Origin: Theionarchaea archaeon
GTDB lineage: Archaea; Methanobacteriota_B; Thermococci; Methanofastidiosales; SZ-28-30
Assembly (NCBI GenBank): GCA_018992565.1
Contig: JACVGW010000005.1
Span: 1-64,000 of the forward strand
Direction: 5' to 3'
DNA: 64,000 bases
Shown: piece after piece, positions 1 through 64,000 of the stretch
Numbering within the stretch: the first letter of the stretch is position 1
How the letters are laid out: each line of letters starts with the position of its first letter
Notes under the pieces: model-generated
The model's database searches: none
Told to the model about the DNA's origin: nothing
Seen by the model: only the letters and a program-made list of their open reading frames with translations
Translations under genes and position numbers: made by a program

Positions 1-84
1 ACAACAGGTACATTGATTCTGCTCTTTCTGAAAACAGAGTAGAATTTAGACTATTGAGATTTTTGGGATCCGAGAGTCATAGTA

Positions 85-191
85 TGCCGGGGGCGGGATC
101 TGAACCCGCGACCTCTCGGTGTCTCAGGTGATGAATCCAATTTCCATGAGCTTATGAGCCGAGCGCTATAACCAGGCTAAGCCACCCCGGC
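85..191 (-). tRNA. tRNA-Met(CAT), probably elongator, with a 32-nt intron (121-152) at position 37/38
   Basis: Reverse complement folds as a cloverleaf: acceptor GCCGGGG/CCCCGGC, anticodon stem CTCGG/CCGAG, CAT at 156-154, T-arm GCGGG-TTCAGAT-CCCGC. Intron ends pair CTCA/TGAG as in a bulge-helix-bulge substrate. No encoded CCA. TATA-like TTATATAC at about 220-213. Confidence 0.95.
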
Positions 192-382
192 ATAGTATGT
201 CCTCCGACCTCATGTATATAAGGTTTTGCTCGGGAGACCAGGACCGTTTAGGGGTTCATTCTCTTATGGTTAAAGCTCTATATTCTCCTCTTTCTTCCAG
301 ATTTCACACCAGTATTCTGTTATCAACAATTCTCACGCAAGAATTGGAGTCCCCCGTTCCCCATTCCGTATTTTCAAGGTTT

Positions 383-1216
383 CTAGTGCTGAGAAACACG
401 GGCTTCATCCAGCAACCTCTTCAGGAGAGTCTCATCATCCAGGAGAGCCAAAAAAATACTGGATGCCACCAGGTCTGCTGTAGTCCCGGGATTAATACCT
501 TCTCTGTGCAGGTAGGCGTCCCAATCCTTCAAATCCTCAGCAGAATGTATAGTGGCCGCATCAGAGCTGACTCTTTCTGCTATTTCTCTTCCTTGTTTTC
601 TCTGGATCAGTGAATCAGGGTACTCCCTCAGTATGCTCATGTATACCTCCAGAACAGAATCACCCTCAACTAGTCTTCTTGCACCAGAAAAGGTAAGTGG
701 AAACCCTGTTACCCATTCCAGTGCTATCCTGTCCCATGAAGAAGATAATGAAAACAAATCAGCCAGCGTCAGCCCCTTCCTGTGAATTTCAACCGCAACC
801 TGTTCATTTCTCATGTCAGGGCCCTTCGGGGGAGTTCCCAGGTATGCGCTAGAAATTTTGAGAGCCTCCGCCACTTCCACAGCATCCTCCACGGTAGTGG
901 TGCGGACGAGTGTATCCAGAGCCTGGCCTATGTTTCTATGATTCACAGAAGCTGCAATAGCAAGTGGAATATGGAGAAGGATAATCCCTAAATTCGTGTT
1001 AGAAGGGACTACTCTTGCCCTTTCGGCGACCGCGTCTCTTATTGACTTTCCCAGGCGTATATCATTCTGGTTCAGCACGTTCCGGATGCTCTTTCCCAGG
1101 AGGAGAGCACTCACCATAAAATCCAGAAACTCCTCCTGTCTCGAATGCACGTTTCCTGGCTTGAAGGTTCCGGCTTCAATGATACACGCATATTCAGAAG
1201 CTTCCCAGATCTTCAT
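383..1216 (-). CDS. citG: Triphosphoribosyl-dephospho-CoA synthase family protein (archaeal CitG-like)
   Basis: Motifs KPGNVH, NTNLGIILL and GINPGTTADL. Confidence 0.8.
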   Translation of the reverse strand: MKIWEASEYACIIEAGTFKPGNVHSRQEEFLDFMVSALLLGKSIRNVLNQNDIRLGKSIRDAVAERARVVPSNTNLGIILLHIPLAIAASVNHRNIGQALDTLVRTTTVEDAVEVAEALKISSAYLGTPPKGPDMRNEQVAVEIHRKGLTLADLFSLSSSWDRIALEWVTGFPLTFSGARRLVEGDSVLEVYMSILREYPDSLIQRKQGREIAERVSSDAATIHSAEDLKDWDAYLHREGINPGTTADLVASSIFLALLDDETLLKRLLDEARVSQH

Positions 1217-1350
1217 GAATTCTCATGTGATATCGCTTTTTAAAAGTAGAGGTTCTGATAGAATCTTTACTGAATAGCTGATCAGTGCTCGCATGCATAT
1301 AAGACTACACATTGTGTTCCATGCCATTATTCACATTATCGCCCATTACA

Positions 1351-1480
1351 CTCCCACAGCGGTCTCACGTGAGCCAATGCAGGAGGCGGTGGCGGACGCC
1401 TTACTTTTCCTGGCGGAACACCCCGGTGGCTCTTAAGCCTCTCTTTGAGCATGGATTGACGTCCGAGTCGGCACACGGAG
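1351..1480 (-). ncRNA. Candidate structured RNA of unknown family
   Basis: GC-rich intergenic island with nested helices whose G-U pairs favour the minus strand (see findings). Confidence 0.35.
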
Positions 1481-1496
1481 TTGATATTCATTCTTC

Positions 1497-2435
1497 TCAC
1501 ACGTAATTGATAACCACAAACAACATGTACAATCCTAGGAACACAATTCCCTGCCACCTTCTCAACTGGTACCCTCGACTCATGAACCCCAACAGGAGCA
1601 GGGTGACTCCCATCATCATGGGTATATTGAAATAGAGTAGGTTTCTGTCCAATGTCAGAGGCCTCACCAGAGCAGAGACCCCAATAACCCACACGATATT
1701 GAGCGTATTAGCGCCGAGGATATTTCCAACAGATATTTCCTCAAAGTCCTCTTTCAGAGCTCTCAGTGCCACTGCAAATTCAGGCAGTGAGGTCCCTAAT
1801 GCCACAATTGTGGCCCCTATGGCTGATTCATGTACCTGCAATGCAACAGCGATATTCAGAGCGGACTGAACCAGATACCGTGCTCCAATAAAGACAGCAG
1901 CTCCTCCTCCAGCAAACTTCACCAGAGTCTTCCACATGGGTTCCTTTGGCACTTCCTTCAACTCAATAGAGACTTCCTTCACTTCTCGTCGAGTATGTTT
2001 CTCCCTGCTGAGGGCAATCAGGTACACCAAGAATAACGTCAGAAGGAGCCCACCTTCCGGACGGGACACACCATCGAGACAGAGAACCACGAATAACGTG
2101 CACACCAGCAAGAGCATTGAGCCATACCGTTTCAATACTACAGGTTCGACCTTATATCCTTCAATAATCATGCACGTCCCCAGGATTAATGAAATATTTG
2201 TTATATTACTTCCTACTGCGTTTCCTACACATATGCCACCGGATCCCAGATGGGAAGCCATGACAGAAGCCATGAATTCCGGCAGGGTGGTACTGACTGA
2301 CACAAGAGTCAGTCCTATGACCAGGTCGGAGACTCCTATGCGTCTGGCGATTTCTGCTGCAGCTTCAACAAAATACTCGCTGCCTTTCCACAGGAAGAAA
2401 AATCCGATAGCGATAATCATGATGTCCAGGATCAT
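1497..2435 (-). CDS. Ca2+/Na+ antiporter (CaCA superfamily, YrbG/NCX_Mj type)
   Basis: About 10 hydrophobic segments; alpha repeats SVSTTLPE...GNAVGSN and ALGTSLPE...GNILGAN. Confidence 0.9.
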   Translation of the reverse strand: MILDIMIIAIGFFFLWKGSEYFVEAAAEIARRIGVSDLVIGLTLVSVSTTLPEFMASVMASHLGSGGICVGNAVGSNITNISLILGTCMIIEGYKVEPVVLKRYGSMLLLVCTLFVVLCLDGVSRPEGGLLLTLFLVYLIALSREKHTRREVKEVSIELKEVPKEPMWKTLVKFAGGGAAVFIGARYLVQSALNIAVALQVHESAIGATIVALGTSLPEFAVALRALKEDFEEISVGNILGANTLNIVWVIGVSALVRPLTLDRNLLYFNIPMMMGVTLLLLGFMSRGYQLRRWQGIVFLGLYMLFVVINYV

Positions 2436-2466
2436 GAATCTACCACTGAGGCGAGAATAAAAAGGT

Positions 2467-3198
2467 TTAGGGTTTCCGTGCCTGGGTGACCAGAAGGTCA
2501 GTAATGTCCTCTGAATAGGAAAAACCGCCGAACTGATTCTTGATTTCGAAGCCAGCCTTTTCCAGCAAGAGCTCGATTTCTCGTCTGGTGATGAGACCTA
2601 CCGTAGAGGATTCCATCACTCTTTCTATCAGGATATTGGCTTCATATACCTCAAAGATCAGAATAGTGTGGAGCACCTGATGTACTGTATCTGAACGATT
2701 GGAAATCCACCGTAAAACAGTCCTCTCCCCCATAGGCTGCTTTCCAGCAGGTCTGAGAGCACTATCATATCTTGAGGACGGGAGTATTATGTCAAATGCA
2801 AAGATCTCACCCCTTTCCAGGTGGTCATACACACAGCGAAGTGTTTTCATCTGATCTTCAGTTGTGACGCAGTGGCTCAAGGTCGAAGAAGGCATATACA
2901 CCAGCGGGAATTCCCAGCCGAGATCAAAAGAGGTCATTTCTCCTTGCATGATCCTGATTTTCTCTTGTGTACGAGCTGGTAGTCTCTTGATGTTGGATTC
3001 TGCAATGTTCAACATAGCAGGAGAATTGTCAATTCCCCATACCTCAACATCCACCCTTGCCAGCTCAAGAGCTACCCGTCCAGTTCCGACTCCAATTTCC
3101 AGAGCAGTCCCAGCTTTTTCTCCCAATTGTCTGTAATATTCGATATCTGGCTTCTCTCCAAAAAGACCATACTACTGTGCAGATGTTTCATAATCCAT
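2467..3198 (-). pseudogene. Class I SAM-dependent methyltransferase with an in-frame TAG at codon 9 (pseudogene, base error or read-through)
   Basis: Motif I LEIGVGTGRVA. The frame extends upstream to ATG 3198 (MDYETSAQ*YGLFGEKPDIEYY), which lies about 24 nt after a BRE/TATA (GAAAAAGG TTTTTATC). TAG at 3174-3172. Confidence 0.65.
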
Positions 3199-3239
3199 GA
3201 ATGTTCTACAGAATGGAGATAAAAACCTTTTTCCTCCAT

Positions 3240-3494
3240 TCACCTGCTCCGTGGCAGTCCTTCTGTAAGCAGCTCGCCCCTCTCCTCACTTTCCCTTTCT
3301 GCTAACAACTTGATCTTCTCTCTCAAAAGCTCTCGAATGTCTCTGTACTGTATTATGTCCCGCACTTTCTCTCTGATTCTCTGCCGCAGCGATATGAATC
3401 CCTCATAACTGGAGGAATCCAATGGTTTGTAACATCTCCAGCAGAAATCCGCCTTCTCAGAGTTTAAGGCGGCGCAGTGAGGACAGTTCTTCAT
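3240..3494 (-). CDS. Small zinc-ribbon protein
   Basis: CPHC...CWRC at the N-terminus, charged helical tail, GGAGA SD. Confidence 0.7.
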   Translation of the reverse strand: MKNCPHCAALNSEKADFCWRCYKPLDSSSYEGFISLRQRIREKVRDIIQYRDIRELLREKIKLLAERESEERGELLTEGLPRSR

Positions 3495-3524
3495 GGTGGT
3501 ATCTTCTCCTTTGAGCATAAAAAC

Positions 3525-3725
3525 CTACTGTTCTCTTTTTACAATTACCGCAACGTACGTAAAGAACCCTGCGATAAGTCCAACCATTAACCCCAAGGCT
3601 CCGCCAAAATCTCCATCAATCCACTCTCCAATCTTCATCCCGATAATTCCCATTATCAGCGTGGAAGCTGCCAGCTGCAGAGGGACGGAGAGATGGGAAA
3701 ATTCAGGCAGTTCAATCCTGTTCAT
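3525..3725 (-). CDS. Small two-TM membrane protein (AtpZ/AtpI-like)
   Basis: Two hydrophobic helices around GEWIDG; overlaps the end of the USP gene. Confidence 0.6.
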   Translation of the reverse strand: MNRIELPEFSHLSVPLQLAASTLIMGIIGMKIGEWIDGDFGGALGLMVGLIAGFFTYVAVIVKREQ

Positions 3726-4161
3726 TTTCTCGAGCTCTCACCACCAGAACAGGGGCTGGGGCATGTCTCACCACTTTCTCAGCAACACTTCCCAGTAAGA
3801 GGTGAGATAATCCTGTCCTGCCCAGTGTGCCCACCACTACCAGGTCGAAGTCTTTTGCATGGTCAATGATCTCCTGGGCAGGGTGCCCCTCTTCAACCAT
3901 GGGATATACGTCAACCCCCATTTCTTTTCCTTTTTGGACAACTCTGTCCACTATTCTCCTTCCCTCTTCCATGAGTTCGTCTTTTTGCCCTTCCAGGAGC
4001 AGCGAAGGAGGGCTCCCAATAGACTTCGCAGGATGCACCACTTCAACCACATACAAGGTAGTGACTGATGCATTTGATCTCTTAGCGAGCATCAACCCAT
4101 GGGTTTCAGCTCTTTCCGAATGCTCAGACCCATCCGTGGCAATCAAAATCTTCTTGTACAT
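3712..4161 (-). CDS. Universal stress protein
   Basis: MYKKILIATDGS...DLVVVGTLGRTGLSHLLLGSVAEKVVRHAPAPVLVVR. Confidence 0.92.
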   Translation of the reverse strand: MYKKILIATDGSEHSERAETHGLMLAKRSNASVTTLYVVEVVHPAKSIGSPPSLLLEGQKDELMEEGRRIVDRVVQKGKEMGVDVYPMVEEGHPAQEIIDHAKDFDLVVVGTLGRTGLSHLLLGSVAEKVVRHAPAPVLVVRARENEQD

Positions 4162-4341
4162 CACTCTCTTCTTTTGAATAGAACATATATATTTTTGCAT
4201 GATTAGACCCATACAATCGCTTACATTTGTAAATGGTAACGGATTTCCATCCTGATAGACTGCCAGAACCCAAGCACGTAGAACCTGGGAATAAAACCAG
4301 TGCCTGAGAGACCGAGATGAGGGGTATGACTCCTGTCCCAT

Positions 4342-5040
4342 TCACTGAAGGGTAACCAGGGTAAAAAAGTTGTCACCTTTCACGAGGTCTGTGTCACCCA
4401 CACTGATTACCATGAAAATCCCACAGATTGAGGCCCCGCTTTTCTCTGCCAGGTTAATCAGAGCTCTCTGAGTCTCCCCTGATCTCAGAACGTCATCTAC
4501 AATGAGGACTTTTTCATTCTTCTGGATTGCATCTTTGGGAAGGTACAGGGACATGAGGTTCCCTGAGGAACTGGGCACGTAGGTTTCTTCAATATAGTCA
4601 GTGACTCCCACTTCTCTATTCTTCCTGGCATAGACAGCATCAACTCCCAGCCGGACTGCAATACTGCAGGCTACCGGGATTCCATCTGTTTCTGAGGTCA
4701 GAATCTTCTCCGCTTCTTGAAATCGTTCTGCCACCTGTTCTGCGATTTCTACAAGCAAGAGAGTGTCATAAAGAATAGAAGAATTGTCAAAATATCCCTC
4801 ACGATCACAATGGATCCTATTTTTTATTTCCTGCTCTAGATTGTAATATTTCTTAAAATGAGTGACGAATTCTCTTGCTCTCTCTTCATTGGGGAGGACT
4901 CTACCCATGATATACCGATTGAGGACAGTGGCAGGCAGCCCAAACAGTTCACCCAGTTGGGCATACGTGTACTTCTGTTTGAGCATCTGGAGATATTCCA
5001 CCGAACGTATCCTCAACTTCATGCTCTCCACCATGTTCAT
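4342..5040 (-). CDS. HTH-fused type I phosphoribosyltransferase (archaeal PurR-like regulator/APRT family)
   Basis: N-terminal HTH (YTYAQLGELFGLPATVLNRYIMGRVLP) and PRPP-binding loop VLIVDDVLRSGETQ. Confidence 0.82.
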   Translation of the reverse strand: MNMVESMKLRIRSVEYLQMLKQKYTYAQLGELFGLPATVLNRYIMGRVLPNEERAREFVTHFKKYYNLEQEIKNRIHCDREGYFDNSSILYDTLLLVEIAEQVAERFQEAEKILTSETDGIPVACSIAVRLGVDAVYARKNREVGVTDYIEETYVPSSSGNLMSLYLPKDAIQKNEKVLIVDDVLRSGETQRALINLAEKSGASICGIFMVISVGDTDLVKGDNFFTLVTLQ

Positions 5041-5061
5041 AACCACAGACATGTCAATTAT

Positions 5062-5076
5062 CTTTATAAGCTTTCT
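5062..5076. promoter_or_regulatory. Near-palindromic TATA box (CTTTATAAG) shared by two divergent, probably leaderless genes
   Basis: About 22 nt from ATG 5040 (-) and ATG 5093 (+); BRE-like GAGAAAG on the minus side. Confidence 0.55.
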
Positions 5077-5092
5077 CCTTATTGATGCATAT

Positions 5093-6595
5093 ATGCTCGC
5101 TGTGATTGACTTTGGCAGCCAGTACACCCATTTGATTGCCAGGCGGATCCGCCAGCTCAATGTGTATTCAGAGATATTCCCGTTCTACCAGGATATTTCA
5201 GATGCTGATGTGGACGCAGTCATCCTCTCCGGGGGACCCTCCAGTGTCTACCGGGACAATGCACCACGGAATAATGCTCTCCTGGATTGGTTGTACACTG
5301 AGAACATTCCCACTTTGGGGATCTGTTATGGGCTGCATTTGATTGCACATCACTTTGGAGGGAAGGTGGTACAGGGAAAAGAGAAGGAGTACGGGACAGC
5401 TGACGCCTTTGTTGAAGATGATCCTCTCTTCAAGGGGCTGGATAGAGTACAGAAGGTGTGGATGAGCCACGGGGACAGAGTGGAAGCGCTGCCTCCTGGA
5501 TTTTCAAGGATTGCATCCACGGAGAACAGTGAATATGCTGCATTCCGCCGTAATTCCATGTATGCAGTGCAGTGGCATCCTGAAGTTCACCATACAGAGC
5601 ATGGCATGACAATGCTGTCGAATTTTCTGGACATTGCAGAAGCAAAGAGAGACTGGCATCTGGAAGATTTTACTGAGCACGCAGTGCGAGAGCTCAAAGA
5701 GAAGATCCAAGGAAATGCACTCATTGGGTTAAGCGGAGGTGTTGACTCCAGCGTAGCTGCCGCTCTGGTGAGCAGAGCCATAGGTACACGGTTGACAGCA
5801 GTTTTCGTGGATCATGGATTGCTACCAGAAGGGGAAGTGGAGCATGTGAAAACCTGGTTTGAAGGGAAAGTCACCTTGAAAGTCATATCTGCCAAAGACA
5901 GGTTCTTCTCAAAGCTGAAAGGAGTCCTCGATCCCGAAGAGAAACGGAGAGTGATAGGAGAAGAGTTTATTCGGGTATTTGAAGAAGAAGCTCGAAAAGT
6001 GAAAGCCACTACACTGGTGCAGGGGACCATTTATCCTGACAGGATCGAAAGTGGAGTCACGCAACATGCAGATGTCATCAAGTCACACCACAATGTAGGA
6101 GCATTACCTGAGGTCATGGAATTCGAACAGGTGGTGGAGCCACTGCAGGACCTGTACAAGGACGAAGTCCGTGAAGTTGGAAAGACACTGGGACTGCCTG
6201 ATGAGATACTGGGAAAACATCCTTTTCCAGGTCCGGGCCTGGCAGTGAGAGTACTAGGAGAGGTAAATGACCAGTCTATTACCATGTGCAGGAAGGCATG
6301 CACAATTGTGGAAGATGAATTGAAAGCTGCAGGACTCTACAATGACGTCTGGCAGGGATTTGCTGTCTTGTTTGAGGATAAGGTTGTGGGCGTAGTGGGA
6401 GATGAACGGAACCTGGGAAACGTGGTGGGTATACGGATTGTGCAATCGCTGGATGCTATGACCGCCAATTTTGTGAAAGTTGATTGGGATATACTGGAGA
6501 AAATGTCTACCCGGATAACAAATGAGATTCCAGGTGTGGTATCAGTAGCATATTTTATATCGCACAAACCCCCTCAGACTATTGAACCATTATAG
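5093..6595 (+). CDS. guaA: GMP synthase, fused GATase + ATP-pyrophosphatase
   Basis: IDFGSQY, LGICYG, QWHPEV, LSGGVDS, IKSHHNVG, HPFPGPGL, KPPQTIE. Confidence 0.96.
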   Translation: MLAVIDFGSQYTHLIARRIRQLNVYSEIFPFYQDISDADVDAVILSGGPSSVYRDNAPRNNALLDWLYTENIPTLGICYGLHLIAHHFGGKVVQGKEKEYGTADAFVEDDPLFKGLDRVQKVWMSHGDRVEALPPGFSRIASTENSEYAAFRRNSMYAVQWHPEVHHTEHGMTMLSNFLDIAEAKRDWHLEDFTEHAVRELKEKIQGNALIGLSGGVDSSVAAALVSRAIGTRLTAVFVDHGLLPEGEVEHVKTWFEGKVTLKVISAKDRFFSKLKGVLDPEEKRRVIGEEFIRVFEEEARKVKATTLVQGTIYPDRIESGVTQHADVIKSHHNVGALPEVMEFEQVVEPLQDLYKDEVREVGKTLGLPDEILGKHPFPGPGLAVRVLGEVNDQSITMCRKACTIVEDELKAAGLYNDVWQGFAVLFEDKVVGVVGDERNLGNVVGIRIVQSLDAMTANFVKVDWDILEKMSTRITNEIPGVVSVAYFISHKPPQTIEPL

Positions 6596-6866
6596 TACTA
6601 CTGGAGAATCAAGAACGTTTGTGAGAGTGGCCTCTTTCAATGCACTTTTTCCCCGTGGTGGTCTGACTATACGTTCCTGCTGGATCATGGAGTGCAATGA
6701 TTTCATGGCTTTTCTGTTCTTTTCTTCATGATGTGCTCTCTGGTGCATCCCTGTACTGTTAATGTTCCCCAGAAATATTGCCTACCTGGCACAGCACCTT
6801 AGGGGACATCAGCCAGTACAAACCTTTAAATAACACAAAACCCTCTCAGACTCAACTGGTGGTGGA

Positions 6867-7601
6867 ATGTTTCGCGCAAAACTGGAAGCCAAAACGTGGA
6901 AAAAGATAATCAATGCTCTGGCTAGCATCATAGAGGAAGTATCTATTGAGGCTACGCCAGAGGGCATCAAATTTACTGCTATGGATCCTTCTCATATCAG
7001 CATGGTGGATTTCCACATGGGGAAGGAACATTTCGAAGAGTATGAAGTCAGCGAGGAGACCTCCCTGGGACTGGATGTTGATGAGAACAGAAAGATTATC
7101 AATCGTTCACGACCGGATGATGTTCTCACAGTGGAAGCGGATGAAACCCGGATGACTCTCACTTTTCAAAGGGCAGATGGGGAAACAGTCCGTCGATTTG
7201 AGCTCCCCCTGATTGACGTCATTGGTGGTGAAAAATACAAAGTACCCCACCTGGATACTACAGTCAAGATTAGACTTCCTTCTTTTGTGTTTGATGATTC
7301 CATAAAAGATGCGTATATTATTGCCGACAATGTCACCTTCAAGGCTGATCCTGATGTGTTCGTGGTGAAAGCAGAAGGTGATTCAGGCAGCATACAGACA
7401 GAGATCAAGGAGTGGTTGGAGTATGAGGTATCAGAACCGGCCCTGTCCACGTACAACCTCAGCTATCTGACTGATGTTGCAAAGTCAGTTGAAGATGAAG
7501 TGACTCTGGATCTGGGTAATGATATGCCTCTCAAGATAGCTTTCACTCTGGATGGTGCTGAAATCCTGTTTATCCTGGCCCCCCGGGTAGAACGAGAGTA
7601 A
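6867..7601 (+). CDS. pcn: PCNA sliding clamp
   Basis: AMDPSHISMVD; C-terminal FILAPRVE. Confidence 0.95.
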   Translation: MFRAKLEAKTWKKIINALASIIEEVSIEATPEGIKFTAMDPSHISMVDFHMGKEHFEEYEVSEETSLGLDVDENRKIINRSRPDDVLTVEADETRMTLTFQRADGETVRRFELPLIDVIGGEKYKVPHLDTTVKIRLPSFVFDDSIKDAYIIADNVTFKADPDVFVVKAEGDSGSIQTEIKEWLEYEVSEPALSTYNLSYLTDVAKSVEDEVTLDLGNDMPLKIAFTLDGAEILFILAPRVERE

Positions 7602-7602
7602 T

Positions 7603-8070
7603 ATGCTGAAATTATTGGAAGAGAAACTTCGAAAGGAACGGGAAACTGGTGAATTGTCTTCACTGGATGATGATTTTTTTCTCGGGATTCGAGAACATAT
7701 GGCAGACCTGGAATCCCGCACTGATCTCATTTCTGCTCAGAAGCTTCGCTTGATGCAGCAGGTCCTGGAAGAATTGGTTGATCTGAGGGCTGAAAAAATA
7801 TTCCATGGACGACGAAAAAACATGCTGCAGGCAGAATCTACCCTGGCTGAATATGCTTCCACATTCAAAAAGTTTAAAAAGGATGTATTGGAATCTTTAC
7901 TCCAGAAGGAAGGTACTGCCCAGAAGGTAATGGTCCTTCAGGATATTCCTCAATTCTACGGACCAGACCTGAGAGTCCTGGGACCGTACAAGAAAGGTGA
8001 AAAAGTACTTCTAGATGAGACAATAGCAACCCTTTTAAAAGAGAAAGGGTTGATCGAACAGGTGATCTGA
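7603..8070 (+). CDS. GINS15 (Gins51) replication factor
   Basis: Helical A domain (LVDLRAEKI) plus B domain QDIPQFYGPDLRVLGPYKKGE; conserved position between pcn and rpl44e. Confidence 0.8.
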   Translation: MLKLLEEKLRKERETGELSSLDDDFFLGIREHMADLESRTDLISAQKLRLMQQVLEELVDLRAEKIFHGRRKNMLQAESTLAEYASTFKKFKKDVLESLLQKEGTAQKVMVLQDIPQFYGPDLRVLGPYKKGEKVLLDETIATLLKEKGLIEQVI

Positions 8071-8342
8071 TGAAAATGCCCAAGACACGCAGGACATACT
8101 GTAAATGGTGCAAGAAGCATACTGTCCATAAAATCAAAGTAGTGAAGAAAAGGAAACGGGGTGAGCTGAAACAGGGTCAGAGACGATTCCGCCGCATAGA
8201 AAAGGGATATGGTGGATACCCCAGAGCCAAGCCCCAGGGTGAAAAACCCACCCGACGACACGATTTGCGGTACACCTGCAAGGAATGCAATAGATCTTCA
8301 ACGAAGAAAGGATTCCGTACCAAGCGACTGGATTTCGAGTAG
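8070..8342 (+). CDS. rpl44e: 50S ribosomal protein L44e
   Basis: [13 protein letters not shown]...GYGGYP...CKEC. Confidence 0.96.
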
Positions 8343-8350
8343 GTGATTTA

Positions 8351-8515
8351 ATGTCAAAATTCTTGAGGATAAAATGTGAGGATTGTGGTAATGAACAGGT
8401 AATCTTTAATCGGCCTGCTTCCGTTGTGCGCTGCCTGGTGTGTGGCAAGACAGTAGAAGAACCCAAAGGTGGGAAAGGTCTGGTAAAGACTCGCATACTT
8501 GAGGTATTGGAATGA
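8351..8515 (+). CDS. rps27e: 30S ribosomal protein S27e (54 aa, absent from the ORF track)
   Basis: [55 protein letters not shown] overlap with aIF2a. Confidence 0.96.
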
Positions 8516-9267
8516 GTAAGAAAGAGTACCCAGAAGTTGGAGAACTGGTCATAGGAAACGTCACTGATGTCTTCCCCTATGGCGCATTTGTCAAGCTGGA
8601 TGAATATGACAAGGTAGGAATGATTCACATTAAGGAGATTTCCTCCGCCTGGGTTAAAAACATCCGTAACCACGTCAGAGAAGGCCAGAAGGTGGTAACC
8701 AAGGTACTGAAGGTGGTCCCCACGAAAGGCCACATCGACCTATCACTGAGGAGGACCACGGCCCAGCAGCGTAAATGGAAGATCCAGCAGTACAAACGGG
8801 AGAAGAAAGTGGAGAAACTTCTGGAATACTACCAAAAAGAGAGTGGGCTGAATGCAGAAGAGTTGGAAACGAACATTCTTGAACCTATGCGAAAGGAATT
8901 TGAATCCGTCCTGGAAGGAATGGAAGCCATTGTGAGGGATAAGACCCTGCTGTCCATTATTCCTGAAGCGTGTAGAGATAGTTTTTTTGAACTGCTGACA
9001 GCCAACGTGGAGGTCCCCACAGTGGAGATTACAGGATATCTGGATGTCACCTGTCCTCAGCGCAATGGGGTGGAGATCATCAAAGAAGCATTGATGGCAG
9101 CAGAGGACGACGGGGTGACTGTTCAACTTGTGGGTACTCCCCGATATATGATAAAGATAGAAGCAGAAGAATACAAGGTAGCGGAGGATATTCTGAAGAA
9201 TATATCTGAAAGTGTCACCTCATCTGTGGAAGAACATGGCGGCGAGGTGAAATTCACTCGAAAATGA
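8512..9267 (+). CDS. eif2a: Translation initiation factor aIF2 alpha
   Basis: S1 domain [10 protein letters not shown]...WVKNIR...[10 protein letters not shown]-terminal GTPRY. Confidence 0.95.
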
Positions 9268-9413
9268 AACTGAAGAAATGTACTGTCTGCGGCACATATA
9301 CGTTGAAAGATGTCTGTGCATGTGGAGGGAGAGCCGATACGGTGAAACCTCCCCGATTTTCACCAGAAGACAAGTATGGAGAATACAGACGAAAACTTAA
9401 AAGAGGTGAATAG
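9264..9413 (+). CDS. nop10: H/ACA RNP protein Nop10 (49 aa, absent from the ORF track)
   Basis: [22 protein letters not shown]...PPRFSPEDKYGEYRRKLK. Confidence 0.95.
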   Translation: MKLKKCTVCGTYTLKDVCACGGRADTVKPPRFSPEDKYGEYRRKLKRGE

Positions 9414-10190
9414 ATGAAAAGGAGTATTATTAGGGAACTCAAGAAGATTGAAATGCATAATCCAATTCTCATTGAGGGATTGCCCGGAATTGGATTGATT
9501 GGCAAACTGGCAGCAGACCATTTGATCTCAGAACTCCATGCAGAGAAATTTGCTGAGTTGTACTCTCCTCAATTCATGCACCAGGCTGTTGTGGAATCTG
9601 ATTCTACAGTTCGCCCCATGAGGAACGAGTTCTATTACTGGAAGGGGAAGAACGTCGAATTGGTTATACTGGTGGGAGACACACAGCCACAGCCCACTGA
9701 TAGCTATGGGCACTATGAAGTGGTAGGAGCGATTCTGGACTATATAGAACAATTCGGAGTGACTACCATGTTTACACTGGGGGGTTCCTCCACAGGAGGA
9801 CAGGAAGTCAAGACTCCCCGAGTTTTCGGAGCCGCCACTACAGTGGAGATGGTTGAGAAATATTCAGAAGCGAGCATCACCTTCAAGTCAGATCCAGGCT
9901 CTGCAATTGTGGGAGCCTCTGGACTGCTCCTGGCACTGGGCTATCTCAGAGGTATGCAGGGAGTGTGTCTTCTGGGAGAATCTCCAGGATATCTGGTCAT
10001 TGATGCCAGATCTGCCAAGTCAGTCCTGGAAGTGCTGACCAAGATACTGGGCATTGATGTGGACATGTCTGAACTGGAACGAAGAGCGCAGGAAACAGAG
10101 CAGTTCATTAAGAAGGTTCAGGACATGGAGAAGAAACAGCGACTTCAGCAGCAGTTGAAGGAACTTGGAGACTTCGGCTACATCAGGTGA
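9414..10190 (+). CDS. Proteasome assembly chaperone (PAC2/PbaA family)
   Basis: LIEGLPGIGLIGKLA, IVGASGLLL, CLLGESPG, C-terminal GYIR; typical position after nop10. Confidence 0.9.
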   Translation: MKRSIIRELKKIEMHNPILIEGLPGIGLIGKLAADHLISELHAEKFAELYSPQFMHQAVVESDSTVRPMRNEFYYWKGKNVELVILVGDTQPQPTDSYGHYEVVGAILDYIEQFGVTTMFTLGGSSTGGQEVKTPRVFGAATTVEMVEKYSEASITFKSDPGSAIVGASGLLLALGYLRGMQGVCLLGESPGYLVIDARSAKSVLEVLTKILGIDVDMSELERRAQETEQFIKKVQDMEKKQRLQQQLKELGDFGYIR

Positions 10191-10634
10191 TGGTCCCTTT
10201 CGGCATCAGAAATCAGATAGTCTTTAGATGAACCGCTCCTGGGAAGGTTCCCAGGAGCGCCGAGTACCTCTTCACCACATGATTTTCTCTGCCCACCCCC
10301 CTACAGATCTCAACAAACGCTGGGGTTTTTTCATTTTGAACCATATATACTTTGTGCATGCTATTTATTTTTTGGTTACTGGAAAAGCCACTATTGGAGA
10401 CGAATGGAAGATGGAAAATATAAAATAACAGACTGAAAAGAAGATAAAAAGAAAAACGATGATTAATAGACGAAATTCAACAGTATATTACATTTCTTCA
10501 TGGATTGGAATATCTGATAGCTCTATCAGCCAGTTCAGGAGGTTGAGATTCCAGAAAAAAGACACCATAAGTCACCCGTACTCACGCCTGGAGATGAAAT
10601 GTCAAATCATTCTGGAACATGTCCGGCCGCGAGG

Positions 10635-11204
10635 TCATGGTTTCTTGGAGGCTTCTCCTCTGACAATTCCAGTGGCTATGATATGTGCAACCCGTACTGG
10701 CTCGGGAAGGTGAGAGTGCATGCACGTCAAAGTGATCACTTTTTCAGCCTCTTCTCTTTCAAGCCCAGCGACCTGGTAAAAGAGGGTCCCCTGGTGCACC
10801 TTAACTGAGAAAACAGGTCCTGCTTTCTGGATGCATTCCCATCTCTTTTCCTTGTCTGGGAAGTTGTCCAGTGCCCTGGAAATCTTCTGGAAATCAGGCA
10901 TCCTCCTCATGACAGGAATAACTCCCAGTCCTGTCTGCTGAGAAATCTCTGTGATATCGATAGTATTGAACCCTGCAAAAGTAATTCCATCTGTCATGAT
11001 AACTCTAAGATCTTCGTGCCGTGTCCTGGATACCATTGAGATTATCTTCTCTGTTGCATCTGTGCCATCTCTCTCTATATCACAGCTTAGAAGCCCATCA
11101 ATCCAGAATCCACCCCGAAATACTACTCCGACCAGTAAGATCTTCTGACCACACAGTGATCCGTCATCCATACCCAAAATGCGAATCTGAGGCTTAATTC
11201 TCAT
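10635..11204 (-). CDS. DUF99/UPF0215 endonuclease V-like protein
   Basis: RILGMDDG, DGITFAGFN, LPEPVRVAHIIA. Confidence 0.88.
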   Translation of the reverse strand: MRIKPQIRILGMDDGSLCGQKILLVGVVFRGGFWIDGLLSCDIERDGTDATEKIISMVSRTRHEDLRVIMTDGITFAGFNTIDITEISQQTGLGVIPVMRRMPDFQKISRALDNFPDKEKRWECIQKAGPVFSVKVHQGTLFYQVAGLEREEAEKVITLTCMHSHLPEPVRVAHIIATGIVRGEASKKP

Positions 11205-11602
11205 GTGATCAGTCCAAGGAATCTCCTCAAAGGGTTCTCCGTTGCCGTATGATTCTCCTGTACGTGATCAAGGAGCCTGCGGAAAGCATCCACCATTGCT
11301 TTCTGTTCATCTTCTTCCAGGTTATACAGTTTCAGGACTCCCACAAGCACATCAGCAGCCTCCTCAAGAGTCACTACATGATCAATCCATGCATGTGCAA
11401 TAAAGCTTTCAACAAAGTCCCCCTTCTCGTGCTTGTCCAGTCCTCCTGGACTATCAATGTCTGAAGCGATCAAGGCTTGTGAGAGTACATAGTTAGATAC
11501 CTTCTCTCCTGTCCACGTGCCTGTTGCTCTCGACTTGGCAAGTGAATACAGGAAATTGATGAGAGCATCACCAAATCCCTTAAAGTCTTGCTCCAAATTC
11601 AT
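11201..11602 (-). CDS. Archaeal ribonuclease III-like protein
   Basis: FGDALINFLYSLA...KVSN..LSQAL...KGDFVES; adjacent to rpoL. Confidence 0.7.
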   Translation of the reverse strand: MNLEQDFKGFGDALINFLYSLAKSRATGTWTGEKVSNYVLSQALIASDIDSPGGLDKHEKGDFVESFIAHAWIDHVVTLEEAADVLVGVLKLYNLEEDEQKAMVDAFRRLLDHVQENHTATENPLRRFLGLIT

Positions 11603-11849
11603 TCATCTGCTCCTTTATTTTCCGAGCAGCCCTGGACAGAGCCTCCTTTGGACTTTCCTTGCCATCAGTTTCCAGAAAGAGGACAGGACGCTCCTTGTCA
11701 AGCAGAGGATGCCCCACCTTGTAGGCTGCAGAGACAACATGAGTATCTTCTTTCAGCGTCTCTCGAAGCAGGTTGGCAAACGTATGGTCCTCACCCTTCA
11801 GAGCAGCTTCCAGCTTGGTTTTCTCATGGGCAATGATCTCAAGTTCCAC
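11580..11849 (-). CDS. rpoL: RNA polymerase subunit L (Rpo11)
   Basis: GEDHTFANLLR...AAYKVGHPL; likely GTG start. Confidence 0.93.
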   Translation of the reverse strand: MELEIIAHEKTKLEAALKGEDHTFANLLRETLKEDTHVVSAAYKVGHPLLDKERPVLFLETDGKESPKEALSRAARKIKEQMNEFGARL

Positions 11850-11853
11850 ACTA

Positions 11854-12423
11854 TCACACTCGACCTTTTCCATAATCCGACGCCAGTTTTCTCATCTCAA
11901 TGTTTCCACATTCGGGGCATTCAAGTACATTCCCTTTGCGCCTTAGTACGGTTCGGCACTTTGAACAGAGAGCTCTGACTACTCCCAAATCACTACCAGC
12001 TGTGGAGAGTTCATAGGGCTCTCTCTGTGCCTTCCTCACTTTTGCCCGTACAGTATCATTAACGTGGAACTGACTCGCCAGGTCTTTCACATACTTCTGG
12101 GCGGTCTGGGAAATATAGATCCGCGCCTTTGTTGAGCCCGTCACCTCTCTATCTTCATATCCTTCCAGTGCCAGAATCTCCACCAATGCCATCTTTTCTC
12201 TCATGAGTTCCACCTGACAGATGACAATATCTCCTGAAGACGGGGTAGGAGGTTGTTTTACCATGGGGTTGACTTCTGCTTTTCTTCCCTTCATATCATA
12301 TCGAGCAATGCCGATGGTGGATGCATATATTTTTCCGTCTTCTTCGAATGCACCTCTACCCGGCAGGAATTCTTCCGCAACTCCCAAAAAGGAGCCAGGC
12401 ATGACTAATTCTCCGTCCTTCAT
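11854..12423 (-). CDS. csl4: Exosome RNA-binding subunit Csl4
   Basis: VMPGSFLGVAEEF, S1 domain, Zn ribbon CSKC...CPECGNIEMRK. Confidence 0.93.
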   Translation of the reverse strand: MKDGELVMPGSFLGVAEEFLPGRGAFEEDGKIYASTIGIARYDMKGRKAEVNPMVKQPPTPSSGDIVICQVELMREKMALVEILALEGYEDREVTGSTKARIYISQTAQKYVKDLASQFHVNDTVRAKVRKAQREPYELSTAGSDLGVVRALCSKCRTVLRRKGNVLECPECGNIEMRKLASDYGKGRV

Positions 12424-13028
12424 ATTTTCACCTTCTCAAATCGTAATAGTTCTGCTTCTACATATACTACCCGCCTTGTGTGAAAAGGATACCTCCTGTA
12501 CAAAGGCAGCGTTATATCCTTCACATGTGTGAGCATGTGGTGCGTATGCTGTGAAAGGAAGTTGGCATTCCCTTTCTTATGCAGTGAATATACTACTGGG
12601 GCGATTTCCGTTGCTTTTTTCAGAAATTGCACGTCTACACCCTTCCTTCTCGTCCCGAAGGGAGGATTCTGCACCACTGTATCTGCAGTGAGTGTAATAT
12701 TTTCAATATTACTACATTCAAAAATTGTTTTATCCGCTTTTAAATCTTTTGCTGCTCTTTCCAGGTTTGTCCTGGCTACCTCAATTGCCTGGGGGTCGCA
12801 GTCCACAAAGGTAACAGAGGAAGCCCCCAGGAGGAGAGCTCCAACCCCCAGAATTCCAGACCCACATCCCAGATCAGCTACTACCCTTGAATCAATATCA
12901 CCGAAATCGTAGGCATAAATCAGAATGTCTGCAGCCACATTTCCAGTGAGAGTGTACTGCTCCAGAGTGGAGGAAGAATGGACAGTCTCCAGGGCAGAGA
13001 GCATTATTGCCAAGTTCTTCTTCTTCAT
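12420..13028 (-). CDS. METTL5-family RNA m6A methyltransferase
   Basis: LEQY, DLGCGSGILG, QNPPFG. Confidence 0.9.
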   Translation of the reverse strand: MKKKNLAIMLSALETVHSSSTLEQYTLTGNVAADILIYAYDFGDIDSRVVADLGCGSGILGVGALLLGASSVTFVDCDPQAIEVARTNLERAAKDLKADKTIFECSNIENITLTADTVVQNPPFGTRRKGVDVQFLKKATEIAPVVYSLHKKGNANFLSQHTHHMLTHVKDITLPLYRRYPFHTRRVVYVEAELLRFEKVKI

Positions 13029-13963
13029 ACGATCATGTCCATAGTATATTCTCCTTCTTCAAACATCAGAGGCACTTCCTTACAGGTCAAGACAGGGGAT
13101 TCAAACAAGGCTGCATCATCCAGTGCAATCCTGGGACAGGCGCAGATAACGTATGCATCACATCCATAGAGGTACTCTGGCCTGATTTCATTGCACACAA
13201 AGAGGAAAGTGTTCTTCCCTTTTTCTTTCAAATACGCTCTGGCAGCCAGGGCATCACTCATTCTGTACTGCCCTTTTTTTGTGCTGATAACAATACCAAA
13301 GGTAGACGCTCGAGAAGCCTCAAAGATGAGTGCATGTCTCTTTCGCAGCATTTTCTCAGAATCAACGGGCTCAAACGTATCATACACACGGAATACCGGC
13401 TTTCTCGTGGCGATGGCTGCTCCCAGAGGATGAAAAGTTCCCGTTCCTAGATAGAGAAAAGCATCTACTTCATGTGAAATCTTGGTTGCTGCCGTGAGGT
13501 CACACCCCAGTATCTGACCTTCAAATTCAGTTCGTGATCCGGTAGCAGTATGTACCTGTACCTGATTGTCTCTCAGAAAAGAACCAACGCTCTCTAGCTG
13601 TAGCCTGTGTTGGGCAGTGGTAAGAAGTCCAACTCGGGCTGGAATCCGTTCTACATTTTTCTCAAGTGTGGGGACAAAATTGAAATCATCTGTGACCTCA
13701 ACAAACACCACGGGCCTCTTAGTTGAATAGATTCTCGTATGTCCTACGTGAACCAGAAGGTCTCCATATTCTTCCAGATCACAGGCCCCATAGCAGGGAG
13801 ATGCTGATATAACAACTGTGTACCCTGCGGTTTCTAAGAAGGTGCTCAGTTCCAGTGCTTTCTTCCTCAGTCCTTCTGGAGCCTGTACAGTGATATTCTT
13901 TATACCAGGATAGCCCCTAACACGGTCCAGAACATATCCTTCATCGATCATGAGCATGTACAT
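13025..13963 (-). CDS. dph2: Diphthamide synthesis enzyme Dph2
   Basis: QAPEGL, CYGACDL, GQILGC, ACPRIALDD. Confidence 0.94.
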   Translation of the reverse strand: MYMLMIDEGYVLDRVRGYPGIKNITVQAPEGLRKKALELSTFLETAGYTVVISASPCYGACDLEEYGDLLVHVGHTRIYSTKRPVVFVEVTDDFNFVPTLEKNVERIPARVGLLTTAQHRLQLESVGSFLRDNQVQVHTATGSRTEFEGQILGCDLTAATKISHEVDAFLYLGTGTFHPLGAAIATRKPVFRVYDTFEPVDSEKMLRKRHALIFEASRASTFGIVISTKKGQYRMSDALAARAYLKEKGKNTFLFVCNEIRPEYLYGCDAYVICACPRIALDDAALFESPVLTCKEVPLMFEEGEYTMDMIV

Positions 13964-13988
13964 TCCATGCAGTCACACCATAAATAGG

Positions 13989-14297
13989 TTAATCTTTGTA
14001 TGATGACTTCATCAGGGATACCCTGAAGGGGTGGATTTCGCCAGTCATCAATCCCTTTCTTATGGCAGGATCATTGTTCATAAACTGCTGGGCTTCTTCA
14101 GGAGACACCGCTTCAAATATCACGATGCCAAAAAACCCATCTAGGCAGGGGCCAGCAAGGATTAGACTTCCTTCATCCAGTTTCCTCTTGAGGTATGAGA
14201 AGTGTTCTTCGACAACTTCCTCCTCTAGTGGTGACATGGAATCAACTATCTCGGGGCGAATGAGCCTTACCACATACACAAAAGCCTGTTTACTCAT
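13989..14297 (-). CDS. YciI-like protein
   Basis: EHFSYLK...LILAGP...GIVIFEA...NDPAI. Confidence 0.8.
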   Translation of the reverse strand: MSKQAFVYVVRLIRPEIVDSMSPLEEEVVEEHFSYLKRKLDEGSLILAGPCLDGFFGIVIFEAVSPEEAQQFMNNDPAIRKGLMTGEIHPFRVSLMKSSYKD

Positions 14298-14579
14298 CTG
14301 GATTCCCCTGAACCTCTGCATCTGCATGTGCTGTACTGGGGAAACTCTCCTTCCGTGGAATTGTACATCTGTGATCACACGTGATTTCACAGAGCAATAC
14401 CACCGACTGGGATCCTTCCCCAGGCTGTTGTCCACTTGCTATTCTGGCATTGGTTCAAATAGATACTCAGGAAAGCAGGAGGCTCTCATCTAACATCGAA
14501 TCAGTTTTGGAAATTCAGGAATTCTCCTGTAAGGAGACTGGTCGAAATATATGAGCAGCTCCTAGGGTCTTGGTCTTTC

Positions 14580-15074
14580 CTAACCTCCGGCCCGTGCAAC
14601 CTCCAGCGAAGTCTCTATCAACAACTGGAGCACACTGGGTTCAATGACCTTCCATCCGTCGTCAGTTTCTCCCAGTTCAACAAACAGGAAGATCTCCTCG
14701 TATGAAGCGTCCGGAGTGATAATGGTAACTATGACCTCATAAGACCTTCCTCTCTTTCCTATTTGTTCAGCAAAGTCTGCATCAGATAGTCCCTTGGTCA
14801 TTTCTCTGAACTCTTCTTCTTTCATCAGAAGAGATATTTCAACTATCTCAAAGGTTAGGTTCTGGTTCTTAACGTAATCCAGGAGTAGTTCTGCATCTTC
14901 TGCGAAGTAAGAGTGAGTCAAATCTTCCAATTCGGGCAAATTCCTCTGATTAAGACCCTCAAAGTACGAATCAATGATCTCTTCAGGAGCAGGCTGGACT
15001 TCCTGTGGCTGCTCGGATTCTTGACCCATACACGCTGCAGTCAGCAAGACAAGGAATATCACTGCATATCTCAT
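14580..15074 (-). CDS. Hypothetical lipoprotein (NTF2-like fold possible)
   Basis: Signal peptide with lipobox LLTAAC; C-terminal DDGWKV. Confidence 0.65.
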   Translation of the reverse strand: MRYAVIFLVLLTAACMGQESEQPQEVQPAPEEIIDSYFEGLNQRNLPELEDLTHSYFAEDAELLLDYVKNQNLTFEIVEISLLMKEEEFREMTKGLSDADFAEQIGKRGRSYEVIVTIITPDASYEEIFLFVELGETDDGWKVIEPSVLQLLIETSLEVARAGG

Positions 15075-15278
15075 AAAAAATGGAAGCTCGCTATCAGTTA
15101 TAAACATTGCGCTGGATTGCCCCCTTCTGAGAATTCTGATGTGCCATGACCTCTATTTTCATCATTTTTCGCGAATTCTGCAACAGTGACTGATGATATT
15201 CTAATAATATTAAAAATATTTCAACCACTTGACGAAAAGCTTATAAAGGATCAGTGGTAAGAGAGTCAGGTGAACTAC

Positions 15279-16158
15279 ATGAAAAAGCTGGTTACACTTC
15301 TGATGCTCATGATGCTCATCGGGAATCTTTGTCCGATTCTTGCAGAGGACTCAGAGGATCCACCAGAAGAGGACGAAGAGACTGATCCGTGGGCTGACTC
15401 CGACGGGGATGGAATTCCTGATCAGTTCGATCCTTTCCCTGATGATGCCGAAAACGAAGGTATGTCAGAGGCGCTCGTGCAACAGTTTATTGATGCTGCC
15501 AATAACATAAAAGAACTTGAAGACCTGCTTAATGGCGAAGATGACGGAGANNNNNNNNNNNNNNNNNNNNNNNNNNNNNNNNNNNNNNNNNNNNNNNNNN
15601 NNNNNNNNNNNNNNNNNNNNNNNNNNNNNNNNNNNNNNNNNNNNNNNNNNAGGCGAAGATGACGGAGAAGGCGAAGATGACGGAGAAGGCGAAGATGACG
15701 GAGAAGGCGAAGATGACGGAGAAGGCGAAGATGACGGAGAAGGCGAAGATGACGGAGAAGGCGAAGAAGGCGAGGGAGAGATTTCTCAGGCAGTACAGAC
15801 TCTCTATAATGTAGCTACTAAACTGCTGCAGAAGGCAGCGGAAAAGGCAGCAGAAGGAAAACTTGGTGCTGCAAAAGGTCTGTCGAATGCTGCACTCCAC
15901 ACCTCTGGAAATGCTCTCAGCAAGTATGCGAGGGACAATGGAGAGGATGGAGAAGAGAACGAAGAGGAAAACGAGGAAGAGAACGAAGAGGAAAACGAGG
16001 AACAGAACACAGAGAAGAATTCTCTTGGAAATCAAGGGAAGGGAAACAACAAAGACAGCGAAGACAGTGAGAACGACAACAATGGCAAGGGTAACGGCAA
16101 AGCAAAAGGGAAAGGCAAGAGCAAAGGTAAGAGCAAAGGAAAAGGCAAAAAGCCATAG
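15279..16158 (+). CDS. Secreted acidic low-complexity protein with a TSP3-like motif, GEDDGE repeats and a Lys/Gly tail (spans an assembly gap)
   Basis: Signal peptide MKKLVTLLMLMMLIGNLCPILA, DSDGDGIPDQFDPFPDD; the same repeat reads on both sides of the gap; SD GGTGA; T-tract after the stop. Confidence 0.75.
15534..15758 (+). repeat. 18-bp coding tandem repeat AGGCGAAGATGACGGAGA; copy number unresolved (N gap 15551-15650)
   Basis: Six perfect copies at 15651-15758 and a near-complete copy before the gap. Confidence 0.95.
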
Positions 16159-16224
16159 CTCAATTTAATTTTCCTTTTTTTTACTTATTCTATCTTGATA
16201 AGCTATTCTATATGCATTCTCTCT

Positions 16225-17031
16225 TCAAAAAATGTCTTTCATGATTTCCTGTATCTGATTTTCTTTTAATCCCATCAGTGGATAGAAACTTGGAATATCT
16301 CTTTTTTCGGGACAGAATTCAGAGAAAACCACGGCAAGGACATCTCTTGCTTTCTCTGGGTCAGAAACCCAGGTGATGGGATGTCCGTATGAAAATTGCT
16401 CAAGATGAGAACGTATCTCCTCGTTTCCATATCCTACCAGTTCACATCCCCGCTTTAGCATCATCCATGCGGCCACTGCTGATCTCCTGTCTATGAGATG
16501 AACGAGCACCTTCCCCTGTATTCCTACTGGAATTCCTCCGTATGCCGAAATACGGTCCACAAAGAAATACGTAGCATCACACAGAATCTCAATACCAATA
16601 TCAATGTCAGGGTTCGTGAGATCAACAGAGACATCATCAGCTGCAATGTAAGCTCCTACTTCTGCATTTACCTCTGGGGATGTCAGAAGGAATTGCTTGT
16701 CCAGTCTCTGCGTGGAAATACGAAAGGTACCCCCTTTCCCGTAAGTCCTGTATAATGCACGTGCTTTTTCTTTCATGTCCTTCAAGTCAAGGCTGCCTCT
16801 GATGGCAGGAGAAATGGACGAAATCCCAAATACGTTTTTTAACACTCCAGCTGCATGTGGATTTCTTGTGGCAACAATAATCCTGCCTCTGGGATTTTCG
16901 ATTGAACTGAATTCAATGCTATTTGCTTCCAGTGCGGCTCTGATATTCTTCATGAATGAGGTTTCCCACCGTCTGCGAGTTCGCCTCGATTTGGTGCCTA
17001 TTTCTCCATATCTGATTACAACATACTCCAT
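16225..17031 (-). CDS. ThiI-like THUMP-domain protein with a degenerate PP-loop
   Basis: IRYGEIGTKS, FGISSISPA, THUMP (FRISTQR...VDLTNPD), then GGIPVGIQGKVLVHLIDRRSAVAAWMMLKRG. Confidence 0.8.
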   Translation of the reverse strand: MEYVVIRYGEIGTKSRRTRRRWETSFMKNIRAALEANSIEFSSIENPRGRIIVATRNPHAAGVLKNVFGISSISPAIRGSLDLKDMKEKARALYRTYGKGGTFRISTQRLDKQFLLTSPEVNAEVGAYIAADDVSVDLTNPDIDIGIEILCDATYFFVDRISAYGGIPVGIQGKVLVHLIDRRSAVAAWMMLKRGCELVGYGNEEIRSHLEQFSYGHPITWVSDPEKARDVLAVVFSEFCPEKRDIPSFYPLMGLKENQIQEIMKDIF

Positions 17032-17159
17032 TGCTATCTCCTCGAGCTGGATAATCATACTGAGATGACCTCTGCTCCACGTTCAGATCCAAACATTGTG
17101 TCCACGTATGTTGAAATCTTACAGGCCAGTCCCTCTTTCCTCAGGTAATCGCTCAGATC

Positions 17160-17537
17160 TTATATCCTATCAGAGAGATGGTTTCTCACATACCTCAGTG
17201 TTGCATCCTCAAATGTCTCCATGAGACTGCGCATTACTCTGTCCACCACTGCATGGGAGAATTCTTCCCGCGAAACTCTGACAGTGTAAACATACCGTTC
17301 TCCCCCTTTTCCTGTTTCTGGCTGCCTCTCTAGAAGCCCCCTTTCACGCAGCCGGTTCATCATGATGCTGATTGTAGATCTGCGGGTTTTCTTTTCCTTC
17401 TTTTTCATGATTTCATAGATATCCCGGGCCACAGATGTTTTCTCATCCCACATAATCTGCATGATCTCAGATTCCAAAGGACTCAACACCATTTCAATTC
17501 CCTTCTCATCTGGTCTGAATTCATGCCATCGAAACAT
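17160..17537 (-). CDS. BlaI/MecI/CopY-family transcriptional regulator
   Basis: LSPLESEIMQIMW...STISIMMNRLRERGLL. Confidence 0.85.
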   Translation of the reverse strand: MFRWHEFRPDEKGIEMVLSPLESEIMQIMWDEKTSVARDIYEIMKKKEKKTRRSTISIMMNRLRERGLLERQPETGKGGERYVYTVRVSREEFSHAVVDRVMRSLMETFEDATLRYVRNHLSDRI

Positions 17538-17673
17538 CGCTCTGCAGTGTTTTTATACCATATAAACTTTACCACATTGTCAGACGTGCGGGACCTCCCT
17601 CATTTATCACAGGTATTCCAGAATGAGCGATGTACCTTTAGAAGTCAATAAGAAAACAGAAGAAAAAAAGGGA

Positions 17674-19128
17674 TTAGAGATTTCTCTCAAGAGTGTGAAC
17701 TGCTCCGTCGGTGTTGTGAATTCTCACTTGGAGTGGCATTTCCCCAGGTAAGAAGTGGGAAGCGCAGCCAAAGCATGGGTCATATGATCTGAAGGCCATT
17801 TCCACCATGTTCAGCAATCCATCAGATATTTTCCCTTCTTTAATGACTCCTCGCGCTGCATCTCTTACAGACATATTTAGGGCGGGGCCATTGTTTACAG
17901 TGGCCACAATGAGATTGACGGTCTTGGCAAGCCCATCCTCATCCAGTTTGTAATGATGGAATAAGGTACCACGGGCAGCTTCTACAACTCCTACTCCTTC
18001 TCCAGGTTCTCCGGGCTCAGCTCGTATGTCTTTTGAAGTGATGTCTTCATCCTGTGCCAGCTCTAGCAGACGTTCTGCTGCGTACTGAAGCTCGATGAGG
18101 CGGGCCCAGTGTGTAGCCAGCGTATGGTGCACAGGATTGCCCAGCGTTTCCATCATCTTCTCGTATGCCTCTTGGGCCAGTGGAGTGGCCATACCCTGTG
18201 CGGCATTGAGCCTTGCTAGTGGTGCAACCCGGTACACGCCAGAGTCTACACCGTCCACAAACCCTTTCCATCCTACCCCTTTCAAGTAGGGGAATTTAAT
18301 GTATGACCAGGGTTCCACATGTTCTGCAATATGTGTCAGGTAGTCTGAGGCATCGAACTTGACATACTCCTTCCCGTTGGGATCTACTACTCGTATCTTG
18401 CCGTCATAAAAGTTCGCTTTGTTGTTGTCATCAACTAACCCCATGTAGTAGGTCCTCATGGTATATGCATCTGAGGTGATTAGATCAACATACTCTTTAT
18501 TCTGGAGAACAAGCTTATCGAAGGTTTCCAGAGAAAATGCTGCAAATTTGACTGAAGATTTGGCCATCTCTTCGATGGTGGCTCTTTCTTCTTCTGTCAA
18601 CCCCTTGGCAATTCCTCCAGGGAGTGCAGATACAGGATGAGTGGCTTTTCCTCCCAGAATTTCAATGACTTTTTGTCCGTAGCTTCTATGCTTGATCACT
18701 TCCTTGGCGATGTCCAGTCCCACCTTATTTATAACACCGAGAATATTCCGTTCTGCGGCCGGCGCTTGAGGTCCCACAATGAAATCAGGCCCTCCTAGGT
18801 AGTAGAAGTGAAGCGTGTGGTCATATACAAAGTATCCTGAATACATGAGTTCTCTCAGTTTCTTGGCAGCAGGTGTTGGTTCTACATTAAAGGCTGCATC
18901 AAGCGCCTTGGCAGATGCAATGTGATGAGCAGTAGGACACACACCACAGATTCGAGGAGTAATTCTGGGCAGTTCCTCCCCGGGTCTCCCCTGGCAAAAC
19001 CGTTCAAATCCACGCAGCTCTGGGATCTGCAAATAGGCATTCTCCACGTTTCCCTGACTGTCAAGGAATATCTCAATCCTGCCGTGCCCTTCCAGGCGCG
19101 TGATAGGATCAATGGTAACTCGATTCAT
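17674..19128 (-). CDS. mvhA: [NiFe]-hydrogenase large subunit, group 3c
   Basis: TRLEGH, RICGVC, DPCFGCASH plus a cleavable C-terminal extension. Confidence 0.93.
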   Translation of the reverse strand: MNRVTIDPITRLEGHGRIEIFLDSQGNVENAYLQIPELRGFERFCQGRPGEELPRITPRICGVCPTAHHIASAKALDAAFNVEPTPAAKKLRELMYSGYFVYDHTLHFYYLGGPDFIVGPQAPAAERNILGVINKVGLDIAKEVIKHRSYGQKVIEILGGKATHPVSALPGGIAKGLTEEERATIEEMAKSSVKFAAFSLETFDKLVLQNKEYVDLITSDAYTMRTYYMGLVDDNNKANFYDGKIRVVDPNGKEYVKFDASDYLTHIAEHVEPWSYIKFPYLKGVGWKGFVDGVDSGVYRVAPLARLNAAQGMATPLAQEAYEKMMETLGNPVHHTLATHWARLIELQYAAERLLELAQDEDITSKDIRAEPGEPGEGVGVVEAARGTLFHHYKLDEDGLAKTVNLIVATVNNGPALNMSVRDAARGVIKEGKISDGLLNMVEMAFRSYDPCFGCASHFLPGEMPLQVRIHNTDGAVHTLERNL

Positions 19129-20099
19129 TTTTTCATCACCTTTCTTCTCAACAGGGATATTGGTAAGGTGTACCGATAGAATGTTCCCAGGGGATCCTTT
19201 ATCTGGTCTATCAGGGCTTCGACTTCCTTTTCTGTCATGCGTTCTTCTCCTTCCACGCCCAGAATAGATGCTATTGCAGACACCAGCTTTGCTCCCTGAT
19301 CAGTCACCTCGGGAGTGGGGCCCATGCATCCTCTACAGGGCATGTTGGCTTTAATGCAGCGCGCTCCACATCCTGCACGGGTATTGATCCCCATGCACAC
19401 AATACCCTGTTCCAGCAAGCATCTCTTGCCATCAGGAATGACCTGGTAGGGTCGCTTTATGAAGGGGATTTTCTTCTCTTGGATTTCCAGGGGACACTCC
19501 TCGCACAAAGCTTTCTCGGGGGCCAGTGTGCTCCCTTTGGGAGGCAGGGTTCCCTCGAAAATGGCAGTGAGTGCCTGTTCGATCAGCTCTGGGGTAGGGG
19601 GACATCCAGGCAGGAAGTAGTCTACGTCACAAACCTGGTGCAGTGCCTTGACTGTATCAAAGAATTGTGGGAGAGTCAGCTCTCCTTCGGGGGCACTGTA
19701 AGTCTCTTGAGGTGTCGTCTCATCAGGGTTGGATACAGACGGCAGTTCTTTGTACACCAAATTGAAGATCTCGTCTCTATCAGAAACATTTGCCAGTCCG
19801 GGTATTCCTCCAAAACAGGCGCAGGCTCCAAATGCAACCAATGTCTTGGACTTTGCACGGAGCAGGTGTGCCATTTCTTCATGTTCACTGGTTCTGATTG
19901 CACCATTGAAGAAACACACATCAATATACTTGTCTTGGAATGCTTCCACATCTTTGTACTTGATGTCAAGTGCTACTGGCCAGAAGACAATGTCTGCCTT
20001 TTCCACCACATCCAGTATCTTCTCGTCAATATCCAGAACTGCAATTTCACAGCCGCCGCAGGAGGCAGCCCAGTAGAAAGCAAACTTCAGTTTGTCCAT
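19125..20099 (-). CDS. mvhG: [NiFe]-hydrogenase small subunit
   Basis: SCGGCE, GACAC, PGCPP, CEEC, CRGC. Confidence 0.93.
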   Translation of the reverse strand: MDKLKFAFYWAASCGGCEIAVLDIDEKILDVVEKADIVFWPVALDIKYKDVEAFQDKYIDVCFFNGAIRTSEHEEMAHLLRAKSKTLVAFGACACFGGIPGLANVSDRDEIFNLVYKELPSVSNPDETTPQETYSAPEGELTLPQFFDTVKALHQVCDVDYFLPGCPPTPELIEQALTAIFEGTLPPKGSTLAPEKALCEECPLEIQEKKIPFIKRPYQVIPDGKRCLLEQGIVCMGINTRAGCGARCIKANMPCRGCMGPTPEVTDQGAKLVSAIASILGVEGEERMTEKEVEALIDQIKDPLGTFYRYTLPISLLRRKVMKK

Positions 20100-20510
20100 C
20101 TAATCACCAGCTCCCAGCTGTATGGGTCCAAGGGTTCTCAGTTCTTCAGTCATCTCCGTCACTACCTGTGCGAATTTTCCACCTTCAGCTGAAGAACACC
20201 ACTCCAGCCTCAGCCTGCGTGGGTCAATGCCGAACTGCTCCAGCATTTTGCGCATTAGTACGTACTTCCTCTCTGTTTTGTAGTTGCCTGAAATGTAATG
20301 GCAGTCTCCGGGATGGCATCCTGCAATGAGAACCCCGTCTGCACCGTTGACAAATGCCCGCAGCACATGTTCAGGGTCTATTCTGCTGGAACACATGACC
20401 CGGATCGCCCTCATGTTAGAGGGATACTGTATCCTTGAAGTCCCTGCCAGATCTGCAGCTGCATATGAACACCAGTTGCACAAGAATCCAATAATTTTTG
20501 GTTCATACAT
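20100..20510 (-). CDS. mvhD: Hydrogenase [2Fe-2S] subunit MvhD
   Basis: FLCNWCSY, RVMCSSR, GCHPGDCHY. Confidence 0.95.
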   Translation of the reverse strand: MYEPKIIGFLCNWCSYAAADLAGTSRIQYPSNMRAIRVMCSSRIDPEHVLRAFVNGADGVLIAGCHPGDCHYISGNYKTERKYVLMRKMLEQFGIDPRRLRLEWCSSAEGGKFAQVVTEMTEELRTLGPIQLGAGD

Positions 20511-20512
20511 GG

Positions 20513-23482
20513 TTATCGCCTCACAAAGGCCTCAATCATGGAACTTAATTGGTTATCACGGAAGTGTCTCTGCTGAGCTGCTCCAGAAGGACACGCAGCA
20601 ACACAGGAACCACACCCTTTGCAGAGCACTTCATTGACCTTGACTATGTTCTCTTCCTCATCCAATTCACGTGCATTATACGGGCACATTGGTATGCATA
20701 CCTGGCACCCGCAGCAGAGTTCTTCATCAACTTCTGCAATGATTGGTTCTGTTTCTATTCTCTCCTTTGAGATGATAGTACAGGCCCGGGCAACTGCTCC
20801 GTATGCCTGAGAGATCGTCTCATCAATAAACTTGGGAGAGTGCGCCAGCCCTGCCATGAATACTCCGTCTGTGGCAAAGTCCACAGGGCGCAGTTTCATG
20901 TGGGCCTCCAAGAAGAATCCGTCTCTATCAAGTGGGACTTTGAGCATCTGAGAGAGGGCTGAGTTATCGTAGGGGGATACTCCCGTGGAAAGTACAACCA
21001 GGTCAGGATGCAGTTCAAAGTCAAGATCCAGAGCAGCGTCATGTGCATATAATACCAATGATTCACCCTTCTTTTCCAGTCTGGGTTTCGTCTCAGGATC
21101 ATACCTCATGAATACAATGCCATTTTCCCGTGCCCTGTCGTAGTACTGCTCTCTGAAGGCATAGGTTCGCATGTCCCTGTACAATATGTACACATTAGTA
21201 TCTGGATTCTTCTCTTTCAGCTTCAAAGCGTTTTTTACAGCTTCTGAACAGCATACTCTGGAGCAGTACTCCTTGGTGTCGTCTCTGGATTCCACACAGT
21301 TTATCATCACCACTGTCTTCGCTTTCACTCCTTTTGAGAGCATGTCCTCAAATTCCAGCTGAGTGACCACCCTCTCATCCTTTCCATAGAGATAACTGGC
21401 GGGCTTGTGCTCCTGTCCTCCCACAGCCACCACACAGATTCCATGGCGGATTTCCTCTCCTGAGGACAGTGCTGTGGTGAAATTCCCCACATACCCATCT
21501 ATCCTCTCCACAGTTGTTCCGGTGTGGATATGGACATTGGGGTGATCCCGGAGGCTCTGTTCCAGTGTGGCAAGATACTCCTGGGGGTCTTCTCCACTCA
21601 TAGTGAACCGTATGCTGCGCAGCAGTCCTCCCAGATGATCCTCCTTTTCCACCAGGTGCACGGTGAATCCCTGCTGAGCCAGACCTAATGCTGCTGTCAT
21701 TCCTGCAATACCGCCTCCAATAACCAGACCTGATTGTGTGACCTCCACGGATGAGCTCTTCAAGGGCTCCAGCAAGTTGGATTTGGCCACTGCCATTCTC
21801 ACCAGGTCTTTGGCCTTTTCTGTGGCTTCTTCTGGGGTATGCATGTGAACCCAGGAACACTGGTCTCTGATATTCGTCATCTCAAAGAGGTATGGATTCA
21901 GCCCAGCTTCCCGAATGGTACTCTGGAACAGCGGTTCGTGCGTCCGGGGTGTACAGGAAGCAACCACCACACGGTTCAGGTTGTGTTCTTCTACTGCCTG
22001 TTTGATCTTCTCCTGGGTATCCTGTGAACACGTATAGAGGTTCTGGTCAACAAACACTACGTTGGGAAGCGTGGAGGCATACTCCATCACCTCAGGCACA
22101 TTGACAATGCCGCCGATGTTGATGCCGCACCAGCACACAAAGACACCTATACGGGGCTGCTGTTCTGCAACATCGATCTCCTGAGGATAGACTTTTTCTT
22201 CCACGAGGGTGCCTCGTTCTCCAGAAATTACACCTGATGCCATGGCTGCAGCACCTGATGCCTGAGCTACAGTATCGGGAATGTCCTTTGGACCAGAGAA
22301 GGCTCCACAGGCATATATGCCTTCCTTTGCCTTGAGGGGCTCGAATATTTTCCAATCCAGGAATCCATAGTCATTCAGAGGAACACCAAAAACCGTGCTC
22401 AGCTCCTGGCTGGACTTTGGCGGCTCCAGCCCCACGGAGAGAACTACCATATCGAATTCCGCTTTCGTTATAGTGCCATCTTCTGTTTCATAGGTAAGAA
22501 GGAGATTCTGAGTCTCTGGGTTTTCTTCAATACAGGGTACGCGGCTTCGTATGTATGAAAGACCATATTCAGACTGGGCTCTCTGGTAGAACTGCTCGAA
22601 CCCTTTTCCGTAAGTACGCATATCCATGAAAAAGATGGTGGCTTCAAGGTCTGGGTTATGTTCTTTGGCGATGATGGCTTCTTTTGTGGCGTACATGCAG
22701 CAGACAGCAGAGCAGTACTTGTTGCTTTTTTCATCTCTGGAGCCCACACATTGTAGAAATGCTATCCTTTTCGGGATTTCACCATCAGATGGTCTCACCA
22801 CATGACCCGCAAAGGGACCTGAGGCACTGAGGATGCGCTCGAATTCCGTAGCAGTAACCACGTTCTTGAACCTACCATACCCGTATTCCTTCTTGGTATC
22901 AGGTTCGAATTCATCAAACCCAGCTGCCAGGATAATGGCACCCACATTTACTTTCTCTTCTGAAGGCGTCTGGTCATATTCAATGGCTTCTGCCTGGCAG
23001 ATATTCTCGCACAGTCCACATCCAATGCACTTTTCCCTGTCTATAGCGTACACGAGGGGAACTGCCTGAGGATAATCCACATAGATACCTCTGCGCAGAG
23101 TGAGCCGTTCATCATATTCATTGACTGCTTCTACAGGGCAGTACTGAGCACACAATCCACATCCCGTGCATTTTTCCGCGTTAACAAAGCGGGGGTTCAT
23201 CTTGACAGTCACTGTGAAGTTGCCTGGGTTACCTTCTACGTTGATGATGTCTGCATTGGTGAGCAGGTGGATATTATGGTGCCTTCCCGTGGCCACCAGC
23301 TTGGGAGCCATGATACACATAGAGCAGTCCAGTGTGGGGAATGTCTTGTCCAGTTGGGCCATGACTCCACCAATGGTGGGTGCTTTGTCTACCAGATAAA
23401 CACGAAATCCAGAATCTGCAAGATCCAGAGATGCCTGCATTCCTGCAATTCCTCCTCCAACTACCATCACAGAGCCTACCAT
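20513..23482 (-). CDS. hdrA: Large (989 aa) HdrA-like protein with two FAD-binding modules
   Basis: Two GGGIAG motifs, KTFPTLDC, QCVGSR/YCSAVCC and NCVESR/YCSRVCC, internal and C-terminal ferredoxin domains. Confidence 0.92.
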   Translation of the reverse strand: MVGSVMVVGGGIAGMQASLDLADSGFRVYLVDKAPTIGGVMAQLDKTFPTLDCSMCIMAPKLVATGRHHNIHLLTNADIINVEGNPGNFTVTVKMNPRFVNAEKCTGCGLCAQYCPVEAVNEYDERLTLRRGIYVDYPQAVPLVYAIDREKCIGCGLCENICQAEAIEYDQTPSEEKVNVGAIILAAGFDEFEPDTKKEYGYGRFKNVVTATEFERILSASGPFAGHVVRPSDGEIPKRIAFLQCVGSRDEKSNKYCSAVCCMYATKEAIIAKEHNPDLEATIFFMDMRTYGKGFEQFYQRAQSEYGLSYIRSRVPCIEENPETQNLLLTYETEDGTITKAEFDMVVLSVGLEPPKSSQELSTVFGVPLNDYGFLDWKIFEPLKAKEGIYACGAFSGPKDIPDTVAQASGAAAMASGVISGERGTLVEEKVYPQEIDVAEQQPRIGVFVCWCGINIGGIVNVPEVMEYASTLPNVVFVDQNLYTCSQDTQEKIKQAVEEHNLNRVVVASCTPRTHEPLFQSTIREAGLNPYLFEMTNIRDQCSWVHMHTPEEATEKAKDLVRMAVAKSNLLEPLKSSSVEVTQSGLVIGGGIAGMTAALGLAQQGFTVHLVEKEDHLGGLLRSIRFTMSGEDPQEYLATLEQSLRDHPNVHIHTGTTVERIDGYVGNFTTALSSGEEIRHGICVVAVGGQEHKPASYLYGKDERVVTQLEFEDMLSKGVKAKTVVMINCVESRDDTKEYCSRVCCSEAVKNALKLKEKNPDTNVYILYRDMRTYAFREQYYDRARENGIVFMRYDPETKPRLEKKGESLVLYAHDAALDLDFELHPDLVVLSTGVSPYDNSALSQMLKVPLDRDGFFLEAHMKLRPVDFATDGVFMAGLAHSPKFIDETISQAYGAVARACTIISKERIETEPIIAEVDEELCCGCQVCIPMCPYNARELDEEENIVKVNEVLCKGCGSCVAACPSGAAQQRHFRDNQLSSMIEAFVRR

Positions 23483-24415
23483 GCGCTCACCTCGTATCGG
23501 ATGGGATGGCCTTCAACCATCTGCACTTTCTGCCCTCTTCGCAGGTGAATCAAATTCTCCACAACCACGTGAGAAGGAAGTTCAAGCATCTCTGCCAGTT
23601 CTTTAGCTGACATGGAGTGATCCATCAGTGCTGTGAGAATGGAAGTTCTCACGTACTGAGCAGTAACGACATCATCCAAAAGGATCTCAAAAGTCGATTC
23701 TTCAACAGGTTCGCCAAATACATTCCCTTCTTCCAGCAGGTCTTTCTCTCTCCCCACCAGCCATCGTATCCTGAAGTCTGCAGNNNNNNNNNNNNNNNNN
23801 NNNNNNNNNNNNNNNNNNNNNNNNNNNNNNNNNNNNNNNNNNNNNNNNNNNNNNNNNNNNNNNNNNNNNNNNNNNNNNNNNNNTCTCAAAAGTCGATTCT
23901 TCAACAGGTTCGCCAAATACATTCCCTTCTTCCAGCAGGTCTTTCTCTCTCCCCACCAGCCATCGTATCCTGAAGTCTGCAGTTTCCTCCTTGGCTGTGG
24001 CAATCTTGCGAGGATCAGCGCGCAGCGGGCCCAGCTCTGTAATCATCTGAGTGAATGCATTGACAACATCAGCAAACCGCTGTCCTTCTGCTGCAGAGAT
24101 CCATTCCAGCCCCAGCCTCTTCTGGTCTATTCCTGCTTTGCTCAGTATTTTCCAGGTAGCTTTGATTTTCTTTTCTGCCTGATAGTTGCCTGAGATGTAG
24201 TGGCAGTCTCCCGGATGACACCCAGCAACCAAGACACCATCTGCACCTTTCTCAAATGCTGTCAGGACCACGTAAGGGTCAACCCGACCGGAACACAGGA
24301 CTCTGATGATCCTCAGATTGGGAGCATATTTTATCCTGGAAATTCCAGCCAGATCTGCTCCTGCATATGAACACCAGTTGCACATGAACCCTACAATCTT
24401 AGGAGAGAAGGTCAC
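23476..24415 (-). CDS. mvhD: MvhD fused to a C-terminal winged-HTH-like domain (about 246 aa after gap correction)
   Basis: CNWCSY, CSGR and GCHPGDCHY. Bases 23685-23783 duplicate 23884-23982 across the N gap; removing 199 nt gives an intact 741-nt frame. Confidence 0.85.
23685..23982. other. Assembly gap (23784-23883) flanked by an exact 99-nt duplication; assembly artefact
   Basis: Identical 99-mers on both sides of 100 Ns, as expected from a k-mer overlap. Confidence 0.9.
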
Positions 24416-26394
24416 AAGATCACCTCAGGTTCCAGAGCAGCAGTAACCTGGGCCAGCAATTGTCCATCTGTGAAGTGACGGATTGTCACTGCTTTCTGAG
24501 GACAGCTTGCTGCACAGACACCACATCCCTGGCAGGCTACTTCAATGACCTGGGCTTTCATTCCTTCTTCTGTTCTCTTTACTTCAATAGCTCCATAGTC
24601 ACAGTTGTCCTCGCATAGTCCGCACCCAATACACAGTTCTTCATCCACTGTAGCCCTCACTGGCTCAAGTTCAATCTCATCTTTGGTCAGTAAGGCCGCT
24701 GCCATGGCTGCTGCACCTCCTGATTGTGCTACTGTATCAGGAATATCCTTGGGGAATTGAACACATCCAGTAAGAAACACTCCTGGGATACTCGTTTCTG
24801 CAGGACGCAGTTTTGGATGCGCCTCCATGATGAATCCATCAGGACTTCGCGACAGATGCAGCATCTGTGTGAGCTCCTCCAGTGCTTCAGGTGGACGCAG
24901 CCCGCATGCTAACACTACAAGGTCAAGGGTATTGCGCAGGATAAGCCCGGAATCTGTGTCTTCTGACACAATGATGAGGTTCTGATTGTTATCTTCTTCA
25001 ATTTCCCCTGGTTTTCCCCTGATGAATACGATTCCCTGTTCACGCCCTCTCTGATAGAACTCCTCGAATCCTTTCCCAGGGGTCCGCATGTCAGTGTAGT
25101 ACACATAAATCTCAGCTTCAGGGTATTTCTCCCTGAGCATGGTGGCCTGCTTTACCGTGGCCATGCAGCAGATGCGGGAGCAGTATCCTGCCCCTTCCTG
25201 TTCATCTCGAGAGCCCACGCACTGGATGAACCCTATCTTCTGAGGGGGGTTTCCATCTGAAGGTCTCACCACCTTTCCATGGGTGGGACCATCTGCACTG
25301 ACCCACCTTTCGAAGTCCATGTTGGTGATGACATTGGGATACCTCCCGTATCCGTACTCCTTTTTCTGAGTGGCATCATACAGCTCAAATCCTGTGGCTA
25401 CAATAATGGCCCCAACATTGAGCTCTCTCACTGACTCTGTCTGATCAAAGTCAATAGCATCGTTGGGGCAATTCTTCTGGCACAGCATGCATCCTCCCTT
25501 GGTGAGATGCAAACAGTGGTCAGCATCTATGAGGTAGTAATTGGGGACTGCCTGCGGGAACGGTATATACACGGCCTTCCTTTTTTTCAACCCAACGTTA
25601 AACTCATCGGGCAGCGAGACAGGGCATTTTTCAGCACATACTCCACACAGCCGACAGTTCTCCTTTATAACATACCGGGGATTGCTCTTTACAGTAACAT
25701 GGAAATTGCCTGCGTATCCTGAAACATCTTGGATGTCTGCATATGTAATGAGTTCGATATTTTCATGTTTTCCCACATCCGCCATTCTTGGAGAAAGAAT
25801 GCACAGACTGCAGTCCAGAGTGGGAAACGTTTTGTCCAGCTGGGCCATGTGTCCTCCAATGGACGGCTTTTTCTCGACCACGTACGTCTTGATTCCTGCA
25901 TTTGCCAGGTACAGGGCAGAGAAAATACCAGCCACACCCCCTCCAACTACCAGTGCAGCCTTATTAACAGCCGATTTCTGCTTTTCCAGTGGTTCCAGCA
26001 GCTGAACTTTTGCCACTGCCATTCTCACCAGGTCTTTGGCCTTTTCTGTGGCCTGTTCCTTGTCAGTGTGGACCCAGGAACACTGTTCTCTGATATTGAC
26101 CATCTCAAACAGGTATGGGTTCAGTCCTGCAGTCTCGCAGGTTTTCATGAAGGTGTCACCGTGCATGCGCGGACTACAGGAGGCAACCACCACCCGGTTC
26201 AGGTTATGAGTTTCTATATCTTCCTGTATGGATCGCTGACCGTTGTCACTGCACGTGTAGGTTGATTCTCTGGAAACCACAACGCCCGGCAGGGTCTGGG
26301 CATACGTAGCTACTGCAGCAACGTCCACCACTGCACCAATATTCAGGCCGCAATGGCACACATATACTCCTATTCGAGGTTCATTCTTGCTCAT
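24412..26394 (-). CDS. hdrA: Heterodisulfide reductase subunit A (canonical, about 660 aa)
   Basis: RIGVYVCHCG, SCSPRMH, REQCSWVH, GGGVAG, KTFPTLDCSLC, QCVGSR, C-terminal 2x[4Fe-4S]. Confidence 0.95.
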   Translation of the reverse strand: MSKNEPRIGVYVCHCGLNIGAVVDVAAVATYAQTLPGVVVSRESTYTCSDNGQRSIQEDIETHNLNRVVVASCSPRMHGDTFMKTCETAGLNPYLFEMVNIREQCSWVHTDKEQATEKAKDLVRMAVAKVQLLEPLEKQKSAVNKAALVVGGGVAGIFSALYLANAGIKTYVVEKKPSIGGHMAQLDKTFPTLDCSLCILSPRMADVGKHENIELITYADIQDVSGYAGNFHVTVKSNPRYVIKENCRLCGVCAEKCPVSLPDEFNVGLKKRKAVYIPFPQAVPNYYLIDADHCLHLTKGGCMLCQKNCPNDAIDFDQTESVRELNVGAIIVATGFELYDATQKKEYGYGRYPNVITNMDFERWVSADGPTHGKVVRPSDGNPPQKIGFIQCVGSRDEQEGAGYCSRICCMATVKQATMLREKYPEAEIYVYYTDMRTPGKGFEEFYQRGREQGIVFIRGKPGEIEEDNNQNLIIVSEDTDSGLILRNTLDLVVLACGLRPPEALEELTQMLHLSRSPDGFIMEAHPKLRPAETSIPGVFLTGCVQFPKDIPDTVAQSGGAAAMAAALLTKDEIELEPVRATVDEELCIGCGLCEDNCDYGAIEVKRTEEGMKAQVIEVACQGCGVCAASCPQKAVTIRHFTDGQLLAQVTAALEPEVIL

Positions 26395-27256
26395 TGCCGT
26401 CACCCAGGGTCTTCAATAATTTGCGCACCGATACTCTGTTCAATTTCAGTCCCAGCTCGTCAGGTGTCAGTCCCAGAGCCAGCCCGATCAATTGGGGGAG
26501 GAACAATACAGGAATGCCAAACTGCTCTCCAGCCTGGTTCTCAATCCGCTTCTGATTTATATCGTACATGACATCACAGAAGGGACACACCAAGACCATA
26601 GCATCTGCTCCAGCTTTCTTGATGTGAGACAACTTCTCTCGTACCATCTCCAGAGAAACGCTCTCATCAATTCCCATGACAGACCCTCCACAGCACTGCT
26701 TCTTATTCTCATAGGGAACAGGTGAAGCTCCCACTGCTGAGATGAGTTCCTCCAGACTGTAAGGAACTTCAGGATCTTCGAAGTCTTCATATATCTCTGA
26801 AGGCTTGGTGTAGTGGCATCCATAGTGGGCAGCAACCTTCAGATTCAACGGCGTTGCCATTTCCTTTATGGTGTCCATTGTTTCATACAGTACCCTGGCT
26901 GCGTGTTTTACCACTGTCGTCCCATTGTACTGCCGGTTAATGGGCTTCAGGTTGGCATTGATTTTGTCCCTCGTGGTTTTATCCTGCATTGCCAGGTTGG
27001 CTTTGAGGAGAGAACCATTGCAGGCACTGCACATGGTCATCACAGGCACGTTGGCAGCTTCTGCAACAGCCAGGTTTCTTGCTGCCACTGACAGGTACGT
27101 ATCATGATCAATAGATTCCAGAGGAAATCCACAGCACCCGAAATCTTCCAGGTCCACAAGAGAAATCCCCAGTTTCTTCATGACGTTTCTGGTGGATATC
27201 TCGTACGCCATGGTTCTTACTGGAACAGTACACCCCAAAAATAGTGCATATTTCAC
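26381..27256 (-). CDS. hdrB: Heterodisulfide reductase subunit B
   Basis: Two CCG domains (GCCG...CSAC; HYGCH...CCGG...CPFC). Confidence 0.93.
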   Translation of the reverse strand: MKYALFLGCTVPVRTMAYEISTRNVMKKLGISLVDLEDFGCCGFPLESIDHDTYLSVAARNLAVAEAANVPVMTMCSACNGSLLKANLAMQDKTTRDKINANLKPINRQYNGTTVVKHAARVLYETMDTIKEMATPLNLKVAAHYGCHYTKPSEIYEDFEDPEVPYSLEELISAVGASPVPYENKKQCCGGSVMGIDESVSLEMVREKLSHIKKAGADAMVLVCPFCDVMYDINQKRIENQAGEQFGIPVLFLPQLIGLALGLTPDELGLKLNRVSVRKLLKTLGDGNEQE

Positions 27257-27756
27257 AGCACCACCTTCCCTACGCCAGTACAGCCGTAGATTTCAGCTAT
27301 CTCCCTGTTCTTCTCTTTCACCTTGGGAAGCCCGAGCTTCTCCCTTCTCTCATTCTCAAATTCAGTAACTTCATACAATCGTCCCAGTTCCCCTATCAAT
27401 CGCCCCTGTTCTCTGTAGGCAGGATGTATTGATCCTTCTTTGACTGCGATGTTCCTGATAGCAGCCATGAGATCAGGAATTCTCACATCCTGGGGACAGC
27501 GTTCAGAGCATGTATAACAGGCAGCACAGTACCATACAAAATCCTCTTTCAGGACTACATCCTTCAGTCCTAGAACAGCCATTCTGATAATTCTCCGTGG
27601 GTTGAATTTATCGCTCACAGAAGCCACAGGACAACCAGAGGAACAAGTAGCGCACTGCACACACTTCAGTATGTGTTCTCCTCCCGGTTGGGAAGCGATC
27701 TCATACTTGAATTGGGGATCCAGTTCGTCCATATTAATAATTTCCTTCTTTTTCAT
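27253..27756 (-). CDS. hdrC: Heterodisulfide reductase subunit C
   Basis: CVQCATCSSGCP and CAACYTCSERCP. Confidence 0.93.
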   Translation of the reverse strand: MKKKEIINMDELDPQFKYEIASQPGGEHILKCVQCATCSSGCPVASVSDKFNPRRIIRMAVLGLKDVVLKEDFVWYCAACYTCSERCPQDVRIPDLMAAIRNIAVKEGSIHPAYREQGRLIGELGRLYEVTEFENERREKLGLPKVKEKNREIAEIYGCTGVGKVVL

Positions 27757-28043
27757 TCTCTCGCTCCTTCAAGTACATTTTTCTATTTCTTTGGCTTTGA
27801 GGTCAAAGGTTTAGTCTTCCTTTACATTTATAAATCTTAGCCTTTTAATTTATATAGTTTTCTCTGTAGAAAATGTGAAAATTGATTTCCAATAAGGGGC
27901 GAGAAAGAGGAGGAAGGCAGATGATATGCCTGTTTTTAGAGGCAGTTAGAAAAGTGCCCTAGAAAACGTCGTTGAACAGATTTCACAAAATATTGTTAGA
28001 GTGGGAAGAATGTGTTAAGTAGATTAGAAAAAGGAAAGGAAAA

Positions 28044-28183
28044 CGTGTTTAAAAAAGCGTGTTTGTCGTGTTTGGGAGACCGGTTGCAGAACAACCGGTC
28101 TCGAAGGGGGTGAAAGATCCGTGCCGAAAGGTATTTATAGCTTAGGGACATAGCCTATACATCGGTCCATATACGATATGGAC
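28044..28183. promoter_or_regulatory. Regulatory region: three CGTGTTT repeats, 11-bp perfect inverted repeat, BRE/TATA, 8-bp operator-like palindrome
   Basis: CGTGTTT at 28044, 28058 and 28067; GAGACCGGTTG-cagaa-CAACCGGTCTC at 28076-28102; CCGAAAG g TATTTATA at 28124-28139; GTCCATAT-acg-ATATGGAC at 28165-28183. Confidence 0.6.
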
Positions 28184-28220
28184 ATACATAGCTACGGAGA
28201 AGTAGTATATTAATGTTGGG

Positions 28221-29198
28221 ATGAGTTATATGAGCAAACTTACAAGGAAGGAAAAATTGAGAAGATACCACGCAATATATAATCAAATTTATACAAATCC
28301 CAGAGTGCACGTTCATGAGATTTCTAAGAATGTTAAAATGGCACGAAATACAGTTTCCAGTTATTTAGATCATATGTATGATTCTCAGATGCTTTTTGGA
28401 CCGGAATTGAGACTTGAATATTATCTTGGGCTGGATAAGTACTTCCATCTTGTCAAGTTTGACGATCCTACCAGTGCATTTGAAGAGCTGCGGGAGATTC
28501 CCCAGATCGACTATTGCAGTTTGTTTCTGGGAGACTGGAACATCATGTACATTTCAGATGGAAAGTATGACCCTTCCCACATTGAAGGCTTCGAGTATTT
28601 GTTGTTCCAGGGAGTGAGAGGAGACATCACTACTCCCCGCGTTCCCCTTACTGACTGGATACCTGCCTTCAAGAGGATGAAGATTCAAGCACACGAGTTT
28701 GAACCCAATGGCCTTGAAAGAATAGGCCTGCCTGTTCATGAACCTCCACCGTGGGATGAGGAAGAGTGGAAGTTGTTCTATGAGTATGAGTATGACTTCA
28801 GAAAAAAAGTCACTCCCGCTTTGAGAAAGCACTTGATTTCGTCTGACAAGTTCTATCAATGGTTGGAAAGCGTCTGTGATCATACCACTGTCTTGATGAG
28901 GTTTTACCCTGATGGTTATCTCAACTACACCCACTTTGTATTCCTTCTCAGGACAGGCTACACTGATGCAGTGGTTGCACTCCTCTCAAACCTTCCTACC
29001 AGTATAGTGTGCACCCGTACTGAAGGTGGGTTGCTGGTATGGCTCAGCATCAAGTCAGATCTCACCTTTACTGATCTTTCAGCAACCCTGCAGTTCATGA
29101 GATCCAGCGGCATGATAGAGAAATTCAATCAGGCGATTGGAGTTCTTCACTACATTGAAGGTGAGGAAGAGCAGGGTCTTGTGGATGATGCTCTGTGA
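28221..29198 (+). CDS. Putative transcriptional regulator with tandem Lrp/AsnC-like (HTH + RAM) architecture
   Basis: N-terminal HTH (NPRVHVHEISKNVKMARNTVSSYLDHM), RAM-like segment with LGDWNIM, second degenerate unit starting WDEEEWKLF. Confidence 0.6.
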   Translation: MSYMSKLTRKEKLRRYHAIYNQIYTNPRVHVHEISKNVKMARNTVSSYLDHMYDSQMLFGPELRLEYYLGLDKYFHLVKFDDPTSAFEELREIPQIDYCSLFLGDWNIMYISDGKYDPSHIEGFEYLLFQGVRGDITTPRVPLTDWIPAFKRMKIQAHEFEPNGLERIGLPVHEPPPWDEEEWKLFYEYEYDFRKKVTPALRKHLISSDKFYQWLESVCDHTTVLMRFYPDGYLNYTHFVFLLRTGYTDAVVALLSNLPTSIVCTRTEGGLLVWLSIKSDLTFTDLSATLQFMRSSGMIEKFNQAIGVLHYIEGEEEQGLVDDAL

Positions 29199-29234
29199 AT
29201 TCTAGATATATCTATGACAAAAGATGAGCATGGG

Positions 29235-29285
29235 GCAAAAAAGAAAAAAGACCCATTACCCAATATGGAAAAAGCAACCCGGGTC
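29235..29285 (-). terminator. Hairpin plus U-tract terminator of the small-peptide gene
   Basis: Minus strand GACCC...GGGTC stem followed by TTTTTTCTTTTTTG. Confidence 0.55.
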
Positions 29286-29323
29286 CTCTAAGGACCACTG
29301 GAGTTATCTTGAACGTATGTGAT

Positions 29324-29407
29324 TTAGTTGGATGTCGGGACACCAGGTCCTCCACCCAGTTTTGTGGGGACACCAGGTCCTCCACCGAGCTTCCTTATGC
29401 AGTCCAT
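29324..29407 (-). CDS. 27-aa peptide MDCIRKLGGGPGVPTKLGGGPGVPTSN (absent from the ORF track)
   Basis: SD GAGGTGA 4 nt before ATG; BRE/TATA-like CAGAAAAC-TTCTAAAG at 29455-29440; 30-nt repeat with only synonymous differences; downstream terminator. Confidence 0.75.
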   Translation of the reverse strand: MDCIRKLGGGPGVPTKLGGGPGVPTSN

Positions 29408-29720
29408 TTTCTCACCTCTGTATCATTTATGAGTTCTACCTTTAGAAGTTTTCTGTTACTCCTCAATTTTTCGCAGATTTCGCGAGGGTTGTGCAGCCAG
29501 GTGGCCGGTTTCACAATCATCACTCATTTATCAGTTCATCTTTTCTAACCTTTTTAAGCTTAATGGAAATATATAAAGATACTCATGACTGATATTCGTT
29601 ATCTTTGTACCATGAAGAAATCAAGAATAGCAGAAACCCTTCTATCTGTTTCCTGTTACTATACTACACTGGTAAGTTACTTTCGGAAAAGCTTTAAAAT
29701 CCCATCTGTTAGTAGCTTCT

Positions 29721-30593
29721 ATGAAGAAAGTCATTGTTCATGGAGGAGCTGGAGACTTCTCAAAATCAGACCATGATATTACCGAATACAAAGAGGGCGT
29801 TGAGAATGCAGTTCAGGCGGGGTATGATGCACTGGTCACAGGAAATGCTCTGGACGCAGTAGTCCATGCAGTGTCTTCGCTTGAAGACAACCCTTTATTC
29901 AATGCAGGCACAGGGGCAGTCCTCAATGTTGAAGGAGAGGTGGAAGCTGATGCCATGGTCATGTTCCAGGGACGTATGGGCGCTGTGGGTGCGCTCAGAA
30001 ACATGAGAAACCCTGTTCAGGTGGCCCGCTTGGTTATGGATGAAACCGACCATGTCTTTCTCGTGGGAGAAGGTGCATATTCTTTTGGAAGACGTTGGTT
30101 TGACCACTACGACCCTGTAACAGAGGAACGTAGAGAGAAATTTGAAGAATTGAAATCCCACTTCCTGAGAGGTGATACCAGATGGAAAAAGAATGCCCAC
30201 CTCTATAGTGAGCATGGAACGGTGGGAGCTGTGGCTTTTGATGGTGATCTGGCTGCTGCCACTTCCACAGGCGGAATCTGGCTGAAGCTGAAGGGTCGAA
30301 TTGGAGATTCCCCACTTGCAGGATGTGGAACGTATGCAGGGGAGAAAGCGGCTCTCTCTGCTACAGGCATTGGTGAGAATATTGTCAGGTCAGTATTTTC
30401 AAAATCTGTTCATGATCTCCTGCCAGAATTCTCTCTCGAGAAAGCTCTGAAAATGATGCTTGCCCATTCACCGGAAACGGGAGCAATTGCCATTGACTCT
30501 GGTGGAACTGTTGAATATGCTTTTAATACCAACAATATGGCCTGGGCCATCTGTGACCGGGGAAATGTGTCAAGCTTTGAGGTAAACATATGA
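29721..30593 (+). CDS. iaaA: Isoaspartyl peptidase/L-asparaginase (Ntn hydrolase)
   Basis: IVHGGAG, LEDNPLFNAG, HG-TVGAVA nucleophile, GRIGDSP. Confidence 0.92.
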   Translation: MKKVIVHGGAGDFSKSDHDITEYKEGVENAVQAGYDALVTGNALDAVVHAVSSLEDNPLFNAGTGAVLNVEGEVEADAMVMFQGRMGAVGALRNMRNPVQVARLVMDETDHVFLVGEGAYSFGRRWFDHYDPVTEERREKFEELKSHFLRGDTRWKKNAHLYSEHGTVGAVAFDGDLAAATSTGGIWLKLKGRIGDSPLAGCGTYAGEKAALSATGIGENIVRSVFSKSVHDLLPEFSLEKALKMMLAHSPETGAIAIDSGGTVEYAFNTNNMAWAICDRGNVSSFEVNI

Positions 30594-31345
30594 ATCTGAA
30601 AAGGCTGGATACCGACATTGAGTCCTTCTTATCTGCAGAAGGTCGGAAATTCTACAGGAAGCTGCTTGAGTTTTCTCCCTACCTTAATGCATCAAACCAG
30701 ATGGTTATAATCCGGATGGGATATAATGATCACGGGTTGATTCATTCCAAGATTGTTACCTTATACGCCCTGCGTATTCTGGAGATTCTCAAACCCAGGG
30801 TACCCCTCAATATTGTCAAGGAAAACCTGGGGGACTACACCGATGTCCAGCTGGTGGTCGTGGCAGGAGCCTTTCTCCATGATGTGGGAAACATGGTGCA
30901 CAGACAAGGGCACGTCATGCACAGTTGTTACTTGACCTCCCAGCTTCTCCATCCAGTCCTCCCTGAGTACACAGCTCACCCTGCCCAGATGCTCTCTGAG
31001 ATTCTTCATTGCATCTACTCACACCACGAGGATACTCACTGCCTCACTACTGAAGCAGGCATTGTCAAAGTGGCAGATGGGTGTGACATGGCAGAAGGTA
31101 GAGCCAGAATACCCTACAGGCGGGGCAAAGTTGATATTCATTCTGTATCTGCTCTCTCTATCAAGAAAGTCATCCTTTCTCCAGGCGAAGAGAAACCACT
31201 CAAAATTGAAGTGTATATGGACAGCCAGGCGGGCATTTTCCAGATTCAGGAAGTCCTGGGAGCAAAGGTCAGAACCTCTGGGCTCATGGACTACCTGGAA
31301 ATCGTAGGCATTCATAGAAACAAGAACCTCCCTATTACACTGTGA
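30590..31345 (+). CDS. HD-domain metal-dependent phosphohydrolase
   Basis: GYNDHG..H, FLHDVGN, SHH, VADGCDM. Confidence 0.88.
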   Translation: MNLKRLDTDIESFLSAEGRKFYRKLLEFSPYLNASNQMVIIRMGYNDHGLIHSKIVTLYALRILEILKPRVPLNIVKENLGDYTDVQLVVVAGAFLHDVGNMVHRQGHVMHSCYLTSQLLHPVLPEYTAHPAQMLSEILHCIYSHHEDTHCLTTEAGIVKVADGCDMAEGRARIPYRRGKVDIHSVSALSIKKVILSPGEEKPLKIEVYMDSQAGIFQIQEVLGAKVRTSGLMDYLEIVGIHRNKNLPITL

Positions 31346-31384
31346 CAGGAACTCAACCTACATAAAAAAAGGGAGTGAAAAGGA

Positions 31385-31594
31385 TCACTCAAACATTCGT
31401 TTCTTGGCCAGTGCGATATCTTCGGCCTTGACCGTCTTTCTCCCTGCATGGTCTGCCAGCGTTATGGCTTCGCGGGCAACTTCAATAGCTGTCTCTTGCA
31501 GGTGAGCCGCGAGTTCTTTGGCCGCATCTTCTGACACACGGTGAGCACCAGCTTTTCGAATCAACTTGTCCACAGATGCTAGTGGTAATGCCAT
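31385..31594 (-). CDS. Archaeal histone (HMf family)
   Basis: LPLASVDKLIRKAGAHRVSEDAA...HAGRKTVKAEDI; SD GGAGGT. Confidence 0.96.
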   Translation of the reverse strand: MALPLASVDKLIRKAGAHRVSEDAAKELAAHLQETAIEVAREAITLADHAGRKTVKAEDIALAKKRMFE

Positions 31595-31779
31595 CGTGAT
31601 ACCTCCTTTTGGGTCAGTGAATTTTGCTTTTTTTCTATGCCACTTTTAATGGCTCGAAAAGCCACCTTTTATAATAAAAGTCTTCCTTTATAAGTTTTTC
31701 GGTAAAGCCACTGCTTGTAACCTGCAATTAGAAAACTCATCCTTTGTGAGGGGGCAAAATTTCGCAAACTCCGAGCAGC

Positions 31780-32163
31780 TTACATTTCAGATGTTGTAGA
31801 AGAGAGATATGTGATCAGTGTTTCCATGTCCTCGCAGGAGAGTCTAACGGTAATGGGGCCAAGGGGGCTGTCTTCTGAGAAGTTGACCTTCCCCATGTAT
31901 GCTGCCTGTTTGTTCAGGTGGACTTCCAGTTCACCACCAAACAGGGAATTTTTCAATATCGTATTGGCAGTGTCACGGATTTTCTGAGACTTCAGGAGTT
32001 CCCTGAACCGTTCAAGCGACTTAATTTCTTCAGATTTCCCTTTGAAGACATTCCCATCTGGAAAAAACTGCACAGAAGGAAAAATGCATTCTAGAGCCTT
32101 CTTTACCTTTGATTCTGATTCTGTGGCATGAACAGGAGTTGATATCTCAACAGCAACCCTCAT
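31780..32163 (-). CDS. UPF0201/DUF54 putative RNA-binding protein
   Basis: VHATESESKVKKAL, QKIRDTA, LNKQAA, PLGPI. Confidence 0.85.
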   Translation of the reverse strand: MRVAVEISTPVHATESESKVKKALECIFPSVQFFPDGNVFKGKSEEIKSLERFRELLKSQKIRDTANTILKNSLFGGELEVHLNKQAAYMGKVNFSEDSPLGPITVRLSCEDMETLITYLSSTTSEM

Positions 32164-32675
32164 TGAAATCTCCTCTCAAGAAATGTCTGGCATACCTTCA
32201 TGAAATCCTCTATAGTGGATTCATTAACCAGCATGTAGTCAGCCAGTGCGAACACATTTCCTATGCCAAACTTCAATTCTCGAGCATCTCGTTCTGTGAA
32301 CTCATCCCAGGAGAAAGGATCTCCTGGTCTCTTCCTCTTTTGTACCCTGCAGAACCGGGTGCTAGGTGAAGCGTGAATGGCCACAATCTCAACTGGATAC
32401 TTCTGAAGAAACACTTCGATTTCGGGCATTCCTCTGATGCCGTCAATAATACAGTCTGGAGTGATTCTCTCCACGACCAGATAGGCGACTGCAGCCAGTC
32501 CCTGTTCTTCTCTCAGAATTCGCGCTATCTCTCCATGCCTATCAGGAGGAAGTCCTCTCTTTTCAGTTTCTTCTCGGACTGCGTCTCCCATAGAGACAAT
32601 GCAGTAGCCGAGCTCAGAAGCGGCGGTGAGGAAGATGCTCTTGCCGCAACCTGGCATACCCACAACGCAGAGCAT
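32160..32675 (-). CDS. UPF0200 P-loop kinase (dephospho-CoA-kinase-like)
   Basis: VVGMPGCGKS, SMGDAVRE, IDGIR, RDARELKFG. Confidence 0.85.
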   Translation of the reverse strand: MLCVVGMPGCGKSIFLTAASELGYCIVSMGDAVREETEKRGLPPDRHGEIARILREEQGLAAVAYLVVERITPDCIIDGIRGMPEIEVFLQKYPVEIVAIHASPSTRFCRVQKRKRPGDPFSWDEFTERDARELKFGIGNVFALADYMLVNESTIEDFMKVCQTFLERRFQ

Positions 32676-32851
32676 GTAAAAACGTGCCCTCTGTCCTTTA
32701 TATGTCTTGTCTTGCTGCTCCATTGATGAGGGTACCCAGCTCTCTCCTTCTGATGTGGTGTAAAGACCACAGTCCTCTCTTTCCTTTCTGACACCGCAAC
32801 AGCCGGAAAAATGGAAAAACCTTTTTAAACACCATTCAGAACAGTGACACA

Positions 32852-35248
32852 ATGAATCGAACTGCAGTACTCCTCCTCGTTATGTTGGGCTTTACCATGA
32901 TTCCCACCCCTTCGGCATCCATTTCAACGAGCCTGCCTCTGGCAATCTTTGTGCGTCCCCAGGACGTCATTCAGACAAAAGCAGACATTGATTCTATTGT
33001 GAGCCTCTGCACAGAATACGGGATTTCCTATATTTTTCTCATGATAAAACAGGACACAGGACCAGATTCAGGATATGTGTACTACAACAGTCCCAGGTCC
33101 CCGGTCAAGTCTGAGTTTGATGTGCTTGATGAAATGCTGAAAAAAGCACAAAAGGAGAATATCAAGGTGTATGCATGGATTCCTCTCCTGTATGATAGAT
33201 GGCTTGCAGAGCAGAAGATGGCTATCAAAGACTACTGGATTTCTCCTCTGACATCACGACCTTACTACACTGTTATGATGAATGAAGTGACAGCCTATCC
33301 TGTGGATGGAATCCTTTTTGACTACCTGTGGTTTCCTGATGATTTTGCAGCCAGTGATGAATTGAAAGCAAATTTTGGACAGCGATATGGGTATAACATG
33401 GGTTCTATTGATCTGTCGCTGGAAAAAGAACGGAATACTCCTCTCTGGTACGACTGGCTGTCTTACCGGAATGAAGTCCTTTCTGATTTTCTGCGAGACA
33501 TCATGCCTCAGGACATACCAGTGGGGGTGACCGTGATACCTGAAGAACTCCAGGATCAGGATGCAGAGTACGTTCCACCTGGAGTGGCTACCTTTGTGGC
33601 AGTACAGACCGAAGCCGATCCCACCCCTCTTATTAACCGGCTGACGCTGCTGACCAAGGCAGGTGTCTACGTTATCGTACCTGATGATTACGTCAGCAAA
33701 GCCAGAGCGCAGGTAGCTGAGAGTACGTATGCAGATATGCTCATCTTTGATTCAGATACCTGGCAAAGGCAGGACTTTGAACGCATAAAGAAGGCGCAAC
33801 TTCCCTTTGAAGACATCCGGATGACTCGAATGACATTTATCGAGTTTTTCAACACTCAATACAACATGGAAGAGTGGAGAAGCTACGAGGCAAATACAGC
33901 TGTCCTCCCAGCAGGTCACGTATACTCAACGTACTTCAAGTTTGGAACCCTCACAGAAAAGTGGAGTCCTTACACACTGAAGTACGATCGGGATTATGTT
34001 GATGAGATGATTTCCAAGGCACGGGAAGCGGGTCTGTATGCTGTCCTGGAGGTCAATGCCCAGTCTGAAGAATATGTTACCAGATATAAAGATTCAGCTT
34101 CAGTTACATACGAATGGGGTGTTTTGAGAAAGAGAGTCTGTCTCACGGCGCTCACCAATGATCCTTATAAAACAGAATTCTTTGAGATGGTGAAGTACCT
34201 GGCAGATAACTATGACGCAGAAGCAATCCTCATCACTCAGTTGTATTATCTGGAAGACTGCTTCTGTATCGACTGCCTGCAGTCCTATATTGACTACATG
34301 GCTCAGAAAGGTGTACCTATGGAAGATTGGCCACGAACTAATGGCAGTATAGACATCTACGATCCAACAGTGAGAGAGTGGAAAACCAGCATACTCACCC
34401 AGTTTCTGCAGCAACTGCGAGAGTACATTCGCGATTCCAACAAGGAGCTGTGGGTGGAAGTACCTGTTTCTGCCAACCTTGAACTCTCTTCTTCCGAATA
34501 TGGGCTATACCTCCCGGAAGTGGAAGGGATCGCAGACCGAGTTGTCTTGATCGACATCGGTCTTCAAAACCCACCTCGCGTGGAGTACATAGTGAAGAGC
34601 CTTTCTGATCCCCTGAAGTATATCTTGAGTTTTCGCGTTGAATCTGCAGCACCTCCAGCCCGGGAGAACCTGGTTAATTCCCTGATTGTCGCCTATAATA
34701 ATGGAATAATCAGTGTAGGTGTGTATCCTCAATCAGTGCTGGACAACTCTCTATGGGGAGGATTCTATATTGGCTACGCGTACCGACTGGCTCTTACTGA
34801 CGAACTGCTTACAGAGATTTACAATATGGGAGACAACGCTGCGGTCATTTCCACCTATCTGTTGTTGGAACAAGAAAGAGAGGAAAAGGAAATGCAGAAT
34901 AGGGAAACAGCAAGGCAGAGCATCGCTGAGGCCAAGAGAAGCTATTCAAAGATCCCTTTGGCCATGGAAGAGGCCCAGCAATTGAATGTTAACACAACAG
35001 CTCTTGAAGAGGACCTGGATCGAAGCTTGGAGTCTCTGGCTGAAGCCCGAAACCTCTTTGTTGAAGGTCAATACCTTGAAGCTGATGACAAAGCCAGGAC
35101 TGCTATCATAGAGTTTGAAACCCTCAGTGTGCGAATACAGAATGTGGTGGAACATGAAAGAGTGAGGAGAGTTACATCAGGTGTTCTCATTCTGGTGGTG
35201 TTTTTGCTGATCATCATGTATGTACGGTTCAAAATGAGGCGTAAATAG
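32852..35248 (+). CDS. Secreted, C-terminally membrane-anchored glycoside-hydrolase-like protein with two GHL10/DUF187-like domains
   Basis: Signal peptide; IKVYAW, YPVDGILFDY, WYDWLSYR; second repeat with CFCIDC and WKTSILTQF; coiled coil, TM and basic tail. Confidence 0.6.
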   Translation: MNRTAVLLLVMLGFTMIPTPSASISTSLPLAIFVRPQDVIQTKADIDSIVSLCTEYGISYIFLMIKQDTGPDSGYVYYNSPRSPVKSEFDVLDEMLKKAQKENIKVYAWIPLLYDRWLAEQKMAIKDYWISPLTSRPYYTVMMNEVTAYPVDGILFDYLWFPDDFAASDELKANFGQRYGYNMGSIDLSLEKERNTPLWYDWLSYRNEVLSDFLRDIMPQDIPVGVTVIPEELQDQDAEYVPPGVATFVAVQTEADPTPLINRLTLLTKAGVYVIVPDDYVSKARAQVAESTYADMLIFDSDTWQRQDFERIKKAQLPFEDIRMTRMTFIEFFNTQYNMEEWRSYEANTAVLPAGHVYSTYFKFGTLTEKWSPYTLKYDRDYVDEMISKAREAGLYAVLEVNAQSEEYVTRYKDSASVTYEWGVLRKRVCLTALTNDPYKTEFFEMVKYLADNYDAEAILITQLYYLEDCFCIDCLQSYIDYMAQKGVPMEDWPRTNGSIDIYDPTVREWKTSILTQFLQQLREYIRDSNKELWVEVPVSANLELSSSEYGLYLPEVEGIADRVVLIDIGLQNPPRVEYIVKSLSDPLKYILSFRVESAAPPARENLVNSLIVAYNNGIISVGVYPQSVLDNSLWGGFYIGYAYRLALTDELLTEIYNMGDNAAVISTYLLLEQEREEKEMQNRETARQSIAEAKRSYSKIPLAMEEAQQLNVNTTALEEDLDRSLESLAEARNLFVEGQYLEADDKARTAIIEFETLSVRIQNVVEHERVRRVTSGVLILVVFLLIIMYVRFKMRRK

Positions 35249-35251
35249 CTT

Positions 35252-35791
35252 CTACTGGGCTGGATTTCCGTTCTTTTCAAGCTTTTTGAACTCCATATGT
35301 TGTTCTACAAATTTCTTGATATCTTCAGGAGAATCGGATTTCAGTCCATAGAATTCTGCGAACTTGGGAGTGGTTTTCAACAGGTAGGTCCTTTCTTTGG
35401 GCCTCCTCTCGATCAATCCATTTTCTTCCAGCTGTTTGATATGCTGGTATGCCCCCGTCCCTCTGTACTTGACCACATCTGACTGGAGAACAGGCTGCAT
35501 ATAAGCAATGAGGGATAACGTTTTGAGCAGCGCTTTGGATTCACCAGACTCGGGAGCATAATCCATGACAGTCTCAGAGAGTTCAGGCTTTAGCTGCATC
35601 ACAAATTTCTTATCCACAGTCTCTACGATTTCTACTGCAGAGTCTCTCTCCTGGTAAGCTTTCTGGAGCTCTGCGATAAGTTGCTTGATTTCGCCCCCCG
35701 GCGTATTGAGAGATTGGGCTAGGCTTCCCAGGCTTACTGGCTTACCGCTGACGAAGAGAACAGCTTCTACCAGTTGCTTGATTGAATCCAT
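35252..35791 (-). CDS. scpB: SMC-Scp complex subunit ScpB
   Basis: VEAVLFVSGKPV, LKTLSLIAYMQPV, TTPKFAEFYGL. Confidence 0.92.
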   Translation of the reverse strand: MDSIKQLVEAVLFVSGKPVSLGSLAQSLNTPGGEIKQLIAELQKAYQERDSAVEIVETVDKKFVMQLKPELSETVMDYAPESGESKALLKTLSLIAYMQPVLQSDVVKYRGTGAYQHIKQLEENGLIERRPKERTYLLKTTPKFAEFYGLKSDSPEDIKKFVEQHMEFKKLEKNGNPAQ

Positions 35792-35992
35792 GCTATGAGG
35801 AGAACCCGAGGTTTTATAAACATAGCCATCAGGTCGTGAGCAACATGAGACAGGGTACCAACACGTGTGGATGACGCCAGTGTAGCAGGTGGGAAGACAC
35901 AGCCATCCCTCTCTTCCATTCACCTCTTTCTTTCCAAAACCTTTTTAACTCCTAGGCTAACTGAGCTCACAAAGTAAAGCGGTGAAGATGCC

Positions 35993-36796
35993 ATGTTAAG
36001 AAAACTGTACGTATTTGTCAAAAGGGACTTCCTGATGATGTTCACCTATAAGTTTGCCATGGTTTTCAACTATGCACAGATGGTCATGAACTTGTTTTTA
36101 TTTGTGCTGTTTGCAGAAATGTTTGGAGACCGAATGCTGACTATCCTGGCTCCCTTTGGAGGAGACTACATCCAGTACATACTGGTGGGCTCCATAGGGT
36201 GGGGGTATCTGTGGAGTGCAATGGGAGCTGCATCAGGATCTATACAGCAGGAAATGATGAGAGGAACATTTGAACCCATTTTTCTGACTCCCACCTCCCC
36301 CTTTGTTATTGTGATAGCCTATACTATATGGGGATTGTTCATGGGAACAATATCAATGGTTATCTTCTTGTTCTTTGGCATCTTCGTGTTTAATGTATCA
36401 TTGACAGGAAATGCTGTCATGGCCATCACCTTGATGGCTCTGTCTGTTCTGATGATGGTTGGGTTTGGGCTAATGGTAGCAGGGCTCAATGTGTTTTTGA
36501 AACAGGTGGGATCTTTTGTTTCTGTGGTACAGGGGATAGCAGTCTTTTTGTGCGGCGTGTATTTTCCCCTTGATGTCTTGCCAGAGATTCTCCAGCCAGT
36601 AGGGAAGATTCTGCCCATGTACTATTCTATAATCGGGCTGCGGCTGGCCCTTTCTGATCAGGCCACCATGGATCAGATTATGGGATACTTCTGGATGCTC
36701 CTGGTTCTGGCGGCAGTGGCCCTGGTGGTGGGAGTGTATCTATTCAGGGCGGGATTGAATAGAGCCCGAAAAGAAGGAACCCTGGCATACTATTAG
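35993..36796 (+). CDS. ABC-2 type transporter permease
   Basis: Six TM segments, EMMRGTFEPIFLTP, CGVYFPLDVLP. Confidence 0.88.
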   Translation: MLRKLYVFVKRDFLMMFTYKFAMVFNYAQMVMNLFLFVLFAEMFGDRMLTILAPFGGDYIQYILVGSIGWGYLWSAMGAASGSIQQEMMRGTFEPIFLTPTSPFVIVIAYTIWGLFMGTISMVIFLFFGIFVFNVSLTGNAVMAITLMALSVLMMVGFGLMVAGLNVFLKQVGSFVSVVQGIAVFLCGVYFPLDVLPEILQPVGKILPMYYSIIGLRLALSDQATMDQIMGYFWMLLVLAAVALVVGVYLFRAGLNRARKEGTLAYY

Positions 36797-36808
36797 GAGG
36801 AAGAGATC

Positions 36809-37039
36809 TTGCGCATTCATATGAAGTACTTTGGAGTGCTCAAACAGAAGACAGGAAAGCAAGAGGAGTACGTAGAAGGAGATATCACGACTGTTGATGA
36901 CGTGAAGCGATTTCTTGAGGATACGTATGGGTTGAATGTGGGGGTTCTGGTGGCAATTAATAGAAGGATGGTATTTGCCACTGAAACCCTTTCAGAACAT
37001 GATGAAGTAGCTGTTTTTCCCCCAGTGGTGGGTGGATAA
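36809..37039 (+). CDS. MoaD/ThiS-family ubiquitin-like sulfur carrier (SAMP)
   Basis: VAVFPPVVGG C-terminus; TTG start with GGAGG SD. Confidence 0.88.
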   Translation: MRIHMKYFGVLKQKTGKQEEYVEGDITTVDDVKRFLEDTYGLNVGVLVAINRRMVFATETLSEHDEVAVFPPVVGG

Positions 37040-37135
37040 TCATTGAATTGAACCAACAGTTCAATTGATTCATTGAATTGACTTACACACTCAAAAGGAT
37101 GCACATCATCAGATCATCTTCATGCATTGCTGTTC

Positions 37136-38041
37136 TCAATCTCCATTTTCAGCAATATATTCCTCAGCCGACATGGCAGCTGAAGCCCCATCTCCCACTG
37201 CTGTAGCCACCTGCCTGTGTTCCTTTGATCTGCAGTCACCGGCAGCAAACACACCTTTTGCTGATGTACGCATGTCTGAATCCGTTACAATATACCCTGC
37301 CTTGTCTTTTTCAACGTTGATCATGGCAGTATTTGGCATTCTGCCAATATAAACGAAGATTCCGTCCACATCAACATCTTTTTCTCCCCCTGTTTTCACA
37401 TTATGTATGTGGATTTCTTCTACCCTCTGGTCACCTTTGATTGCGGTGACTATTGAGTCCCATACGAAGGTAATCTTCTCATTTTTGAAAGCTTTTTCCT
37501 GGATTATTCTTTCTGCACGTAGCTTGTCTCTCCTGTGAATAACAAAGACATGAGAAGCGAATTTTGTCAAGTATATAGCTTCTTTTACAGCAGAATCTCC
37601 TCCTCCTACAACAGCCACCTTCCTATCTGAAAAGAGGGCACCATCACAGGTGGCACAGAAGCTTATTCCTCTCCCTTTAAAGTCTGCGCATCCAGGAACA
37701 TCCAGTGTTCTGGGATCTGCTCCAGTTGCCACTATCAATGCTTTCCAATTGTAATTCTCCGATCTCGTGGCCGCTGTCTTCTTCTCTATAGTGACTGCCT
37801 CAACCTCGTTTGAAAGTATCTGGCATCCGAATTTCTCTGCCTGTTCCTGCATTTTCGCAACTAATTCATGTCCAGGTACACCCTCAGGATATCCAGGGTA
37901 ATTCTCGATATAATCTGTAACTGCAGCCTGACCTCCAGGCATCAGCCTCTCCAGAATAACTGTTTTAAGGCGAGCTCTTGCAGCATAAATACCAGCAGAC
38001 AATCCTGCAGGGCCTCCTCCTATTATAACAACGTCATACAT
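37136..38041 (-). CDS. trxB: Thioredoxin-disulfide reductase
   Basis: GGGPAG, CATCDG, GGGDSA, FAAGD. Confidence 0.94.
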   Translation of the reverse strand: MYDVVIIGGGPAGLSAGIYAARARLKTVILERLMPGGQAAVTDYIENYPGYPEGVPGHELVAKMQEQAEKFGCQILSNEVEAVTIEKKTAATRSENYNWKALIVATGADPRTLDVPGCADFKGRGISFCATCDGALFSDRKVAVVGGGDSAVKEAIYLTKFASHVFVIHRRDKLRAERIIQEKAFKNEKITFVWDSIVTAIKGDQRVEEIHIHNVKTGGEKDVDVDGIFVYIGRMPNTAMINVEKDKAGYIVTDSDMRTSAKGVFAAGDCRSKEHRQVATAVGDGASAAMSAEEYIAENGD

Positions 38042-38440
38042 TCAATCACCAAACAGTCTCTTGTGCTCTATCATCATACACTTGTTCATGACCACAAAAA
38101 TCCCATGGGCTTCAGCCTCTTTCCGCACCCGTTCATCTTCAATTCCCAGCTGCATCCACAAAACTTTGGGGGACACTGCCAGGATGTCAGGCACAAAATC
38201 CACTATATCTTCAGATGGCCTGAACATTTGAACGATATCTATCTCTCCCGGAATGTCTCTCAGACTGCTGTAGCACTTCTCACCGAATATGTGGTCAGCA
38301 TTGGGATTAACCGGGATGATTGTATACCCCTTTTCTTTCAGATATTGAGGCACAGTGTGAGCAGGTTTTCTCATGTCTGCAGAAGCTCCCACTACAGCAA
38401 TTGTCCTCAGGGAGAATACCCACGGGAGATCTTTCTTCAT
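38042..38440 (-). CDS. CoA-binding protein (YccU-like)
   Basis: IAVVGAS, IPVNP, WMQLGI, MNKC. Confidence 0.9.
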   Translation of the reverse strand: MKKDLPWVFSLRTIAVVGASADMRKPAHTVPQYLKEKGYTIIPVNPNADHIFGEKCYSSLRDIPGEIDIVQMFRPSEDIVDFVPDILAVSPKVLWMQLGIEDERVRKEAEAHGIFVVMNKCMMIEHKRLFGD

Positions 38441-38691
38441 ACACTGGTTACTCTGGGCATTTTAAAAAGGTTTCATTCTGGCGTCATGGCATCACTGATT
38501 GAAATGTGTACGAATAGCAGGGGTTCTGCTTCCTACAATCCCTCCGCAGAGATTTCATCCAGGCTTCGCAAAAGTGCGAAAACACAAAAACGCTAAATAG
38601 AACATATTTTTTCAATTTAAAACATATATTAGCATTTATCATAAAAAAAGTTTAAATATCACCTTTTTTATTGTTGATCGAGGTGATTACA

Positions 38692-38763
38692 ATGTTTATG
38701 GAATACACCATAGCACGAACACGGATGGAAGACATCCAGAGAACCTACCAGAAAAAATTCTAA
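38692..38763 (+). CDS. 23-aa small ORF MFMEYTIARTRMEDIQRTYQKKF (absent from the ORF track)
   Basis: BRE/TATA AAAAAAG-TTTAAATA at about 38644-38658, SD GAGGTGA 5 nt before ATG, hairpin GAAGATC-tttg-GATCTTC and pyrimidine tract after the stop. Confidence 0.6.
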   Translation: MFMEYTIARTRMEDIQRTYQKKF

Positions 38764-39000
38764 GAAGATCTTTGGATCTTCATTTCTCTTCTTGAATTTC
38801 TGCTGCAGGCATGAAGTGGTTCCAGAATGCCGAATACAACCCCATGATTCTGTTTCAATACTGTCCCTGGCTATTTTCTTATTTATCCACCGAGTTTCGA
38901 ATACTGGTCTCACATACATGACAGTCAAGGGGTAACTGAACTGGGAGTTGTCTTGCATTAAAAGAAAATCTTAAAAACAGTCCTGATCATAGTCTTATGC

Positions 39001-39768
39001 ATGCGCGCGTGTGTTACTGCAGATATTGAGCAGTTCTCAGATGCTATAACCAAGTATGGGTGTTTTCGTGAGTGTTCTCAGTCACCAGATGACTACCATG
39101 CTCTGAGAATACTCCTCGATATATTCTGTGAGGAGGACATACCTTCAACACTATTTGTTCTGGGTGCATATGCAGAAAGTAACCCGTCAATCCTGGATTT
39201 ATCGGGCGAGAATGGCCATGAAATAGCATCTCATGGGTACACACACCTGGACTTGCGTTCACTGTCATCTGCGGCTTTGCGAGAAGAGCTTTCCCGTTGT
39301 CATCACCTTTTTACTGCCAGGGGATTTCGTGCTCCCTACTATGGGTTTAACACTTTGATGGTGGAGTACCTGGAGCCCTATTTCGTGTATGACAGTTCCC
39401 AGATACCTGTGAGAAGCGCATCAAGAATGGATAGATTCCTCAATGTGTACATGCTCTCCAAATCACTCATGGAAATACCCATATCAACGGTGGGCATAAT
39501 CCCCCTTACCAGCATGATCCTTCGTATGTGCCCCTTATCCCTGGCAAAGATGATTGCCCTTTATGTTCTAAAGAGAGATGGGTACATGGTAATCAACTTC
39601 CATCCCTGGGAGTTTTCATGCGTACTCCCGGATGTCCCAATTCCTTCTTACGTCACGAAGAATACTGGACCTGCATTCACGAAGAAGGTGAAAGCATACT
39701 TGAGATTCCTCAGAGGGCTGGAGGTCGATTTTGTTACTATGGAGCAGATCTATGAACTCTACAGATAG
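39001..39768 (+). CDS. Polysaccharide deacetylase family protein (CE4/NodB)
   Basis: TADIE, HEIASHGYTH, GFRAP, YDSS, NFHPWE. Confidence 0.88.
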   Translation: MRACVTADIEQFSDAITKYGCFRECSQSPDDYHALRILLDIFCEEDIPSTLFVLGAYAESNPSILDLSGENGHEIASHGYTHLDLRSLSSAALREELSRCHHLFTARGFRAPYYGFNTLMVEYLEPYFVYDSSQIPVRSASRMDRFLNVYMLSKSLMEIPISTVGIIPLTSMILRMCPLSLAKMIALYVLKRDGYMVINFHPWEFSCVLPDVPIPSYVTKNTGPAFTKKVKAYLRFLRGLEVDFVTMEQIYELYR

Positions 39769-40303
39769 GAAACGGCTGGCCAGATATGCCTGGAACCACA
39801 AGCACTTGTTGTACAGCTATGTGCTGCTGAGGATGGCCATGATTTCTCCATTTGTTGGGTTGAATGCATTCCTTCACAGACTGCGAGGAGTGGTCATGGG
39901 GAAAGAAGTGAAAATTGCTCATGATGTTATAATAGACCCGGTGGAGCCGGCACGTGTTGTACTTGAAGATTTCGTCACCATAAGCCCACGAGTTACCATC
40001 TTCGCCCACAGCAACCCGACCTTACCGCTCTACGAGTATATGGGACCTCGGATGGTCAGCCACGTGAGAGTGAAGAAAGGCAGCTGGATTGGAACAGGAG
40101 CTATCCTTCTACCAGGAGTGACTGTAGGAGAATATACAGTGGTGGGAGCAGGAGCAGTGGTTACGAAAGATATCCCAGCTCATGTACTGGCTGCAGGGGT
40201 TCCTGCAAAAGTCATCAAGTCCCTGACCTGTCAGTATGAGATCCCTTCAGGTGCCACAAGAGACAGAGTCCTGGTTCTCGATGATGTGGCAGAGAAAAAA
40301 TGA
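39752..40303 (+). CDS. Hexapeptide-repeat O-acyltransferase
   Basis: WIGTGAILLPGVTVGEYTVVGAGAVVTKD, AGVPAK. Confidence 0.88.
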   Translation: MNSTDRKRLARYAWNHKHLLYSYVLLRMAMISPFVGLNAFLHRLRGVVMGKEVKIAHDVIIDPVEPARVVLEDFVTISPRVTIFAHSNPTLPLYEYMGPRMVSHVRVKKGSWIGTGAILLPGVTVGEYTVVGAGAVVTKDIPAHVLAAGVPAKVIKSLTCQYEIPSGATRDRVLVLDDVAEKK

Positions 40304-40358
40304 GGGCAGTAACACCCTTCCACATATACTGACTCATCTTCCAAGATGTATAGCTCAA

Positions 40359-41666
40359 TTATTCTGTTGATCGAGTAATGTGGACGTTTCTGGCCAAAAC
40401 GTGAGATGAAATACAGGGAAATCCCACTTCAGCCCACCAGTGAACCACCTTCTGTTCTTTCGCCACAGCCTCAATGTTCAGATAGAGCTGCAACATATTA
40501 TCCGACACCCTGATATTCTTTGTAGAACCCACAATCTCGCCATTCTTGATCACCAGGATGGCATCACGAGGAATGGTGGAGAAGTCTCCTGTCTGCACAT
40601 TCTGAAACCTGGTATACCAGGTGTTGGTGAGATAGAGCCCGTTTTTGACGTTCTGAAAGAGTTCTTCCGTGCTGTAGTCTCCTGGTAACATCCAGATATT
40701 CAGCGGTTCTGGCTTTACCAGTCCTGCATTGGCAGTGGTTTCTGTGTTCATTGCTCTGGCTGTTGAGGTATTGTGAAGATAGGTTTTCATTACACCTTTC
40801 TCTATCACATGGGTGTCTGTGGTGGGTACTCCCTCATCATCTGTTCTCATTGTGGCCAATCCCCTGGGTGTATCAATAACAGTCACTGCGTCTGAGGCCA
40901 CCTTCTCTCCGATTTTCCCGCCGTACATGGAACGTCCCGCCAGGACGTTGAATGCGGAAGTCATATCCACAGAATAATTCAAAATAGAACCCACAAAGAG
41001 AGGTGAGAGTATAACATCATACGTGCCTTCTTCCCCCTGTACAGGATCTCTCGCCAGCCGGGCAAATTCCCCTGCTTCTTTCCCTGCCTTTTCAGGATCA
41101 AATCCCTTGAGAGTGGAAGAACAGGTCACACTATGCCCAGAGGCCTCTTTCTGAGAGAAAGCCCGGATGGAAAGCTCAATAGAAGTCTTCTCATCCTGAA
41201 CCTCCACGTTTTGCGATGTGGAAAGCGCCACACGTTCATTGACTACCTGCAGGGCACCGAAAGTAGTATCAGCATGCTCTGTGGCCGTGTTTATCGCGGC
41301 CATGATATAATCTGCATGATCAGTAATCCCTCTTAATCCCGGATCACTTTCAATATCTGGATATTTGAAAGGGCCTTCAGCAATCCCACCATATTCTGGA
41401 TTTTCCTTGCTGATTCTGGCCAGCTTCACTGCCTGTTTCAGTGTCTCATCGATTATTTCAACATTCCTGATCTCTGTGAGTACGACTCTCCTCTCATACA
41501 CCAGAAAAATATTCAGCACAGTCTCAAACCAAGTCTTGGCGATATCGATCTCATTGTTGGAGAACCGCACCTGCTGGTTACACGAGTCAACTCCTTTGAC
41601 GATAACCTCTGTTGCTCCCAGTTCAAGCGCCTTCTTCACTGCGTACCTCGTATTCTCTATCATCAT
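40359..41666 (-). CDS. tldE: TldE/PmbA family protein
   Basis: VRFSNNEI, DDEGVP, YTRFQN; lacks HExxGH; paired with tldD. Confidence 0.85.
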   Translation of the reverse strand: MMIENTRYAVKKALELGATEVIVKGVDSCNQQVRFSNNEIDIAKTWFETVLNIFLVYERRVVLTEIRNVEIIDETLKQAVKLARISKENPEYGGIAEGPFKYPDIESDPGLRGITDHADYIMAAINTATEHADTTFGALQVVNERVALSTSQNVEVQDEKTSIELSIRAFSQKEASGHSVTCSSTLKGFDPEKAGKEAGEFARLARDPVQGEEGTYDVILSPLFVGSILNYSVDMTSAFNVLAGRSMYGGKIGEKVASDAVTVIDTPRGLATMRTDDEGVPTTDTHVIEKGVMKTYLHNTSTARAMNTETTANAGLVKPEPLNIWMLPGDYSTEELFQNVKNGLYLTNTWYTRFQNVQTGDFSTIPRDAILVIKNGEIVGSTKNIRVSDNMLQLYLNIEAVAKEQKVVHWWAEVGFPCISSHVLARNVHITRSTE

Positions 41667-41667
41667 A

Positions 41668-43074
41668 TCACCTCATGAAAACCTCTCGCAGGCGGGTTGT
41701 AGGCCCACCGTACAGCACATCCATCTCTTGAATGGGGTCTCCTTTCCCGCAGTTGCCTGCTCTGAACATGAGGTCTTTTCCTCGAGCATCCACAGCCATC
41801 CAGAATCCGGGAGTAGTGATCTCCAGGATAGGCCTCTTCACCATACAGGTTATTTCGCCATGTTCAATGAGGTATGCCTCCCTTCCTATGTATTTCTGGT
41901 TATACCGCTTGTCATCTATGTTCCACTCAGTATACGACTTCATGTATATCCCGCGGTTTACACCCTCAATCAGCTCTTCTTCTGCATACTCTCCAGGCAG
42001 CAGGAACGTATTGGCCATCCTCACTATTGCTTCTCTATTATATCCTGAACTCCTTGCTGCCCCATTGCTGGTAGTCCCCATCCGTGCTGCAGATTCTCTA
42101 TTATGGAGGAATTGATTGATCATTCCTTCTTTGTAAAGGAGTCGTCTCCTGGATTTCACACCTTCATCATCATATCCATAGTAGCCGAAGCTGTGTTCTA
42201 TGGTTGGATCTTCTGCAACTGTCACTTCATCTGATCCAACACGAGTTCCCAGAAGCTCCTCATTCATAAAGGATGCTCCTGCCTGGGAGGCTTCCCTGCC
42301 CAGGATGCGATCTGCTTCCATCGGGTGACCACAACTCTCATGACAGATAATACCAATGACGTCAGGTCCCACTATCAGGTCCATGGTGCCCTGGGGGGAT
42401 TTTTCTCCCTCTTTCATGAGCCTCTGTAGCATCTCCACTTCATGCTGCCCATCTTTTGCCACATGAAACTGCTCAAACCCTTCCCATCCTCCTGCGCGAC
42501 CAAAGCGTCTCATACTCTGTTCCACCTGGCTACCACACTTTACTGCGAGAAAATATGAACAGATCAACACAGGAAGAATTCCAGTAACCTTGGTACCTTC
42601 GGAGGTCACAACAAGCTTCTTGGTTTGCTTATCAGTAAGATTCAGCATCCTGCCAGGGATATCTCCTGATGAAGAGATGGCTTCATCCACCTCCAGGAGG
42701 TTGTCCACCTTCTGCTGGGCATCAATGTCTGAGAGGTTCTCCTTTTGGGGGACTTCCCATACAGCAGTAGCTCTTTTTTCTTCAGAGAGGCGGGGAGGAG
42801 CCTTTCTCCTACAGGATTCTGCTTGTTTAAATGCTTCTTTCACCGCCTTGCGCACACTCTCTTTGCTCAGGTTACAGGTTGAAGAGAATCCTATACCCTT
42901 CAGAGTGATGACTCTGATCCCAATACCCTCATTAACGTAGGTAGACGCAGCATCGAGTACGCCGTTCTTGAGCATAATATCATTTCTTTCCTGGCGTTCC
43001 AGCCTGGCATCAGCATACAAGGCCCCCAGTGTGGAGGCTGCATCTACAGCAAACTCTGCACGATCTTCATCCAT
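41668..43074 (-). CDS. tldD: TldD metalloprotease
   Basis: HESCGHPMEADR, YDDEG, VRMANT, CGKGDP. Confidence 0.9.
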   Translation of the reverse strand: MDEDRAEFAVDAASTLGALYADARLERQERNDIMLKNGVLDAASTYVNEGIGIRVITLKGIGFSSTCNLSKESVRKAVKEAFKQAESCRRKAPPRLSEEKRATAVWEVPQKENLSDIDAQQKVDNLLEVDEAISSSGDIPGRMLNLTDKQTKKLVVTSEGTKVTGILPVLICSYFLAVKCGSQVEQSMRRFGRAGGWEGFEQFHVAKDGQHEVEMLQRLMKEGEKSPQGTMDLIVGPDVIGIICHESCGHPMEADRILGREASQAGASFMNEELLGTRVGSDEVTVAEDPTIEHSFGYYGYDDEGVKSRRRLLYKEGMINQFLHNRESAARMGTTSNGAARSSGYNREAIVRMANTFLLPGEYAEEELIEGVNRGIYMKSYTEWNIDDKRYNQKYIGREAYLIEHGEITCMVKRPILEITTPGFWMAVDARGKDLMFRAGNCGKGDPIQEMDVLYGGPTTRLREVFMR

Positions 43075-43170
43075 GGAATCACAGACTTCACCAGGGTAGT
43101 CCCTTATATAAGCCTTTTCATGGATGTCACAACGAACCTTCAATGTCTATACCAAGATAGACTCTGGGAG

Positions 43171-45681
43171 TCACTTAATAGAAACAACGACTGTGAATGG
43201 TCCTTCTGATTCAAGGTACAGGGTATACTTTCCAGAATATGCAGTGAATCTCATGGGTTCACCCTCTGCCCAGTAGAGTGTCTCTCCAAGGAGCACGGGG
43301 GAAGCTGCATGACCTCCATGGAGAGATGCCTTTACATTCTCAGAGAAGGAGAGAACAATAGTCTTTCCCTGATAATCTCCCGGGATATCGAAGTACACCA
43401 TTCCTCCCTGACTGAACTTGAATTCATAACCAGAGACAGGGTATAACACGTGTTCAGTGGACAAGAGCTCCTGGTAGTCTATTGGTTTACTTCCTATGTT
43501 GTAGACAGCAGACTGACCGGAAATGAATACCAGGGGAAGAATGTCACTACCCAGATACGGAGTCAGTGGGTTATCATAGTACGCAGGAGGACATGTCTCA
43601 TCTGCAGGGGAGGTCCATCGCGAACTGAACCAGTATGCCACCTCATGTTCTCTGAGAAAGGTGAGAGCCTCCTGATAGTCCATCTCATACAGAGGCAGGG
43701 ATTCCAGCCCATCCAGTGAGAAGATTTTCTGATCAATGTAGTAATATCTAATATCGTACGTTGCCACGTACGTGCCTGGAGGTGTGTTCTCATTGAGAAA
43801 TCGCCAGCAGGGAGTGTCATGGGGGTAGAACTGCCTCACATATGCCCAGTCATCCAGTGGCTGGTCAGGAAATTGTTTCATATGAGATGCAACCATCAAA
43901 GGGCCGGTAATGACTATTCCCAGAATCACAATACTGAGAGAAACGGCTAGCCCAGCCTGAAGAGAATGCTTCAGCGTCTTAAACGAAAGAATTTCACATT
44001 TGTAGATAAGCCAGGCAAAAAAAGTTGAATATACGGGGATGTACACCAGGAGATACCGATCAAAGGTGGGTCTCACCAGAAATATCACAATACAGGTTAA
44101 GAACCATACTGCGAGCCATTTCCTCTCCCGTGCCCTTGGCCGGAAAACCACAAGGAATAGCAGGCCCACCACCATAGTCAAAGGGAGCAGGGGGCGGACT
44201 GAACTGATTCTGTTGAAAAGAAAATCAAGAATAGAAAAGGGCGACAGTACATTCAATCCCGCATATAAGGTCTGGGTCTGAAAATGTGTGGTATTGCTGT
44301 CCCAGAGGGGGTTCTGCAGTTGATACCCCAGCCCAAAGAGAGGGAACAAGGGATTCCCTGTGTAGAACAGGTTCCTCAGGAGAGGAGGCGAGCTGATCAC
44401 AGCGGGTAGTAGAAAGGTTCTCAATGGAAATTTCTGTCTTGCATATGTAATGACGAGAAATAAAAATGATGCCAGTGCCAGATAGCTGGTGAGACAGGCC
44501 ACTCCCAGACAGATGACACTTATGTATAATGAAGTCGTGTTTCCGGTCAAAATGTAACTGGTTATATGCAGCAGGAAGAGCCCGTTGAAGAAAATCAACA
44601 AAGTCATATAGTGAGGCGAGGCAGAAAACCCCAGAAAGAAGGGCACTGCCACAGCAACTATGACCGCATACATCCTGTGTGAAGGGAGAACTAGCCCGGC
44701 GAACAAGAATGTTACCACCAGACTCAGGACTCCCGCCATATAACTGAGAACACTCATCAGTTGGGCGTTGGAGTCTCCTGAGAGAACATAGGTGTAGCAC
44801 CCCAGCATCTGGTACGCGGGTGGGTAAGCAGCACTCATCTCAATACCGATAGAAGGGCCAAAGATCACGGGAAGACCTTTTTCTTCGTATACAAGTTTTG
44901 AGTAGTATGCCTGGTAGGCCAGGGAGTCCCATTCCAAAGGAGGAAACAACACTGCATAGACCATCCCGACCACCAGAATGATCCCGATGAGTCTCCACCA
45001 CTTCTTTTCCCGGGTTGATAGTGATATGTCTATATCGGGAACTCTGAATTTATGAGGTGGAATCAAGACTACTGCGCAGAAGAAAGCTGCATCAGTCAAT
45101 AAAACATTTCTCAATGTTAGAAGCTGAAGAGCTGCCAGCAAAAACGTTAAAAAGGCTGTCACTCCAAACCCGAAAGCAAAACTGAGGATAGCCTGTTGGA
45201 CAGGGGAGGTTTCAATCCATTTCCTGGTTATGATGAATCCTTTTATCACCATGATCCCAATGGCTCCTAATCCCAGGAGTGCAGAGAGAGTGATATCAAC
45301 CTGTAATATCAGAAGAGGGAAAGCGGCAGAGTGCACCAGTATGTTGATCAACCCCGTAAAGACATCCTGGTTAATACCAAATTTGAGAATTTCCTGGTAA
45401 CTGGCAAACGCATTGAACACCACACAGAATATGACGAACCCTGATAGTACCATGGGCAAGATTTTCAGTGATTTGAAGGAAAGAGCTGTACCTGTCCCCA
45501 GCAGTATCGCCAGGACTACCAGAACCTCCAGAGGGGTTTCATAGACCTGCATCCTCAACCAGGATAGTCCTGCATTCACAGGAGCATTCAACCACACAAG
45601 TATTCCTGCTGCTAATGCTACTGCTACGAATACAATCACAGAGTGAAGGGAAATCGGCTGGGCTCGATTCAGAAATGTCAC
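43171..45681 (-). CDS. Multi-pass membrane GT-C-fold glycosyltransferase-like protein
   Basis: Many TM segments, PPLEWDSLAY, YPP, RN..TGNPLFP, DRYLL; extracellular C-terminal domain. Confidence 0.65.
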   Translation of the reverse strand: MTFLNRAQPISLHSVIVFVAVALAAGILVWLNAPVNAGLSWLRMQVYETPLEVLVVLAILLGTGTALSFKSLKILPMVLSGFVIFCVVFNAFASYQEILKFGINQDVFTGLINILVHSAAFPLLILQVDITLSALLGLGAIGIMVIKGFIITRKWIETSPVQQAILSFAFGFGVTAFLTFLLAALQLLTLRNVLLTDAAFFCAVVLIPPHKFRVPDIDISLSTREKKWWRLIGIILVVGMVYAVLFPPLEWDSLAYQAYYSKLVYEEKGLPVIFGPSIGIEMSAAYPPAYQMLGCYTYVLSGDSNAQLMSVLSYMAGVLSLVVTFLFAGLVLPSHRMYAVIVAVAVPFFLGFSASPHYMTLLIFFNGLFLLHITSYILTGNTTSLYISVICLGVACLTSYLALASFLFLVITYARQKFPLRTFLLPAVISSPPLLRNLFYTGNPLFPLFGLGYQLQNPLWDSNTTHFQTQTLYAGLNVLSPFSILDFLFNRISSVRPLLPLTMVVGLLFLVVFRPRARERKWLAVWFLTCIVIFLVRPTFDRYLLVYIPVYSTFFAWLIYKCEILSFKTLKHSLQAGLAVSLSIVILGIVITGPLMVASHMKQFPDQPLDDWAYVRQFYPHDTPCWRFLNENTPPGTYVATYDIRYYYIDQKIFSLDGLESLPLYEMDYQEALTFLREHEVAYWFSSRWTSPADETCPPAYYDNPLTPYLGSDILPLVFISGQSAVYNIGSKPIDYQELLSTEHVLYPVSGYEFKFSQGGMVYFDIPGDYQGKTIVLSFSENVKASLHGGHAASPVLLGETLYWAEGEPMRFTAYSGKYTLYLESEGPFTVVVSIK

Positions 45682-45830
45682 CTTACTACACGGTAGTAAT
45701 GTCTTTTAAAAACCTTAGTTCTCTAGTGAGCTATTCCACTCCGAAACATCGTTTCAAACCTGCTTCTAGTATAACCCAGAAGAGTCCGCAATGATCAGGC
45801 TCTTACATCCTGAGCGCTGTGATTTGTACC

Positions 45831-47099
45831 TCAGGGCACGTGTGCCTCAAAGGTGCGTTGAATCCTCTTGAATTTGATCTTCTTGTCTCGGTTAATATGA
45901 TCCACTCTCTTGATATCAATGGTAACAGAACTGCCCAGGACATTCTGCATCTTATCATGCAGCGTGTTCTCTACATCCTCTGTAAATTCATCCCGGGGGA
46001 CAATTCTTATAACGACATGGGAAGGATTGTCCTGGATTATTCCAAATTCAGCTATTCCGGGCGTATTATGAAGCAGGGGACACATCCTGGTGCAGGGGAT
46101 CAATCCACCAGAAGGCAGTACAACAACATCATCAAGCCGCCCCTCAAGTTCTTTGATAACAGGGAGGCCCCGACCACAACAGCAGGGTTCATCTGAGGGG
46201 GCAGCAAGATCGCCTAGCCGGTATCTGATGAAAGGCATGGCCACATTCCACAGATTCGTCACCACTATTTCACCCCTTTCACCGGGGGCGACCTGTTCGC
46301 CTTCCTTCACAAATTCTACAATGACAGAATCTGCATCTATATGCATGCTGCCATGATCACATTCCCAGGCTACGGAGTTCATTTCTGCAGCACCATACTT
46401 GTTTATAGTATGGGTTTTGAGTATCTTCTCAATATAGTCTCTCCAGCCAGGGTACGCTACTTCTCCGCCAATAAGGACAATACGAGGTGTAATCCCTGTG
46501 ATGTCATTCCTTTCAATGGCTCTGCACACCCCAAAGAAAGTCGAGGGATGTCCGCCCAGTACATAAGGGTTTACTCGTCGGATGTCTTCTGCCAGCGGTT
46601 CAGAGTTCTTTTCAAGAACTCCAACAGTCCTGGAGAATGGTGACGAAGAAACACTCTCATATTCACCAGGTGAACTGCATACAATACAGAACTTGTGCCA
46701 TGGTCTGATCCCATGAGCGAAGTAGTTTCTGAGGGCAATGGCTTTGAGGCGGTTCCACGCTTCATCGTTGAACAGGATCTTGAGGATACTCCCGGAAGTA
46801 CCAGATGTTGTTTCCACTTTGCAGTTACTCTCTGAAAATCCAGGGGCAATAATGCCATCCGGGAAGACGGCCTTTATTTCTTCTTTTGTGACAAGAGGGA
46901 TCTTGGTAATATCCTCGAGTGTTGCAATATCCGAGGGTGTTATACCTGCAGCTTCGAATTTTGACCTGTACAAGGAGGTATTCCTGTAAGCATGGTTAAC
47001 CATGTATCTCAGACGTTTTTCCTGAAGGGTTTTCAGGGACTTCGGGCTTAGAAATTGGTTCTTGTATGCTGAGGGTAAATAGTAGAAAGCTTTCCACAT
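45831..47099 (-). CDS. Phenylacetate-CoA ligase/CapK-family adenylate-forming enzyme
   Basis: TTSGTSG, YGAAE, MPFIRYRLGD, EGRLDD. Confidence 0.88.
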   Translation of the reverse strand: MWKAFYYLPSAYKNQFLSPKSLKTLQEKRLRYMVNHAYRNTSLYRSKFEAAGITPSDIATLEDITKIPLVTKEEIKAVFPDGIIAPGFSESNCKVETTSGTSGSILKILFNDEAWNRLKAIALRNYFAHGIRPWHKFCIVCSSPGEYESVSSSPFSRTVGVLEKNSEPLAEDIRRVNPYVLGGHPSTFFGVCRAIERNDITGITPRIVLIGGEVAYPGWRDYIEKILKTHTINKYGAAEMNSVAWECDHGSMHIDADSVIVEFVKEGEQVAPGERGEIVVTNLWNVAMPFIRYRLGDLAAPSDEPCCCGRGLPVIKELEGRLDDVVVLPSGGLIPCTRMCPLLHNTPGIAEFGIIQDNPSHVVIRIVPRDEFTEDVENTLHDKMQNVLGSSVTIDIKRVDHINRDKKIKFKRIQRTFEAHVP

Positions 47100-47270
47100 G
47101 GAGTCACCTTCTTCATCAGTCTTCAACTCACCTTTTTTTGCAGCTTAAAAAGATTTGTGAGAAATGAGAAATGAAAGTGATACGCGATAATGGGAGCAGA
47201 ACTACGGGCTGGCACTCAAAAGGTTGACAATCATTTAGGTTATGAAATCATCTAATCTGAAGGTGGGCAA

Positions 47271-49028
47271 CTATGCAGAACAGAAGGTCAGCCCCAACCT
47301 TTTCTTTGTCTTTTCTGTGGGTATTCCGTTTTCATCCCAACCCCGCGCCTTGAAATAGTCGCTTTTCATTCGGGTTACGTCCTCCTCAGATATGAAGGCG
47401 CCGCTTGAGGGTCCCTCTGCAATGGGGGTTGTAAATTTGGCTGGTAGATTATCCATAAATACACCATTTTGAACATTGAACAACCATTCCAGGTTAAATG
47501 TTCTCTCTCCACTAGCAATAAGCTTCTCTGGCGTTAGCCCAATTCCCGTGTAGGCTTCCACCATTTCACACATAATATCCGGTAAGTAGAAGTCTCTGGT
47601 GAATTTGCAGGTTCCCAGAATATCATGGACGGTCATGAGATTTTCCATCCAGGCCACATATCCCTTATCTTCAGATGAAAATCGATCAGCGGTGAACTGC
47701 TGCCATGTACCAGATAATTCCACCGTGTACGCACTGGACCGCAGGTGACAGGCGCCCCTGGGCGAGGTCATAAAAGACAAAGCCATCCCCTTCATGCCCC
47801 TCACATCATAGGCGGGAGGTTCCAACCCTAGTACATGGATTGCATGATAGTGGTTATTGTAGATACGACTTAAGGTACGCACTCCTTCAGCAAGGTTATC
47901 TCCTAGCCCTTCTCTGGTGGCAGTCTTTTTGATTAGTGAAAGGATAGTATCACCATCGCCGAAGGGGATATCTTCTGTGATGACTCCCTCCTTTGAGAGG
48001 CTCATCATGTACCCCAGGATACCTCCCATGGATATGGTATCCATCCCATATTCGTCACAGAGCCTGTTGGCTTCAGCTATCACATTTATGTCATCACAGA
48101 GCAGATTCGATCCCAGAGCAAACAATGTTTCAAATTCAGGATCAGATATTCCCTTGTATACTTTTCCGCAGGCAATCATACACCCGTGGCATCCTGTATT
48201 TCGGGTCACGTCTTTGATCCACCCGGTGGTATCAATCTGGGAGGCTCTGTCATACTGGCTGTGCTCAAAGTTCTCTGTAGGCAAGACACCCCACAGGTCT
48301 GAAAAGGGTATGATGGACTTACCAGTACCCATAGAATGATATCCCTGGTAGGCAGGATATCCTTCCCCGTCTAGAAATCCCTTGAAACATCTTTTTCTCA
48401 TTTCTTTCACGTTCTGGTGATCATACTCAATCTTCCTTGGAGTAACAACTATAGCTTTGAGATTCTTCCTGCCTAGCACAGCTCCTAGCCCTGTTCTTCC
48501 TGCCTGCCTGTTGTCTCCGACGATGGCAGCGAATTTTACCAGGTTTTCACCTGCAGGACCAATACATGCGCAGGACCCGTGGTGTCTCTCTTTGAGGATC
48601 TGTTCACATTCTGAGGTTACTACGTTCTTGAGGGTTTGATCTTCTATGATGGAAATGTCTTCATCAATGAGTATGTACGAGAGGGTTTCTGATTTCCCGG
48701 TAATGGCTATATAGTCTAGCCCGTGGGATTTTACGGAGACTCCTAGAGATGCTCCGAAATAGCTTTCTGCAAGAGCATGTGTTAAGGGGGATAGCCCAAA
48801 GAATCCGCATTTTGAAGTCATGGGGAAGGTGCTTCCATTTAGAACACCAGGCGCGAATATTACCCAGCTTTGTGGAGAGAATGATTGGGTAGGTTTCATT
48901 TTTTGATGAAGAATGTATGCTCCTATGCCATTTCCTCCTAGGAATTGATGTGAAATTGTGTTTTCTATGGACTCATATGAAATTTTCTTTTTTGAAAGGT
49001 CTATAGTGACTCCTTTTCCGTGAATCAT
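47271..49028 (-). CDS. aor: Tungsten-dependent aldehyde:ferredoxin oxidoreductase family protein
   Basis: SPLT, CIGPAGENLV, AGRTGLGAVLG.KNLKAI, CHGCMIAC, CDEYGMDTIS, RGACHL. Confidence 0.9.
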   Translation of the reverse strand: MIHGKGVTIDLSKKKISYESIENTISHQFLGGNGIGAYILHQKMKPTQSFSPQSWVIFAPGVLNGSTFPMTSKCGFFGLSPLTHALAESYFGASLGVSVKSHGLDYIAITGKSETLSYILIDEDISIIEDQTLKNVVTSECEQILKERHHGSCACIGPAGENLVKFAAIVGDNRQAGRTGLGAVLGRKNLKAIVVTPRKIEYDHQNVKEMRKRCFKGFLDGEGYPAYQGYHSMGTGKSIIPFSDLWGVLPTENFEHSQYDRASQIDTTGWIKDVTRNTGCHGCMIACGKVYKGISDPEFETLFALGSNLLCDDINVIAEANRLCDEYGMDTISMGGILGYMMSLSKEGVITEDIPFGDGDTILSLIKKTATREGLGDNLAEGVRTLSRIYNNHYHAIHVLGLEPPAYDVRGMKGMALSFMTSPRGACHLRSSAYTVELSGTWQQFTADRFSSEDKGYVAWMENLMTVHDILGTCKFTRDFYLPDIMCEMVEAYTGIGLTPEKLIASGERTFNLEWLFNVQNGVFMDNLPAKFTTPIAEGPSSGAFISEEDVTRMKSDYFKARGWDENGIPTEKTKKRLGLTFCSA

Positions 49029-49815
49029 GCGTTGAAGTATTTTTTGTGATTAAATAGTTTTCGTAATACGGGTAGGTTCGGATGGCTTCCTAAGGATTGC
49101 TTGAAAGGGTTGGACCCTGGGGAACATATAGCGGACTAAATTGGCCCTACTCTGAAAACAGCAGAGCTTTCATGAGCTTATACGCTCCTCTTTTGAGTGG
49201 GTCGTCTCCTTTTTGGAAGAGCCGTGAGACCTTTCTTGAGGATTCGTCTCTTGCATATTGAAGGTAGTCAACGGTAATTTGCTGGCCTGTTTTTCAGAGG
49301 AATGGACTGAATGATTCTTCTTTCAGCAATTCAAAGAATCTCGATGTAACCTGTATATCTCCTGCACCTGACCATGATTACAAACAGGAGACTCCATCGG
49401 CAGAGTCTTGTATCATTCACGAGAGAAAATGGACATGTCCTTGCTTTCTTACTGGTAAGCAGCAGCCCGGAGTCCCTGGCCTGGAATCTTCTGATGAAGC
49501 TTAGTTCATAGATAACCTGTTACTGCAATGCAATCAAGGCTCATACAAGAACACTTGATAAACAAAAGACACACAAAAGCCTGTTGTGTCATTAATCGAA
49601 CACTGTAATGACTTTCCTCTCCAGTGTATAAGCTCTTGCCTTTTTGCCTTGCATTGATTGCCCTTTGGAAGGCATCTCCAACCACATCACCTCACATTAA
49701 ATTTCACTACCGCTTCAATGGCGGCACCTGTATTTATGGCGTGGCTCTGCTCCGTCTTGTGTATAACAGCCCACTCTATAAGTAAGCTTTAATAGTGACA
49801 AGAAATACCGGTGCC

Positions 49816-50421
49816 ATGATTCACCAGCTCATGAGTTATACCATGGCTTCAAATGTTTTTATTGTTGAAGATGATAGTACTGTCATGGTGGATGCAGGAA
49901 TGGGATTATCAAGAAGAGTCACAGATTATGTGAAAGAGAAAGGGCTGACCATAGATATTCTTGTCAATACCCACTGCCATGTTGACCATATTGGTGGGGA
50001 TAGACTCTTTCCTGATGCCAGAATTTATGCACATGAACTGGACGCTCCCGATATTGAAACAGGTTCTCAGAAGACACTGTGGCATTTCGGGTTTGACAAG
50101 CCCTTTAAATTCCCCGTATTCAAGAGAGTGAGAGAAGGGGATGTCATCAGCACAGGTGATTACAATTTGAAGGTGATTCACACTCCCGGCCACACGGAAG
50201 GGAGCATGTCACTGTACGAAAAAGACAAGAAGATCTTGTTCTCAGGGGATTGTGTTTTTGATATGGGTATTGGGAGAATGGATTTTCCCACTGGGAATCC
50301 AGAAGACATGAAAAGATCTCTGGAGAGACTTCTCACTCTGGATATTGAAACAATTTATGCAGGTCATGGAGGCACTGGCACCAAGGATAGTATTCGCATG
50401 GGGCTGGAATTCTTCTTCTAG
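49816..50421 (+). CDS. MBL-fold metallo-hydrolase (glyoxalase II-like)
   Basis: THCHVDHIGG, HTPGHTEGS, FSGD, AGHG. Confidence 0.9.
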   Translation: MIHQLMSYTMASNVFIVEDDSTVMVDAGMGLSRRVTDYVKEKGLTIDILVNTHCHVDHIGGDRLFPDARIYAHELDAPDIETGSQKTLWHFGFDKPFKFPVFKRVREGDVISTGDYNLKVIHTPGHTEGSMSLYEKDKKILFSGDCVFDMGIGRMDFPTGNPEDMKRSLERLLTLDIETIYAGHGGTGTKDSIRMGLEFFF

Positions 50422-52469
50422 ATGTAGGTTTCTACTGTAATCTCCCCGGACTGTACGAGACCGTCACTATTCCCATCAATCCATCTGACAAACATTAGAT
50501 GATTGTTCTGATACGTGGTCCAGAAATCTGGGTCCCCCACCAAAACAGAACCCGCATAGGTGCCTTCCCAGCCGTAGCCCCATACAACCATGACATTTCT
50601 CCCATTATCTACTCCTAAATAAATCACGCAGGCATCCTGTGCTGGATACTGGGTCAGATCCAGATGAATGGATTCTCCTTCACAGAAGATATCAAATTCG
50701 ACTCCTGGATTGTTATTATAGGTAATGCCCAGTATAGCATCAAATTCATCAGCCACGGGGCTTACAGCAGGTCCTCCCACAATGATGAGGTTTCCTGTAT
50801 CATGCTCTGTCTGGGTCATGATCAAATCAGTTCGTCCCTCTGGATTCTCTGTTAGCCCACCAACGGCCAGCCCATAGGAAATCTTACCAGTACCCAGAAC
50901 ATCGGTGCAGTAGGCCGTATCTCCCACCACAAAGAAAGAATTCGTGCTGAACAGCCCAGGGTAGTCAGCAAAGGTCACAGCAGGAGGATCACCGATGACT
51001 CCCCTGATGCCGATATCCCAATTGTATCCCTCCTGGACTAAATTGTACCAGGTTACCCCATCTGAACTATCAAAGGATCTCTGGGTAATGGGGGTATGGT
51101 CATCAATGGGTACAGGATAATTGTATCCCGGGGTGTTAAATCGAATTGCCACAAAAATGTCATCACCGGAATTAACCTGAGGAGGAGAGGCTAGCCGCAC
51201 GGAGCAGTATCCTGCTTTAGTAGTCGTACCTGATTGGGAGGCTAGCAGCGTATTGAACCCATACGGTCCACCTCCGGAGATATTGTCATAGACATACAAC
51301 TGGTAATTTACCGTGCTGTTAGTTGACCAGAACTCCACACGCTTTAGAATCCCGTTTTTTGGCGGCGTCAGCTGGACAGCACCCCACCAGGTGTTGGTAC
51401 CACTCCCAAATGAATCTTCGTATCCATATTCATCATAGTACACTGTGATTTCACTGGTGTCGTATGCTCTGCTCAAGGTCACTGCGGAGACTGTCTGGCA
51501 GATCATGGCAGCACCATAGGCAATTGCAAAGTACCCATCTTCTCCCCAGGATGTTCCCCAGGAGTTCTTCACAATCCATGCTCCTGTCCCGTGGGAGTGA
51601 GTTAGAGTATCATTCCATCCTATTAAAAGAACACCGTGATTTTCCGTTGAAGGGGTCCACCATTCATACACCCCTCCCGTATAGGCAGAAAATCCGGGTC
51701 CTGATGCATCCATGGTAACGATAAGGGGCCCATAGTCCAGAAGAGCCTGCTTCACCAGGTTGACCTTTGTTGTATCTGCGCTGTCCAGGTTTGTCCCAAT
51801 GAACTTGAAGCCACTCAGTTTCCTTACATACGCACAGGATTTACACAGTGTCCCATCTGCAGCATCATAAGGGGCACAGGTCTCTAAAGAAGCACCAAAT
51901 TTGGTGAGATAGTTGACCGCGATCAACTCGTTTCCCCCTGAGCAGCCAGCATTATACACGTTACAGGATAACACATTTTCCTCTGAGAGGTTGTATTCAG
52001 GCCCTCCCTCTACTAGTATCTTGGATTCCAGTGCTCCAACACCAGAGAAGGCCCAGCAACTTCCACAGCCCCCCTGATTCCTGGGCGGAGTGACCTTTCC
52101 CAGTGTGCGATAATCAAAGATGGAAGGCAGAGCTCGAGGAACATACCCTTGTGGCAGACTCCCATCAGTGATTTCCAGGTGGCTCAAATCTTGGGAGGGA
52201 GGACGGTATCCCATCAGGGTGGCTCTCTCTTCAAGTGGCAAATCATAAACCCAGGTCTCACCCACGGTATACCCATACTTATTGGCGCGTATCATTTCCC
52301 TGATTTCTTCCAGCGTCATGGAAACCATGGGGGCAGCAGGTTGCAGTGGTCTGTCAGGTGCTTTCTGCAATGGCTGACCAGGAGCCCCAACAGGGATTAC
52401 AGTAAGAGAAAGGATAACTATAACCAACAGGGTCAAAGCCCTCATTCGTGTGACTATATTTGTTCTCAT
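50418..52469 (-). CDS. Secreted papain-family (C1A) cysteine protease with a beta-rich middle domain and an S-layer-like C-terminal domain
   Basis: Signal peptide; QGGCGSCWAFS, NHGVLLIGW, VKNSWG; C-terminal NLIIVGGPAV. Confidence 0.88.
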   Translation of the reverse strand: MRTNIVTRMRALTLLVIVILSLTVIPVGAPGQPLQKAPDRPLQPAAPMVSMTLEEIREMIRANKYGYTVGETWVYDLPLEERATLMGYRPPSQDLSHLEITDGSLPQGYVPRALPSIFDYRTLGKVTPPRNQGGCGSCWAFSGVGALESKILVEGGPEYNLSEENVLSCNVYNAGCSGGNELIAVNYLTKFGASLETCAPYDAADGTLCKSCAYVRKLSGFKFIGTNLDSADTTKVNLVKQALLDYGPLIVTMDASGPGFSAYTGGVYEWWTPSTENHGVLLIGWNDTLTHSHGTGAWIVKNSWGTSWGEDGYFAIAYGAAMICQTVSAVTLSRAYDTSEITVYYDEYGYEDSFGSGTNTWWGAVQLTPPKNGILKRVEFWSTNSTVNYQLYVYDNISGGGPYGFNTLLASQSGTTTKAGYCSVRLASPPQVNSGDDIFVAIRFNTPGYNYPVPIDDHTPITQRSFDSSDGVTWYNLVQEGYNWDIGIRGVIGDPPAVTFADYPGLFSTNSFFVVGDTAYCTDVLGTGKISYGLAVGGLTENPEGRTDLIMTQTEHDTGNLIIVGGPAVSPVADEFDAILGITYNNNPGVEFDIFCEGESIHLDLTQYPAQDACVIYLGVDNGRNVMVVWGYGWEGTYAGSVLVGDPDFWTTYQNNHLMFVRWIDGNSDGLVQSGEITVETYI

Positions 52470-52612
52470 ATGTTTTCACTTCCTCTTCTCTTTTTCAAAT
52501 ACCCCTCTTAACGGGGGAATAATGTATCATGTCTATTGAACTGCCAGTATATAAACTTGCGTATCATTATTGCGAAATACGTGAAGATTAAGGCACAGGA
52601 GAAGGTTAACTC

Positions 52613-52858
52613 CTATTCTGCCCGTCTCCTTAACTGTGTATTGGTGGAGGCCAGCATTCTCAACACCATCTCGAAACTCTCATCAGGGGAGAGTGCCTTA
52701 TTCAGGAAAACTCCTGTTCGTCCCACTTTATCTCGTCTCTGCAGNNNNNNNNNNNNNNNNNNNNNNNNNNNNNNNNNNNNNNNNNNNNNNNNNNNNNNNN
52801 NNNNNNNNNNNNNNNNNNNNNNNNNNNNNNNNNNNNNNNNNNNNGTTTGCTTCCTCAT
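52613..52858 (-). CDS. Possible small gene interrupted by an assembly gap (52745-52844); true length unknown
   Basis: ATGA overlap with the cutA stop; open frame after the gap ends ...LSPDESFEMVLRMLASTNTQLRRRAE. Confidence 0.35.
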   Translation of the reverse strand: MRKQXXXXXXXXXXXXXXXXXXXXXXXXXXXXXXXXXXLQRRDKVGRTGVFLNKALSPDESFEMVLRMLASTNTQLRRRAE

Positions 52859-53166
52859 GTAACCACTTCGGAAATCCAGGCAAAGAAGGGATTGAACCCA
52901 TCCCCTACAGGGATTTCCACGATATCTGGTACTTCATAGGAGTGCATCCTTTTAACTTCTTCGATTACAGCACCCACTTTCCTTCTTTCAGTCTTCACCA
53001 GTGCAGCATATTCCTGGGCTTCTTCCAGGTTCTCCTTCCAGATGTACAGGGAGGAGATGGGAAAGAGGTTGGCACAAGCAATAGATTTCTTCTCCAGCAA
53101 CTTCCTGGCAATTGCGCGTGCTTCTTTTTCAGTGCCAGAGGTAAAATAAACAAAAGAATATTCCAT
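52855..53166 (-). CDS. cutA: CutA divalent-cation tolerance protein
   Basis: IACANLFPISSLYIW, VKT, HSYEVP. Confidence 0.92.
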   Translation of the reverse strand: MEYSFVYFTSGTEKEARAIARKLLEKKSIACANLFPISSLYIWKENLEEAQEYAALVKTERRKVGAVIEEVKRMHSYEVPDIVEIPVGDGFNPFFAWISEVVT

Positions 53167-53242
53167 GAAAAAAAGGAGAAAGAGAGCTATATAAAGGTTT
53201 TCACTTTGATGATTGAGAATCGAACCTGACCATGCCTCCTGT

Positions 53243-55249
53243 TCAACCCTTTAAATATGTGTCAAACCACCGGTTCATGTGGTTCAACCGTGCAATACGG
53301 CGATCAGTTCTCCCTGTCCGGGAGAGACCATGGAATTCATCAGGGAACAGAATGAGCTCGGTGTCCACGCCCAGGCGTTTTAACGCTACAAAAACCTGTA
53401 ATCCCTGTTCTTTGTCAGCACGCAGATCATTTTCGCTGTGCATGACCTGGGTCGGTGTCTTGGCATTGCCAATGTACTTCATGGGTGACTGCTTCCAGTA
53501 GTTATCAATATTTTCCCAGGGAGGTTCACTCCCAAATTCATCCTGAAATGCCCAGTTGAAGTCACTGGACCCATACATACTGGTCAGGTTGCTGACACTT
53601 CGCTGGGTGACAGCTGCCTTGAACCGATGCGTATGTCCAATGATCCAATTTGTCATGTACCCACCGTAGCTCCCGCCGGTGACCCCCATTCGATTCTTGT
53701 CAATGTAGGGGTTCTTTTCCATGTAGTCTGCCCAGGCCATCAAGTCTTCATAGTCTACAGTGCCCCACACATTCCAGATACTCTTGGAGTGTGCTTCACC
53801 GTAGCCCTGACCGCCTCTGGGATTGCAGAAATACACCACATATCCCTGAGCTGCCAGGAAGAAGAATTCATGCATGAAGAAATTACCATACTGTACGCGG
53901 GGACCACCATGGATTTCCAATATGGAGGGATACGTCTTAGATTCATCAAAGCCCGGAGGCTTCACAATCCATCCCTGGAGATCATTGCCTGCACTTCCTT
54001 TGAACCAGACCTCCTCTACTTCGCCCAGGTCCAGAGACGTGAACAGGTCTTCATTGACGTGGGTCATCTGGGCCTTGGTTTTCTTCTTCATGTCATAGGC
54101 CCATAGCTGTCCTGGGTCTTTCATGTCACCGCGGAAGTAGGCCAGAACATTCTGAGGTGCATCCAACGTGAAAGCTCCCACCACGCCTGCGTCCTCAATA
54201 ATGGATTCCAGATGATTATCCAACGTTATTGCTCGAAGGACAGTGTTCCCATGATGTGCAACTTGGAAATATATCTTCTTTGAATCATGTGACCAGGTAG
54301 GGGGCGTTTGGGCAGGTGAACCAGGGAGATCATTAATAGTCCAGGCGGCCACATTAAAATCATGTTCGGCAGTCAGGTTCTGTGAAGGGGCAGATCCATC
54401 AAAAGGCACAACCCATAGCCGGGTTGATTTCCATGGAACCTGTTTTCCTTCCTGGCCATAATACGCAATCCATTTTCCATCAGGGGATACCGAAGGATGG
54501 TCTTTTGTCCCCGGTGGTGTATCAACTCTCCGGAAGTCTCCACCTTTTCGTGGTATGACAAAAAGGTCCACTGCATCAGGATCTAGATCAGGGTCTTGGG
54601 CCCGGTTGGACATGAAAACAATATGATTTCCATCCGGAGACCACGTGGGCTCAACTTCATCAAAGATGTCATGATCTGTTATCTGGGTAGCCTCCCCTGT
54701 TTCAGCATCGACAACCCAGAGATGGGAGCGTTCTTTTGATGAGAATCCTTTTCCATCTTCCTTATAGAAAGCACGGGTGATATGGCGAGATACTATTCCC
54801 AGTTTCTTCTTGGCTTCGTCTTCTTCTCGTTCAATCTCCTTCTGGTCCTTCTTTTGGAAACAGCAAACGAATTCCGTACCGTGAGGAGACCATTCATAGC
54901 TCTCAATAGTTCCCTTGAAATCGGTTAATTTTCGGGCTTCCCCTCCCTTAAATGGAATAATGTAGATCTGGGGCTGCTTCTCATCGTCTCTATTTGAAAG
55001 GAATGCGATCTGGGAGCCATCAGGTGACCAGCGAGGAGTAGAATCCGAGTGGTCGCCATAGGTGAACTGAACTGAACTGCCTCCCCCCACAGGAACAGCC
55101 CATAGGTTGTTGTATTTTTTCTCAGTCTTTCTGTCAATTCGCTGCATGGCATATATCACATGTGTTCCATCAGGCGAAATCTGGCAATCAGAAACAAGGG
55201 CAATGTCGTAGAGATCTTCTGCTGAAATGAATCGTTTTTTAGCTGGCAT
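53243..55249 (-). CDS. S9-family acylaminoacyl/dipeptidyl peptidase
   Basis: PD40 repeats (WSPDG), IHGGP, GGSYGG, DLR, EFHG. Confidence 0.93.
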   Translation of the reverse strand: MPAKKRFISAEDLYDIALVSDCQISPDGTHVIYAMQRIDRKTEKKYNNLWAVPVGGGSSVQFTYGDHSDSTPRWSPDGSQIAFLSNRDDEKQPQIYIIPFKGGEARKLTDFKGTIESYEWSPHGTEFVCCFQKKDQKEIEREEDEAKKKLGIVSRHITRAFYKEDGKGFSSKERSHLWVVDAETGEATQITDHDIFDEVEPTWSPDGNHIVFMSNRAQDPDLDPDAVDLFVIPRKGGDFRRVDTPPGTKDHPSVSPDGKWIAYYGQEGKQVPWKSTRLWVVPFDGSAPSQNLTAEHDFNVAAWTINDLPGSPAQTPPTWSHDSKKIYFQVAHHGNTVLRAITLDNHLESIIEDAGVVGAFTLDAPQNVLAYFRGDMKDPGQLWAYDMKKKTKAQMTHVNEDLFTSLDLGEVEEVWFKGSAGNDLQGWIVKPPGFDESKTYPSILEIHGGPRVQYGNFFMHEFFFLAAQGYVVYFCNPRGGQGYGEAHSKSIWNVWGTVDYEDLMAWADYMEKNPYIDKNRMGVTGGSYGGYMTNWIIGHTHRFKAAVTQRSVSNLTSMYGSSDFNWAFQDEFGSEPPWENIDNYWKQSPMKYIGNAKTPTQVMHSENDLRADKEQGLQVFVALKRLGVDTELILFPDEFHGLSRTGRTDRRIARLNHMNRWFDTYLKG

Positions 55250-55345
55250 ACTCTCTCTTGTACAGTTAGCGTTTTAAGGGTTGTGCTTTTACTAAAATTG
55301 GGCTCTAGAATTGGATTGACAGTAATATGAACATCAAAAAAAATT

Positions 55346-56143
55346 CTAGAAGCAGTACTCCACAGGCACTGTGGCAGCTTTAGCGATTCTCTTTCTTAAG
55401 ACAGACTCATAATCAGTCCCTGCCCTGAGAGTTGCATACTTCGGGATCAGTTCTGGGTTCCAGTTGGTGAGTACAGAACGAATTCTCTCCCACGAGGTGT
55501 TGTATAAGTTCATTTTATCTACAATGACGTACGAAACATACTCTTCCAGAATGGAGAATACCGTGGCGATTGCCTGAGGAGTATCTGATATAAATGGTAG
55601 AATAGGTCCAAAAAAGGCATATGTCGTTATGCCAGCCTTGCTGACCTCTTTCAGGGCATGCAGTCTGTCCTGAAGAGCAGAGCTTCCAGGCTCAAACTGG
55701 GCTCTCACCGTTTCATCCAGAGTCGTAAAAGTAAATCCTACCTCACAGGATAAATCTTTGAGAATATCAATGTCTCTGGTCACTAGTGCTGACTTTGTCA
55801 GTATGGAGACAAAAAAGGAAGCATGCTCCAGCTGTGTAAGACACTTCCTTGTGATTTCATACTGTGCTTCCACTGGTTGGTAGGCATCTGTGACACTTGA
55901 GAAGAGGACTCTCCCTTTTTTCAGTGTCTTCAATTGTTTCTTGAGTATTGACGGTGCATTGACCTTTACATCCACGAATTGCCCCCACGGCTCTCTATGG
56001 TTGGTATACTTCTTCATGAAAGTGGCATAGCAGTACGCGCAATTGTGCTGGCATCCCGTATACGGATTGACAGCGTAATCAACTCCATAGATGCGTGATT
56101 TCACCACTACAGACTTGCAGGTGACTTCCGATATCTTCATCAC
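55346..56143 (-). CDS. Radical SAM protein (SplB-like/Rv2578c family)
   Basis: NPYTGCQHNCAYCYA, TDAYQPVE, LTKS. Confidence 0.9.
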   Translation of the reverse strand: MMKISEVTCKSVVVKSRIYGVDYAVNPYTGCQHNCAYCYATFMKKYTNHREPWGQFVDVKVNAPSILKKQLKTLKKGRVLFSSVTDAYQPVEAQYEITRKCLTQLEHASFFVSILTKSALVTRDIDILKDLSCEVGFTFTTLDETVRAQFEPGSSALQDRLHALKEVSKAGITTYAFFGPILPFISDTPQAIATVFSILEEYVSYVIVDKMNLYNTSWERIRSVLTNWNPELIPKYATLRAGTDYESVLRKRIAKAATVPVEYCF

Positions 56144-56307
56144 CTCGGATAGGAGTCTGAGCTTAAAAGCCTATTTGGCACATACCCGCTGGTAGAGACC
56201 CTTCACTGACAGCTCGTGTCACTCTGGAGAGAATCGCATAGAGTATGGGTTTCTGTGAATATATTAAAGTAAAAAGGTATTTATACTCATTCTGGTGTTG
56301 GTTATGT

Positions 56308-57768
56308 ATGACACGAGTCCTGATACTGGGATTTGATGGAGCAACATGGGATCTCATAACTCCCCTGATAGCGCAGGACATGCTTCCTACCTTCAAGAAC
56401 CTCATGGAAGAGAGCACCTGGGGATACATGGAGAGTACCGTGCCGCCCATGACCATACCTGCATGGATTTCCATGTTTTCAGGGCTGCATCCAGAACAGA
56501 TGTGCATGTTTGATTTGAACAAGATAGTGATCAAGGGTGAGATTGTCGAATCACGTATTTTTAACTCAAATGATTCAAAAGGAAACCTCATCTGGGATTT
56601 TCTTTCAAGAGAGAATCTGAAAAGTCTGATCCTGAATATACCAGGGACTTTTCCACCTTACCCGATAGAAGGACATCTCATTGGCCTGGATTACACGCCC
56701 ATGGAAAACTGCACGTATCCAGAAGAACTAGAGAAAGTACTGGAAACAGAGCACGATCTCACAAGAATGAGGGAAAATCAAAAGCAGCTTCATGAGAAAG
56801 AGGAAATTGCCCTAGGGGCAATACAGGAGGAAGAACGTACGATTCTGAGGATTCTGACTTCCTTTTCGGAAAGGTTTTCCTATGATGCTATCTTCATCCG
56901 ATTTGGGATACCAGATCATGTGTCTCATCAGTCAATACGGGACGATGAGATGAAAAAGTGCCACATATTGATGGATACTATGCTGAGAACGGTGCTGGAT
57001 TCTATCGAATACGAGTATCTCTTCCTGGTGAGCGATCATGGAATAAGAAAGGAGGATACTGTTTTCTATGTGAATAGATATTTAGAGAAATTGGGCTATT
57101 CCAGGCCCTCATTTGCGCTCCGCATGTTTGCGTACCTGAAACTTCTTCTTGATAGTATTGTAGGAGTCCAGAAGACGAATCAGGTTTTTGACAAAGTTCT
57201 GCACTTCTTCATGAGAGGGAAGAGCGTTTTCGTGCAGGATAGACTGGAAATGGGTGAAAGTGCTGCTTTCGCATTCTCGGCTGTACCGACTCATTTCTGT
57301 CCCTTCTATGTTGTGGATAAGACCAGAAAGGACGAGATTATTGGGGCGCTGAGAAAGAACAAGTACATCAAGGATATCCAGAAGGTTGACTGCACAGAGT
57401 ATGGACCTTCCGCTATTCTGGAATCCTGCTATCCTATATCTGTGAAACCTTCCTTACGGGAAGTATCTGCTGAATCTCGATGGGTCCATGACATGAGAGC
57501 AATATTCCTGGTGCATGGCAAGAATATTAAGAAAGGATGCAGGCTTGATTGTAGCATTTATGATATTAGTCCTACAGTGCTTCATGTCTTGGGACTGCCA
57601 ATACCTGACATCATGAAGGGAAGAGTCCTCACCGAGATACTGGAAGAAACCTCTGAAATCAGGAAAAGAGATCCCCAGTATGTACCCTCTACGTATTATG
57701 CCCCGGGAGTTGAAGAAGGAAAAATCAAAGATACAATCAAGAATCTGAAGATACAAGGTAAGATTTGA
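56308..57768 (+). CDS. Alkaline phosphatase superfamily protein (nucleotide pyrophosphatase/phosphodiesterase-like)
   Basis: ILGFDGATW, STVPPMTIPAW, DHVSH, VSDHG, DISPTVL. Confidence 0.85.
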   Translation: MTRVLILGFDGATWDLITPLIAQDMLPTFKNLMEESTWGYMESTVPPMTIPAWISMFSGLHPEQMCMFDLNKIVIKGEIVESRIFNSNDSKGNLIWDFLSRENLKSLILNIPGTFPPYPIEGHLIGLDYTPMENCTYPEELEKVLETEHDLTRMRENQKQLHEKEEIALGAIQEEERTILRILTSFSERFSYDAIFIRFGIPDHVSHQSIRDDEMKKCHILMDTMLRTVLDSIEYEYLFLVSDHGIRKEDTVFYVNRYLEKLGYSRPSFALRMFAYLKLLLDSIVGVQKTNQVFDKVLHFFMRGKSVFVQDRLEMGESAAFAFSAVPTHFCPFYVVDKTRKDEIIGALRKNKYIKDIQKVDCTEYGPSAILESCYPISVKPSLREVSAESRWVHDMRAIFLVHGKNIKKGCRLDCSIYDISPTVLHVLGLPIPDIMKGRVLTEILEETSEIRKRDPQYVPSTYYAPGVEEGKIKDTIKNLKIQGKI

Positions 57769-57841
57769 ACCTGATATCTTCACAGGCTGCATTGCTGTTT
57801 CAAAATGCGACTCGCGAGTTAAAAGAAAAAGAAAGAAAAGT

Positions 57842-58111
57842 CTACGCTTTCTTGATTTCTTCGACTACCATCTCTGGGAGGACCTTGAGGAATGAAGCGA
57901 TCGTTCCAAGCATCGAGATGACAGAGCCAACAAACATCAGTATTACACCAAGAATCATCCCGACGAAGGATGCACCTGAATAGGAGGAAGTGACTCCAAT
58001 CCCTGATACGAACGCGCCAAGACCTATTATGATTCCTCCAATGATCCACCATATGATTGAGAATCCTACGACTCCAGCTGCGCCTTTAAACGCACGACTC
58101 CAGCTGACCAT
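57842..58111 (-). CDS. Small two-TM hypothetical membrane protein
   Basis: SD GGTGA, two Gly-rich hydrophobic helices, T-tract after the stop. Confidence 0.7.
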   Translation of the reverse strand: MVSWSRAFKGAAGVVGFSIIWWIIGGIIIGLGAFVSGIGVTSSYSGASFVGMILGVILMFVGSVISMLGTIASFLKVLPEMVVEEIKKA

Positions 58112-58335
58112 GTAATCACCACATCTCATTCTGGAGTGCCCTTATATACTTTGGTAATTAGCTCTTTCAGGCACTGACTTATTCCTGACAACTTTCTCAG
58201 GAGCAGAAGAGATCCGTGCTCCCCCCTGTGTTACAGAGCATGTCTGGATATATTTTGATACAGGGATGATGCAAGGTACAATTGCTGGGAGAGCACGGGA
58301 AAAATAATATATGGATGAATTCGTGATTGAATTGA

Positions 58336-59004
58336 CTATTCAGAGTGAATATGGGATGCCAGATCTTTCAAGTCCTCGAATATGTAATCTGGGTTCTCTT
58401 CTTCTAGCCGGGTTCTACTGGACAGTCCAGACAGGACTCCAGCTGTTCTTACTCCTGCCCCTTTTCCTGCCCTGATATCGGAAGGCAAATCACCCACATA
58501 CAAGCATTCACCGGGGTCAACCCCCATAAGGTCTACTGCCATGTTAATTGAGGCAGGGTCGGGTTTTTCTCTGGCAACCTCATCTGTCGTCACCACTACT
58601 TCAAAATACTCAGATATGTCTTCTTTCTTGAGGGATTCCTCTGTCCATTTTCGTCCTCTGGCCGTGACAACAGCAAGTCTGAAATCCCTAAGAGCTTCAA
58701 GAGCTTCTCTCACCCCGGGAAGCAATATATTTTCTTCGGTATATTGTGTAAATCGCTTTTCAAAGTAGTCCTTAATCCTCAAGATCCTCAAGGGGCTTTT
58801 CCAGCTTAAGAACCCGTAGTGAAATGCAATAATCAGGAAATTGAACCTGCTCTTTCTTCCACCTAGCATATTCAGAGTCTCACTGATAACGAGATCCACA
58901 TCTATGTCCAGATCAAATTCCTTTTTCGTTTCCCTCACAGCTTTCCTTATGGCTTCTGCGGAGTCAAAAAGAGTCCCGTCCACATCAAACAGTATGCACT
59001 TCAC
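58336..59004 (-). CDS. HAD-superfamily phosphatase (phosphoglycolate phosphatase-like)
   Basis: FDVDGTL, VVT, KPDP, VGDLPSD. Confidence 0.9.
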   Translation of the reverse strand: MKCILFDVDGTLFDSAEAIRKAVRETKKEFDLDIDVDLVISETLNMLGGRKSRFNFLIIAFHYGFLSWKSPLRILRIKDYFEKRFTQYTEENILLPGVREALEALRDFRLAVVTARGRKWTEESLKKEDISEYFEVVVTTDEVAREKPDPASINMAVDLMGVDPGECLYVGDLPSDIRAGKGAGVRTAGVLSGLSSRTRLEEENPDYIFEDLKDLASHIHSE

Positions 59005-59390
59005 ACCTTCGTCCTCGCGGGCACCTATAAATAGGTTTCAGGTGCAGGAGGGAGTCCTTCCCCCTGAATCCTAGCTGGCCTATACTATAGGTGTGGTCCT
59101 ACCAGATGGGCAGAGTAGACTTCAGCGTGAGTGCACATACTTCTCAGGCTGCAGCATTCTGAAGATTTAATCTCAACGAGCGGCCTTATCGAATTATATA
59201 TCCAAATAAAGAGATGATAGTTGTTGCTTTATTTCTTCAGAGAGATCATAAAAGAAACTAAAAGAATGAAGAAAAAAGAGAATGAGCATGACCAAGAACG
59301 TGAACAGGGTAAATGTTTATAAAGCTCAAGAGAACTTTCTACTACTTCCAAGGATGTGGCTTTACAGCTGAACGTAATGGAGGTATTACC

Positions 59391-59951
59391 ATGGGTTACT
59401 ATAAATATGTAAGAGAAGCATGGAAATCCCCTGAAAAATCATATGTAAAGAGTCTGATGTGGCAGCGAATGCCAGAATGGAGACGAGAGAACGTTATTAC
59501 CCGGATAGAGAGGCCCACCCGGCCTGATAGGGCACGTTCATTAGGATATAAAGCCAAACCAGGCTTTGTTGTGGTGAGGGCCCGGGTGCGTCGAGGTGGG
59601 AGGAGAAAGTCAAGACCCAACTCTCACCGGAAACCTGCCAGCATGGGTATCAAGAAGATCACCATGAGGAAGAATATCAGATGGATGGCTGAAGAGAGGG
59701 TGGCCAAAAAATACCCCAATATGGAGGTTTTGAACTCGTACTGGGTAGGTCAGGACGGAAGACACAAGTACTTCGAGGTCATTCTGGTTGACCCGAATCA
59801 TCCTGCCATACAGAGTGATGCTGAGCTCTCCTGGGTACAGAATCAGGGAGACCGGGCTCTACGAGGAAAGACCAGTGCTGCCAAGAAGAGCAGGGGACTT
59901 CGAGCAAAGGGAAAGGGCTCTGAGCGCAACAGACCACATAAGCTGCGATGA
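59391..59951 (+). CDS. rpl15e: 50S ribosomal protein L15e
   Basis: [37 protein letters not shown]. Confidence 0.96.
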
Positions 59952-60358
59952 TAGAAATTGATCATATTACACTACAGGCCCTGTGTCACGCCACAGAGAG
60001 CGAAGACAAGGTGCTGGAGGCTTTGCACGTACTGTATCCTCATTTCAAGAAGCAGGAAGCCACCGGTCACTTTGGCAATCCCATCTACATTTTTGAAGCT
60101 CACGTCAGCAGAAAAAAGGAGTTAAGGGATTTACTATCTTTAGTTGAGAAGGAACTCGCTCCACAGTTGGGAAAGAACATACGCAGGAGAGTTGACAGGA
60201 AGGGGAACCTGTACATTCGAGTTGACAAACAGGAATTAGCCTGTAAGAACCTGGTGGTAAATGACAGGGGAGATGTCAAGATAGTCATCCACATTCAGAG
60301 CTACCCTTTCAGACTGGAGGATGCGATTCAGTATGCAGAGGACCTATTTAGCCATTGA
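59948..60358 (+). CDS. DUF54 RNA-binding protein of the exosome superoperon
   Basis: [24 protein letters not shown]. Confidence 0.85.
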
Positions 60359-60899
60359 TTTGAGGGGGTACCCCTCACCGCTGTATCAAACCGTATGTCA
60401 GGTGGTGCCGGCAGAGGATTACATTCGGGGTTCTGCACATTCCAGAGCAGTACAGGGAGTGGAGGTGGAGGCTGTCTCGCAGCTAAAGGGGTTATCTGAT
60501 ACTCTGCTGGTGTTTGCAGGTGGAGGTACATCACACAGGAACCGCGCCTTCTTGAAAACAAAGAGAATTGATGTTCTGTCCCACCCGTATCCTTTTGATT
60601 CTTTTCAGGCAAGACTTGCGGCAGAGGATCACATTGCTATAGAATTATGTTTTGCGGATGTTCTTTTCACCAGGGGGTACCTCAGGGCTCAAGTACTGAG
60701 ACGGTTGTCCACGACAGTAAGGCTCTCTAAGAAGTATCATGCTCCCCTCATTATCACCAGCGGGGCTTCGTGCGAAAGAGAGGTGGTGACGCCCAGGACT
60801 CTGGTGGCTTTTGGCCGCATTCTGGGAATGGAATATAACGAAGCCAAGGCATCCATTTGGAACATCCCAGGAAAAGTACTTGAGGGATTTGAATGGTAA
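60333..60899 (+). CDS. rnp3: RNase P protein Rpp30
   Basis: RIDVLSHP, AIEL, IITSGA...PR; operon position. Confidence 0.8.
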   Translation: MQRTYLAIDLRGYPSPLYQTVCQVVPAEDYIRGSAHSRAVQGVEVEAVSQLKGLSDTLLVFAGGGTSHRNRAFLKTKRIDVLSHPYPFDSFQARLAAEDHIAIELCFADVLFTRGYLRAQVLRRLSTTVRLSKKYHAPLIITSGASCEREVVTPRTLVAFGRILGMEYNEAKASIWNIPGKVLEGFEW

Positions 60900-61204
60900 A
60901 AAAGACGTTGCGGGAGAAGAGACGCTACATTCTATTCGAACTGACTTCTGAGGAAAGCTTTAAAAGGGGGGAAATTGTTACAGGTATATGGAATTCCTGT
61001 CTGGAATTCCTAGGAGAATGTGGCGTGTCAAAGACATCTCTGTGGGTACATGAGTACGAGGATAACCAGGGAATTGTCTCCTGCAATACCCACAGTGTAG
61101 ATGAAGTCATTATGTGTCTTTCTCTAATTCAAGGCATTGAGAAAAAAGAAGCGCGTCTTCGAATCAAAGGTGTATCAGGAACAATAAGAGGATTGAAACA
61201 GTAG
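60893..61204 (+). CDS. rnp2: RNase P protein Pop5
   Basis: LREKRRYILF...GVSGTIR. Confidence 0.9.
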   Translation: MVKKTLREKRRYILFELTSEESFKRGEIVTGIWNSCLEFLGECGVSKTSLWVHEYEDNQGIVSCNTHSVDEVIMCLSLIQGIEKKEARLRIKGVSGTIRGLKQ

Positions 61205-61212
61205 GTGTAAGT

Positions 61213-61887
61213 ATGGTTTCTGTGGATGAAGCAGTGATAGCACGGTTAAAATCACATGGTGAAAAATTCGAAATTCTGGTGGACCCCCGTATTGTAAACG
61301 AGGACATTCCTGTAGAAGATGCTTTGGCAGCTGAATATGTGTTCTCAGATGCAGGTACGGGAGACAGGGCTTCGCAGGAAAGCCTCACCAAAGTTTTCAA
61401 TACTACCAATGTCCTGGAGATTGCCAGGACAATAATTAAGAAAGGCGAAATTCAACTGACCACAGAACAGAGAAAAGCCATGCTGGAAGAAAAGCGAAGG
61501 AAAATTGTGCAGCTGATTGCGAGGAATGCCGTAGATCCCCGAACCAGATCTCCTCACCCTCCTCACCGCATTGAGAATGCCATGGAACAGGCGCGAATAC
61601 ACATCGATCTTATGAGCAGCGCGGAAGAGCAGATGGCGGGGATTATCAAGCAATTACGACCGCTCCTGCCTCTCCGGGTGGAAACCAAGAAGGTAGCAGT
61701 AAGGATACCCGCTGCCTACACAGGGAAGTACTACCAGGTGAAGGAGTTTGGCACGGTAACGAGAGAGGAGTGGCAGAAGGATGGATCATATATTGCTGTC
61801 CTGGAAATTCCAGGTGGCATGGAAGAGGAGTTCTACGAAAGAATCAATGCTATGACAAAAGGAGAAGCTGAAACCAAATTGTTATGA
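61213..61887 (+). CDS. Ribosome maturation factor SBDS/Sdo1
   Basis: GEKFEILVDP, GEIQLT, PHPPHRIENAM. Confidence 0.94.
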   Translation: MVSVDEAVIARLKSHGEKFEILVDPRIVNEDIPVEDALAAEYVFSDAGTGDRASQESLTKVFNTTNVLEIARTIIKKGEIQLTTEQRKAMLEEKRRKIVQLIARNAVDPRTRSPHPPHRIENAMEQARIHIDLMSSAEEQMAGIIKQLRPLLPLRVETKKVAVRIPAAYTGKYYQVKEFGTVTREEWQKDGSYIAVLEIPGGMEEEFYERINAMTKGEAETKLL

Positions 61888-61896
61888 GGGTTGTCC

Positions 61897-62535
61897 ATGA
61901 TATATGCGAACAATAAGGATCTGGTAGTGCCAGGCATGTTGCTGGCAGAGGGCGACTACATCAATGAAGATGGAACCCACAAAGACAAGGGAAAGATCTA
62001 TGCAAGTGTCGTGGGTATCTGTTATGTTGACCACCGGAAGATCCGTGTGGTCGCTCTTGAAGGAAAATATATACCAAAATCAGGAGATACCATTATAGGG
62101 GTCGTAACTGGAGAGAGACTCAGTGGATGGACCGTGGATATCAACTCACCGTATAATGCAAGTCTGAGCCAGAGAGACATCCACGTTGGCAGGTTCGATA
62201 CACTCAAAGTAGGAGATTTGATTTCTGCCAAGATTGTGAAAGTCACTGAGACATTTGATATTTCTCTCTATGCCAAGAGGCCCCATGGAAGACTGAATGA
62301 GGGTATACTTGTGGAAATTCATTCCTCCAGAGTCCCCCGACTGATTGGTAGAAGAGGCAGCATGATCAAGCTGATAAAAGAAAAGACGGGGAGTATTATA
62401 TCGGTAGGCCAGAATGGTCTGGTCTGGATCAGAGGAGGAAACGAAGAGCTGGCAGCACAGGCATGTCAAATGGTGGACAGAGAAGCACATATTCCTGGAT
62501 TGACAGACAGGGTCAGTGGATTTCTGAGTAGGTGA
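61897..62535 (+). CDS. rrp4: Exosome subunit Rrp4
   Basis: VVPG, YIPKSGD, VPRLIGRRGSMI, VGQNGLVW. Confidence 0.93.
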   Translation: MIYANNKDLVVPGMLLAEGDYINEDGTHKDKGKIYASVVGICYVDHRKIRVVALEGKYIPKSGDTIIGVVTGERLSGWTVDINSPYNASLSQRDIHVGRFDTLKVGDLISAKIVKVTETFDISLYAKRPHGRLNEGILVEIHSSRVPRLIGRRGSMIKLIKEKTGSIISVGQNGLVWIRGGNEELAAQACQMVDREAHIPGLTDRVSGFLSR

Positions 62536-62539
62536 TTAA

Positions 62540-63232
62540 ATGGAACGTGTTGATGGAAGACGCTTTGATGAACTGCGTCCAATAAAGATAGAGGCAGGAG
62601 TGCTGAAGCGAGCAGATGGATCTTGCTACATTGAGTGGGGTAAGAATAAGATATATGCGGCAGTTTACGGCCCAAAGAAGGTTCTGCCACGGCACCTGGA
62701 AAAAGATGATCGGGCCATCTTGCGCTGCAGGTACAATATGGCCCCCTTTTCTGTGGAAGAGAGGAAGAGGCCTGGTCCCGATCGCCGAGCAGTTGAGATA
62801 GGAAAGGTTATGCAGGGTGCTTTAGAACCAGCTATTCTTATGCATTACTATCCAAAATCAATGATTGAGATCTCTGTGGAGGTTGTTCAGGCCAATGCGG
62901 GCACTCGATGTGCTGGAATCACAGCAGTTTCTGTAGCATTGGCAGATGCAGGGATACCAATGCGTGATTTGGTTCCTTCCTGTGCTGCGGGGAAGGTTGA
63001 TGGTCAGGTAATTCTGGATCTGGCCAAGGAAGAAGATAACTCTGGAGAAGCAGATATGCCGGTAGCCATTATTCCCCGACTTAACCAGATTACGCTGCTA
63101 CAGATGGATGGAAAACTCACTGAGCAGGAAGTTGAACAGGCAATTACGCTGGCTATGCAAGGATGTCAGCAGGTATATCAATTGCAGATTGATGCATTAC
63201 GAAGAAAATATGCGGGTGCTGAATATGAGTGA
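62540..63232 (+). CDS. rrp41: Exosome catalytic subunit Rrp41
   Basis: [39 protein letters not shown]. Confidence 0.95.
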
Positions 63233-64000
63233 GATTCTACCGTTAATCAGAAAGGAATACCTGATAAGTCTAGCCAAGGAAGGAAAACGAGAAGACGAAC
63301 GTGCTCTGGATGAGTATCGCCCCCTGGACATACGGGTCAATGTGGTGGACAAGGCGGAAGGATCTGCTCTGGTGTCCCTGGGAGGTACCATGGTGTTTGC
63401 AGGGATAAAAGTAGATGTAGGTGAACCATACCCTGATACTCCCGAGGATGGAGTGATGATCACAGGGGCAGAATTGATCCCCATGGCAGCACCTGATTTT
63501 GAAGCAGGTCCACCTGGAGAGGAGGCAGTAGAAGTTGCCCGCGTGGTTGACAGAGGTATCAGGGAATCCAAGGCGCTGGACACGAAAGCTCTCTGCGTCA
63601 GAGAGAATGAGCTGGTGAGACTGGTGTTCGTGGACTTGCATGTCATGGACTATGATGGAAACCTGATTGATGCGTGTGGAGTTGCAGCAATGTCTGCTCT
63701 GGCCACCTGTCAGATGCCTGTTCTGGATGAGAACGACAAACCTACAGAAGAGAGGTTACCCTTGCCAGTACATGACCTGGCGGTGCCCTGCACCTTTGTC
63801 AAACTGGGAGATTCCTTGCTGCTGGACCCCTCACTGGATGAAGAGAAAGCGCTTGACTCGCGCATCACTGTGGCCACTGATCAAGAGCACCACGTCTGTG
63901 CTATGCAGAAGAGCAATATCGGAGGATTCAGTCTGGAAGAAGTCATGCATGCAGTTAGAGTATCTACTGCCAGGGGCGAGGAAATCAGAGGCTTGATGAA
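63225..64000 (+). CDS. rrp42: Exosome subunit Rrp42 (runs off the window end)
   Basis: [13 protein letters not shown]...GKREDER...KAEGSALV...PYPDTP...[11 protein letters not shown]...DYDGNLIDA. Confidence 0.93.

Follow-up and report, generated by a model that had tools for sequence, protein, structure and literature searches.

Among the described systems closest to the locus reported here are the RRNPP cassettes of Firmicutes and phages (Rap-Phr, PlcR-PapR, NprR-NprX, Rgg-SHP, and AimR-AimP), in which a tiny peptide gene adjoins the gene of a cytoplasmic helix-turn-helix protein, some propeptides possess a Sec-type N terminus and others lack one, the conserved part of the propeptide is its C-terminal end, and a genome can hold many paralogous pairs. 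More than 25 receptor/propeptide pairs are described in Paenibacillus (PMC7425212), and tandemly duplicated pheromone units are described within one propeptide (PMC11343458). The receptors of the RRNPP systems are TPR proteins. On the Enterococcus plasmid pCF10, the peptide-precursor gene prgQ and the receptor gene prgX are convergent, their RNAs overlap, and antisense effects add to peptide sensing. Stand-alone archaeal mini-proteins of 20 to 60 amino acids (aa) that act by binding a larger protein are represented by sP26 and sP36 of Methanosarcina mazei. With respect to the larger partner, the relevant comparisons are the Lrp/AsnC regulators, chains of about 150 aa that pair with a second chain, are recognized by Pfam models, and have amino acids, not peptides, as their known ligands, and the siroheme decarboxylases NirDL and AhbA-AhbB (PDB accession numbers 4ch7 and 4czd), of which NirDL fuses two Lrp/AsnC-like units but is an enzyme, not a regulator.

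Here, we describe a mini-gene and its convergent neighbor in 64,000 nucleotides of a Theionarchaea archaeon (assembly GCA_018992565.1, contig JACVGW010000005.1, positions 1 to 64,000; hereafter, the window). As in RRNPP cassettes, a tiny peptide gene lies beside the gene of a protein with helix-turn-helix elements, the related mini-proteins divide into those with and those without a Sec-like N terminus, conservation is concentrated at the C-terminal end, and paralogous pairs are numerous within a genome. The arrangement differs from RRNPP in that it is archaeal, its genes converge and often share stop-codon bases, its peptides have Gly/Pro-rich tails, and its larger partner has a doubled Lrp/AsnC-type fold in place of TPRs. 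It differs likewise from prgQ/prgX, which reside on a bacterial plasmid, involve another receptor fold, and overlap in their 5' regions rather than at their 3' ends, and from sP26 and sP36, which have no sequence likeness to the present family, no paired regulator paralogues, and no family expansion.

The mini-gene is a 27-codon open reading frame (ORF) on the minus strand, its coordinates counting the stop codon (Table 1), and its translation and tandem-cassette organization are as given by the first-pass annotation, as is the observation that the two 30-nucleotide (nt) units are distinguished by synonymous changes only, 3 in the 30 positions. The Shine-Dalgarno sequence and the BRE/TATA-like stretch that had been proposed are both present, and the GGTGA core of the former is kept in five of five aligned loci and also precedes the paired mini-ORFs of the regulator paralogues. 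In position and flanks, the BRE/TATA-like stretch aligns with consensus TATA boxes of the paralogues' mini-ORFs (e.g., at G000:C127), a promoter layout thus being common to the focal mini-gene and those of its paralogues, and we infer that it is the promoter of the mini-gene. Farther upstream, the 8-mer TGCGAAAA, which recurs 5' of the mini-ORFs at G000:C127 and G002:C79 and is inverted at L059, marks a candidate operator. Downstream of the coding region, pairing in a short hairpin is maintained in G001 (a genome of the same genus) by changes on both sides, although the hairpin cannot be aligned in more distant loci, and there are two oligo-T runs, one at positions 29269 to 29273 of the minus strand and the other the longer T6-C-T6 run, which is likely the archaeal transcription stop of the mini-gene. 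Transcription in Archaea stops at oligo-T. Because a scan for bacterial promoters and terminators returned 0 sites, the hairpin/U-tract terminator of the first-pass annotation, although its hairpin and oligo-T runs exist, holds only in this archaeal sense.

Table 1. Features of the mini-gene, its convergent partner, and their flanks (positions in the window)
Feature	Positions	Strand	Basis
Near-invariant element 5' of the regulator gene	28075..28232	+	Alignment of 4-5 loci
325-aa protein, predicted fused double Lrp/AsnC fold (wHTH+RAM twice)	28221..29198	+	AlphaFold, Foldseek
T6-C-T6 run	29237..29249	-	Read from sequence
5-bp hairpin, 3' untranslated region	29282..29296	-	Read from sequence
Mini-gene	29324..29407	-	ORF list; identical peptide in G001; homologues in L059, L060/L061, G002; RNA contig
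Cassette 2, codons 16-25	29333..29362	-	3 differences from cassette 1, all synonymous
Cassette 1, codons 6-15	29363..29392	-	27/30 nt equal to cassette 2
Shine-Dalgarno GAGGTGA	29412-29418	-	4 nt 5' of ATG, read from sequence
BRE/TATA-like element, putative promoter	29440..29455	-	~33-48 nt before ATG; conserved block in intergenic alignment
Partly conserved upstream motif with TGCGAAAA on the minus strand; putative operator	29465..29485	.	Recurrent 8-mer

At the nucleotide level, the focal DNA occurs once in the genome that carries it, a search of which for a further copy of the peptide found none, and a degenerate DNA pattern built on the focal N terminus and core, searched against the genome contigs, matched only in the two genomes of the same genus. 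Tandem Repeats Finder did not report the two-copy cassette repeat, its sole output being an A-rich 7-mer. A search of positions 27700 to 29900 against Rfam gave five chance-level matches (E values of 0.47 to 6.8), all scoring far under the gathering thresholds and all lying outside the mini-gene.

Comparison with related loci establishes that this Theionarchaeon has a true small-protein gene in the 27-codon ORF, and its substitutions indicate that the peptide is under purifying selection. G001 encodes an identical peptide, with five synonymous and no nonsynonymous differences from the window and the stop codon changed from TAA to TGA; with a synonymous share of random changes of approximately 0.276, five of five synonymous differences would arise by chance with a probability of about 0.0016 in this comparison. 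Between the metagenome loci L059 and L060, the cassettes show four synonymous and no nonsynonymous differences, and the two residue changes both fall outside the cassettes. Within each of four sequences, cassettes 1 and 2 differ only synonymously (3/3, 4/4, 4/4, and 6/6). The peptide is conserved in five distinct related loci. The mini-ORF occurs in the same synteny in G001, G002, and all three metagenome loci that were found via the 325-aa protein, and each of these three has, in the corresponding position, an ORF that is homologous to the focal one and likewise composed of two cassettes, with three extra residues between the cassettes. G002 encodes a single-cassette, 15-aa version, and lineages differ in the length of the mini-ORF by an in-frame 9 nt. 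Conservation extends to cassette residues other than Gly and Pro, and the two-cassette peptides have Asn as their last residue. Conservation does not include Cys3, in place of which the metagenome loci have Ser, and the "leader" preceding the cassettes amounts to five variable residues. Selection on the peptide, as argued from the cassettes in the first-pass annotation, is borne out by the synonymous-only changes, but the near identity of the two cassettes is less telling: the same synonymous change is present in both cassettes in each of two lineages, so cassette identity is due partly to gene conversion and not to selection alone. The claim of a stand-alone gene led by a Shine-Dalgarno sequence is supported by these comparisons.

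As regards expression, an RNA-library contig of 157 nt (strandless, with DNA carry-over possible) covers positions 29252 to 29408 with 0 differences, and it ends 2 nt short of the T6-C-T6 run, although contigs cannot prove an RNA end. In two RNA runs, contigs of this organism lie only on the mini-gene and on parts of the regulator gene, and the stretches left uncovered carry no weight as evidence; a further contig (X19 record 14; 31422 to 31598) has 14 differences and was not taken as belonging to this organism.

The ORF that converges on the mini-gene, tail to tail as previously annotated, encodes the 325-aa protein, whose orthologues start at the second ATG, making the ATG at position 28230 its likely true start. 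Structure prediction upholds the earlier view of this protein as a doubled Lrp/AsnC-like neighbor: in the AlphaFold model (pLDDT of 88.6 and pTM of 0.85), winged helix-turn-helix (wHTH) helices occupy residues 9 to 25, 31 to 38, and 42 to 54 and again 180 to 189, 197 to 204, and 208 to 218, and those of both units superpose, at the level of the fold, on Lrp/AsnC structures in Foldseek. The top full-length match is NirDL (4ch7; 332 columns, E value of 5.9e-6, TM scores of 0.51/0.53), at an identity of only about 10%. Next come single Lrp/AsnC regulators, which align with one or the other half of the protein (7fby, 2cg4, 2cyy, 1i1g, and others; probability of 1.00), each half comprising a wHTH and, after it, a RAM-type alpha/beta domain. 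Alignments to these chains of 140 to 157 aa span 129 to 156 columns and include the RAM part, and no TPR protein appears among the listed Foldseek matches. The protein thus joins in one chain the two units that conventional Lrp/AsnC regulators bring together by pairing, and it falls short of recognition by sequence: Pfam returns only HTH_24 (17.5 bits, under the cutoff of 21.9), and there is no match to AsnC_trans_reg at an E value of ≤0.1.

Despite the structural match to NirDL, the N-terminal helices in the model resemble a normal DNA-binding wHTH, and nothing suggests enzyme activity. The genes for NirDL and AhbAB number one or two in a genome and stand in a haem or haem d1 biosynthesis context, whereas the family of the 325-aa protein, which on present sampling is lineage-specific, is found in 5 of 133 genomes of the phylum, reaches 15 to 23 copies per genome in one genus, and has no haem-pathway neighbors. 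Searches with the protein yielded 23 close homologues and 273 family representatives. Immediately upstream of the focal regulator gene is an element in which nearly all columns are identical in four to five loci, although the regulator proteins encoded there are only 63 to 69% identical. It contains a hairpin with 11-bp arms and a variable loop, a TATA-like box, a palindrome with 8-bp arms, a Shine-Dalgarno-like site, and a 10-codon GTG ORF; it is single-copy in its own genome and has no match in Rfam.

The first-pass annotation had proposed looking for short ORFs with GGGPG-like cores near the paralogues of the regulator. A Shine-Dalgarno-led mini-ORF with a Gly tail was present at 26 of the 59 places where a relative of the 325-aa protein, paralogous or orthologous, is encoded (G000, 7/18; G001, 7/18; G002, 9/19; G003, 1/1; G004, 0/1; metagenome, 2/2), was convergent with the regulator gene in every one of the 26, and adjoined it at all five focal-type places, noting that the Gly-tail filter was devised after the first examples had been seen. 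None of the remaining 33 places, 3 of which had <300 nt of downstream DNA, has another strongly Shine-Dalgarno-led convergent ORF in lieu of a Gly-tail mini-ORF. When a stricter Gly-tail filter was applied throughout a 2.8-Mb genome, 6 of the 24 stop sites recovered adjoined a regulator paralogue, against a chance expectation of about 0.5. The focal type makes up a single clade (support of 100) in a tree built from 51 regulators, on which the peptide types require 13 changes, compared with a mean of 22.3 when shuffled (0 of 200 shuffles were as low), a statistic that overstates the signal because kin share peptide-type labels. Peptide type thus tracks the regulator tree, and these gene comparisons show that the pairing recurs and is inherited jointly.

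Stop codons lie close together in these pairs: among the 21 nonfocal ones, two bases are common to both stop codons in 10, the codons abut in 4, and there is an overlap of 44 to 84 nt in 4, unlike the focal type, in which a spacer of 125 to 139 nt separates mini-gene and regulator gene. Since the focal peptide also lacks a signal peptide, it may work differently from the other pairs. There are, in addition, Gly-tail peptides that lack an adjacent member of the regulator family, one at G000:C98 and another at G000:C147. A 368-aa ORF beside the latter has no detectable relation to the regulators (hhalign probability of 1.6%). The ORFs beside a mini-ORF at C149 are also unrelated, and this locus is uninformative because the mini-ORF is only 98 nt from the contig end.

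The mini-proteins are of three types, namely, peptides of approximately 60 to 68 aa with a Sec-like N terminus, peptides of approximately 28 to 40 aa with a common N-terminal motif, and the focal type, in which the tail unit is duplicated and a signal peptide is lacking. As judged by eye, the long type has a basic N terminus and a hydrophobic stretch, which the focal and 28- to 40-aa types do not have. The tail common to the family is a Gly run followed by Pro, usually ending in Pro-Gly (Pro-Thr in the focal cassettes), and it is the best-conserved part of the peptides in the alignments: the orthologues G000:C81 and G001:C6 match at 18/22 positions in the N terminus, 17/28 in the middle, and 11/12 in the tail, and the paralogues C81 and C10 match at 12/22, 10/32, and 10/12, respectively. 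Eight peptides compared with Pfam and NCBIfam, including the models for precursors of RiPPs, gave nothing over any cutoff; a weak match to AimP_fam (19.1 bits versus a cutoff of 35) involved the hydrophobic N terminus only. In the ESM Atlas, one long-type peptide had feature scores of 0.79 throughout, which is under the lead level. By these comparisons, the focal ORF belongs to an undescribed family of mini-proteins with a Gly-rich C-terminal tail.

We favor the interpretation that the mini-protein and its doubled Lrp-fold partner form a cognate peptide/regulator unit, with an RRNPP-like layout but a different receptor fold, and assign it a probability of about 0.45. Under this interpretation, the partner would bind DNA and control the peptide promoter, and it would sense the peptide, or its C-terminal tail, by means of its RAM-type ligand domains. 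Lrp/AsnC proteins bind their ligands through the RAM domain, and PDB titles list complexes with Ile, Gln, Leu, and Phe. The two identical cassettes could represent two ligand units, either freed by cleavage, for which the first-pass annotation pointed to Lys and Gly-Gly, or docking one per RAM half. Lacking an export signal, the focal peptide would either function within the cell or exit by a pathway other than Sec. Cofolding of two copies of the L059 regulator with its 30-aa peptide, run without controls, gave values of 0.20 and 0.05, where the mark is 0.32, and has no weight on either side of the question of binding. A broader proposal, possible but in our view doubtful, is that of peptide receptor/ligand signaling throughout these Theionarchaea, in which each of approximately 20 doubled Lrp-fold regulators per genome would sense the Gly-rich tail of its own mini-protein, the long type being secreted, the short types remaining cytoplasmic or being exported otherwise, and the focal pair, with its doubled tail cassette and the near-invariant element 5' of its regulator gene, constituting a conserved core member.

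Pairing and co-inheritance would be explained equally well if the doubled Lrp-type protein did no more than control the neighboring mini-gene, the peptide never binding it and having some separate function, for example, as an antimicrobial released from the cell, as a peptide of the surface or one that binds metal, or as a small modulator of another protein. Control of neighboring genes is common among Lrp-type regulators, the mini-ORFs are preceded by putative promoters of their own with a conserved upstream motif, the Sec-like N termini of the long type suit an extracellular role, and the unpaired peptide at G000:C98 is also in keeping with such a scheme. We nevertheless consider it rather unlikely, given that a regulator and its target do not usually converge with shared stop-codon bases, as 10 of 21 pairs do here, that the tail is conserved while the remaining peptide drifts, and that diversification to about 20 pairs per genome resembles receptor/ligand families such as that of Paenibacillus (PMC7425212). 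Stop codons that share bases, overlap, or abut in 17 of the 21 nonfocal pairs imply that the two mRNAs must overlap, and Gly/Pro-rich 3' ends are the sole feature common to the three peptide types, both of which would fit a switch in which slow translation of the Gly/Pro ORF and transcription toward the 3' end of the regulator gene tune the regulator through transcriptional interference or RNA pairing and not through a released peptide. Such a switch is distinctly unlikely: the focal pair has a spacer of 125 to 139 nt with separate oligo-T runs, cassette residues other than Gly and Pro are conserved, the signal peptides and the N-terminal motif of the other types would be needless, and the focal RNA has a fold z score of 0.08, which is nothing unusual.

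Repeated identical cores occur in multicore RiPP precursors, and the focal cassettes have this form, which had led the first-pass annotation to a RiPP-like reading in which the precursor would be modified by enzymes encoded elsewhere and the pathway controlled by the regulator. The unpaired peptide at G000:C147, which has a radical SAM/PqqD/SPASM gene some 1 kb away, could be cited in its favor, but the reading is weak and, on balance, improbable. The focal neighbors encode an Hdr subunit, an asparaginase, and an HD hydrolase, and genes for modifying enzymes, RRE proteins, proteases, and transporters are lacking there (the lack of an adjacent maturase had been correctly noted at the outset); none of these recurs at the six paired paralogue loci among the seven loci scanned, the neighbors of which are unrelated; Cys is not conserved; and the precursor models match none of the eight peptides. 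The asparaginase gene itself is retained on the other side of the mini-gene, divergent from it, in all focal-type loci (6/6), so the partner of the peptide cannot be assigned by synteny alone. Small proteins bind nitrogen-metabolism enzymes in Methanosarcina, and a mini-protein that modulates, or is processed by, this Asparaginase_2 (isoaspartyl peptidase/asparaginase) could be imagined, the more so as the two-cassette peptides terminate in Asn. That association is very improbable, however, in that the synteny spans close relatives only, the asparaginase gene has its own consensus promoter, and 0 of 21 other Gly-tail mini-ORFs in the loci scanned lie beside an asparaginase gene, all of them adjoining a regulator paralogue. 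The very short length of the ORF, together with the silence of Tandem Repeats Finder and Rfam, might suggest a chance ORF on a conserved noncoding element or small RNA, but this is scarcely credible in view of the synonymous-only substitutions, the exchange of one stop codon for another, the in-frame 9-nt length difference, the conserved Shine-Dalgarno sequence, the unremarkable RNA fold, and the overlapping plus-strand frame, in which residues do change at the same sites.

To our knowledge, peptide-mediated signaling, whether between or within cells, has not been shown in Archaea, and among the literature titles and abstract beginnings covered, we found neither an archaeal peptide/receptor pair nor an Lrp-type protein with a paired small-peptide gene. 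Read conservatively, the finding still contributes a small-protein family and a fused Lrp subfamily, both of them new, together with an ultraconserved noncoding element and an unusual convergent layout in which stop codons share bases. If the peptides are ligands, the range of molecules bound by RAM domains would widen from amino acids to peptides, and uncultured sediment archaea would possess a form of communication or self-sensing comparable to that of RRNPP systems. At least 26 gene pairs, in which a peptide of 15 to 40 aa is matched with a soluble protein about 320 aa long, offer testable partners, and if the receptor/ligand signaling reading is true, this would be the first such system in Archaea.

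The source genome is a 2.8-Mb bin of 154 contigs, 88% complete, in which the window forms contig C138. The minus-strand mini-gene posited by the first-pass annotation is present in the ORF list and encodes exactly the 27-residue peptide claimed; its two 30-nt tail cassettes differ at three positions, all synonymous, a Shine-Dalgarno (SD) sequence (GAGGTGA) lies 4 nt 5' of the ATG, and it converges across a 125-nt spacer on a 325-aa ORF. The mini-gene DNA is single copy in its own genome and matches no Rfam family. The pair is bordered by hdr genes on one side and by an asparaginase gene, an HD-domain gene, and a histone gene on the other, a block in strict synteny with the pair and hdrABC at all focal-type loci; in the window, the asparaginase gene has a 4-nt overlap with the HD gene.

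Coordinates of features in the window and, where a contig number (C) is given, elsewhere in the source genome
Feature	Position	Strand	Description
Mini-gene	29407-29324	-	focal peptide
Regulator gene	28221-29198	+	325 aa
Non-coding element	28075-28232		5' of regulator gene; 11-bp-arm hairpin (only loop varies), SD-like site with 10-codon GTG ORF, TATA-like box, 8-bp-arm palindrome
hdrA, hdrB, hdrC-like genes			upstream flank of pair, other side
Asparaginase_2 (E 8.9e-78), HD-domain hydrolase, archaeal histone	29721-31594		downstream of pair
RNA contig	29252-29408		157 nt, 0 differences
Orphan long-type Gly-tail gene (L069)	C98:5478-5669		between thioredoxin-reductase-like and cation-efflux genes
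Gly-tail peptide locus (L062)	C147:55539-59451		peptide with Sec-like N-terminus at 58278-58084 (-)
Two Cys-rich SD-led mini-ORFs	C13:~39608-40432		49 and 54 aa
Half-size regulator relatives	C151:5468-5791; C31:12706-13164; C10:7348-7656; C67:404-625; C154:22-474		second wHTH+RAM unit only; open frames 139-322 aa

In the 325-aa neighbour, Pfam recognizes HTH_24 alone, below threshold, and NCBIfam nothing; its 23 close homologues are hypothetical proteins, except for one annotated as an Lrp-family regulator and one as a wHTH-domain protein. An AlphaFold model built from 21 sequences (pLDDT 88.6, pTM 0.85) predicts two successive units, each made of a wHTH and an alpha/beta domain. The best full-length Foldseek match is NirDL, an enzyme of two fused Lrp/AsnC-like units (E 5.9e-6), followed by many single Lrp/AsnC regulators, each covering one half of the protein. 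The earlier label of a double Lrp/AsnC-like protein is borne out at the level of predicted fold.

Within its own genome the protein is matched 18 times, and the family profile has 20 matches in G001 (of the same genus), 23 in G002, and one each in G003 and G004; overall, the family occurs in 5 of the 133 genomes of the phylum, in none of 97 in family f5, and as 273 representatives among 1.84 billion proteins. Among the half-size relatives, that on C10 retains a convergent long-type mini-ORF.

A search beside these paralogues for recurrent SD-led, glycine-rich short ORFs, as the first-pass annotation had proposed, proved positive. Under a fixed filter (opposite strand; stop -90 to +400 nt from the matched end; length 12 to 110 codons; SD-like 4-mer no more than 16 nt away; a minimum of 4 Gly among the final 14 residues), a convergent Gly-tail mini-ORF was found at 26 of 59 places, the remaining 33 having no other strongly SD-led convergent ORF. 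The mini-ORFs are of three types: long (60 to 68 aa, the N-terminus being basic and hydrophobic), short (28 to 40 aa, sharing an N-terminal motif with Phe-Glu-Pro), and focal. Genome-wide, 24 stop sites pass a stricter Gly-tail filter, and 6 of them adjoin a paralogue. Of the three genomic occurrences of the class II motif, one belongs to a pair, another faces a gapped ORF that weakly resembles the second RAM unit (a probability of 17% by hhalign), and the third sits at a contig end. In the 21 nonfocal pairs, the stop codons share 2 nt (10 pairs), abut (4), are gapped by 2 to 12 nt (3), or overlap by 44 to 84 nt (4); the spacer is 125 to 139 nt in four of the five focal-type pairs, the fifth, in G002, yielding no valid figure. 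The tail is the best-conserved part of the peptide in 2 of 3 informative comparisons of orthologues and paralogues, and the nearest tail to the focal one, that of the G002 peptide on C79, carries the Gly-Gly-Gly-Pro-Gly-x-Pro-Thr pattern of the focal cassette.

The C98 orphan has no family member nearby. The C147 peptide, likewise without a family-member partner, immediately precedes a KaiC-like gene of 176 aa, diverges from a 368-aa ORF without a Pfam match, and has a radical SAM/PqqD/SPASM gene roughly 1 kb away; this locus could be a RiPP-type cluster employing the same peptide family. The Cys-rich mini-ORFs on C13, which flank another paralogue at a distance of 514 nt on its downstream side and 840 nt on its upstream side, look like radical-SAM-type precursor peptides.

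Among 41 related genomes, the mini-gene DNA matches (E ≤ 0.001) only G001 (85% identity) and G002 (73%), the latter a 15-codon version with one cassette. The G001 peptide is identical to that of the window, with 5 synonymous and 0 nonsynonymous changes and a stop changed from TAA to TGA. Scanning metagenomes with the 325-aa protein as query recovered three loci (L059 to L061; proteins 67 to 69% identical), all with a 30-codon, two-cassette ORF at the equivalent position, in which Cys3 is replaced by Ser. L060 and L061 are identical at the mini-ORF; L059 differs from L060 by 6 synonymous and 3 nonsynonymous nucleotide changes, both residue changes falling outside the cassettes. The two clades are divided by a 9-nt in-frame length difference and by two replacements, identical in each cassette. 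In G001 and L060, one synonymous change is repeated in both cassettes, and gene conversion therefore contributes to their identity; the first-pass attribution of that identity to selection on the peptide is upheld by the synonymous-only changes against G001 but is not the whole explanation.

In a rapid maximum-likelihood tree covering 51 regulators (8 rows of <230 aa omitted), the focal type forms a single clade and peptide types cluster (13 changes versus 22.3 in shuffles), which represents coinheritance rather than coevolution, because kin share labels.

The mini-ORFs have in common a TATA box about 33 to 40 nt before the start, the nonconsensus focal box aligning with the consensus box of the C127 mini-ORF; further upstream, an 8-mer is recurrent. 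Within CACATGTTGGCAAAC, about 85 to 95 nt ahead of their start codons, three related long-type mini-ORFs (G000:C81, G000:C10, and G001:C6) share an inverted repeat with arms of 5 nt and a spacer of 4 nt, which is a candidate operator for this subclade. The non-coding element, single copy in its genome, is almost invariant where the proteins are only 63 to 69% identical and is far more conserved than the genes flanking it. Depth over the element in DNA run X17 is 15 to 54 versus about 7 in its surroundings, and contigs end there in several alternative ways, a pattern that would be expected if relatives living together had the element in common.

The mini-gene stretch was found in runs of 7 studies, mostly of sediments; 17 of the 20 rows possibly represent the DNA's own source. 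In one metatranscriptome run, an RNA contig extends from 1 nt 5' of the ATG to 2 nt short of the T6-C-T6 run, such contigs having neither strand nor true ends; it could stem from DNA carry-over.

Several explanations compete for these observations. The regulator may simply control the mini-gene as a target, with no binding of the peptide, which we regard as doubtful though deserving of real weight. A translation or antisense switch is unlikely; folding of the mini-gene RNA is no better than that of shuffles (z 0.08). That the peptide is a RiPP precursor is more improbable still, and eight family peptides matched no known family in NCBIfam or Pfam. A partnership with the asparaginase appears very improbable; gene neighbours of the scanned paralogue loci are unrelated from locus to locus. 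A chance ORF is scarcely credible: the synonymous-only pattern against G001 has a probability of about 0.0016 by our own arithmetic, about 0.28 of random changes being synonymous.

Systems for comparison include pCF10 prgQ/prgX and Methanosarcina small proteins. Titles and abstract openings in the literature mention no archaeal peptide/receptor pair and no mini-gene coupled to an Lrp-type protein. The layout matches that of the RRNPP receptor/propeptide cassettes of Firmicutes, for which tandem pheromone units within one propeptide (PMC11343458) and many pairs per genome (PMC7425212) are described; the RRNPP receptor fold, however, differs from the double Lrp fold here, and the pair is therefore not a member of that family. 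Beyond the mini-gene, its pairing, and the fold of its partner, the mechanism is one that we infer, and our favored reading, at a probability of roughly 0.45, is that the mini-protein and its double-Lrp neighbour may constitute a cognate peptide/regulator unit.
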